Assembly (NCBI GenBank): GCA_964529155.1
Contig: CAZGVV010000016.1
Span: forward strand, 1-32,514
Direction of reading: 5' to 3'
Length of the DNA stretch: 32,514 bases
DNA from: an uncultured Rickettsiales bacterium
GTDB lineage: Bacteria > Pseudomonadota > Alphaproteobacteria > Rickettsiales > SXRF01
Made by a program: the position numbers and the translations under genes. This document shows positions 1 to 32,514 of this stretch, piece after piece. The number at the start of each line of letters is the position of its first letter. Position 1 is the first letter of the stretch. The notes below the pieces were generated by a model, which searched no databases, had not been told where the DNA came from, and saw only the letters and a list, made by a program, of their open reading frames with translations.

Positions 1-128
1 CCCACCCCGTTGTCGCCTACCGCCAGGACACCGCCGCGTGGGTGCAGCTCAGAGATTCGCCCCGAAGGATTACCGTCGCTGGGGTTCCTGATGTTGATGG
101 CGATGATGCGGCGAAGCTGATGGGGCAT
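1..128 (-). CDS. 5' part of an unidentified CDS that runs off the left edge
   Basis: There is a minus-strand ATG at 126-128 preceded by GAGGGA. The GC-rich frame (MPHQLRRIIAINIRNPSDGNPSG...) stays open to the window edge. It is absent from the ORF track, probably because it is truncated. Confidence 0.3.
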   Translation of the reverse strand, partial: MPHQLRRIIAINIRNPSDGNPSGRISELHPRGGVLAVGDNGV

Positions 129-141
129 GTTGCTCGTTCCC

Positions 142-393
142 TCAAATTAGTTTTTCTTTTGAGAATTCATTGTCAGGATTTGAGCTAAAATAAATACGTA
201 ATTTGTTATCTTTGTTCGCACTTCTAAGCGCTTTGTGTCCTGCAATAAAATGGATTAAATCCAGAGTTCTTTTATCAAGACCTTGGGGATTTGTGTAAAC
301 GTATTCATTTCCCTGCTTTTCAAAGCCATGCGTCAACAGCGTTTTTTCAAACGCTTCAAATCCGGCTTTTCCTTGTGCTGTTAATTCTGCCAT
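142..393 (-). CDS. hypothetical 83-aa protein (AT-rich ORFan)
   Basis: The ORF is intact, with GGAG 8 nt upstream of the ATG. It is visibly AT-rich compared with flanking thiL. It ends 13 nt before the next minus-strand start. I recognise no family motif. Confidence 0.45.
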   Translation of the reverse strand: MAELTAQGKAGFEAFEKTLLTHGFEKQGNEYVYTNPQGLDKRTLDLIHFIAGHKALRSANKDNKLRIYFSSNPDNEFSKEKLI

Positions 394-474
394 GCCACAT
401 CTCCGCTATTTTAAGTATAATAACCAATTTCATAGCCCAATTGTGTGACAATTCCATGAAACCCTCATGACGGT

Positions 475-1401
475 TTAAAAATGAGTAAATCCAGCCACTT
501 GCACAGCCATCCGCACCCCGGATTTGTCCACCACGTCCACCCCATTTCCCGCCACCACGTCGCCAATGCAGGTAATGGCACAATCTCCCTCCATCCGTAA
601 GTCCGGCGGGCCGGTAAATAGTAGCTCGTAATCATCGCCGCCTGAGAGCGCCGCGTGCAGCGCTTTTTCGCCATGGTTTTGTGCGGCAACTGAGAGCGGA
701 AGTGCATCGGCATAGAGCATAGCGCCCACACCCGATGCTGCGCAAATATGCCCCATATCCTGCACCAATCCGTCAGAAATATCCATGCAGGCCGAAGCTA
801 CGCCGCGCAGCGCAAGTCCTAGTGCAACACGCGGTTGCGGCAGCACGTAACGGTTCTGCAAAAACGCATCTTCGGGTAATTCGCCCTTAAAACACGCAAG
901 TCCAAGCGCTGCATCGCCCAGCGTGCCGGAGACATAAATCTTGTCGCCCCCCCGCGCGCCAGAACGTGTAAGCGCAGCCCCCACCGGCACATGCCCAAGC
1001 GCGGTAATGGCGATGCTAAGCGGTCCATCGGTTCGCGTGGTGTCGCCCCCGGCAAGGTGTATACCAAACGCGGCTTGATCCGCTGCCAAGCCGTGCGCAA
1101 AACGCGCAATCCACGCTTCAGTCGTGTCGCGCGGCAACATCACACACAAAAAATACGCAAACGGTTGCGCGCCCATTGCCGCTAAATCTGAAATATTCGT
1201 GCGCAAGGCTTTTCGCGCAATAAGGCTTGCATCCTCCGTGCCGAAAAAATGCACGCCTGCACTCAGCGCATCTGCCGTCACCACCAGTTGCATACCCGGC
1301 GGTGAGGTCAGCAGAGCGGCGTCATCACGTAAATCTAAGCTGCCAGGAAACGCAGCGGCGAGGGGGCGAAAATAGGTGTGAATCAACGCAAATTCATTCA
1401 C
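475..1401 (-). CDS. thiL: thiamine-monophosphate kinase
   Basis: The N-terminus MNEFALIHTYF...LDLRDDAALL and the AIR-synthase-like body are typical of ThiL. The position downstream of nusB is conserved. Confidence 0.9.
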   Translation of the reverse strand: MNEFALIHTYFRPLAAAFPGSLDLRDDAALLTSPPGMQLVVTADALSAGVHFFGTEDASLIARKALRTNISDLAAMGAQPFAYFLCVMLPRDTTEAWIARFAHGLAADQAAFGIHLAGGDTTRTDGPLSIAITALGHVPVGAALTRSGARGGDKIYVSGTLGDAALGLACFKGELPEDAFLQNRYVLPQPRVALGLALRGVASACMDISDGLVQDMGHICAASGVGAMLYADALPLSVAAQNHGEKALHAALSGGDDYELLFTGPPDLRMEGDCAITCIGDVVAGNGVDVVDKSGVRMAVQVAGFTHF

Positions 1402-1861
1402 CGGGCTGCAATTCCTTGGTCAATGCATGCAGCGCGGCGTGAATAAATCCGGTTTCGGCATCGGTAAAAAAGCGTGCGGCCAGTGACACGTATTCATCCG
1501 TCACGATCGGTGTTTTTACTTTTCCCTCGGCCAGCTCAAATGCTGCCACACGTAAAATGGCCAGCAACAATGGGCTGATCCGGTCTTTCTTCCAATCATC
1601 GCTCAACACCTTGTCGATGAGTGGTTCCAAACGCGCGCCATGCTCCGCCACACCACACAACAACTTCCGCAAATACGCTGCGTCTGGCGGCACGGTAGGT
1701 AATTGCACCTCTTTGGCGTTGGGTAAGTTTTCTTCGTAAAAAGTTTTATATTCCTCTGCCATGATTTCCGGCGACGTTGAAGTGCCGGTAACGGCGGCTT
1801 GATACAGCAATTGCACGGCAACTAAGCGTGCGCTGCTTTTGGCCTGAAGGGAACGGTTCAT
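1394..1861 (-). CDS. nusB: transcription antitermination factor NusB
   Basis: It has the ARLVAVQLLYQ motif, is 155 aa long, and shows the ribH-nusB ATGA overlap and synteny. Confidence 0.9.
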   Translation of the reverse strand: MNRSLQAKSSARLVAVQLLYQAAVTGTSTSPEIMAEEYKTFYEENLPNAKEVQLPTVPPDAAYLRKLLCGVAEHGARLEPLIDKVLSDDWKKDRISPLLLAILRVAAFELAEGKVKTPIVTDEYVSLAARFFTDAETGFIHAALHALTKELQPGE

Positions 1862-2277
1862 ATGCGTGCTCCCTGAAAATGATTTCGTACAGTAATTAAC
1901 GCCAATGCCGCTTGCGCTGCATCCGCGCCCTTATCCAACCGTGCACGTGCTTGCGCTTCGTTTTCCACGGTGAGAATGCCGTTGCCTATGGCTGCCTGCT
2001 GATCCATAGCAAGCCAGCTAAGCCCGCGCGCGCTTTCATCGCACACCGTATCGTAATGGGTTGTTTCTCCGCGAATCACGCAGCCAAGCGCTACGTATCC
2101 GTCGAAACGTTTAGTTTCAAGGGCAAAACGAATCGCCGTTGGAATTTCCAATGCACCCGGCACTACCACCAATTCATGTGTGGCATGCGCGGCATTCAGT
2201 GCCGTCACTGCACTTTTTTCCAGCGCGCTGGCAATGTCGGCATAATAGCGGGAAGAGACAATCAGAAGATGAGGCAT
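1858..2277 (-). CDS. ribH: 6,7-dimethyl-8-ribityllumazine synthase
   Basis: It is 139 aa with the VPGALEIP motif typical of lumazine synthase, and it sits in the rib operon. Confidence 0.9.
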   Translation of the reverse strand: MPHLLIVSSRYYADIASALEKSAVTALNAAHATHELVVVPGALEIPTAIRFALETKRFDGYVALGCVIRGETTHYDTVCDESARGLSWLAMDQQAAIGNGILTVENEAQARARLDKGADAAQAALALITVRNHFQGARI

Positions 2278-2286
2278 GATATTCTT

Positions 2287-3381
2287 TCAAGTAATCGCAG
2301 CATAACCGGCAATCGTCAGGCCGTAGCCCTCCAGGCCGATCACGCTGCGTTTGGTGTTGGAGAGCAGTAACATTTCGTGGACGCCAACATCCAGCAGAAT
2401 CTGGGCGCCGATACCATAATCGCGTAAATCTGCGCCGCCTTCGGGCACTTGCCCTAAGCGTGTGCGTACGCGATCAGAAATAGATGTAGACGATTCCGGC
2501 CGCAGCAGCACCACCACGCCTGCGCCTTCTTGCGCGATGCGCTGCATAGCGGCGGCAAGTACGCCGTCACGGTGTTCAAAATGATCGCCCAGCGCGTCAG
2601 CCAATAAATCCAACGCATGCATACGCACCAGCGTCGGCGTGCCCGCGGCAGGATTTCCTTTTATCAACGCGATATGTTCGGTCTGGCCCAGGCGTGTCCC
2701 ATACACAATCATCCGCCACCGCCCGCCATGCGCGCTGTCTATTTCCGTCTCCGCCAGACGATGCACCAATTTTTCCGCTCGTCTGCGATAGGCAATTAAA
2801 TCTGCGATGGTTGCCACATGCAGCCCATGCTGTTTGGCAAAGTGCAATAAATCCGGTAAGCGCGCCATCGTGCCGTCATCATTCATGACTTCGCAAATAA
2901 CACCTGCAGGATTGAGTCCGGCAAGCCGTGCAATATCCACCGCTGCTTCGGTATGTCCCGCCCGCACCAATACTCCGCCGTCACGCGCCACCAAAGGAAA
3001 CACATGCCCCGGGCTTGCAATATCTGCCGCTGTTTTTGTCGGATCAATCGCCACCTGAATCGTGCGCGCCCGGTCAGCGGCGGATATGCCAGTCGTTACT
3101 CCTTCACGCGCTTCAATCGACACAGTAAACGCCGTCTGATGCCGCGAACCGTTATGCCGCGCCATTAAATTCAAGGCCAGTTGCTCCACCCGCTCGGACG
3201 TCAACGCCAAGCAAATCAACCCGCGCCCATGCCGCGCCATGAAATTGATCGCCTCCGGCGTTGCCATTTGCGCCGGAATAATAAGGTCACCCTCATTCTC
3301 CCGGCTTTCGTCATCCACCAGAATAAACATCCTGCCCGCGCGGGCATCGTCAAGAATGGTTTCGATGGGTGAGAGGGACAT
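2287..3381 (-). CDS. ribB: 3,4-dihydroxy-2-butanone-4-phosphate synthase with a C-terminal GTP-cyclohydrolase-II-like domain
   Basis: The N-terminal half carries DHBP-synthase motifs (DDESRENEGDLI, GHTEA). The C-terminal half aligns by eye to RibA but contains no cysteine (see finding). Confidence 0.88.
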   Translation of the reverse strand: MSLSPIETILDDARAGRMFILVDDESRENEGDLIIPAQMATPEAINFMARHGRGLICLALTSERVEQLALNLMARHNGSRHQTAFTVSIEAREGVTTGISAADRARTIQVAIDPTKTAADIASPGHVFPLVARDGGVLVRAGHTEAAVDIARLAGLNPAGVICEVMNDDGTMARLPDLLHFAKQHGLHVATIADLIAYRRRAEKLVHRLAETEIDSAHGGRWRMIVYGTRLGQTEHIALIKGNPAAGTPTLVRMHALDLLADALGDHFEHRDGVLAAAMQRIAQEGAGVVVLLRPESSTSISDRVRTRLGQVPEGGADLRDYGIGAQILLDVGVHEMLLLSNTKRSVIGLEGYGLTIAGYAAIT

Positions 3382-3854
3382 CAGCCTACACTCCGCGATG
3401 ATGATGCGCCGTGTTTTTTATCAAGAGCATGCTTTGCTGCGTTAAGACCAATGATAACTAGGCTATTGCAAGTGCTTGTTTTAGGACCAAAGTCATGCGG
3501 CATGGTTATTCTATGCCAAGGTTTTTTTGCGCTATGATTAATACATAATTGTATAGAACGATCTAAGTAGGTTGGATCGTTCTTATCTAACATCATGTCT
3601 ATAGATCTTTCTGCACGTTGGCGGGCCTCTTCCAGTGCTACTGCGTCATATGCTGTAAACTCTTGTTCTCTCCACAAAGGTTGTGACGAAATAATATCCT
3701 TCTCATACACGGTGCCTTCGTATTTTTCCTGAAGATTACGTGTCCAGTCACCCGTAATAGGGCGGCGTTGCTGATTAATTGCTTTAACCATTGCTTGATA
3801 GGCAATGTCTGATAAGTATTCCAAATCGTCTTCTGGCTCTTCATTTATTGTCAT
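3381..3854 (-). CDS. hypothetical 157-aa protein (AT-rich ORFan inside the rib operon)
   Basis: The ORF is intact. Its ATG overlaps the ribE stop (ATGA) and its TGA overlaps the ribB ATG (TGATG). It is visibly AT-rich. I recognise no family motif. Confidence 0.55.
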   Translation of the reverse strand: MTINEEPEDDLEYLSDIAYQAMVKAINQQRRPITGDWTRNLQEKYEGTVYEKDIISSQPLWREQEFTAYDAVALEEARQRAERSIDMMLDKNDPTYLDRSIQLCINHSAKKPWHRITMPHDFGPKTSTCNSLVIIGLNAAKHALDKKHGASSSRSVG

Positions 3855-4453
3855 GCAGCCCTCGCAGTCAGTAATCGATCCAAATACCGCGCCAGCAAAT
3901 CCACCTCCATATTTACGTGGTCGCCAGCTTTGCGCTGCGACAATGTCGTGTTTTTCCAGCTATGCGGAATGATCGTCACGGTAAAGCGCGTGCCTTCTAC
4001 GGCATTTACGGTGAGTGAAATACCATCCAGTGTTACAGAGCCTTTAGCTGCGACAAAACGCGCTAATGCATCCGGTGCACGTAACCACAATTGATAGCTG
4101 CCCATATGCGGAATAATTTCCTCAAGCGTTGCCATCCCATCTACATGCCCGGTCACGAAATGCCCGCTTACATCGTCGCCCACTTTCAACGCGCGCTCCA
4201 AATTAATTGCATCATTCACCTGCCAACGTGGCGCGGTGCAGGCCAATGTTTCGGTCGAAAGTTCCACATCAAAATATGCAGCCCCATCATGCGTGCCTTT
4301 TTCCACCACCGTTAAGCATGCGCCATTACAGGCGATGGATTCGCCAAGCTTAAACGACGCTTCCGGCCACGCGCACGCAATGCGGATGCGTTTTGCTGCG
4401 TCGCCGCTGGCATGCGTAATCATTCCTATAGCGCTGATAATGCCGGTAAACAT
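3851..4453 (-). CDS. ribE: riboflavin synthase alpha chain
   Basis: The N-terminus MFTGII and the duplicated lumazine-binding repeats in a 200-aa protein identify it. Confidence 0.9.
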   Translation of the reverse strand: MFTGIISAIGMITHASGDAAKRIRIACAWPEASFKLGESIACNGACLTVVEKGTHDGAAYFDVELSTETLACTAPRWQVNDAINLERALKVGDDVSGHFVTGHVDGMATLEEIIPHMGSYQLWLRAPDALARFVAAKGSVTLDGISLTVNAVEGTRFTVTIIPHSWKNTTLSQRKAGDHVNMEVDLLARYLDRLLTARAA

Positions 4454-4458
4454 GGCTC

Positions 4459-5487
4459 TTATATAGCCTGATTAGCAAAGATTTCCAAGCAATCTACACC
4501 CAATTGCACCACAGATTCCTGCCGCCAGCGCGCGGTTTCTATGGTAATGCCCGGCAAACCCCCGTCACCCACCACCAGGGGAGCCCGGAACCAGTAAATC
4601 CTATCCACCAGATTTTGTTGAATAAAAGCCCCCGATAGGCTGGCCCCGGCTTCTACCATAAGCCGGGTAATCCCGCGTTCCGCCAACTGGCTCACTAATG
4701 CCGCCAACCCTTCCGGCGCTGCCTCCACCCATAATGGCACCTCATCCGCACTTTGCATTAATTTGCCATCTATGGGCATGCGTCCACGCCGATCAATCAC
4801 CACCCGCACCGGCGAGCGGTCCTCCAGGCCCGGCAGGCGACACGTCAAGAGCGGATCATCGGCCAGCACCGTTCCCATGCCGGTCAAAATCGCGTCATGC
4901 TCAGCGCGTAATACATGCCCATACGCCCGCGCAGTCTCACCGGTAAGCCAGCGGTCTTTGCCGCCGGTAATTTTTCCATCCAATGACGTGGCGATTTTCA
5001 GCGCCACATAGGGTCGCTTGCATTGCACAACGGAAAAAAATCCTTCGTTCAGCGCCTCTGCTTCGGCGCGGCGCACCTGTTCCACCACCTCAATCCCCGC
5101 CGCGCGCAATTGCGCGATGCCTTGACCATTTACGCGCGGATTCGGATCCCCGCATCCCACCACCACGCGCGCAACACCCGCGGCAATAATCGCCTGCGTA
5201 CAAGGCGGCGTTTTCCCTTCATGCGCGCATGGCTCCAGCGACACATAGAGCGTCGCTCCACGTGCGTGCGCACCTGCCATATTCAATGCTTGCGTCTCCG
5301 CATGCGGCCTGCCGCAACGCGCGGTCCAGCCCACACCGACCACATAATCCTGATTCACCACCACTGCACCCACGGCAGGGTTCGGCCATGTCTGCCCAAG
5401 ATTCCGCCGCGCTAATAGCAATGCGTGGCGCATGAACGCGGAATGATCGGATGGTTTGATGGCTTGATGGTTTGATGGTTCGAGCAT
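4459..5487 (-). CDS. ribD: bifunctional diaminohydroxyphosphoribosylaminopyrimidine deaminase / 5-amino-6-(5-phosphoribosylamino)uracil reductase
   Basis: It has the deaminase zinc motifs HAE and PCxxxxxxPPC plus a reductase C-terminal half. The first ~15 codons are encoded by an octamer repeat array, so the true start may be Met19 at 5433. Confidence 0.88.
   Translation of the reverse strand: MLEPSNHQAIKPSDHSAFMRHALLLARRNLGQTWPNPAVGAVVVNQDYVVGVGWTARCGRPHAETQALNMAGAHARGATLYVSLEPCAHEGKTPPCTQAIIAAGVARVVVGCGDPNPRVNGQGIAQLRAAGIEVVEQVRRAEAEALNEGFFSVVQCKRPYVALKIATSLDGKITGGKDRWLTGETARAYGHVLRAEHDAILTGMGTVLADDPLLTCRLPGLEDRSPVRVVIDRRGRMPIDGKLMQSADEVPLWVEAAPEGLAALVSQLAERGITRLMVEAGASLSGAFIQQNLVDRIYWFRAPLVVGDGGLPGITIETARWRQESVVQLGVDCLEIFANQAI
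5442..5481. repeat. tandem 8-bp repeat array A (aatgatcg gatggttt gatggctt gatggttt gatggttc)
   Basis: I read five phased octamers directly from the sequence. The array is inverted relative to array B at 5852-5883. Confidence 0.8.
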
Positions 5488-5897
5488 TAGAGTTTGCTAC
5501 GTAATTTATTTAGCATTGCGCCGATGGCATTATATTCGTTATCCCAATGTAAAAATTGTTCATGCGAGATATATGCAAGTGCAGCTGCATATTCAATCCA
5601 TACCAATGTTTCATTAGCGGATGCTTCAGCTATAGCAAGAAACCGTCCAAATTCAGTAATAGAGTATTTCTGCTTGGTAAAGCCTTCGGCAATATTAGCA
5701 CAAATCGATTTTGTAGCTCGGCGAAGTTGATCTGCGATAACATATTGTTCAATTTTTGGAAAACCAAGGCTTACCTTATGAACTTCAAGAGATATATTAA
5801 ATGCACGTTGATAAACCATTAGTTGTCGAAACGTAGAAACTTTTTTTGGTCGATCCATCGAATTATCGAACCATCGAACCATCGTTTCTTCGTTCAT
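5487..5897 (-). CDS. four-helix-bundle protein (23S rRNA intervening-sequence protein / Avd-like family)
   Basis: The core VYQRAF...[18 protein letters not shown]...FL.IA.AS..E is the signature I know for this family. The gene is visibly AT-rich. Its ATG overlaps the nrdR stop (ATGA) and its TAA overlaps the ribD ATG. The true start may be the internal Met14 at 5858. Confidence 0.8.
5852..5883. repeat. tandem 8-bp repeat array B (gatccatc gaattatc gaaccatc gaaccatc)
   Basis: gaaccatc is the exact reverse complement of the gatggttc unit in array A. Two more degenerate units follow, up to 5897. Confidence 0.8.
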
Positions 5898-6349
5898 CGC
5901 TCGTCACCAAGCTCACCGACGATTTCTTCAAAATCCTTGGCTTCAGTAAAATCGCGATACACCGACGCAAAGCGAATATATGCCACGCTATCTAAGCTCC
6001 GCAATTCATCCATCACCGTTTTGCCGATGAAGCCGGTGGGGATTTCGCTCTCACCCGTGGATTCCAATTTCTGCACGATGCGTGTAGCAATCTGTTCGAT
6101 CTGCTCATCCGGCACCGGACGTTTGCGCAGCGCAATCGCTAGTGCGCGAACAATTTTTTCCCGGTCAAAAATGCGCCGCTCACCATTTTTCTTCACCACC
6201 ACCAGCTCGCGCAATTGCACGCGCTCAAACGTCGTGAACCGCGAATTACACGCCGTGCAATACCGCCGCCGCCGAATCGCCGACCCATCCTCACTCGGAC
6301 GAGAATCTTTCACCTGCGTATCACCGTGGCCGCAAAAGGGACATTTCAT
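5894..6349 (-). CDS. nrdR: transcriptional repressor NrdR
   Basis: It starts MKCPFCG, has a second CxxC zinc ribbon and an ATP-cone, and is 151 aa. Confidence 0.93.
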
Positions 6350-6364
6350 GAAAAGGGCTCGTGA

Positions 6365-7681
6365 TTAATGGTTGGAAGGTAGCGAAGCATAAATCGGAAA
6401 CCGCTCACACAGCTTCTTCACTTCGGCTTTCGCTTTTGCCTCTGCTGCGGAATTGTCGTCGCCGTGTGCACTCAGCCCGTCCAATACGTCGCCGATCAAT
6501 TCGCCGATCTGCTTGAACTCCGCCACGCCAAATCCGCGCGTGGTTCCCGCCGGTGTACCTAAGCGAATGCCGCTGGTGATCGCCGGTTTTTCCGGGTCAA
6601 ACGGAATGGCATTTTTGTTGCAGGTGAGGCCTGCCCGCTCCAGGCTGGCTTCCGCTGCTTTGCCGGTGATCTTTTTCGGACGCAAATCCACCAGCATCAA
6701 ATGGCAATCCGTGCCGCCGGTCGTAATTGCAAGCCCACGTGAAACCAGTGTCGCGGCAAGTGCCTGCGCATTATCTATCACCGCCTTACCATATGCCTTA
6801 AATTCCGGCTTCAGTGCTTCGCCAAAGGCCACGGCTTTACCGGCAATTACATGCATCAATGGCCCGCCTTGTAGGCCTGGGAAAATCGCTGAATTGATTT
6901 TCTTGGCGATTTCGGCGTCATTGGTCAGAATCATGCCGCCGCGCGGACCACGCAATGTTTTATGCGTTGTCGTCGTTACCACATGCGCATGCGGGAACGG
7001 GGAGGGGTAAACGCCCGCCGCAACCAACCCAGCAAAGTGCGCCATATCCACCATCAAGAGTGCACCCACGCTGTCAGCGATCTGACGCAAGCGTGCAAAA
7101 TCAATCACGCGCGGATAGGCTGAACAGCCGCCGATAATCAATTTCGGTTTATGCTCAACTGCCAGTTTCGCCACTTCATCATAATCAATCAGCGCATCTT
7201 TTTCGCGCACACCATACGTCACAGCATTAAACCATTTGCCCGACATGTTCACGCTTGCGCCGTGCGTCAAATGCCCGCCTGCAGCAAGCGAAAGTCCAAG
7301 AAATGTATCGCCGGGTTTCAGCAGCGCTAAAAACACGCCCTGATTGGCTTGCGAGCCGGAATTGGGCTGCACGTTGGCGAATTCACAATGAAATAATTTC
7401 TTTGCCCGCTCAATGGCCAGTGTCTCCGTTTCATCGACATATTCACAGCCGCCATAATAGCGTTTACCCGGATACCCTTCGGCATATTTATTGGTCAGCA
7501 CCGAGCCTTGCGCCTCCAGCACAGCGCGGCTTACAATGTTCTCACTCGCAATCAATTCGATCTGCGATTGCTGACGTTTCAACTCATGGGCAATGGTGGC
7601 GGCGAGTTCGGGGTCGGCTTGATTCAACGCAATATCAAAAAACGCATGCATGGTAGTGGATTCCTTTTTTGCCTGTAACAT
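6365..7681 (-). CDS. glyA: serine hydroxymethyltransferase
   Basis: It contains the SHMT motif [19 protein letters not shown] lies 7 nt upstream of the ATG at 7681. Confidence 0.95.
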
Positions 7682-7691
7682 GTAGTTGCTC

Positions 7692-8126
7692 CTAAATGAT
7701 CCCTAATTTTTCAACACGGCGCTGATGACGTCCGCCTTCAAAGTCCGTTTCTAAAAAACGCAGTACGCATTCTTTCGCCGCGTCAATACCCGTAAGGCGT
7801 GCGCCTAAGCATAATACGTTTGCGTCATTATGTTTGCGGCTGAGTTCCGCCTCGAGTCCACTCCGGCACAATGCAGCGCGGATAGTCGCATGCCGGTTTG
7901 CGGCAATACTGACACCGATGCCAGAACCGCAAATTAAAATGCCGCGCGATTTTTTTTCAATGACACATGCGGCAAGCGCATTCGCGATGTCAGGATAGTC
8001 CACACTGCTTGTTCCATGTGTTCCAAGATCGTGCGTGATGTATCCATGCTCATGTAAAAACTCCGTAAGCGCGGTTTTCATTTCCACGCCGGCATGGTCA
8101 GACGCAATGGCAATTGTTTTGTGCAT
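7692..8126 (-). CDS. rpiB: ribose-5-phosphate isomerase B
   Basis: The N-terminus [13 protein letters not shown] is typical of RpiB/LacAB. The track ORF extends to a GTG at 8153, but I prefer the ATG at 8126. Confidence 0.88.
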
Positions 8127-8348
8127 ACGTAGTCGTTTCTGTGCATCAAGCACACAACATGTTGTAATTGCGTAGTTTTGCCATAATCCCGTAATAAGCG
8201 CAATAGCTTCATGTAAACGACTGTATTCGCTGCACTATTGTTGGGCATTTTTGAGCTTGAATGCAGCGTGCATTCATCGCAGTCAAAAAACGTATAGCCA
8301 CACGTAAACATCACGCGCATTTTTTTACACAAAATTTATTCCTAATGC

Positions 8349-8376
8349 TTGCATGCAAAATGCGGATGCTTATAAT
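8349..8376 (+). promoter_or_regulatory. candidate sigma70-type promoter for mipZ
   Basis: TTGCAT (8349-8354), a 16-nt spacer, then TATAAT (8371-8376), 30 nt upstream of the mipZ ATG. Confidence 0.4.
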
Positions 8377-8405
8377 CAAAAAAAACCGGTGGATGGAGTG
8401 GCGAC

Positions 8406-9413
8406 ATGAACCAGAACGTAGCGGATTCGATGAGCGCAAGTGCCGGTAGCGGAACTGCCGGTGGCAGACACGCTCACGTTATCGTTCTTGGCAACGAAAA
8501 AGGGGGCTCCGGTAAAACTACCACCGGCATGCATCTGATTGTTTCCCTGCTGCGTTTAGGTTTCTCTGTTGGCAGTATTGACCTTGATTCCCGTCAGCGC
8601 TCTCTCTCTCGTTACATTGAAAATCGTCGTCAAACCATGGTGCGTGAAAACGTCACCCTGCCGCAGCCGCATCACATCGTTATTCAAAAAAGCCCTTTCA
8701 ACATCGCCGACGAAGCCGAGCAAGATGAGCGTGATCGTTTCAGTATGGCGCTCTCCCGACTCGTTTCCACCAATGATTTCGTGGTCGTGGATAGCCCGGG
8801 GAATGATACGTTCCTGTCGCGCCTCGCACATTCCTACGCTAATACCATTATCACCCCGATCAATGACAGCTTCGTTGACCTTGATGTACTCGCCACGGTA
8901 GACGGCCAAAGCCTGCAAGTTATCAAGCCCAGCATTTACAGCGAAATGATCTGGGAGCAAAAATTGAAACGCGCCAAGCGCGATGGTGGTTCCATTGAAT
9001 GGATTGTTATGCGCAATCGCCTTTCTAACATCAATGCGAAAAACAAATTGATGGTCACGCAAGTGCTTGGTGAACTCGCGCGCCGTATCGGGTTTCGCGT
9101 ATCGCCTGGCTTTTCCGAGCGTGTTATTTTCCGTGAATTATTCCTTCAGGGCTTAACCGTGCTCGACATCATGCAGGAAGTGGCTACCGTTAGCGTCTCC
9201 ATGTCGCACGTCGCTGCCCGTCAGGAAGTGCGCGATCTGTTGAAAACGCTACGCATTCCGCAAGTGGATATGCGCCTGAGCGAATTCCGCACCGCTGTAA
9301 GCAGCGAAGAGCAAGCCGTAGCTGCTGAAGCAGAAAGCCGTACGGCTTCTGCCGCCGCTGCCAAAGACGTGGCTAAAGAGTCTGCCAAGCAAGAGCAAAA
9401 AGTACCTGCCTAA
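8406..9413 (+). CDS. mipZ: division-plane positioning ATPase MipZ (ParA/MinD superfamily)
   Basis: It has the deviant Walker A (LGNEKGGSGKTT) followed by LDSRQRSL..YIENRR, typical of MipZ. An Ala/Glu/Lys-rich C-terminal tail is also present. Confidence 0.82.
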   Translation: MNQNVADSMSASAGSGTAGGRHAHVIVLGNEKGGSGKTTTGMHLIVSLLRLGFSVGSIDLDSRQRSLSRYIENRRQTMVRENVTLPQPHHIVIQKSPFNIADEAEQDERDRFSMALSRLVSTNDFVVVDSPGNDTFLSRLAHSYANTIITPINDSFVDLDVLATVDGQSLQVIKPSIYSEMIWEQKLKRAKRDGGSIEWIVMRNRLSNINAKNKLMVTQVLGELARRIGFRVSPGFSERVIFRELFLQGLTVLDIMQEVATVSVSMSHVAARQEVRDLLKTLRIPQVDMRLSEFRTAVSSEEQAVAAEAESRTASAAAAKDVAKESAKQEQKVPA

Positions 9414-9506
9414 CAAGCGGTTAATATAGGGGATGGGAGTGGACGTTACCCCTTAAACACCTTATACTCTCGCCATTCGCCTCCTGCCATCTGTCATTTC
9501 CATTTC

Positions 9507-11054
9507 ATGTCCCTTATTAAATCCACTGCCACCATCGGAGTTTACACGCTAATCTCGCGGTTGCTCGGGTTTTTCCGTGACGTAACCATCGCCTCCAGCC
9601 TCGGCGCCAGCTGGCTCTCGGACGCTTTTTTTGTTGCCTTTAAAATTCCCAATTTCATGCGTCGATTGTTTGCTGAAGGCGCCTTCAACTCCGCCTTCGT
9701 GCCACTCTATGCTGGGACGCTTGCTGAAGAAAATGGCCGTGCCAAAGCCGCACTGTTTGCTGATGAAGCCTATTCCTTTCTTCTTGCCGTATTATTGCTA
9801 TTCAGCTCTGTCTTTATTCTAGCTATGCCGTGGCTCATGTGGATTCTGGCTCCCGGTTTCACTGATAACCCGCAAAAATACACGCTCACCGTGTTACTTA
9901 CACGGATCACTATGCCGTATATTATCTTCATCTCCATCGTTTCGCTCCTCGGTGGTATGCTCAATAGCGTAGGCCGTTTCGCCGCTGTCGCCGCCACGCC
10001 TATCATCATGAATATCTGTCTTATCATCATTCCGCCGATGATTAACCGTTTCGTCCCCACCGGCGCGCATGCGTTGGCCATCGCCGTGCTCATTTCCGGT
10101 GTGGCGCAAATGCTATGGCTCATGGTGTGGTGCAAACGCCTAAATATCATGCCTACCTTGCGTCCGCCGCGCCTCACGGCGGAAGTAAAACGCCTATTAA
10201 AACTCATCGCCCCTGCTGCCATGGGCGCAGGCGTTGCCCAGATCAATTTGTTCGTAGACCTCATCATCGCCTCACAAATCAGCAACGGTGTATCGTATCT
10301 TTATTACGCCGACCGTATCAGTGAATTACCGCTTGCCGTCATTGGCATTGCCATTGGCACCGCCTTACTGCCATTACTGTCCCGCCATATCCGTGAAGGC
10401 AAACACGCCAGCGCCCACGCCAGCCAGAATCGCGCCATCGAACTCGCGCTTCTGCTTGCATTGCCCGCCGCCGCGGCCCTCATGACCATTTCTATTCCGG
10501 TTATCCAGGTGTTGTATGAGCGTGGCGCCTTCACTGTTGACGACACCCGCAAAACCGCCTCCGCTTTAATCGCTTTCGCCGCTGGCTTGCCCGCATTTGT
10601 TTTGGTTAAAGTGCTTGGCCCGGCATTTTACGCCAACCGCGATACCAAAACCCCATTTCAAATCGCGCTTATCTGCATCAGCGTAAATTTCCTGCTCAAC
10701 ATCACGCTCATCTATCCTTTTGCCCATGTCGGTATGGCCATTGCCACCGCCATTGCTGCCTGGCTCAACGTCGCCCTCATGATGCGGATACTGCTTAAAC
10801 GCGGTATGTTCGTATGGGATCGGCTATTGCTTGCTCGCCTTCCCCGTATGTTGGTTGCCGCCGGTCTTATGTCGGTTACCCTGTGGTACTTTTCCGCCCC
10901 GCTTGCCCACTGGCTTGTTGGCTCTACTATCGCCCGTTTTGTTGCGCTCAGTATATTGGTGACGATAGGATTAGTCGTATATGGTGCTGCTGCACTTATG
11001 CTCCGGGCAGTTGATGTGCCCCAATTCCGCAGGCTCATGCGAAAAGCTAAATAG
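9507..11054 (+). CDS. murJ: lipid II flippase MurJ (MviN)
   Basis: It is a 515-aa polytopic protein with the N-terminus ...SRLLGFFRD....A..LGAS..SDAFFVAFKIPN, typical of MurJ. Confidence 0.92.
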   Translation: MSLIKSTATIGVYTLISRLLGFFRDVTIASSLGASWLSDAFFVAFKIPNFMRRLFAEGAFNSAFVPLYAGTLAEENGRAKAALFADEAYSFLLAVLLLFSSVFILAMPWLMWILAPGFTDNPQKYTLTVLLTRITMPYIIFISIVSLLGGMLNSVGRFAAVAATPIIMNICLIIIPPMINRFVPTGAHALAIAVLISGVAQMLWLMVWCKRLNIMPTLRPPRLTAEVKRLLKLIAPAAMGAGVAQINLFVDLIIASQISNGVSYLYYADRISELPLAVIGIAIGTALLPLLSRHIREGKHASAHASQNRAIELALLLALPAAAALMTISIPVIQVLYERGAFTVDDTRKTASALIAFAAGLPAFVLVKVLGPAFYANRDTKTPFQIALICISVNFLLNITLIYPFAHVGMAIATAIAAWLNVALMMRILLKRGMFVWDRLLLARLPRMLVAAGLMSVTLWYFSAPLAHWLVGSTIARFVALSILVTIGLVVYGAAALMLRAVDVPQFRRLMRKAK

Positions 11055-11122
11055 GAATTGTCATAAAATTTTAACACTGTGAAGGACGTTTATATTATAG
11101 GTTTTCGTCATAACTGCTTAAA

Positions 11123-11515
11123 GTGAGTAATGCGATGACTGTTAAAAGACCTCACCATGCTCCTGATACAATTGTTTTTCACCCCATCATGGATTACAGC
11201 AATCTAAGCTTAGAGCATACCCAACTACCGTATGAGAAAGTTCAAAGACTTTGTTTGCGGATGAAGCATATTTATGAAAAAGCGAAAGAAATTCCTGGTA
11301 TTTGCCAAGAAGGACTTGATCTATATAAAAATATTTTGTTTTGCCTGGAAAATGAAGCAAAGAGGCCGACGTCACTTTCATATAAGAGTTTTATGCAATT
11401 AGCAGATTTGACACTTGCAACCTGCAGTAATCCTGCAGATAAGAAACATTACAAATCGCAGTGGAAAGAAATTTACAGCGATATTTTGACACGAAATATG
11501 TGTCTAGCAATGTGA
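11123..11515 (+). CDS. hypothetical 130-aa protein (AT-rich ORFan ending in CLAM)
   Basis: The ORF is intact, with a GTG at 11123 and an alternative ATG at 11135. It is visibly AT-rich. I recognise no family motif. Confidence 0.45.
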   Translation: MSNAMTVKRPHHAPDTIVFHPIMDYSNLSLEHTQLPYEKVQRLCLRMKHIYEKAKEIPGICQEGLDLYKNILFCLENEAKRPTSLSYKSFMQLADLTLATCSNPADKKHYKSQWKEIYSDILTRNMCLAM

Positions 11516-11540
11516 TAATCCTATCCGCAATGCACTTTTT

Positions 11541-11626
11541 TTCTTCACCCCTTCCTAACACCAACACCCCTTTCTTCTTTAACCTCTACAAGCAAGAGGT
11601 GTGAGTGTTAGAAAGGGGTGGAAGAA
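11541..11626. repeat. long imperfect inverted repeat (pyrimidine-rich arm / purine-rich arm)
   Basis: By hand alignment, arm 11541-11568 pairs with arm 11598-11626 at 25 positions, with 3 mismatches and 1 bulge. An inner stem pairs cctct (11583-11587) with agagg (11595-11599). Confidence 0.65.
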
Positions 11627-11639
11627 ATAAGATTAGGCC

Positions 11640-12019
11640 TTCCGGGGCATTTTTTCTTATGGCAAAGCTGAGAGTGAAGCCGGTAATTCCGGATCCGGCT
11701 GAGTGGCAAGTGAGCTCATGGGCTCGCGGCGGGTATCCAGCCTGCGCCGCGATGACCCTGTGTGGGTGAGAGAGGGGTAACTCTGTTTCATACCATACAT
11801 GCATAACATGGCGTGGCGGATGGTGTGGCGTGTCAATGCAAACAACAGTTGGTGGTTCTCCCATCCGCTGGCGTACGCAAATCACTCACACCGCCGGAAG
11901 AAGGTCTCGTGTGGTTGCAACCACCGCCCTCTACACGTGAGGGCGAACACTAACGACTATCAACGAAGGACTAATTACTATGCTTACAACAAACTAACTA
12001 AGTCCAGGCAAGCAAAGCA
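11640..12019. ncRNA. candidate structured RNA, class and strand unassigned
   Basis: There is no credible ORF, and the composition is not AT-rich. Several GC-rich stems are present: 11678-11683/11695-11700, 11724-11731/11745-11752, 11816-11823/11861-11868, 11911-11915/11920-11924 and 11925-11931/11939-11945. Confidence 0.3.
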
Positions 12020-13168
<1,149 letters not shown>

Positions 13169-13200
13169 TTAAAAAACAGAAAATAAACCGAAAGAAATGT

Positions 13201-14739
13201 TTATGACGTGGCCGTTAACTCAATTTTCTTAAGCCCCGCTAACACACGCAGCTTGGAGAGCGCATTTAAATACGCCAATGCGCTTGCAACCAGTGTGTCT
13301 ACATTGCTGCCATGCCCATTGACCACGCGGTTTTCTTTTGTTTGTAAACGCACGCTCACTTCTGATTGCGCATCCGTTCCGGCGGTGATGGCGCTTACTT
13401 GATAGAGCATCAAGGTGGCTTCATGCGGCACCAGTGCGCCGATGGCATTGAATACAGCATCAATCGGGCCATTACCCTCCACGGTGGCGCGTCGCACTTC
13501 GCCGTCCAGACGTAGCGCTAACATCGCTGTTTGCGGGCCAACGGTGCCGCAGGTAACATGGAGCGATTCCAATTGAATGGCGTCGGCACGCGAAGACTCC
13601 GCATCCAGAAGCGCCAAAATATCTTCATCGAATACTTCTTTTTTGCGATCAGCCAATTCTTTGAAGCGGTGGAATGCTTCTTCAAATGTATTGTCGCCAA
13701 TGGCAATACCCAGCTCATTCACTTTCTCGCGGAATGCATGGCGGCCGGAATGTTTGCCCAGCACCAGATTATTGCGTGTCAGCCCAATGGATTCGGGTGT
13801 CATGATTTCATAGGTGCTGGCGTGCTTCAACATGCCGTCCTGATGGATGCCGGATTCATGCGCGAAAGCATTGGCGCCGACAATAGCTTTATTCACCTGT
13901 ACATGCGCGCCGGTGATGCCTTGCACCATTTTAGACAGCTTCATAATATGCGTGGCATCAATGCCCATGGTGTAGTTGAACAAATCGCGCCGTGTTTTGA
14001 TCGCCATCACCACTTCTTCCAGCGCTGTATTACCTGCGCGCTCGCCGATGCCGTTGATGGTGCATTCAATCTGCCGCGCGCCGTTTTGTACGGCGGCCAG
14101 CGCATTGGCGGTGGCCAGGCCCAAATCATTTTGGCAATGGGTGGAGATGATGACCTTATCAATGCCTGCCACGCGCTCGCGCAGCATGTTAATCAACGCG
14201 CCGTAATCTTCGGGCGTGGCATACCCCACGGTATCCGGCACGTTCAGCGTCGTGGCCCCGGCTTTGATGGCGGTTTCAAAGGCTTTACATAAATAATCCG
14301 GGTCTGAACGCGTGGCGTCCATGGCGGACCACTCTACGTCATCGGTGAAGCGCCGCGCGAAGCTCACCGAGTCACGGATGATCTCCAGCACCTGCTCACG
14401 CGTCAGGCGGAACTGATGTTGCAGGTGGATGTCGCTGGTGGAAATAAAGGTATGGATACGCTTACGCTTCGCCCCTGCCAGCGCTTCCGCCGCCCGCTCA
14501 ATATCGCTGTTTTTGGCGCGCGCCAGCGAGCAAATCACCGCATTCTTCGCCCGCCCGGCAATCGACCGCACGGCCTCAAAATCGCCATTGCTGGCCATGG
14601 CAAACCCGGCCTCGATTACATCCACACCCATCGCATCGAGCGCTTCCGCCACCATGAGCTTTTCATTTAAATTCATGGACATGCCGGGCGATTGTTCGCC
14701 GTCACGGAGGGTGGTGTCGAAAATGATGAGTTGGGTCAT
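13201..14739 (-). CDS. leuA: 2-isopropylmalate synthase
   Basis: It has the N-terminus IFDTTLRDGEQSPG, the HxH metal site (HCQNDLG) and a C-terminal LeuA dimerisation/regulatory domain, in 512 aa. Confidence 0.93.
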   Translation of the reverse strand: MTQLIIFDTTLRDGEQSPGMSMNLNEKLMVAEALDAMGVDVIEAGFAMASNGDFEAVRSIAGRAKNAVICSLARAKNSDIERAAEALAGAKRKRIHTFISTSDIHLQHQFRLTREQVLEIIRDSVSFARRFTDDVEWSAMDATRSDPDYLCKAFETAIKAGATTLNVPDTVGYATPEDYGALINMLRERVAGIDKVIISTHCQNDLGLATANALAAVQNGARQIECTINGIGERAGNTALEEVVMAIKTRRDLFNYTMGIDATHIMKLSKMVQGITGAHVQVNKAIVGANAFAHESGIHQDGMLKHASTYEIMTPESIGLTRNNLVLGKHSGRHAFREKVNELGIAIGDNTFEEAFHRFKELADRKKEVFDEDILALLDAESSRADAIQLESLHVTCGTVGPQTAMLALRLDGEVRRATVEGNGPIDAVFNAIGALVPHEATLMLYQVSAITAGTDAQSEVSVRLQTKENRVVNGHGSNVDTLVASALAYLNALSKLRVLAGLKKIELTATS

Positions 14740-14787
14740 AAAATGAGTGATAATCTGCCAGTTGTGAAGATAAGTAAGTTATTACGC

Positions 14788-15171
14788 TTAAGCGCCGATT
14801 ACCAGCGTTTTTACTGGATATTCGGCAAGCTGTTTGTCGCCGGTAATTAAGGTCAAGTGTTCGGTTTTTGCCTGAGCCACTAACATTCGGTCAAACGGAT
14901 CGCCGTGAAGGGTGGGCAGTGAACGTAATGTTTCCACATGTATTTCCGTGATGGGCAGGCAGTCAAATCCGAGCGTAGGGAGGCTGGTGAAGAAATGCTT
15001 AGGCAGGGAAAGCTTGCCCTTGGCCTGTTTAATAGATAATTCCCAGGGGGTAATTACACTATAATAGACCTCTTTCGTCGGGTCTTGCAGCATATGCAGC
15101 ACGGGAGCAGGCATCCGTGTGTTTTCCTGCCGGAACCACAGTAAGGCATTGCTATCCAGCAAATAGCTCAT
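14788..15171 (-). CDS. PIN-domain toxin (VapC-like) of a type II TA pair
   Basis: LLDSNALLW carries the N-terminal Asp, ITPWEL follows, and HGDPFDRMLVAQA is a typical PIN signature. It overlaps the upstream antitoxin gene by 4 nt. Confidence 0.85.
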   Translation of the reverse strand: MSYLLDSNALLWFRQENTRMPAPVLHMLQDPTKEVYYSVITPWELSIKQAKGKLSLPKHFFTSLPTLGFDCLPITEIHVETLRSLPTLHGDPFDRMLVAQAKTEHLTLITGDKQLAEYPVKTLVIGA

Positions 15172-15413
15172 CGGTTGAATTTGTCTTCATCGGGGAAAAA
15201 CCATGCATCCGGCATTGGTTCGTCAAAATTGTCGGGGATGGTTAGCGTGCCTTTCATATCCCCTGAAACCCGCTTTTTTAGCTTCGGAGGCGCACCCAGC
15301 AACGCCACAGGCTTGCCATTATTGGTAATAATAACCTCCTCACCTGCCTCAATTTTCTTAATCAGGCGGGAGAGGTGGGTTTTAGCTTCGTGAATGGATA
15401 CGCGCTGGTGCAT
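15168..15413 (-). CDS. Phd/YefM-family antitoxin
   Basis: The N-terminus VSIHEAKTHLSRLIKKIEAGEEVIITNNGKPVA is typical of Phd/YefM. The gene is 81 aa and is coupled to the PIN gene. Confidence 0.85.
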   Translation of the reverse strand: MHQRVSIHEAKTHLSRLIKKIEAGEEVIITNNGKPVALLGAPPKLKKRVSGDMKGTLTIPDNFDEPMPDAWFFPDEDKFNR

Positions 15414-15419
15414 GTAACC

Positions 15420-15448
15420 AGTATGGCTAAGTTAGCTAAGTTTGTCAA
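15420..15448 (-). promoter_or_regulatory. candidate promoter/operator of the phd-PIN module
   Basis: On the minus strand: TTGACA (15443-15448), a 17-nt spacer containing the tandem aacttagct aacttagcc, then CATACT (15420-15425). The -10 hexamer ends 6 nt before the ATG. Confidence 0.45.
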
Positions 15449-15457
15449 GAAAGTCGT

Positions 15458-15500
15458 GGTTGCGAGCAGGGTAAACTACTCGCAACCCGCAACTCGCAAC
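15458..15500. repeat. 9-bp stem hairpin plus three tandem (c/t)cgcaac heptamers, directly after the fossil ilvC stop codon
   Basis: ggttgcgag (15458-15466) pairs with ctcgcaacc (15479-15487) across a 12-nt loop. The tandem units are ctcgcaac, ccgcaac and tcgcaac (15479-15500). Confidence 0.7.
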
Positions 15501-16732
15501 TAATTCTTCGCCTTATCCACCAGCTTGTATTTATATTCTAAAGTACCTGAACCTTCACATACTGGAAGATAAAGGAAATCGTCAGCTTGTATAATGATCT
15601 CATGATTAAGAGCCAATCCAACAGGAATCATCCATTTCCAACAGTTTTTATTCGCTACCCACGCAATATTTTCATTAATAGCTCTTTCTTCTAATTTTTG
15701 AGTAAGTGCTTGTTCTAGCCTATCAAGCCAATCGCAAAAATCATTTAAAATATTTCGTAAGGATTCAAACAAGTATATAATGCGTTCCTCTGGGTCTTGA
15801 GGCTTTTCAGAATTTTTGAGTTCTTCTATAAGGCTCTTATAAGTTTTGAGTGGGTTGTTGTGAGGCAATATTGGAGTTTGTTCCCTTGCATCCTTTAGCA
15901 GCTCTTCAAGCTTGTCTGGTTGATATTTCTTATGCCCCTTTATGCTGGCAGTGAGTTCCTTGGAAAATTTCTTTTTATCATCAAAGTATTGCCCTAGGGT
16001 TCCATTTTTTCCTACCCCCAATGCCTTATTGATTGCTATTGCTGCGTGTTGCCTTTGAGTGGAAGCCACTTCCTCTGCAAACATTGCATCTATAAATTTA
16101 CTCACCTGAAACTCAAAAGAATCTTCTATAAAATATCTAATTATTCCCATAATAAGTATTTTAGATTCGTCATCCTTTTGCTCACCTTGAAAGTTAATAT
16201 TATCAGGATAGTGAATTAGTCTTTGTCTAATGCCTGTGTAAGGAGCAAGTGCTAATTTCCACCAAGATTCATTATTTTCTAATTCTTTAAGTAGCTCTCT
16301 AACATTTGAAAACTTATCTGCTTCGCTTATTACATGAGTTTTAAAGCTATATCTTTTGGGAATACTTTCGCCATAAATATAGCGAATAAGCTTCCCGATA
16401 TTATCAGTTAATATGCTGAGGTAATTAAATAATGAATAAGTAGCCATTTCTGCTTTTTGTTGATTTAAAAATGCTGTGTGCAATGCAATTCCCGAATTAT
16501 AAAGTTTTTCTAATTCGAGAGAGGCTTCTTGCAGAAGTTCTAATGAGAAAAGAAATTTTTGTGCTATCTGACGATTATGAAATTCAAGCTGATGAATGTC
16601 CTTATTATCTGGATTAAAAATAGTAATATCATTGAATAAATGGTGTATTCCAAAAAGAAAAAAAGGAACGCCGGATTTAAGATAATCCGGCGTTCCTTTT
16701 TCCCAGCGGAATAAACCATGCCGTTTTGGCAT
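15500..16732 (-). CDS. hypothetical 410-aa protein (strongly AT-rich ORFan); start uncertain
   Basis: This is a long intact ORF. A hand count gives 17/60 G+C at 16141-16200, against 39/60 in ilvC at 17281-17340. It contains GIRQRLIHYP (an R-x4-H motif). An intrinsic terminator lies inside its first ~80 nt, and the next in-frame ATG is codon 96. Confidence 0.6.
   Translation of the reverse strand: MPKRHGLFRWEKGTPDYLKSGVPFFLFGIHHLFNDITIFNPDNKDIHQLEFHNRQIAQKFLFSLELLQEASLELEKLYNSGIALHTAFLNQQKAEMATYSLFNYLSILTDNIGKLIRYIYGESIPKRYSFKTHVISEADKFSNVRELLKELENNESWWKLALAPYTGIRQRLIHYPDNINFQGEQKDDESKILIMGIIRYFIEDSFEFQVSKFIDAMFAEEVASTQRQHAAIAINKALGVGKNGTLGQYFDDKKKFSKELTASIKGHKKYQPDKLEELLKDAREQTPILPHNNPLKTYKSLIEELKNSEKPQDPEERIIYLFESLRNILNDFCDWLDRLEQALTQKLEERAINENIAWVANKNCWKWMIPVGLALNHEIIIQADDFLYLPVCEGSGTLEYKYKLVDKAKN
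16651..16701 (-). terminator. rho-independent terminator following ilvC
   Basis: A perfect 17-bp inverted repeat (16661-16677 / 16684-16700) encloses a 6-nt loop. On the minus strand it is followed by tttcttttt, and it begins ~35 nt after the ilvC stop. Confidence 0.75.
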
Positions 16733-16735
16733 AGT

Positions 16736-17848
<1,113 letters not shown>

Positions 17849-17852
17849 TCAA

Positions 17853-18392
17853 TTAAATCCCGTCTTTCCCCCGCGCCATGGCCGCAACACCCGTCCGGCA
17901 GATTTCGATTAGGCCGAGGGGTTGCATATGGTGCAGAAAATCATCGATTTTCTCACTCGTGCCGGTGAGTTCAAAGACGAAACTCTCCGGCGTGGAATCC
18001 AGTATCCGGGCGCGGAACATGTCGGCGATGCGCAAGACTTCCGTGCGCATGTCGCCGGTGCCGCGCATTTTTACCAGCGCCAGCTCACGCTCCACGTGTG
18101 AGCCTTCCACAGTCAGATCATGGACTTTATAGACCGGAACCATCTTTTCCAGCAATTTGCGTATTTGCTCAATTACCATGGTTGTTCCGGAGGTTACGAT
18201 GGTGATGCGCGAGTATTTTTTCTCGTGTTCCACCTCAGCCACGGTGAGCGACTCAATGTTATACCCCCGCCCGGAAAACAACCCGATCACCCGCGCCAGC
18301 ACGCCGAATTCATTATCCACCAACACCGCAAACGTATGCCGCGCGGGCGCTTCGTGGGTGTCGGGGATATCGTATACGATGTCGAGGGTCAT
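17853..18392 (-). CDS. ilvH: acetolactate synthase small (regulatory) subunit
   Basis: It has the ACT domain N-terminus HTFAVLVDNEFGVLARVIGLFSGRGYNIESL, and it overlaps ilvB by 4 nt. Confidence 0.92.
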   Translation of the reverse strand: MTLDIVYDIPDTHEAPARHTFAVLVDNEFGVLARVIGLFSGRGYNIESLTVAEVEHEKKYSRITIVTSGTTMVIEQIRKLLEKMVPVYKVHDLTVEGSHVERELALVKMRGTGDMRTEVLRIADMFRARILDSTPESFVFELTGTSEKIDDFLHHMQPLGLIEICRTGVAAMARGKDGI

Positions 18393-20149
18393 AATAAATC
18401 CTTCGTCTTCATCTCCGGCGCTTTTTCCTGTGGGCCGAGTAGCAGCTCATAATGCGCCGCGCCTGCCGGGATCATGGGGTAGACGTTTTCCTTGGGGTCT
18501 ACGTGCATATCCACCAACACGGGGCCATCAATTGCTAGCATTTTCTTAATGACTTCGTCAACGTCGTTGACCGAAGTAGCGCGCAGGCCGGTGATGCCGT
18601 AAGCCTCTGCTAATTTTACGAAATCGGGCAAGGAATCCATGTAGGACTCGGAGTAGCGATTGCCGTGGAACATCTCCTGCCATTGGCGCACCATGCCCAT
18701 GTAGTGATTGTTTAATATAAAAATTTTAACCGGTAAGCGGTATTGGGCGGCGGTGGAAAGTTCCTGGATGTTCATCATGAACGATGCTTCACCGGTGACG
18801 CACACGGTGAGCGCGTCCGGGTGAGCGATTTGCACGCCGATGGCGGCGGGGAAGCCATAGCCCATGGTTCCCAATCCTCCACTGGTCATCCAGCGGTTAG
18901 GTTTGTCGAAATGCAGGAACTGCGCCGACCACATCTGGTGTTGGCCGACATCGGTGGTGATGTAAGTATCACGGCCACTTTCACGGGTGAGGGCATCCAG
19001 ACGGGCGAGGGCATGCTGGGGTTTGATGACATCGCCGGTTTGCGCGTAGGAAAAGCTTTTTTTGGCGCGCCAGCCTTCAATTTTCTGCCGCCAGGGCCCG
19101 AGGTCCGGGCCTTTAGGTTGTTGTTTCCACTGCGCCAGCATGTCGCGCACCACATTGCCTGCGTCGCCGACGATGGGTACATGCACGCGGACGTTTTTAT
19201 TGATGGAGGAGGGGTCAATATCCACCTGGATTTTGCGGGAATGTTTGGAAAATGCATCCAAGCGTCCGGTGACGCGGTCATCAAATCGCGCGCCGATAGC
19301 GATCATCACATCGCATTCGGCCATACACATATTGGCTTCAAGCGAGCCGTGCATGCCCAGCATGCCGAGGAATTGTGGATCAGATGCGGGGTATGCGCCA
19401 AGGCCCATGAGTGTGGTGGTGCACGGGAAGCCGGTGGCGCGGATGAGTTCGGTGAGCGTGGCGCAGGCTTCCGGCCCGGCATTGATGATGCCGCCACCGA
19501 CATAAAATACCGGGCGTTCGGCATGTTGCATCATGCTAATGGCGCGCGCGATGAGTTCCGGTGCGCCTTCAGTTTTTACTGTATAGGAGGCGCGCGTCGC
19601 ATGAATTTTTCCGCCATATTCGGCAGCCTGGTTCATGAGGTTTTTGGGTAGATCGATCACCACCGGCCCCGGCCTTCCGGTGCGGGCGATGTGGAATGCT
19701 TCGTGAATGGTTGGCGCGATGTCGGCGGCATTTTTCACCAGGTAATTATATTTAGTACAAGAGCGCGTGATGCCGGTGGTATCTGCTTCCTGAAACGCGT
19801 CGGAGCCAATCAAATGGGTGGGTACCTGGCCGGTTAGGCAAACCAGCGGAATGGAGTCCATCAACGCATCGGTGAGGCCGGTGACGGCATTGGTTGCGCC
19901 GGGGCCAGAGGTGACGAGCACCACGCCCACCCGCCCGGTCGAGCGCGCATACCCTTCCGCCGCATGGGTGGCGGCTTGCTCATGGCGCACCAAAATATGG
20001 CGCAGCCGATTTTGGCGGAAAATGGCATCATAAATAGGAAGTACCGCCCCGCCAGGGTAGCCAAATATGACGTCCACGTCTTCAGCCAGTAAGGCTTTAA
20101 CGATGACATCGGCGCCGGTGAGGGGGGGGGTGGGGGTAGGTGCTGACAT
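18389..20149 (-). CDS. ilvB: acetolactate synthase large subunit
   Basis: It is a 586-aa ThDP enzyme with the motifs GYPGGAVLPIYDA and GLGTMGYGFPAAIG. Confidence 0.93.
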   Translation of the reverse strand: MSAPTPTPPLTGADVIVKALLAEDVDVIFGYPGGAVLPIYDAIFRQNRLRHILVRHEQAATHAAEGYARSTGRVGVVLVTSGPGATNAVTGLTDALMDSIPLVCLTGQVPTHLIGSDAFQEADTTGITRSCTKYNYLVKNAADIAPTIHEAFHIARTGRPGPVVIDLPKNLMNQAAEYGGKIHATRASYTVKTEGAPELIARAISMMQHAERPVFYVGGGIINAGPEACATLTELIRATGFPCTTTLMGLGAYPASDPQFLGMLGMHGSLEANMCMAECDVMIAIGARFDDRVTGRLDAFSKHSRKIQVDIDPSSINKNVRVHVPIVGDAGNVVRDMLAQWKQQPKGPDLGPWRQKIEGWRAKKSFSYAQTGDVIKPQHALARLDALTRESGRDTYITTDVGQHQMWSAQFLHFDKPNRWMTSGGLGTMGYGFPAAIGVQIAHPDALTVCVTGEASFMMNIQELSTAAQYRLPVKIFILNNHYMGMVRQWQEMFHGNRYSESYMDSLPDFVKLAEAYGITGLRATSVNDVDEVIKKMLAIDGPVLVDMHVDPKENVYPMIPAGAAHYELLLGPQEKAPEMKTKDLL

Positions 20150-20163
20150 GAGTTACACTGAGT

Positions 20164-20547
20164 TTAGGTTAAGGATAACGGTTGTGCATGCTGGCGTAAG
20201 AATGGTTCAATCGTTTTCATTTCAAAAGTATGTTTTTCAAACATTCCCATTATCCAAGCATAGATAATTTCGCTGGAAACACCTAGTCGGTAATGATTAA
20301 TACGTAAAAAAACATCCATTGCAGCAAAGGGGGCTCGTTTATTTCCGTCAATAAAGGGGCGATTAAGGGCTAAACTTTCCAATAATGCCGCAGCTTTTTC
20401 AATAATATCAGTATAATAGCCGGTTTTAGGTCGAAATACGGCTGATTCCAACGCCCCTGCATCCCGGAGTCCAGGACTTCCGCCATAACGCTTGACTAAA
20501 ACAGCGCGCAGGCCAACTACATCGGCAACGGTTAAGTAATCCGTCAT
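20164..20547 (-). CDS. Doc (death-on-curing, Fic-fold) family toxin with an altered motif
   Basis: It contains RYGGSPGLRDAGALESA and the Fic/Doc motif region NRPFIDGNKR, in 127 aa. It abuts the upstream antitoxin gene (TAAATG). Confidence 0.82.
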   Translation of the reverse strand: MTDYLTVADVVGLRAVLVKRYGGSPGLRDAGALESAVFRPKTGYYTDIIEKAAALLESLALNRPFIDGNKRAPFAAMDVFLRINHYRLGVSSEIIYAWIMGMFEKHTFEMKTIEPFLRQHAQPLSLT

Positions 20548-20766
20548 TTATGTGGCGAGGTTGGTGTATAAGGTGTCAAACTCTTGAACACTGGAAGCAA
20601 GGGCTTCCATTACGTGCCGACGTGGTTTATCGCTACGTTTTTTTTCAAAATCGCGAAGAGCTTCATCCAGCACGGACTGTAGCTGACGGCCTTCTTGCGC
20701 GGCGATGGTTTTGACAGCCGCTAATACCTCTAAATCTATTTGAGAGGAGAATTTTGTTGGGTGCAT
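20548..20766 (-). CDS. putative ribbon-helix-helix antitoxin partner of Doc
   Basis: It is a 72-aa ORF directly upstream of Doc. The N-terminal beta-strand/helix pattern (KFSSQIDLEVLAAVKTIAAQEG) is RHH-like. Confidence 0.65.
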   Translation of the reverse strand: MHPTKFSSQIDLEVLAAVKTIAAQEGRQLQSVLDEALRDFEKKRSDKPRRHVMEALASSVQEFDTLYTNLAT

Positions 20767-20772
20767 AGTGTA

Positions 20773-20800
20773 AATATGTCTTAATAGTAATTTTTGTCAA
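20773..20800 (-). promoter_or_regulatory. candidate promoter of the RHH-doc module
   Basis: On the minus strand: TTGACA (20795-20800), a 16-nt spacer, then CATATT (20773-20778), ending 6 nt before the ATG. The direct repeat atcttga-N3-atcttga overlaps the -35 hexamer and the miaA stop. Confidence 0.45.
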
Positions 20801-20806
20801 GATGGT

Positions 20807-21664
20807 TCAAGATGCTGGCATTTGATGCCGAAACCACGTCATTTGCCGTTTTGCATAATTCCGCGTGGCTTGCTGGGCGCGGGTGAGTGCCTCGTTGAGG
20901 GGAATTTCTCCGCGCAAATAGGCTCCGAATTCCGGTACGCCGATAATGCGCAGGGCCGGAGCATCCGAAGGGAGGGGCAGCGCCAGTAAATCCCGCACTT
21001 CGTCAAGCGCACCCATGGTGATCATGGCTTCCAGGCGCGCATCGCAGCGGGCGTAGAGCGTTTCACGCGGGAGTTCTACCTTGTGAATTTCAAACTGCTC
21101 CGCCGCATAAGGCGGTGTAGCGCCCACTTCCTGCCAGGCCGAAAGGGGGCGTCCTGTGCCAAGCCATACTTCATAGCCGCGCAGCATGCGCTGGGTATCG
21201 CCGGGTTGCAGGCGTGCGGCGAGAACGGGGTCTATTTCTGCTAAACGGCCATGAAAAGCCGGATTACCCATGGCCTCTAAGTCGCTACGGGCCTGGGCGC
21301 GAATCACGGGTGCAACATCCGGCACTTCAACAATGCCTTGCATCAGCGCCCGCAAATATAAGCCCGTGCCGCCGGTCACCACGGGAATACGGCCCTGAGC
21401 CAAAGCCCAGTCAATCTCCATGCGTGCTAAGCGCAGCCATATGCCGGCGGAACAGGCTTCATGGGCCGACAATGCACCGTAGAGCTTGTGCGCTACTTGC
21501 GCTTCTTCTTCCATGCTGGGACGAGCAGTTAGTATCCTGAGTTCTCTATACATTTGCTGGCTGTCGGCGTTGATGATGACACCGCCCCGTTCTTGGGCTA
21601 TACGAAGCGCCAACGCAGATTTACCGCTGGCCGTTGCGCCGGCAACTATAAGGATGGGGAGCAT
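20807..21664 (-). CDS. miaA: tRNA dimethylallyltransferase
   Basis: It has the N-terminal P-loop GATASGKSALAL followed by IINADSQQMYRELRILTARP. Confidence 0.92.
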   Translation of the reverse strand: MLPILIVAGATASGKSALALRIAQERGGVIINADSQQMYRELRILTARPSMEEEAQVAHKLYGALSAHEACSAGIWLRLARMEIDWALAQGRIPVVTGGTGLYLRALMQGIVEVPDVAPVIRAQARSDLEAMGNPAFHGRLAEIDPVLAARLQPGDTQRMLRGYEVWLGTGRPLSAWQEVGATPPYAAEQFEIHKVELPRETLYARCDARLEAMITMGALDEVRDLLALPLPSDAPALRIIGVPEFGAYLRGEIPLNEALTRAQQATRNYAKRQMTWFRHQMPAS

Positions 21665-22529
21665 GTATAATTACATAATTACGTTAATGACCGAACCAGA
21701 GCATAGCCTGAGTATCGAAGAAGTGGAAGCACTGGCGAACGCGCTGGGCGCAACTGAGGTGGAATGGACTGTTCCACCTCTTGCATGTGATCTGTCGTTA
21801 ACGTGTGCGGTTGTGCTGCCCTACATGCCCGCCGACCTTCACCTGCCGCCTTTTATTGATATAGTATTGCAGCCTTTAGCGCATCGTCGAAAAAAACTAC
21901 TTATCGCCGATATGGAATCTACCATTATTCGCAACGAATTTCTGGATGAGCTCGCTGAATTTGTTGGAAAAAAAGCGGAAGTATCAGCCATAACCGCGCG
22001 TGCGATGAATGGCGAGCTGGATTTTGAAGCGGCCTTAAATGCGCGCGTGGCGCTACTGGCTGGTTTACCGGAATCTGTGCTGGATGAAGTTTGGACACGG
22101 GTGGAGTACATGCCTGGTGCGCATGCGCTGCTGGCGGGGATGCGTGCAGAAGGGGCATATACGATGCTGGTCTCCGGTGGTTTTGATGTATTTGCGGCGC
22201 GTGTTGCGGCAGCGTTGGGATTCGACGAATATCGCGCCAATCGGTTGGAAATCATAAATGGAACATTAACCGGTCGTGTCATTCCGCCTGTGTTAGGTAA
22301 GGAAGCAAAGGAAGCTGCCTTGCGCGAAACCTGCGCAGCGCGCGGCATTTTATTAGAAGAAACGCTTGCGGTAGGAGATGGCGCTAATGATGTGCCGATG
22401 CTTGTGTCAGCAGGTCTTGGAGTTGCTTATCACGCGAAGCCCATGGTACGAGAAGCGGCTCATCACCGCATCAATCATTGCGATTTACGTGCGTTATTGT
22501 GGATGCAGGGCATAAAAACCACTGCTTAG
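21663..22529 (+). CDS. serB: phosphoserine phosphatase
   Basis: It has the HAD motifs (LLIADMESTII; GDGANDVPML) and an N-terminal ACT-like segment. I chose the start at MYNYIITLM. The track ORF start at 21486 lies inside miaA. Confidence 0.85.
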   Translation: MYNYIITLMTEPEHSLSIEEVEALANALGATEVEWTVPPLACDLSLTCAVVLPYMPADLHLPPFIDIVLQPLAHRRKKLLIADMESTIIRNEFLDELAEFVGKKAEVSAITARAMNGELDFEAALNARVALLAGLPESVLDEVWTRVEYMPGAHALLAGMRAEGAYTMLVSGGFDVFAARVAAALGFDEYRANRLEIINGTLTGRVIPPVLGKEAKEAALRETCAARGILLEETLAVGDGANDVPMLVSAGLGVAYHAKPMVREAAHHRINHCDLRALLWMQGIKTTA

Positions 22530-22599
22530 TGGTGCCCTAGTGCCTAGCAAGTAAACATCTGCAGGCACAAGGAATAAAAAACCAGGCACTATGCTGTGT

Positions 22600-24093
22600 T
22601 TACGGCTTCTTTTCTTCCACTGGCAGCGTAATAAACGCTGTATCTTTTCCATGCATCACTTTGAGAAGCACAAATTTACGGCTGGCTTTTTTCGCCGCCG
22701 CCACTTGTGCTTTCACATCATCCGGTGATGTGGCAGCCTCGCCGTTTACTTCCGTGATGACGTCGCCTTCCTGCACTTCACGGTGTGCGGCTTCTGACCC
22801 GTGTGTTACGCCGACCACCAATGCGCCACGCGTGTTATCCGCCACATTGTATTGGTCGCGCAGCTGCGGCGTCAATGCGGCGAGGTTCATGCCAAGCAAT
22901 GCTTGTGAGGAGATGTTACCTTTGGGTTTTTGCGGTTTTTCGCCGTTGCCTTCATCATCACCGGAATCCTGCTCGTCCATTTCTTTGAGCGTGGCTTTAA
23001 GGGTGCGCTGTGCGCCTTTGCGCCAGACGATGATGTCTACGGTTTTACCGATTTTCGTTTCGGCTACAACGCGCGGAAGGAAACGCATTTCACTGATGTC
23101 TTTGCCGTCAAATTTCAAAATGACATCACCGGATTTCATGCCTGCGGCTTCGGCTGGGCTGCCTTTGCTGGCTTCCAGCACCAGTGCCCCTTGCGTTTTA
23201 GGAAGGCCCAGGCTTTCAGCCGTTTCATCCGATACTTCTTCGATCTTTACGCCAAGCCATGCGCGGTGCACTCGGCCGAATTGTTTGAGCTGATCCACAA
23301 TTGGTTTTGCCATGTTGGTAGGAATAGCAAAGCCAATGCCAATATTGCCGCCTGACGGTGAGAAAATCGCCGTGGTGATGCCGATTACTTCGCCCGTTTC
23401 ATTAAACAAAGGGCCGCCGGAATTGCCGCGATTGATCGGCGCATCGGTTTGCAGGAAGGCGTCAAACGGTCCTGCGTTGATGCTGCGTTCGCGTGCGGAG
23501 ATAATGCCGTGGGTGACGGAGCCGCCAAGGCCGTATGGATTGCCAATGGCAATTACCCAATCCCCGACACGCATTTTGTCGGAATCTCCAAGCGGCACGC
23601 ATGGCAGGGGTTTGGTGCTGTCAATTTTGAGCAGGGCAAGGTCGGCTTTTTTGTCGCGGCCGATGATTTTGGCTTTGAATTTGGTGTTGTCATGCAGCGT
23701 GGCGGTGATGGCTTCCGCGCCGTCAATCACGTGAAAATTGGTGATGATAAAGCCAGAACCGTCAATGATAAAACCGGAGCCGAGCGAGGTAACTTCGCGC
23801 TCCTGGCCAGCTTCTTCACCGTCTTGACCGAAACGTTTTAAGAAATCGCGGAACGGCGCCATTTTCGGATCATCCTGCATTTGGTCGAGTGGCATGCCAA
23901 ACATTTGCACGCCGCCGCTTTTTACTTTCTGTGTCGTGGAAATATTCACCACCGCCGGCGAAAGCTTATCCACCAAATCGGCAAAGCTGCGCGGCAGGCC
24001 CGCGATGGCGCTGGAAGGTGCTTCCACCGGCGCGGCATAGGCGAGGGGGCAGAGGAACAGAACGCATAATAGGGTGAGAATACGGTGCATCAT
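22600..24093 (-). CDS. periplasmic serine endoprotease DegP/DegQ (HtrA family)
   Basis: It has a signal peptide, the His/Asp/Ser triad context (GNSGGPL) and two PDZ-like C-terminal domains, in 497 aa. Confidence 0.92.
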   Translation of the reverse strand: MMHRILTLLCVLFLCPLAYAAPVEAPSSAIAGLPRSFADLVDKLSPAVVNISTTQKVKSGGVQMFGMPLDQMQDDPKMAPFRDFLKRFGQDGEEAGQEREVTSLGSGFIIDGSGFIITNFHVIDGAEAITATLHDNTKFKAKIIGRDKKADLALLKIDSTKPLPCVPLGDSDKMRVGDWVIAIGNPYGLGGSVTHGIISARERSINAGPFDAFLQTDAPINRGNSGGPLFNETGEVIGITTAIFSPSGGNIGIGFAIPTNMAKPIVDQLKQFGRVHRAWLGVKIEEVSDETAESLGLPKTQGALVLEASKGSPAEAAGMKSGDVILKFDGKDISEMRFLPRVVAETKIGKTVDIIVWRKGAQRTLKATLKEMDEQDSGDDEGNGEKPQKPKGNISSQALLGMNLAALTPQLRDQYNVADNTRGALVVGVTHGSEAAHREVQEGDVITEVNGEAATSPDDVKAQVAAAKKASRKFVLLKVMHGKDTAFITLPVEEKKP

Positions 24094-24192
24094 GGATAAG
24101 CCGAATGGTAATGGATAATGGAAAAAGAGTATGCGCAGTGCATATAAAAAATCCAGTGTAATTATGCTGCGCCAAAAGACATCAGCATTACA

Positions 24193-25092
24193 TTATTTGC
24201 TAGCTTCGCCCGCGCCGCGTTCCATTAATTTCAAAAAACCGCTGTCGGGTGAGAGGACCATGGTGGTGTCGTCGCGGCTGATCGATTTGCGGTAGGCGGC
24301 AAGTGTGCGATAAAATTGATAAAATTCAGGATCTTGTCCTGTGGCATCAGCAAAGATGCGGATGGCTTCGCCTTCGCCCTGTCCGCGCAGAATGTCGGCT
24401 TTCTGTTTAGCGTCAGCGATCAGAATCGTGCGCTCTTTTTCGGCTTGGGAGCGAATTTTTTGTGCATCTTCGGCGCCGCTTGCACGGAATTCTTTGGCTT
24501 CGCGCTCGCGCTCAGTTTGCATGCGGCGGTAAATACCCTCAGAGTTGGCTTCCGGTAGATCGGCGCGCATGATGCGCACATCCGCTACTTCAATACCGAA
24601 ACCTTGCAGATTGCCGTTGTTGCCATGCGATTGCGTATTCACCAGATCACGAATCTGCGCCATGAGCGCGGCGCGTTTTTCAGAAATAACCGCTGCCAAC
24701 GGAACCCCGCCAATCACCTGGCGGAGGCTGGATTCCAATATGGCGTTGAGGCGGCTTTTCATGGTGCGTTCGTCGGTGACGCTTTGCTTGAATTTGAGTG
24801 GGTCAGTGATGCGGTAACGCACGAAAGCGTCCACGATGAGGCGTTTTTGATCCGCGGCGATCACTTCTTTGGGTTCGGCATAAAAATCAAGCAGTCGCTT
24901 GTCATAAAATTCAATGTTTTGTACGAAAGGAAGCTTGAAATGCAAGCCTGGCTCATGCACCATTTTTACCGGGCGGCCAAATTCCAGAATCAAGGCCTGA
25001 TTCGTTTGTGCCACGGTATAAACGGTGGTGTTAAGCAGGATCAGCGCCATGCCTGCCACTACGCCTGCGAGGATGATGTTGCGTTGTGCCAT
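24193..25092 (-). CDS. hflC: protease modulator HflC
   Basis: It is an SPFH/band-7 protein with an N-terminal TM segment, and it overlaps hflK by 1 nt. Confidence 0.9.
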   Translation of the reverse strand: MAQRNIILAGVVAGMALILLNTTVYTVAQTNQALILEFGRPVKMVHEPGLHFKLPFVQNIEFYDKRLLDFYAEPKEVIAADQKRLIVDAFVRYRITDPLKFKQSVTDERTMKSRLNAILESSLRQVIGGVPLAAVISEKRAALMAQIRDLVNTQSHGNNGNLQGFGIEVADVRIMRADLPEANSEGIYRRMQTEREREAKEFRASGAEDAQKIRSQAEKERTILIADAKQKADILRGQGEGEAIRIFADATGQDPEFYQFYRTLAAYRKSISRDDTTMVLSPDSGFLKLMERGAGEASK

Positions 25093-26210
25093 TATTTCGT
25101 TTCCTTCGGCTCAGCGCGGGTAAGCGCGGGAAGTGGCAAATAGGGAACCGTGCCTTTACTGTCCACGATCACCTTATTCATGCCGTGCAAAATGTCTTCC
25201 ATGGTTTCCAGGTAAAGGCGGCGGCGCGTGACATCTTTGGAGGTTTTATATTCACTATACACCTGGCGAAAACGCTCGGCTTCACCGCGTGCACGTGCTG
25301 TTACTTCCTGGCGATAGCCTTCGGCGTCAAGCACCATTTTTCCGGCCTCGCCACGGGCGCGGGGGATGATGTCATTGCGGTACGCAGCGGCTTGGTTGCG
25401 GGCGGTTTCCAAATCAGCACGAGCAGTTTGCACGTCGCGGAATGCGTCGATTACTTGCGTTGGTGGGTCCGCTTTGAGGAGGTTGACGCTGACTACTTCC
25501 ATTCCGCCTTTGTAGCTTTCAAGAATTTCCTGCATCAGTTCCTTAGTGTCTTGCTCCACCTTGAGCTTGCCTTCTGCAAGGACCGTGGCAATGGAGGTGC
25601 TGCCAATCACTTCGCGCATGGCACTTTCGGCAACGGCTTTTACCGTGGCTTCAGGGTTGCGCACGTTGAATAAATAATCCTGCGCTTTAGCAATTTTCCA
25701 TTGTACTTCGAAATTGATGTCGATGATGTTTTCATCACCCGTCAGCATCAGGCTTTCTTCCGGCAAATCGGTCTGGCCGGATTTGCCGCCGCTACGCATG
25801 CCAATTTCCACGCGATTTACCGCAGTAACCCGTGGGGTTGCCACGGTTTCAATCGGATAGGGCATGTGGTAGCTCATGCCTGGTGGTGTTGAGCGTACAT
25901 ATTTGCCGAAGCGTGTTACCACACCTTCTTCGTCGGCGCGTACCAGGTAAATGCCGGACAGTAACCATAATACGACGAATATACCGGCAATGATGCCGAT
26001 CATGCGGCCATTGTTGTTCCCGCCGAATAAATGATTGAGTTTGTCCTGTATGCCGCGCAGCCATGCATCAAGGTCAAAATCAGAAGAATTGGGAGATTTC
26101 CCCGGCGGGCGTTTGTCGCCGCCACCGCCATTGCCGCCTCCATGGGGGCGGCCAGCCGGTGGCTTGCCCCAGGGGCCTTGTTGCTGTCCGTCTTTTCCAC
26201 TCCAGGGCAT
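25092..26210 (-). CDS. hflK: protease modulator HflK
   Basis: It has a Gly/Pro-rich N-terminus, a TM segment and an SPFH domain, and it lies upstream of hflC. Confidence 0.9.
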   Translation of the reverse strand: MPWSGKDGQQQGPWGKPPAGRPHGGGNGGGGDKRPPGKSPNSSDFDLDAWLRGIQDKLNHLFGGNNNGRMIGIIAGIFVVLWLLSGIYLVRADEEGVVTRFGKYVRSTPPGMSYHMPYPIETVATPRVTAVNRVEIGMRSGGKSGQTDLPEESLMLTGDENIIDINFEVQWKIAKAQDYLFNVRNPEATVKAVAESAMREVIGSTSIATVLAEGKLKVEQDTKELMQEILESYKGGMEVVSVNLLKADPPTQVIDAFRDVQTARADLETARNQAAAYRNDIIPRARGEAGKMVLDAEGYRQEVTARARGEAERFRQVYSEYKTSKDVTRRRLYLETMEDILHGMNKVIVDSKGTVPYLPLPALTRAEPKETK

Positions 26211-26273
26211 GGGCCTATCTTCTCGCTTTTTTCATCCTACATATATATAACTTCCTGCAAAGGGTTGCAAGCT

Positions 26274-27023
26274 ATGACAGAGCCATTACGCAAAGCAGTG
26301 TGGAATTTTACGCCAGTGGAGGGTGTGAAACGTATTGTTGCGATCGGTGCCGGAAAAGGTGGCGTCGGAAAATCTACCGTGACCATTGGCTTGGCGCATG
26401 CGTTGAGTGCGCTGGGGCTGCGTGTTGGTGTGCTGGATGCCGATATTTACGGGCCGTCCATGCCCCGCATGTTAGGGTTGACTACGTGCGGGCAGCCTGC
26501 ATTGGCGGAAGGGAAAATGGTGCCGTTCGTTTCGCGTGGCATTGCGTGTATGTCGATTCATTTCATCACTGGCGACACGGCCGCTGTGTTGCGCGGGCCG
26601 ATGATTACCAAAGCATTGCATCAATTACTGCGCTCCAGCAAATGGGATGCGATTGATGTGTTGCTGGTGGATTTGCCGCCAGGCACGGGAGATGTGCAGC
26701 TAAGCCTTGCCCAAGCCGCGCCACTGGATGGCGCAATCATCGTCACCACCCCGCAAGCCGTGGCGGTAGACGACGCGCGCAAGGCGCTTTCGATGTTTCA
26801 AAAAGTGAATGTGAAAGTGCTTGGCGTGGTGGAGAATATGAGCGGCAGTGTATTTGGCGCAGGTGGCGGTGCGAAATTGGCGCAGGAAGCGAGTGCGCCA
26901 CTGCTGGCCACGCTGGCATTGGATGCACAATTGTGTGCCGCGCTGGATGCCGGAGAAGCCCCGCCCGCAGCAGCGCAGTGGGATGTGTTGGCGCGCAGTG
27001 TGGTGCAGGGGATTAAGCTGTAG
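26274..27023 (+). CDS. Mrp/ApbC/NBP35-like P-loop ATPase lacking the CxxC segment
   Basis: It has IVAIGAGKGGVGKST (deviant Walker A), DLPPGTGD and VVENMS. I placed the start at MTEPLRK (26274). The longer track ORF overlaps hflK. Confidence 0.8.
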   Translation: MTEPLRKAVWNFTPVEGVKRIVAIGAGKGGVGKSTVTIGLAHALSALGLRVGVLDADIYGPSMPRMLGLTTCGQPALAEGKMVPFVSRGIACMSIHFITGDTAAVLRGPMITKALHQLLRSSKWDAIDVLLVDLPPGTGDVQLSLAQAAPLDGAIIVTTPQAVAVDDARKALSMFQKVNVKVLGVVENMSGSVFGAGGGAKLAQEASAPLLATLALDAQLCAALDAGEAPPAAAQWDVLARSVVQGIKL

Positions 27024-27038
27024 CCATATAAATTATTC

Positions 27039-27067
27039 TTGCTCCCAAGGCGGGAGCATGGTATGTT
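27039..27067 (+). promoter_or_regulatory. candidate promoter of higBA
   Basis: TTGCTC (27039-27044), a 17-nt spacer containing the palindrome ctccc-aaggc-gggag, then TATGTT (27062-27067), ending 7 nt before the higB ATG. Confidence 0.4.
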
Positions 27068-27074
27068 ATGATTT

Positions 27075-27374
27075 ATGCGGATTATTTCCCGGAAAACTTT
27101 ACGCGATTTTTGGCAAAAGCCAGCTTATAAAGACGCCGAAAAGCCCTTAAAAGCTTGGTTTAAAACAGTCGCAGCAGCCGATTGGCCGCATGCGCAAGCC
27201 ATTAAAGAAGTGTTTCGGAGTGCGAGTTTTGTAGGAGATAACCGGGTTGTTTTTAATATTGCGGGAAATAAATATCGTATCATTGTTAAAATTAACTATC
27301 CCTACCGAGTGGTCTATATTCGCTTTGTAGGGACGCATCGGCAATATGATGCCATAGACGCTAAGGAGATGTGA
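27075..27374 (+). CDS. higB: HigB-type toxin (RelE/ParE superfamily)
   Basis: MRIISRKTLRDFW...AWF......W....D.K..F.SA......RVVFNI.GNKYR is the HigB pattern I recognise, in 99 aa. The toxin-first gene order is typical of hig loci. Confidence 0.85.
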   Translation: MRIISRKTLRDFWQKPAYKDAEKPLKAWFKTVAAADWPHAQAIKEVFRSASFVGDNRVVFNIAGNKYRIIVKINYPYRVVYIRFVGTHRQYDAIDAKEM

Positions 27375-27376
27375 GG

Positions 27377-27727
27377 ATGGAAATTGTACCTATAAAAACC
27401 ACACGTGATTATAAGCGCACGCTTAAAGAAATCGATCATTTAATGGACGCCAAGCCCAATACCCCGGAAGGGGACCGGCTTGATGTGTTAGTAACGCTGG
27501 CAGAAGCATGGGAAGAAAAGCACTATCCAATTAATGCATCAGACCCTGTATCTGCCATTCACTTCGTAATGGAGCAGCGAGGTATGTCGCGCCGGGATTT
27601 GGAAATATATATTGGTAGTCGTGCGCGTGTAGCGGAAGTATTAAATGGTCGCCGTCCGCTCACATTGCCCATGATTCGCCGACTTTATGATGGGCTTGGG
27701 ATTCCGGCGGATATATTGATTCAATAA
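27377..27727 (+). CDS. higA: HigA-type antitoxin (HTH, XRE family)
   Basis: It has a C-terminal HTH (MSRRDLEIYIGSRARVAEVLNGRRPLTLPMIRRL). AAGGAG lies 8 nt upstream of the ATG at 27377. The track ORF starts at a GTG at 27371. Confidence 0.85.
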   Translation: MEIVPIKTTRDYKRTLKEIDHLMDAKPNTPEGDRLDVLVTLAEAWEEKHYPINASDPVSAIHFVMEQRGMSRRDLEIYIGSRARVAEVLNGRRPLTLPMIRRLYDGLGIPADILIQ

Positions 27728-27728
27728 G

Positions 27729-28283
27729 TTACTTTCCCGCCAAATGCTTCCATCCGGTCTGCAAATATGCATAGCCCGTTACCAAGGTCAGCCCCGCAGC
27801 GAGCCAGAGCATCCACCAGCCAAGCATAGAGGCGTTGAGCCAGTCGGGGGCCCCGGGGCCGAGGAGGAGGAGGAAGATGGCGGTCATCTGCACGCCGGTT
27901 TTCCATTTGGCCAGGCGTGATACCGGCATGCTCACCCGGATCTCCGCTAAAAATTCGCGCAAGCCCGACACCAGAATTTCACGGCACACAATGGCCACCG
28001 CCGGAATTACCGCCGCACTTCCCGCACCCACCAACAGGACCAATGCGGTGGCGACCAATAGCTTATCAGCAATAGGATCAAGGAAGCGGCCGATGGCGGA
28101 TTGGGCTTGCCACATGCGGGCAAAATAGCCGTCCAGCCAGTCGGTGATGCTGGCCAGCATAAACAACCCGGCGCAGAAAATATATGCGTTGGGGCTGTCG
28201 CGGTCGAACGCCGCCACCAATGCCGGAATCATCAGCATACGGAAGTAGGTCAGGTAGTTAGGCAGGTTCTTACGGAAGCTCAT
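27729..28283 (-). CDS. pgsA: CDP-diacylglycerol--glycerol-3-phosphate 3-phosphatidyltransferase
   Basis: It has the CDP-alcohol phosphotransferase motif DWLDGYFAR....S..G...DPIADK. Its ATG overlaps the cysA stop (ATGA). Confidence 0.9.
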
Positions 28284-29473
28284 TCAAACACTCTCACATT
28301 TTTCGGGCGTACAAACAAGCGGGTGTTTTTAACAATTCCCAGCTCATCCACGATATGCTTGGGCGTTTCCGATTGCAAAATAGAGCCATTGCCCCGTTGC
28401 AACTCCAATTTTACCAGGGCTCCTGCCGGGTTGACGTGGGTGACGGTGACCGGAATATACTCCATTCCGGCTTCGGGCTGGCGTGTCACGAACATCTCAT
28501 GTGGTCGGGCGAATACCCGAACCGGCGTGCCGCGCGCCGAAAGCATAGCCGACCGGAGTTGTTTCCCCGGAATAGGGGGCAAAGGCGTCAGGGGTTTAGC
28601 GGGCCGAAATTTACGCAGCAACGCTCCGACTTCCGGGTAGCGCGCCAGCAGCCCGCGTTGTTCCGGGGTGGGGGCGGGTGTTTCGGCTTCCCATAAATCA
28701 TCCTCGGCCAGGTGCACTTTGCCATGCTCGTCTTTCCACCCTGCGAATTCATTGTAATTGCCGAGGAAATCATAAACGAACCCATTGGCGGGTTGGTGGT
28801 ACACTACTTCCGGCGACCCGGCTTGCTCGATTTTTCCTTGATTCATCACTACCACACGGTCTGCTACTTCCATGGCTTCTTCCTGATCATGGGTGACAAA
28901 AATGCTGGTGATGCGAATGTCGTCATGCAGGCGCCGCAGCCACCGCCTGAGTTCGCTACGCACCTTAGAATCCAGTGCGCCGAACGGTTCATCCAGCAGC
29001 AATACTTTTGGTTCCACCGCAAGCGTACGGGCAAGTGCGACGCGTTGCCGCTGGCCGCCGGAGAGTTCAGCCGGATAGCGGCTATAAAATTGTTCCAGAT
29101 GCACCAGCGCCAGCAACTCCATTACCCGGCTGCGAATCTGTGCAGGCGTTGGGCGATGCGCGCGCGGGCGCACACGCAAACCAAACGCAACATTTTCAAA
29201 CACAGTCATGTGCTTGAACAACGCATAATGCTGAAACACGAATCCTACGTGCCGCTCACGCACCGGCATGCGGCTGGCGGGTTTTCCGCCGATCCACACT
29301 TCGCCAGCGTCGGCTTTTTCCAGCCCGGCGATGATGCGAAGCAGCGTGGTTTTCCCCGATCCCGATGGCCCGAGGAGCGCAACTAATTCACCTTCGCCGA
29401 CTTCCAGGCTTACATCATTCAGCGTAACATAATCGCCGAAATGCTTGGTAATGTGTTGGGCAGTGATGCTCAT
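28280..29473 (-). CDS. cysA: sulfate/thiosulfate ABC transporter ATP-binding protein
   Basis: Walker [10 protein letters not shown], signature [13 protein letters not shown] and Walker B LLLDEP are present. The N-terminal two-thirds is closely similar to E. coli CysA, and the C-terminal regulatory region carries a Pro-rich insert. Confidence 0.9.
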
Positions 29474-29555
29474 ATAGGTGAAAAAATAATGTGAGTTCGT
29501 GGAGTATTATTAGCGTTAATATACGAAAAATCCATCATCTGCTGCCCTTTATTGT

Positions 29556-30338
29556 TTAAAACCGCTTGGCAACAACGGCCTTCACGCCCAGCGTTACCAC
29601 CGCTAATGCGCTGAGCAGGCTGGCTACGGCGAAGGCGCCAATGAAATTATAATCATTATAGAGCGCTTCCACATGCAGGGGGATGGTGTTGGTCTCACCG
29701 CGTATGTGCCCCGATACCACGGAAACCGCGCCGAATTCGCCCATGGCGCGGGCGTTGGTAAGCAACACACCGTAGAGGAGCGCCCATTTTACATTTGGTA
29801 ACGTGACACGCCAAAACGCCTGCCACCCGTTTGCACCAAGCATAATCGCGGCTTCTTCTGCTTCGGTGCCTTGCTCTTCCATAAAGGGAATAAGTTCGCG
29901 GGCAACAAAGGGAAAGGTGATAAATAAGGTGGCGAGCACAAGTCCTGGCACTGCGAAAATAATTTGCACTCCATGGGCCACAAGCCATCCGCCAAGTGTG
30001 CTATTAGCGCCGAGCAAGAGCACGAAAATCAATCCGGCGATAACGGGTGATACCGAAAAAGGAAGCTCAATCAGCGCGACCAAGAAGCGCTTTCCCGCGA
30101 ATTCAAATTTAGCGATCGCCCATGCAGTGCAAAGGCCGAATACGCAGTTGAGTGGTACGGCGATGGCGGCAACCAGTAAGGTGAGTTTAATCGCTGCCAG
30201 CGCATCTGGTTCTGTGAGGGCTGCCATATACATGCCCACGCCACCACGAAACGCTTCAATAAACACGGTAATGAGCGGCAGCACCACCAATCCGCCGAGA
30301 AAGAGCAAGGTGATGGCGATTAAGATGCGGCGTGTCAT
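29556..30338 (-). CDS. cysW: sulfate ABC transporter permease CysW
   Basis: It is a multi-TM permease with an EAA-loop-like segment, in second permease position between cysT and cysA. Confidence 0.85.
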   Translation of the reverse strand: MTRRILIAITLLFLGGLVVLPLITVFIEAFRGGVGMYMAALTEPDALAAIKLTLLVAAIAVPLNCVFGLCTAWAIAKFEFAGKRFLVALIELPFSVSPVIAGLIFVLLLGANSTLGGWLVAHGVQIIFAVPGLVLATLFITFPFVARELIPFMEEQGTEAEEAAIMLGANGWQAFWRVTLPNVKWALLYGVLLTNARAMGEFGAVSVVSGHIRGETNTIPLHVEALYNDYNFIGAFAVASLLSALAVVTLGVKAVVAKRF

Positions 30339-31168
30339 GTGCGCCTGCGCTGTAAATGCCGCTGCAGGCGTTGGATGAGTAGCAATAAGAGGAAAGAGGC
30401 AAGTAACATGATGATCGCAATAGCAGAGGCTTCCGCCACATTGAATTGTTCAATTTTTATCGCGATCAGCAAGGGCACGATTTCGGATTTCATCGGCAAA
30501 TTTCCAGCGATGAAAATGACCGAGCCATATTCCCCAAGACCACGCGCGAAGGAGAGTGCAAATCCTGTAGCGAGTGCAGGCAACAATGCAGGCAGTAATA
30601 CGCGCGAAAATGTTTGCCAGCGTGTTGCTCCCAGCGCGGCGGCTGCTTCTTCCAACTCGCCGTCAATATCTTCAATTACCGGCTGCACGGTGCGCACCAT
30701 AAACGGCAAGCCGGTGAACATCAGTGCAACTAAAATGCCCAGCGGCGTGAAGGCGATTTTGATGCCCAAGGGTGTGAAGAATTGTCCGATCCATCCCTGC
30801 GGAGCCAATAACGAAGAAAGTGCAATACCGGCAACGGCGGTAGGTAGTGCAAACGGCAAATCCACTATGGCATCGGCAATGCGCCGGCCGGGGAACTGGT
30901 AGCGGACGAGCACCCAGGCGATAATAAGCCCGAACACACCGTCAATCGCTGCCGCTATAAAGCTAATGCCAAAACTGAGTTCAAACGCATGTAATACGCG
31001 TGCATGGGTGACCGCTTTGACCATCGGCTGCCAACCTAAATGCGCCGCCTCCGCAAAGAGACAGGCCAGTGGCAGCAATACGATAAGGCTGGTATAAAGC
31101 AGCGTAAGCCCCAGCGTTAATCCAAAGCCGGGAAGGACGGAGGGTTTTTTGAGAAGAAGATAGGCCAA
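30335..31168 (-). CDS. cysT: sulfate ABC transporter permease CysT
   Basis: It is a multi-TM permease (..EEAAAALGA..WQTF..V.LP) in first permease position, overlapping cysW by 4 nt. Confidence 0.85.
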   Translation of the reverse strand: MAYLLLKKPSVLPGFGLTLGLTLLYTSLIVLLPLACLFAEAAHLGWQPMVKAVTHARVLHAFELSFGISFIAAAIDGVFGLIIAWVLVRYQFPGRRIADAIVDLPFALPTAVAGIALSSLLAPQGWIGQFFTPLGIKIAFTPLGILVALMFTGLPFMVRTVQPVIEDIDGELEEAAAALGATRWQTFSRVLLPALLPALATGFALSFARGLGEYGSVIFIAGNLPMKSEIVPLLIAIKIEQFNVAEASAIAIIMLLASFLLLLLIQRLQRHLQRRRT

Positions 31169-31171
31169 GCG

Positions 31172-31513
31172 CTATCTCTTCCGCCCCACACCCCGCGCCG
31201 GTGGGCCGTCTACTTCCAGTGTGACGCTGCCGGTTTCGGTGCCTTTGCAGGTGTCCAGCGTTACGATTTCCATGGTGTGCAGGGAACCGGGTTTGCGCAG
31301 TACGGCGTAGGTTTCCTGGGGATGGATGATGAGGGTTTCGACTTCGCCGCGGCCTTTTAAATCCAGGGCACTTCGGGCGCATGTTCTGTGCTTTCCGTGC
31401 TCCAGCGTCACATATACGGCCAGGCCGATAACTCCCAGTAAGACCACGCCAAGCGAAATTGCTAGCAATTTCAGGCTAAATGCGCTCTGTTCCTGATTCA
31501 TGAGTTCCCCCAA
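31172..31513 (-). CDS. small membrane-anchored hypothetical protein upstream of cysT
   Basis: It has one N-terminal TM helix (LKLLAISLGVVLLGVIGLAVYV) followed by a ~70-aa tail. It ends 3 nt before cysT. An alternative start is MNQEQ at 31501. Confidence 0.45.
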   Translation of the reverse strand: MGELMNQEQSAFSLKLLAISLGVVLLGVIGLAVYVTLEHGKHRTCARSALDLKGRGEVETLIIHPQETYAVLRKPGSLHTMEIVTLDTCKGTETGSVTLEVDGPPARGVGRKR

Positions 31514-32456
31514 ACGGCATAATATCGTTATTACCCCAACACTTGCTGGCGAGCGGCTGGACCGGGCGATTGTCGCCGGGGTTCCCGAGCTGTCGCGTAG
31601 CCGTGTGCAATCGCTGATCGAGCTTGGTCAGGTGACCCTGCTTGCCCCGACCGGCGTTAAGAGCGTAACTGATCCGGCGGTGAAGGTCAAACCGGGGCAG
31701 ATTTTCTGTGTTTCCGTACCTGAAGCAGCACCCAGCCATATTGAAGCACAGGATATTACGCTTGATGTGGTGTATGAGGATGCGCATTTACTGGTCATCA
31801 ATAAGCAGGCGGGTATGACCGTCCACCCGGCGCCTGGCAGCCCGGACAGTACGCTGGTGAACGCGCTGCTGGCCCATTGCGGCGATACGCTGTCAGGCAT
31901 TGGCGGCGTGGCACGTCCCGGGATTGTGCACCGCCTGGATAAGGAAACCAGTGGCTTGATGGTGGTGGCCAAACATGACAATGCGCACCATGCGCTGTCG
32001 GATCAATTACAGGACCGGACGCTCTCGCGCATTTACCGCGCGGTGGTGTGGGGTGCGCCGGTGCAGGCCAAGGGAACGGTGGTGGGTAATATTGGCCGCC
32101 ACCCCAAACACCGCCAGCGCATGGCCGTACTCACCAAAGGCGGGCGCGAGGCGACAACGCATTACACGGTGCTGGAGCGTTTTGGGCCGGATGCAGCGAA
32201 GCCGCTAGCGTCACTCATTGAATGCAAGCTGGAAACCGGGCGCACGCACCAAATTCGCGTGCATATGAAACATATCAACCTGCCACTGGTCGGGGACCCG
32301 GTTTATGGAAAAAAAGGTGCGCCGGATATGGGCCTGCCTCGTCAGGCCTTGCATGCGTTCCGCTTGGCCTTTATCCACCCTGCGAATAACGCGCTAATGC
32401 AATTTGAGGCGCCACTTCCCGAGGATATGAAGGCATTACTGGAAAAATTACGCTAA
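31500..32456 (+). CDS. rluD: 23S rRNA pseudouridine synthase, RluD/RluA family
   Basis: It has an N-terminal S4 domain (GERLDRAI...SRSRVQSLIELGQV) and the catalytic motif HRLDKETSGLMVVAK. Confidence 0.9.
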   Translation: MSSPKRHNIVITPTLAGERLDRAIVAGVPELSRSRVQSLIELGQVTLLAPTGVKSVTDPAVKVKPGQIFCVSVPEAAPSHIEAQDITLDVVYEDAHLLVINKQAGMTVHPAPGSPDSTLVNALLAHCGDTLSGIGGVARPGIVHRLDKETSGLMVVAKHDNAHHALSDQLQDRTLSRIYRAVVWGAPVQAKGTVVGNIGRHPKHRQRMAVLTKGGREATTHYTVLERFGPDAAKPLASLIECKLETGRTHQIRVHMKHINLPLVGDPVYGKKGAPDMGLPRQALHAFRLAFIHPANNALMQFEAPLPEDMKALLEKLR

Positions 32457-32514
32457 CATTATATAGTTATTCCACTTTACCATTATACATGGCTGCAAAG
32501 AGTGTTTTCTGCGC

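Follow-up and report, generated by a model that had tools for sequence, protein, structure and literature searches.

[quoted passage not shown] To our knowledge, cassettes made up of an ORF and inverted tandem-repeat arms were previously known only from 23S rRNA genes. The origin and mobility of IVSs and the role of their ORF are long-standing questions.

In the Coxiella IVS the stem contains three to four tandem copies of the heptamer GACAGAT, and the 5′ RNase III cut has been mapped at the first repeat (PMC4990558). The Coxiella ORF is reported to be probably untranslated and decaying (PMC4990558), which counsels caution against assuming one function for all copies. A second system has been described in Geobacter metallireducens, where paired 'global regulator binding sites' comprise inverted sites of three to five tandem hepta- or octanucleotides each, with the units GTTGCTYN, TCTCCGTS and MTYCTGA (Aklujkar et al. 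2009, PMC2700814). These sites lie between genes, also inside operons (proB|proA, moaA|mosC). The paper treats them solely as binding motifs in DNA for IHF/HU-like proteins, connecting them neither with the IVS protein family nor with RNA stems, and its supplements do not contain the terms S23, intervening or four-helix (PMC2700814).

The cassette between nrdR and ribD

The window analysed here is the whole stretch of 32,514 nt, and all coordinates below are window positions. Between nrdR and ribD, and not inside a 23S rRNA gene, it carries a selfish-looking cassette of ~450 bp in which an S23p-family ORF is held by mirror-image arrays. The cassette genes are on the minus strand, and the features are as follows.

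5444-5893, minus strand: the whole cassette (~450 bp), in the order 10-nt leader, 5′ arm, four-helix-bundle ORF, 3′ arm, 6-nt tail
5850-5884, minus strand: 5′ arm in the transcript, ~4 octamers (GATGGTTC GATGGTTC GATAATTC GATGGATC); Tandem Repeats Finder (TRF) period 8, inverted repeat with 5450-5502, paired in the MFE fold
5450-5481, minus strand: 3′ arm in the transcript (GAACCATC AAACCATC AAGCCATC AAACCATC); TRF period 8, beginning 6 nt past the ORF stop codon
5886-5897, minus strand: 5′ half of the stem base (AUGAACGAAGAA), spanning the stop codon of nrdR and the start codon of the cassette; 10/12 pairs with 5432-5443
5432-5443, minus strand: 3′ half of the stem base (UUCCGCGUUCAU), comprising the host 10-nt spacer and the opening two bases of the native ribD start codon
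5487-5897, minus strand: four-helix-bundle ORF (S23p / 23S_rRNA_IVP / TIGR02436) of 136 aa, its ATG overlapping the nrdR stop (ATGA)
5894-6349, minus strand: nrdR, upstream gene of the junction (Pfam Zn_ribbon_NrdR and ATP-cone)
4459-5433, minus strand: ribD from its native start, ATG 5431-5433, which is Met19 of the long ORF (Pfam deaminase and RibD_C)
17772-17848, minus strand: ORF-less relative, inverted GATGATCN octamer arrays (4 + 4) with a 13-nt loop (from TRF and sequence; flanking genes by Pfam)

What the initial annotation of this DNA had said of the sequence itself (gene order, overlaps, arrays, AT-richness, protein family and the second array at 17772-17848) was confirmed throughout. 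The cassette borders are exact, with the nrdR stop codon on one side and a 10-nt spacer before the native ribD start on the other. The operon runs glyA-nrdR-ribD-ribE, with the cassette in the same orientation and overlapping its neighbours at ATGA (5894-5897, nrdR/ORF) and TAATG (5485-5489, ORF/ribD). Its ORF has a GC content of 0.36-0.38 against 0.55-0.62 in the flanks. A sequence scan of 5200-6500 found no promoter-like or terminator-like site and, since the cassette has neither of its own and is co-oriented with the host genes, it is likely to be transcribed as part of the operon. Rfam gave no match in the window at gathering thresholds, and no rRNA.

The arms are inverted 8-nt repeats (GATGGTTC / RAACCATC) and are the only repeats found around the cassette gene: TRF reports period-8 arrays at 5450-5480 (GATGGTTT, 3.9 copies) and 5850-5884 (TCGAACCA, 4.4 copies). 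The cassette thus has terminal inverted repeats, made of tandem units whose sequences vary among elements. Complementarity between the arms is 100% over 10 nt, 85% over 26 nt and 74% over 53 nt, and an ungapped alignment of the two arms has 29/37 complementary positions. Scanning the window for the pattern GATGRTYNGATGRTY with at most one mismatch yields 11 matches against 0.11 expected, all of them at the nrdR|ribD locus or at 17772-17839. That the ORF would sit in the loop of a long stem, as first proposed from hand alignment, is borne out by the predicted fold of 5425-5905 (minus strand), whose MFE stem of ~45 bp joins the arrays around the ORF (z = -3.55). The antisense-strand duplex of these arms is, however, predicted to be stabler than the sense duplex (-54.7 vs -35.5 kcal/mol).

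Profile matches make the 136-aa product a clear member of PF05635/TIGR02436. PF05635 matches with E 7e-31 and 107 bits (cut-off 33.8), residues 24-131 aligning on profile positions 1-106, and TIGR02436 matches with 104 bits (cut-off 24). The length falls within the family range of about 110-140 aa, the conserved core begins near residue 24, and 24 columns, including FPK.EQ, RR..S/K and C.N..EGF, are invariant among 25 homologues. Two solved pentameric homologues are matched in the PDB (2gsc, E 3.6e-9; 2rld, E 4e-6). Wherever dS is unsaturated, cassette ORFs have a dN/dS of 0.02-0.19, substitution rates that indicate purifying selection. No transposase or integrase is encoded in the cassette.

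The family assignment first made had named both the rRNA-IVS family, which stands, and the Avd protein of diversity-generating retroelements (DGRs), whose models the cassette protein matches below their cut-offs. It is extremely improbable that the cassette is the remnant of a DGR and its protein the Avd accessory factor. PF05635 and Avd are structurally related (PMC10053308) and weak bAvd similarity is seen (PF22296, E 8e-4), but NF033474 reaches 25.3 bits against a cut-off of 80 and PF22296 20.3 bits against 40; the immediate neighbours are nrdR and ribD, and no reverse transcriptase stands out among the examined window ORFs of at least 130 aa. The cassette protein and Avd share a distantly related four-helix-bundle fold, with pentamers among solved homologues (PMC10053308; the 2gsc match), whereas the cassette lacks a reverse transcriptase and both template and variable repeats and occupies an entirely different genomic setting.

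Relatives provide both filled and empty versions of the site. In two of them (L089 and L091, with NrdR 83-84% identical) it is empty: the nrdR TGA is followed by 10 nt and ATGCGCCAC (ribD), with nothing between. The same 10-nt spacer and ATGCGCCAC follow 5444 in the window, and the spacer of the stem base is homologous to CCTCGCCTTC / TCTGCTGTTC in the empty sites. An inverted copy, 8/10 identical, matches this host spacer at the opposite end of the cassette. In a third relative (L088) this site is filled by a cassette whose arms are GATGATTC / GAATCATC. Judged by these sites, the cassette is an insertion with precise borders; no target-site duplication was seen at the single filled/empty comparison (the window against L089/L091).

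The relatives also settle where RibD begins. Their RibD starts M-R-H-A-L at the equivalent ATG with no array-encoded extension, so the octamers are not conserved RibD coding sequence and the annotated N-terminus appears to be wrongly extended: within the long ribD ORF (4459-5487), codons 1-18 (5434-5487) are an in-frame reading of the 3′ arm, and Met19 (ATG at 5433), already suspected of being the true start, matches the start of RibD in relatives. The parallel suggestion for the bundle protein, Met14 (5858), is not supported. Residues 6-16 are encoded by the 5′ arm (5850-5884) and Met6 (5882) and Met14 are alternative starts, but the orthologous cassette of L088 lacks a Met at the latter, and its start can only be M1 or M6, within the array. 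In practical terms, annotated N-termini of neighbouring genes, such as that of RibD, wrongly run through the arms, and cassettes are sometimes misread as phage regions.

The idea that the octamers are chance repeats or normal RibD or bundle-protein coding sequence, with the gene a resident accessory, is already refuted and we give it next to no weight. The arrays are indeed translated in the annotated ORFs, and single GATGGTTN arrays turn up in numerous unrelated metagenomic contigs that have neither a partner array nor an IVP gene. Against this reading stand the pattern matches (11 vs 0.11 expected), the relatives' RibD with no array-encoded extension, the precise empty site and, as described below, arrays with matching arms around nearly every family member.

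Related cassettes in rRNA genes and core operons

We surveyed 84 related loci, of which 80 are genome loci, with an inverted-repeat null whose 99th percentile is 10.8. At nearly all of the 84 the ORF is flanked by inverted arrays of period 7 or 8 (scores 14-44); arrays around other copies of the gene family, as the initial annotation implied, are the rule. About half of the genome loci (~45/80) lie within 23S rRNA genes, at helix-45 and helix-25 sites, with heptamers (ACAGAGG, ACAGAAG, ACAGATG) that resemble the Coxiella GACAGAT repeats. The remainder occupy intercistronic junctions of core operons and are co-oriented, a placement that recurs from operon to operon. Pfam confirms the junctions fabI|aroC, atpG|atpD, frr|uppS, accB|accC, tolB|pal, sucC|sucD, nuoC|nuoD, def|fmt, bamB|der and imuB|dnaE2, and one between two transketolase halves. 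At every junction with two identified neighbours, these are encoded on the cassette's strand, and across loci the 3′ arm begins 0-31 nt past the stop codon. The sdh operon is also among the hosts, and in one locus (L007) a GIY-YIG gene is present in the same atp operon as the cassette. In Mesorhizobium and Micavibrio aeruginosavorus, which can be cultured, a cassette lies at tolB|pal and at accB|accC, respectively.

More than ten different octamers are represented, and each 5′ consensus agrees at 6-8/8 positions with its own 3′ consensus once the latter is reverse-complemented; the mean score is 19.7 for own arms and 8.5 for cross pairs. Complementarity reaches 37/37 in L053 and 28/28 in L062. 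In Mesorhizobium, near-identical proteins (98-99%) are accompanied by differing yet still complementary arms, and two cassettes of one genome (L009 and L075) differ in arm sequence. Sequence comparison thus shows arms that change between elements yet keep their complementarity to each other. The 5′ arm is purine-rich in 33/36 operon copies and 25/25 rRNA copies, and all 36 cassettes compared are AT-richer than their host. Each arm has from about 2 to about 16 units, a range that gives no simple five-unit rule, and a match between repeat count and the pentamer was rejected. An NJ protein tree, which lacks bootstrap values and is qualitative, contains one clade with GATG-type arms at at least five different junctions.

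In 34/35 operon cassettes the arms are closed in the MFE structure; the median number of long-range pairs is 45 and falls to 16 with a swapped 3′ flank. Closure alone is nevertheless weak evidence, because 19/35 swapped-flank folds still contain at least 15 such pairs. Comparison of duplex energies on the two strands is more informative. Among helix-45 IVSs the sense arm duplex is stabler than the antisense in 18/21 (p = 0.002), whereas operon copies have no sense-strand bias (sense stabler in 15, antisense in 20; p = 0.77). Transition mismatches between the arms are of the G.U type in 40 and the A.C type in 41 cases in operon copies, and number 25 and 16, respectively, in rRNA copies, counts too weak to decide between RNA and DNA. 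Pair counts from wide-flank arm duplexes were left out, the pairings being over-extended into unrelated sequence.

Copies lacking the ORF

Apart from the one full copy, the window contains a single ORF-less copy, and the octamers of the two differ. The ORF-less copy (17772-17848) fills the ilvH|ilvC spacer, has the same polarity as the cassette (GATGATCN first on the gene strand) and is predicted to form a hairpin of -29.6 kcal/mol; its octamer also flanks the cassettes of L005, L013 and L009. A further ORF-less repeat hairpin is found downstream of sucD in L075. By description, the G. metallireducens sites resemble the ORF-less hairpins of the window, L075 and L124, and in turn both 5450-5481 with 5850-5884 and 17772-17848 fit the description of paired sites.

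Scanning metagenomes for the exact octamer pattern GATGGTTNGATGGYTNGATGG gave at least 120 matches, mostly single arrays with no partner array or IVP gene, and the octamer alone was rejected as a cassette marker for that reason. The only useful matches were a distant full cassette (L155) and an ORF-less hairpin (L124).

REP/BIME elements, MITEs and Rickettsia palindromic elements are likewise short inverted-repeat elements of co-transcribed intercistronic spacers, with ORF-less copies. Cassette arms differ from all of these in being tandem 7-8-nt arrays that vary from element to element, full copies carry a conserved gene that is not a transposase, and no RAYT or transposase partner was identified for the cassettes. 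One relative (L092) has an ORF-less copy in frame within ribE, in which it is like Rickettsia palindromic elements.

Readings of the operon-borne cassette

We consider that 5444-5893 is probably an IVS-type cassette, homologous as a whole unit to the ORF-bearing 23S rRNA IVS and inserted into an mRNA operon, with processing of its stem suggested by analogy. As in the rRNA elements, a protein of the same S23p / PF05635 family is encoded in the loop, and the inverted flanks make a long stem whose loop is filled exactly by the ORF. These flanks are short tandem repeats, purine-rich on the 5′ side, that adjoin the S23p start as in Coxiella, the element has no promoter of its own, and its presence among relatives is sporadic. 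There are also differences. The host is an mRNA operon, in which the cassette lies between two cistrons and not in place of a helix tip. Most operon copies have period 8 instead of 7, and the ORF overlaps the stop codon of the gene before it and the start codon of the gene after it; operon copies lack the preference for sense over antisense; and the ORF is under strong purifying selection, whereas that of Coxiella is reported to be decaying.

The initial annotation had taken the locus to be a discrete ORF-in-a-stem cassette in an mRNA operon, and the empty sites of L089 and L091, the filled site of L088 and the unit shared with 23S rRNA IVSs bear this out. Its claim that the arrangement was undescribed stands in part: full-text literature searches, with subscription-only papers outside their reach, yielded, beyond the Coxiella and Geobacter papers, incidental annotations and no earlier description of operon-borne IVS cassettes, but the heptamers of the Coxiella stem (PMC4990558) and the paired arrays of Geobacter (PMC2700814) had already been reported. 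Its interpretation was thus largely right, and the arrangement turns out to be general, the unit of ORF and repeat stem recurring at precise junctions of core operons in many bacteria (atp, acc, suc, sdh, nuo, def-fmt, frr-uppS, tolB-pal, nrdR-ribD). This recasts IVSs as a general class of promoterless elements whose place is inside host transcripts.

If the cassette is of the IVS type, it would be co-transcribed with glyA-nrdR-ribD-ribE, and in the transcript the octamer arms and the 12 nt at their base would pair into an imperfect duplex of ~45 bp, looping out the ORF so that the nrdR stop codon comes to lie next to the ribD start. In size, a duplex of 35-45 bp falls comfortably in the range of RNase III substrates, and by analogy with the rRNA IVSs it would probably be cut. 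Cleavage at the nrdR|ribD arms, which is only an analogy, would free the RNA of the ORF and leave the operon mRNA in two pieces, with both host cistrons intact. In uncut RNA, the ATGA and TAATG overlaps could hand ribosomes from nrdR to the cassette ORF and on to ribD. The protein itself is maintained by selection. In vivo stem formation, cleavage, translational relay and any mechanism of mobility are all inferred.

The stem might instead form in RNA with no excision by RNase III, as a REP/BIME-like intercistronic hairpin that stabilises the upstream mRNA against 3′ exonucleases, insulates cistrons or gates translation of the ORF. Several observations suit such a role: the purine-rich 5′ arms are often SD-like (GGAGGA, GAGGAA, GGGGAA) or contain ATG, the 3′ arms are CCTCC-like (anti-SD-like), ORF-less hairpins occupy intercistronic spacers (ilvH|ilvC and after sucD in L075), and in G. 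metallireducens dozens of paired arrays lie between genes, including proB|proA (PMC2700814). We nonetheless think it quite unlikely, as RNase III acts on the homologous rRNA elements (PMC4990558), a 35-45 bp duplex suits that enzyme, and operon copies have no sense-strand stability bias.

That strand symmetry (15 vs 20; G.U 40 vs A.C 41) means that complementarity could be kept by a process or function at the level of DNA. On this account the arms would act in DNA, as a hairpin or cruciform or as repeated protein-binding sites, to move or copy the cassette; complementarity would arise through hairpin-templated repair or gene conversion, and the RNA stem would be a by-product. The better pairing of the antisense strand at nrdR|ribD is in keeping with this, and rapid arm turnover combined with often perfect complementarity (L053, L062) fits templated homogenisation. 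So, too, the presence/absence polymorphism in relatives, the single protein clade with GATG-type arms at five or more junctions, the ORF-less copies, as in MITEs, and an older proposal of IVSs as transposition remnants (cited in PMC4990558) all point towards DNA. On the other hand, no transposase or integrase is encoded and no target-site duplication was seen in the one filled/empty comparison; arm sequences vary widely even within one genome (L009 vs L075), which argues against one sequence-specific enzyme; a symmetric DNA element would need neither a fixed orientation in the operon nor a purine-rich 5′ arm; and the sense strand is favoured in rRNA copies. We regard a DNA-level element as a genuine possibility, though on balance an unlikely one.

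The reading as an IVS-type cassette can be widened, more speculatively and in a form that we hold to be unlikely as a whole, to one widespread class of transcript-embedded mobile elements of which the rRNA IVS occupies one niche. The probably pentameric S23p protein would recognise its own arms, as RNA duplex or DNA hairpin, and drive processing or spread between highly expressed transcripts, and ORF-less hairpins in operons, rRNA operons and coding sequences would be non-autonomous derivatives. Free-standing selfish genes, such as the homing-endonuclease genes of phage and rRNA operons, are similarly promoterless, AT-richer than the host and co-oriented, and are inserted between strongly conserved, highly expressed genes, which they leave intact; the cassettes, by contrast, lack a nuclease domain and are distinguished by the bracketing repeat stem. 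Culturable hosts, namely Mesorhizobium and Micavibrio, carry cassettes, and the protein is clearly functional there.

The nrdR/ribD cassette and its borders

In the window, a 136-aa ORF encoding a four-helix-bundle protein is found between nrdR and ribD, as follows:

6365-7681, minus strand, glyA
5894-6349, minus strand, nrdR
5487-5897, minus strand, 136-aa ORF (bundle protein)
4459-5487, minus strand, long ribD ORF
3851-4453, minus strand, ribE

The ATG of the 136-aa ORF overlaps the nrdR stop codon (ATGA, 5894-5897) and its TAA overlaps the ATG opening the long ribD frame (TAATG, 5485-5489), confirming the gene order and overlaps described in the initial annotation. Tandem Repeats Finder detects two period-8 arrays flanking the ORF (5450-5480 and 5850-5884; in transcript sense, the 3' and 5' arms), whose inverted match comprises 10 nt perfect, 26 nt at 85% and 53 nt at 74%, with an extra 12-nt pair at the base of the stem (5432-5443 with 5886-5897, 10/12 matching). 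The degenerate octamer pattern occurs 11 times in the window against 0.11 expected, and only at the cassette locus and at 17772-17839. The inverted phased arrays are thus verified, and the description of the locus is accurate, far beyond chance. When the minus strand of 5425-5905 was folded, as had been proposed, both arrays were predicted to join in a single long, interrupted stem that has the ORF in its loop.

The ORF (GC ~0.36, surroundings 0.55-0.62) is a clear member of PF05635/TIGR02436, in agreement with its earlier assignment to the rRNA intervening sequence (IVS) family, and has sequence matches to solved structures 2gsc and 2rld. It is not a DGR Avd protein. No promoter-like or terminator-like sites were found around the window's copy.

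Contigs of relatives were obtained through a search for NrdR homologues. In two of these, L089 and L091 (NrdR 83-84% identical), the site is empty: the nrdR TGA is followed by 10 nt (CCTCGCCTTC or TCTGCTGTTC) and then by ATGCGCCAC..., the start of RibD (M-R-H-A-L). In the window, TTCCGCGTTC directly precedes the same ATGCGCCAC and everything from the nrdR TGA to that spacer is extra. Comparison with the empty sites therefore delimits a discrete insert of 450 bp (5444-5893) and places the native RibD start at the ATG at 5431-5433, downstream of the array as had been suggested. On this comparison the first 18 residues of the long ribD ORF, its apparent 'N-terminus', are the 3' arm translated in frame; the octamers are not conserved RibD coding sequence, as RibD in L089 and L091 has no array-encoded extension.

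A third relative, L088 (NrdR 83%, bundle protein 64%), shares the occupied site with the window; the ATGA overlap is present there too, and its arms are GATGATTC... / GAATCATC, GAACCATC.... L088 lacks a Met at the position of Met14, which leaves M1 or M6, both within the array, as the start of its protein; the suggestion that translation of the bundle protein begins at Met14 is not supported. No target-site duplication is visible when the window's filled site is compared with the empty ones. Immediately downstream of the nrdR stop lie 10 nt that repeat the host spacer in inverted form (8/10 identical), and the stem is thereby lengthened to reach the nrdR stop and ribD start.

Kinship with rRNA IVSs and placement in operons

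Many homologues have N-terminal extensions (MIDDPMIR, MSDDQMTDDPMIR, MNDESMNR) that are translated GATGATCN-type octamers, and for this reason the homologues' DNA was examined. In the first contigs with close homologues, the gene was located at the junction of a fabI-like gene with aroC and, in two lineages, at atpG/atpD, bracketed in every one by inverted octamer arrays. A one-genome-per-species scan of 288 relatives yielded 80 loci, around whose ORFs arrays with periods of 6-9 were sought. Inverted tandem arrays are present on both sides of the ORF at essentially every locus, as anticipated were the arrays to belong to the gene family, with inverted-repeat scores mostly of 14-44, where the 99th percentile of the null is 10.8.

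Around 45 of the 80 loci belong within 23S rRNA genes, where they occupy the helix-45 site or, in a few cases, a position near helix 25. These carry heptamers (5' side ACAGAGG, ACAGAAG, ACAGATG; 3' side CCTCTGT and similar), whilst the non-rRNA loci carry mostly octamers. [quoted passage not shown] As the family's arms flank rRNA and non-rRNA copies alike, the window cassette is homologous as a unit to the ORF-bearing rRNA IVSs. Location in 23S rRNA is the defining property of the latter, however, whereas the window element sits between nrdR and ribD and is thus best considered a variant of them rather than an rRNA IVS proper. In L046 and L074, two loci of the helix-25 region of 23S rRNA, arms of the GAAGTCA / TCAGAAA type face TTCCGAC / TTTCCGA, with one systematic sense-strand A.C mismatch per heptamer that would be a G.U pair in the antisense.

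Genes flanking the non-rRNA copies were identified with Pfam.

Junctions occupied by non-rRNA copies (L-numbers are handles for loci)
fabI/aroC: L001, L008
atpG/atpD: L005, L007, L012, L013, L015
frr/uppS: L016, L018, L019, L027, L038
accB/accC: L029, L053, L077, L082
tolB/pal: seven Mesorhizobium species
transketolase N half/C half: L047
?/sdhA: L050
sucC/sucD: L075
nuoC/nuoD: L076
def/fmt: L025, L083
?/rpoC: L014
bamB/der: L067
imuB/dnaE2: L041
PPIase/alpha-amylase-family gene: L034, L043

Wherever both flanks were identified, they and the cassette lie on one strand, the cassette occupying a short intercistronic gap. The distance from the stop codon to the 3' arm is 0-31 nt, and in 36/36 cases the flanks are less AT-rich than the ORF (mean difference 12 points). 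Two cassettes with different repeats can occur in one genome (L009 and L075, from one MAG). The atp operon of L007, which has its cassette at atpG/atpD, also has genes for a GIY-YIG protein and an acetyltransferase between atpD and atpC (5931-6774).

Turnover and role of the arms

More than 10 different repeat units are found across the elements, including GATGATCN, GATGAATC, GATGGTTC, GGAATCTC, GAGGAACT, GGGGAATT, TTAGTGAT, GGAGGACT, GCTGATTG, CGTTTTCT and GGTTGGAT. In every element, the 5' consensus and the reverse-complemented 3' consensus agree at 6-8 of 8 positions, and the mean arm-pairing score is 19.7 for own arms versus 8.5 for arms of different elements. The Mesorhizobium tolB/pal orthologues encode proteins that are 98-99% identical, yet their arms differ in unit order and number with complementarity kept (28/28 or 35/38). 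Taken together, these results indicate that the arms turn over fast and in concert. Wherever dS is unsaturated, the ORF shows a dN/dS of 0.02-0.19. In a rough NJ tree without bootstrap, the proteins group by insertion site and repeat type, the window and L088 falling inside a clade of GATG-type cassettes at at least five different junctions and the rRNA-borne proteins forming their own clades among operon-borne ones. A distant family member (31% identical) on an AT-rich metagenomic contig (L155, 100-760) is flanked by very long octamer arms (GGTTGGAT/GGTTAAAT ~10 times, AACCATCC/AACCATTT ~16 times), so that the octamer-armed form extends to a compositionally very different host.

With insertion, homology to IVSs, matching arm change, placement and selection on the ORF demonstrated, the mechanism is only partly established. 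We favour an IVS-type cassette whose octamer arms would pair in the operon transcript and probably be processed by RNase III; on RNA left uncut, the ATGA and TAATG overlaps may serve as a translational relay. A stem is predicted in the window and in 34/35 operon cassettes, the 5' arm is purine-rich in 33/36 operon and 25/25 rRNA copies, with fixed polarity, and it is often SD-like or contains an ATG. RNase III is known to cut the rRNA homologues (PMC4990558).

A role for the arms at the DNA level is a serious rival to this. In helix-45 IVSs the arms form their more stable duplex on the sense strand in 18/21 cases (p = 0.002). Operon copies display no sense/antisense stability bias (15 vs 20, p = 0.77) and G.U-type and A.C-type transition mismatches between their arms are even, from which it follows that complementarity is kept strand-symmetrically, as expected from templated DNA-level homogenisation or a DNA-level function. 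In the window, pairing is clearly more favourable in the antisense duplex (-54.7 vs sense -35.5 kcal/mol).

ORF-less arrays, precedents and further probable insertions

An ORF-less array noted in the initial annotation proves to consist of inverted octamers, 4 + 4 units:

17772-17848, ORF-less inverted array, filling the ilvH/ilvC spacer

The array runs through four GATGATCN units, then a 13-nt loop, then four NGATCATC units, with the polarity seen in cassettes, and the GATGATCN octamer also flanks full cassettes in L005, L013 and L009. An ORF-less octamer hairpin directly after sucD (L075, L080 4285-4367) has the repeat type of the full sucC/sucD cassette in the same contig; L124 is another ORF-less inverted array. 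Several extra ORF-less inverted heptamer pairs accompany the ORF-bearing IVS in rRNA operons (L032-L036, L040, L044, L058, L079). In a relative (L092 and L093, 4793-4867), the ribE coding sequence takes in, in frame, inverted arrays of heptamers that enclose no ORF (ATTCGGG... / AATCCCC...); they add ~23 residues, which recalls Rickettsia palindromic elements. The 'regulator sites' listed between genes of G. metallireducens, which are paired inverted hepta/octamers, look like the same thing (PMC2700814).

The window cassette is real and discrete, a local example of a widespread and apparently undescribed arrangement. ORF-bearing IVSs in 23S rRNA, their excision by RNase III, the S23p fold and its kinship to Avd, and scattered non-rRNA paralogues annotated 'four helix bundle protein' are already known. 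So too are the tandem heptamers of the Coxiella IVS (PMC4990558) and paired repeat arrays in Geobacter (PMC2700814), and one such gene, at gmk/nadD, has been listed without comment as part of a 'phage region' (PMC5524665). Full-text literature yielded no description of the ORF-in-a-stem cassette in an mRNA operon, consistent with the novelty first claimed for it: neither non-rRNA paralogues as complete IVS-like units with inverted tandem-repeat arms, nor co-oriented placement at precise intercistronic junctions of core operons, filled and empty alleles, arms changing sequence while mutually complementary, or accompanying ORF-less hairpins of the same repeats were found.

Two further ORFs in the window, neither with a significant Pfam match (none at all for the first), are:

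3381-3854, minus strand, 157-aa ORF between ribE and ribBA, stop/start codons overlapping
15500-16732, minus strand, 410-aa ORF, 3 nt after ilvC, with 16736-16770 and 15481-15501

In L092, ribE and ribBA are separated by 66 nt and lack the 157-aa ORF, which by this comparison is a second intra-operon insertion in the window's rib operon. The 125-nt nrdR-ribD spacer of L092 (3460-3584) contains a different long inverted repeat (tgtcatcccggcgaaggccgggatcc ... ggatcccgtg ... cacgggatgac), not octamers. The 410-aa ORF is AT-rich (GC 0.33-0.36) and, like IlvC, ends in KLVDKAKN-stop, with AT-rich codons in the ilvC copy and host-like codons in its own. This region looks like an element inserted into the 3' end of ilvC that brought along a replacement C-terminus. 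A hairpin with GTTGCGA x3 follows the 410-aa ORF.

Follow-up and report, generated by a model that had tools for sequence, protein, structure and literature searches.

The tract behind mreB in our window (the whole 32,514-nt stretch of DNA that was analysed) appears, on balance, to be one insertion of a composite interspersed repeat, whose core is non-autonomous, restricted to its lineage and conserved as an RNA folded from the + strand. The core, a structured element with several helices, belongs to no catalogued class, and it is probably a small selfish element, one that produces or functions as an uncatalogued folded RNA. At this locus the element occupies the gap into which an AT-rich ORFan and mreB converge, and it has no specific relation to mreB.

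A first-pass annotation had read the same tract as a single structured RNA of about 480 nt and of unknown class. One part of this claim stood, that is, a multi-helix core exists, it belongs to no Rfam family, and its helices are kept. However, the tract is not one RNA of that size, but a pair of dispersed repeats that can be separated, namely a hairpin module and a core of about 340 nt. The repetition was invisible to that annotation and was found by BLAST and nhmmer searches of the tract's own genome.

Structure of the tract and its copies

The features of the tract are given below. Every stem that had been listed earlier was found again by direct reading of the sequence, including the arm pairings given for P1, P4, P5 and P6 and the alternative register of P2.

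11123–11515, + strand: AT-rich ORFan, which stops 20 nt short of the hairpin module and is outside the repeat (similarity to other copies begins at about 11538)
11535–11631, no strand assigned: hairpin module, an imperfect palindrome with arms 11535–11576 and 11590–11631
11638–~11975, folding strand +: core element of about 340 nt (own-genome BLAST, nhmmer and alignments; CM matches of 203 bits)
11638–11677, + strand: 5' block, consisting of CCTTCCGGGGC, 13 nt, YYATG, 11–12 nt, then GAAGCC (lineage alignment)
11678–11700, + strand: P1, AGCCGG (11678–11683) with CCGGCT (11695–11700) and an 11-nt loop; stem sequence invariant in all lineages
11701–11704 with 11722–11725, + strand: P1a, GAGT with GCTC, enclosing P1b (RNAalifold on the MAFFT alignment)
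11710–11719, + strand: P1b, GTG (11710–11712), loop AGCT, CAT (11717–11719) (RNAalifold on the MAFFT alignment)
11726–11750, + strand: P2, GCGGCG with CGCCGC; the 8-bp pairing of TCGCGGCG (11724–11731) with CGCCGCGA (11745–11752) is an alternative register
11760–11798, + strand: P3, a long variable hairpin (single-sequence folds)
11799–11815, + strand: conserved block ATGCATAACATGGCGTG, predicted to be unpaired and near-identical in the 80% identical copy on contig C48
11816–11868, + strand: P4, GCGGATGG (11816–11823) with CCATCCGC (11861–11868) around a 37-nt variable insert (sequence and folds)
11911–11924, + strand: P5, GTGGT (11911–11915), TGCA, ACCAC (11920–11924), a perfect 14-nt palindrome
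11925–11945, + strand: P6, the terminal GC-rich hairpin, here variant A, CGCCCTC (11925–11931) with GAGGGCG (11939–11945)
11946–11975, + strand: A/C-rich tail ending in AACGAAGGACTAA; this right boundary is common to the copies on C30, C32, C88 and C55
12017–12040, − strand: terminator-like hairpin of mreB, overlapping the mreB stop codon; outside the repeat

The arms of the hairpin module are 42 nt long and 79% complementary (inverted-repeat search, I1), and each holds about 1.7 copies of a unit of about 19 nt, CACCYCTTCCTARCACCAG, and its complement. The module is present in the MFE fold of both strands. Using nhmmer, we found it at about 15 or more loci of the genome in both orientations, with several at contig ends and many without the core. 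The 19-nt tandem units also form mirror-image arrays on C10, C34, C47 and C49 (TRF). The hairpin module is a separate dispersed repeat family of REP/REPIN-like type, being an extragenic palindromic doublet that is scattered in both orientations. No match to a cognate RAYT (Y1 transposase, PF01797) was obtained in the 94.8%-complete assembly, an absence that is not proof in an incomplete MAG.

Full copies of the core are three in number, on C16 (the copy of the window), C30 and C34. The copy at C30:5891–6229 is identical to that of the window over the 291 nt of 11638–11928, and within the same interval the copy at C34:14014–13683 differs solely by a 3-nt block at 11665–11667. A fourth copy, on C48, is 80% identical and lies between the 5S rRNA and an intrinsic terminator. 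Right-end fragments were found at the starts of contigs C32, C88 and C55, and a left-end fragment on C6; the element accounts for several contig breaks of the MAG. The hairpin module is absent beside the core on C30 and C48. Neighbour genes and relative orientation differ at each copy, orientation to neighbours is random, and some copies lie in convergent gaps. The core is hence a small, non-coding repeat with several near-identical copies at unrelated intergenic sites. Searching with each lineage (nhmmer) returned no further diverged copies in this genome. Other short repeats abound in the genome as well (1,463 intragenomic megablast HSPs). A repeat-mediated break of mreBCD was considered and rejected; mreCD-mrdA is found behind infC on C50, and no copy of the element is nearby.

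The assembly is a MAG of 110 contigs, in which no contig falls below about 2 kb. It may lack a partner gene or longer versions of the element, and the identity between copies is possibly inflated by the assembler.

Distribution, covariation and folding strand

We investigated the distribution of the core beyond this genome. It was present in 3 of the 44 genomes of its uncultured alphaproteobacterial family, corresponding to 3 of 19 genera, and in none of about 143 genomes sampled from other families of the order. The two other genera (G002 and G044) carry two copies each; in a congener of G044 the ubiH-rpmF spacer is about 390 nt shorter and the element is absent. When 185,579 species genomes were scanned for a motif, the CM confirmed loci only in the G002 and G044 MAGs. 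A gapped motif occurred at 35 loci in genomes, 54 in metagenomes and 29 in viral contigs; the CM confirmed only those of the G002 and G044 lineages and of a single metagenome contig that is G002-like (L137), and the others were chance matches in GC-rich DNA. The core had no BLAST match in 40 relatives, plasmids and phages, and no exact 25–28-mers of the element occurred in GTDB genomes or JGI metagenomes. A model of the 5' domain (R2) had five weak matches in other genera, which were rejected because all of them lie within long ORFs; judging from the translations, we take these to be trmB-, ppk-, response-regulator-, mur- and alaS-like. The annotation had directed attention to the regions downstream of mreB in relatives, whereas the homologues sit in unrelated contexts and none is beside mreB.

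Identity of the core between genera is low and BLAST fails; helix order, loops and unpaired blocks are retained. An unguided alignment (MAFFT and RNAalifold) of five sequence lineages from three genera was used to test the helices, with 19 pairs in all. Our analysis showed that 96.8% of the cells were paired, against 83.5% in shuffled alignments (none of 500 shuffles as high), and that 7 of the 19 pairs bore changes on both sides, where 3.3 were expected (0 of 500 shuffles), although these shuffle tests overstate the significance because there are only five lineages and they are related to one another. Controls in which the positions were slid had 24–44% of cells paired. The core shows what is generally looked for in a structured RNA, namely helices, all of them local, that are kept by compensatory substitutions.

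The changes are spread over several helices. In P1a and P1b (helices 2 and 3), five of seven pairs have changed on both sides, and despite sequence change each lineage keeps a near-perfect palindrome of 10 nt at P1b. P2 has compensatory changes in C48, from C-G to U-A and from G-C to G-U. For P5, three of five pairs have changed on both sides, 100% of cells are paired and no cell is broken; the other lineages have GCGAC-TGCA-GTCGC, GCGGT-GATC-ACCGC and CGTGGT-CATG-ACYRCG. Other copies carry variant B of P6, GCCCTTA with TAGGGGC, which preserves the stem (right-end alignment of six copies). At the position of P4, G002 has GGATTGT with ACAATCC (by-eye comparison). The sequence of P3 is replaced in C48, and the hairpin is of 4 bp in G044 and larger in G002. 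A closing helix between the 5' and 3' ends (CCUUC/GAAGG) exists in some lineages only and is not claimed.

G-U pairs occupy 13 of the 95 cells (14%), and the opposite strand would pair just 83%. These G-U pairs indicate that the + strand of the window is the folding strand. The fold energy of 11660–11830 is −67.7 kcal/mol on the + strand and −45.4 kcal/mol on the − strand. However, because all the covarying helices are local and the palindromes of P1b and P5 include their loops, a DNA-level process may imitate this signal; template-switch correction or dimeric protein sites could mimic RNA covariation.

Coding potential, known families and element ends

As the annotation had stated, there is no credible ORF in the tract. 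The ORFs are short or of non-protein-like composition, and no ORF or peptide is conserved among the lineages, in which the short ORFs are wholly different and none is hydrophobic or TM-like. Neither strand of any lineage has a conserved short hydrophobic ORF, and a reading as a type I toxin-antitoxin or small-ORF gene was therefore rejected. We also agree that the tract is not the leader of a neighbouring gene.

The annotation had found no hallmarks of known RNAs, and the searches agree with this. With Rfam 15, no family reached its gathering threshold anywhere in the window, nor over the element in the other copies and homologues; the families covered include RNase P, tmRNA, SRP, 6S, riboswitches, group I/II introns, HEARO, GOLLD, ROOL and OLE. 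All matches at E ≤ 10, a few weak non-miRNA ones included, were far below the gathering scores; the top ones were generic miRNA-precursor models on the long hairpin on both strands. ARAGORN detected no tRNA or tmRNA in the window and no tmRNA in the genome, in accord with Rfam, and the multi-copy state of the element also speaks against a tmRNA.

The family motif of the 5' block is a T-rich stretch followed by CCCCCTTCC (lineage alignment), and an A/T-rich −10-like hexamer, TAAGAT (11627–11632), is located just 5' of the core. The motif also occurs at other loci and right after the −10 of a tRNA-Gly promoter. From its sequence, the 5' block may hold a promoter with the start region, or may instead form a weak terminator hairpin with a U-run; its function is only inferred, because no consensus sigma-70 promoter was called for the element. 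A sigma-32-like reading of CCCTTCC-N-CCATGT was rejected, since the spacer, at about 10 nt, falls short of that in the sigma-32 consensus. There is no U-tract 3' of P6.

We searched for mobilising enzymes and for transposon-like ends. No transposase adjoins or matches any copy of the core, and no protein gene adjoins any copy. In the genome, the only TnpB-domain match is sub-threshold (20.7 bits, in an unrelated 167-aa frame), and there are no matches to the IS110 DEDD transposase (PF01548) or to reverse transcriptase (PF00078), nor any Rfam match to an intron or retron. Tyrosine recombinases have six matches in the genome. With no Y1 gene, a sub-threshold TnpB and a left core end that is not defined by a hairpin, the element does not fit the pattern of IS200/IS605-derived PATEs or omega-RNA elements. 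One G002 copy of the core abuts an IS1595 end, but that end is itself repeated at many contig ends; the sole IS1595 of our genome (C27) has unrelated flanks without common inverted repeats, and the link was rejected. No parent IS with matching ends was found. The ends of the core have a weak inverted match (9 of 10) between TTAGGCCTTC (11633–11642) and GAAGGACTAA (11965–11974), which is missing at the left end of C30, the right end of C34, C48, G002 and G044 and thus is not a TIR of the MITE kind. The junctions at C16, C30 and C34 have no common direct repeat that would mark a target-site duplication.

Alternative explanations and known systems

In the reading as an insertion of a composite repeat, the first part is the REP/REPIN-like hairpin module with its mirror-image arrays of the 19-nt unit, and the second part is the non-coding core, which would have spread to at least seven intergenic sites here and at least two in each of two other genera. 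What is conserved in the core is a + strand fold of P1, P1a/P1b, P2, the variable P3 and P4, P5 and the terminal P6, together with a few invariant single-stranded blocks. We infer that the folded molecule is RNA of about 300–340 nt and not single-stranded DNA, transcribed from the element itself or by read-through, and its fold would be needed for persistence or spread via a putative trans-acting partner. A bolder version, which we consider distinctly doubtful, is that the core represents a new class of mobile structured RNA of about 300 nt that would guide or catalyse its own spread or serve a putative trans-encoded enzyme, with the perfectly palindromic hairpins (10 and 14 nt, still palindromic after sequence change) as RNA-RNA dimerisation or recognition sites; it would be an ORF-less RNA element spreading in bacterial chromosomes independently of every known transposase family.

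The same fold could belong to a family of cellular small-RNA genes, a rather unlikely explanation. The RNA of about 300 nt would be a regulator or a ribonucleoprotein component, encoded by several paralogues, each with a protective 3' hairpin and a promoter of its own in which CCCCCTTCC comes after an A/T-rich −10; the rRNA-trailer copy would be ancestral, and gene conversion would keep the near-identity. The multi-helix architecture, the invariant unpaired blocks, the strand-specific G-U pairs and the covariation all accord with this, as do the fixed spacing of the 5' block, the presence of CCCCTTCC after the −10 of the tRNA-Gly promoter and the position of the C48 copy between 5S rRNA and a strong terminator. 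However, the distribution is patchy (3 of 19 family genera, missing from G044 congeners), the orientation to neighbours is random, with several copies in convergent gaps, and neither a −35 element nor a U-tract terminator is present. The identity of the C16 and C30 copies over 291 nt at unrelated sites looks like recent spread. We judge it unlikely that the element acts at the level of DNA, where hairpins in single-stranded DNA or cruciforms, or dyad protein sites, would serve a recombinase or an HUH/Y1 enzyme and any RNA would be incidental; such an element might be likened to REP/REPIN, IS200/IS605-derived PATEs or integron attC sites. In all lineages the palindromes of P1b and P5 run on across the loop (AGCT, TGCA, GATC, CATG), which an RNA constraint on the stems only would not keep, the core often adjoins the REPIN-like module, and top-strand-specific transposition of single-stranded DNA also shows one-strand bias. 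The six tyrosine-recombinase matches would likewise suit it. On the other side, there is no Y1/RAYT gene and the only TnpB-domain match is below the family cut-off, 14% of the paired cells are G-U, which is weak in DNA, and the left end is not hairpin-defined. Seven helices with conserved unpaired blocks over 300 nt also go far beyond the needs of known transposon ends.

A functionless, decaying repeat, whose GC-rich palindromes would be of mutational origin with no selected fold, is very improbable. It would suit the failure to find a partner, promoter or terminator, the local nature of the hairpins and the abundance of other short repeats, but not an architecture kept over three genera at an identity too low for BLAST, or 96.8% paired cells with seven double-sided changes. 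The single mreB-linked RNA of the annotation, which would switch between the 5' hairpin and a 10-bp pairing that closes a domain of 290 nt, is hardly credible. Its stems and the 10-nt complement (11598–11607 with 11883–11892; inverted-repeat search) are present here, and the 504-nt gap folds better than dinucleotide shuffles (z = −5.0 on the + strand and −4.5 on the − strand). However, the 10-bp pairing needs the hairpin-arm variant GGTGTGAGTG, while other hairpin copies have GGTGTTGGTG or GGTGCTGGTG, the C34 hairpin lacks the 10-mer, and copies without the hairpin, such as C30 and C48, lack the variant. Therefore, the element does not conserve the switch, and the separability of hairpin and core and the absence of mreB beside any homologue argue against the RNA as a whole.

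If the fold of the composite repeat is RNA, the core would be a large structured non-coding RNA family new to Rfam, with about seven helices having covariation support, tied to an interspersed repeat of an uncultured alphaproteobacterial family that has barely been studied. It was in such elements that omega RNAs and bridge RNAs, as RNA-guided mobile systems, came to light, and because this one has no recognisable protein partner, it may indicate an unrecognised mobilisation route. The element also shows the gap behind mreB to be an insertion site and not a regulatory region of the cell-shape genes.

The hairpin module resembles the RAYT-mobilised REP/REPIN doublets, which likewise are imperfect palindromes of about 85–160 nt with two inverted units, often just past gene ends, but its arms are tandem 19-nt arrays with a variable number of units and a RAYT gene was not found. 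The core is like MITEs in being small, non-coding, intergenic and present in near-identical copies, and differs from them in having no convincing TIRs, target-site duplication or parent IS with common ends. The HEARO/IscB and TnpB omega RNAs, the IS110 bridge RNA and ORF-less group II introns are structured RNAs of about 150–600 nt borne by mobile elements, likewise multi-copy and patchy, with many copies lacking the protein gene. The core, by contrast, is matched by neither the HEARO nor the group II intron models of Rfam, and its genome has no gene for an IS110 transposase or an RT and no TnpB-domain match above threshold. The type I toxin-antitoxin repeats of E. coli (LDR ldr/rdl, QUAD ibs/sib and hok/sok) are repeated units of 150–550 nt with highly structured RNAs and long-range alternative pairings, but the core is without their conserved small hydrophobic ORF on either strand.

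RIME are modular, ORF-less intergenic repeats of the same kind as BOX and ERIC. The core is similar to all three as an ORF-less structured intergenic repeat, and it has no sequence relation to them. BOX elements of Streptococcus pneumoniae are mosaic repeats that are modular, ORF-less and intergenic, about 100–400 nt long and with extensive predicted secondary structure; repeats of the BOX type have many copies per species and few or none in relatives, their transposase is unassigned, and co-transcribed copies are expressed (Croucher et al. 2011, PMC3049150). RIME are named as Rhizobium-specific intergenic mosaic elements in an entry of the reference list of PMC2873474 (ref. B43, Osteras et al. 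1995). Compared with BOX, the core is longer and forms a single unit instead of boxA/B/C modules, with about 7 copies against more than 100. It differs from BOX, ERIC and RIME in its compensatory helices between genera and in its invariant unpaired blocks.

The gap between the ORFan and mreB

The element lies in an ORF-less gap between an AT-rich ORFan and mreB. The main features are listed below.

Features around the gap (window coordinates)
9507-11054, + strand: murJ
11123-11515, + strand: AT-rich ORFan
Between the ORFan and mreB: ORF-less gap
11535-11631: hairpin module
11638-~11975, + strand: core, main copy
12040-12017, - strand: mreB's own terminator-like hairpin, outside the repeat
12020-13132 as listed, - strand: mreB, with leuA beyond

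The first-pass annotation had described the gap as gene-less, hairpin-dense and unlike known RNAs. This observation is confirmed: all the annotated stems, as well as a 10-nt complement between 11598-11607 and 11883-11892, are found at the positions given, and the predicted fold of the gap is more stable than that of dinucleotide-shuffled sequence for either strand (z = -5.0 for +, -4.5 for -). An Rfam scan of the whole window gave zero matches at gathering thresholds. At E ≤ 10 miRNA-precursor models ranked highest, matching both strands of the long palindrome; all matches at this level, including a few weak non-miRNA ones, were far under their own gathering scores. ARAGORN detected neither tRNA nor tmRNA in the window. 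Nor did this program find a tmRNA gene across all 110 contigs of the genome; the ssrA gene may have diverged too far or be missing from the assembly.

In its longest frame mreB would begin at TTG 13132; the N-terminus conserved in MreB (18 residues) runs from ATG 13066, which is the likelier start. The mreC, mreD and mrdA genes are clustered directly behind infC on another contig (C50:12686-14740) with no repeat copy nearby, so mreB stands apart from the remaining elongasome genes. The element occupies a convergent gap, and since mreB has its own terminator-like hairpin outside the repeat, no specific effect on this gene is expected.

Two repeats and their copies

The genome that the window comes from (1.93 Mb, 110 contigs, 94.8% complete) was searched for repeats, and megablast of it against itself gave 1,463 HSPs. 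The gap had been taken for a single tract belonging to the mreB locus; the search resolved it into two separable repeats, the hairpin and the core, with unlike neighbouring genes at every copy.

Copies of the core in the window's own genome (contig:positions)
C16 (the window's contig), 11638-~11975, +: main copy
C30:5891-6229: full copy
C34:14014-13683: full copy
C48:15490-15329: internally shortened copy, 80% identical
C32, C88 and C55, opening the contigs: right-end fragments
C6, start of the contig: left-end fragment

Across 11638-11928 the C16 and C30 copies are identical and C34 departs by a single 3-nt block; the final ~45 nt of the core occur in two variants, both of which retain the terminal hairpin (P6). 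Orientation relative to the neighbouring genes is unsystematic, and the settings include convergent gaps, sites ahead of a gene read in the same direction and one divergent promoter region. The C48 copy lies ~130 nt behind a 5S rRNA gene on the same strand, ahead of a strong intrinsic terminator, and is probably within the rRNA operon transcript or directly following it.

The hairpin has at least ~15 relatives genome-wide, in both orientations, several of them at the ends of contigs. A ~19-nt unit, CACCYCTTCCTARCACCAG, repeated a variable number of times, makes up each arm, the two arrays mirroring one another; such palindromic modules of inverted 19-nt tandem arrays, here free of cargo, are found at window 11535-11631, C10:35768-35925, C49:8600-8725 and C47:4250-4350. 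These arrays and their dispersal in both orientations make the hairpin a REP/REPIN-like module. The hairpin occurs without the core at many loci, and the core without the hairpin at C30 and C48. The 10-bp pairing had been proposed as a switch; it relies on a hairpin-arm variant that is absent in other copies, and the hairpin itself is dispensable, so this idea is unsupported.

An ORF-less tract of ~265 nt (C10:35925-36190) has the hairpin module at its start, then TTTTCCCCCTTCCGG, and holds the core's 13-mer GAGTGGCAAGTGA and 9-mer GGTTCTCCC in a different order. No further copies of it were found by nhmmer, and the tract probably represents a decayed or mosaic relative. A distinct ~155-nt dispersed repeat family, with copies 90-96% identical, is present on at least nine contigs (C3:11096-11256, C26:19611-19769, C13:8421-8583, C20:14390-14545, C1:12439-12602, C40, C23, C22 and C10).

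Relatives and the conserved fold

BLAST against 40 related genomes gave no match. A covariance model built on the 5' half matched weakly in two further genera of the family, represented by the MAGs G002 and G044. The motif GAAGCCG-loop-CGGCTG-N9-10-GAGCTC is present in 3/44 family genomes (reversed-pattern control, 0). Besides this motif, the relatives share with the window element a 5' block (T-rich/CCCCTTCC) whose spacing is constant and the GC-rich helix P2; G002 additionally shares the P4, P5 and P6 arrangement across ~320 nt. Both genomes hold a further copy, with 83% identity in G044 and 96% in G002, where a contig end cuts it. A gapped-motif scan of one genome per species (185,579 species) returned 35 loci, among which the model confirmed only those two MAGs (JAFATP010000056.1 and JABDCD010000002.1). 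Applied to metagenome contigs, the same scan added nothing beyond a near-identical variant of one MAG and the contig from which the other derives; no real match came from plasmids, phage records or viral contigs. A second model, built from all five lineages, detected no additional true members among the 44 genomes of the family or a ~150-genome sample of the order; five weak matches, all within long ORFs, were rejected.

In an element-less congener of G044, the orthologous ubiH-rpmF spacer is ~390 nt shorter. A hairpin after the G044a copy, CCTCCCCCGTTCGGGGGGAGG (L016 1400-1450), is itself a short dispersed repeat common to several genomes of that genus and to G002 (G044, G046, G045, G018, G002). 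A few bases separate the element in G002 from the end of an IS1595-type insertion sequence that precedes it; this end is repeated alone at many contig ends, and is thus an independent neighbour.

The 5' domains of five lineages (main copy, C48, G002a, G044a and G044b) were aligned by MAFFT without structural guidance, and RNAalifold predicted P1, P1a enclosing P1b, and P2. In this sample of only five related lineages, in which every supported helix is a local hairpin, 96.8% of cells were paired vs 83.5% in column shuffles (0/500 as high), and both-sided changes occurred in 7/19 pairs vs 3.3 expected (0/500 shuffles). When partners were slid, pairing fell to 24-44%. In P5, three of the five pairs were compensatory with no broken cell among eight sequences; P3 and P4 vary in length and sequence, with hairpins staying at the same positions as judged by eye. 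G-U pairs made up 13/95 paired cells, the opposite strand would be only 83% paired (not above shuffles), and the core folds ~20 kcal/mol better on the + strand. The G-U pairs and this energy difference indicate that the window's + strand is the folding strand.

In every lineage, despite sequence change, P1b and its loop together read as a near-perfect palindrome of 10 nt, and P5 and its loop as a palindrome of 14-16 nt (loops AGCU, UGCA, GAUC and CAUG). An RNA constraint on the stems alone would not maintain self-complementary loops; this points to duplex dimerisation, dyad-symmetric DNA sites or template-switch correction of quasi-palindromes.

Nature of the element

Several copies that are identical or nearly so at unrelated intergenic sites, patchiness among and within genera, and decayed or mosaic relatives suggest that this is most likely a small non-autonomous interspersed element. 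A coding role was considered: no ORF or peptide common to the lineages was found, and the main copy and C48 agree at every codon position through the opening 12 codons of one frame, which places the constraint at the nucleotide, not the protein, level. A housekeeping RNA in disguise was rejected, since RNase P RNA is found elsewhere (C40:14092). As to mobility, no target-site duplication was found, and the only terminal inverted repeat was a 9/10-nt match not common to all copies or to the other genera. Y1/RAYT, IS110 and reverse-transcriptase genes had no match in the assembly, and its sole TnpB-domain match was under the family cut-off. The one IS1595 transposase in the genome was rejected as partner, its flanks being unrelated to the element. 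Its intact single-copy gene (289 aa, C27:17739-18608, L021 1135-2004) is followed ~1 kb downstream by a pccB-like gene, with no clear terminal inverted repeats found. The mobilising partner may be missing from the MAG, which has no contig below ~2 kb.

The conserved property of the element is the multi-helix fold of one strand. Many helices, invariant unpaired blocks and frequent G-U pairs make RNA considerably more probable than single-stranded DNA as the folded molecule. Transcription could start at an A/T-rich -10-like hexamer preceding CCCCCTTCC in most copies; on C50 that motif also comes after the -10 of a tRNA-Gly promoter. Neither a conserved -35 element among the copies nor a consensus promoter was called, so read-through transcription is equally possible. 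The tRNA-Gly(GCC) promoter, in the last ~120 nt of C50, reads TTGCAA-N17-TATATT and then immediately CCCCTTCCCG, the same C/T-rich block as at the start of the repeat element.

The element is also reminiscent of RNAs carried by transposons, in their orphan copies (HEARO, omega RNAs and bridge RNA), but it fails every membership test for those families. It is improbable that it represents a new type of mobile structured RNA, and we file it among the interspersed structured repeats. In kind it resembles the BOX elements of pneumococci (PMC3049150), RIME of rhizobia and ERIC, which are mosaic interspersed repeats, and its hairpin module resembles REPINs. Unlike all of these, it has no recognisable mobilising enzyme, its core is a single unit, and its structure is kept by compensation between genera.
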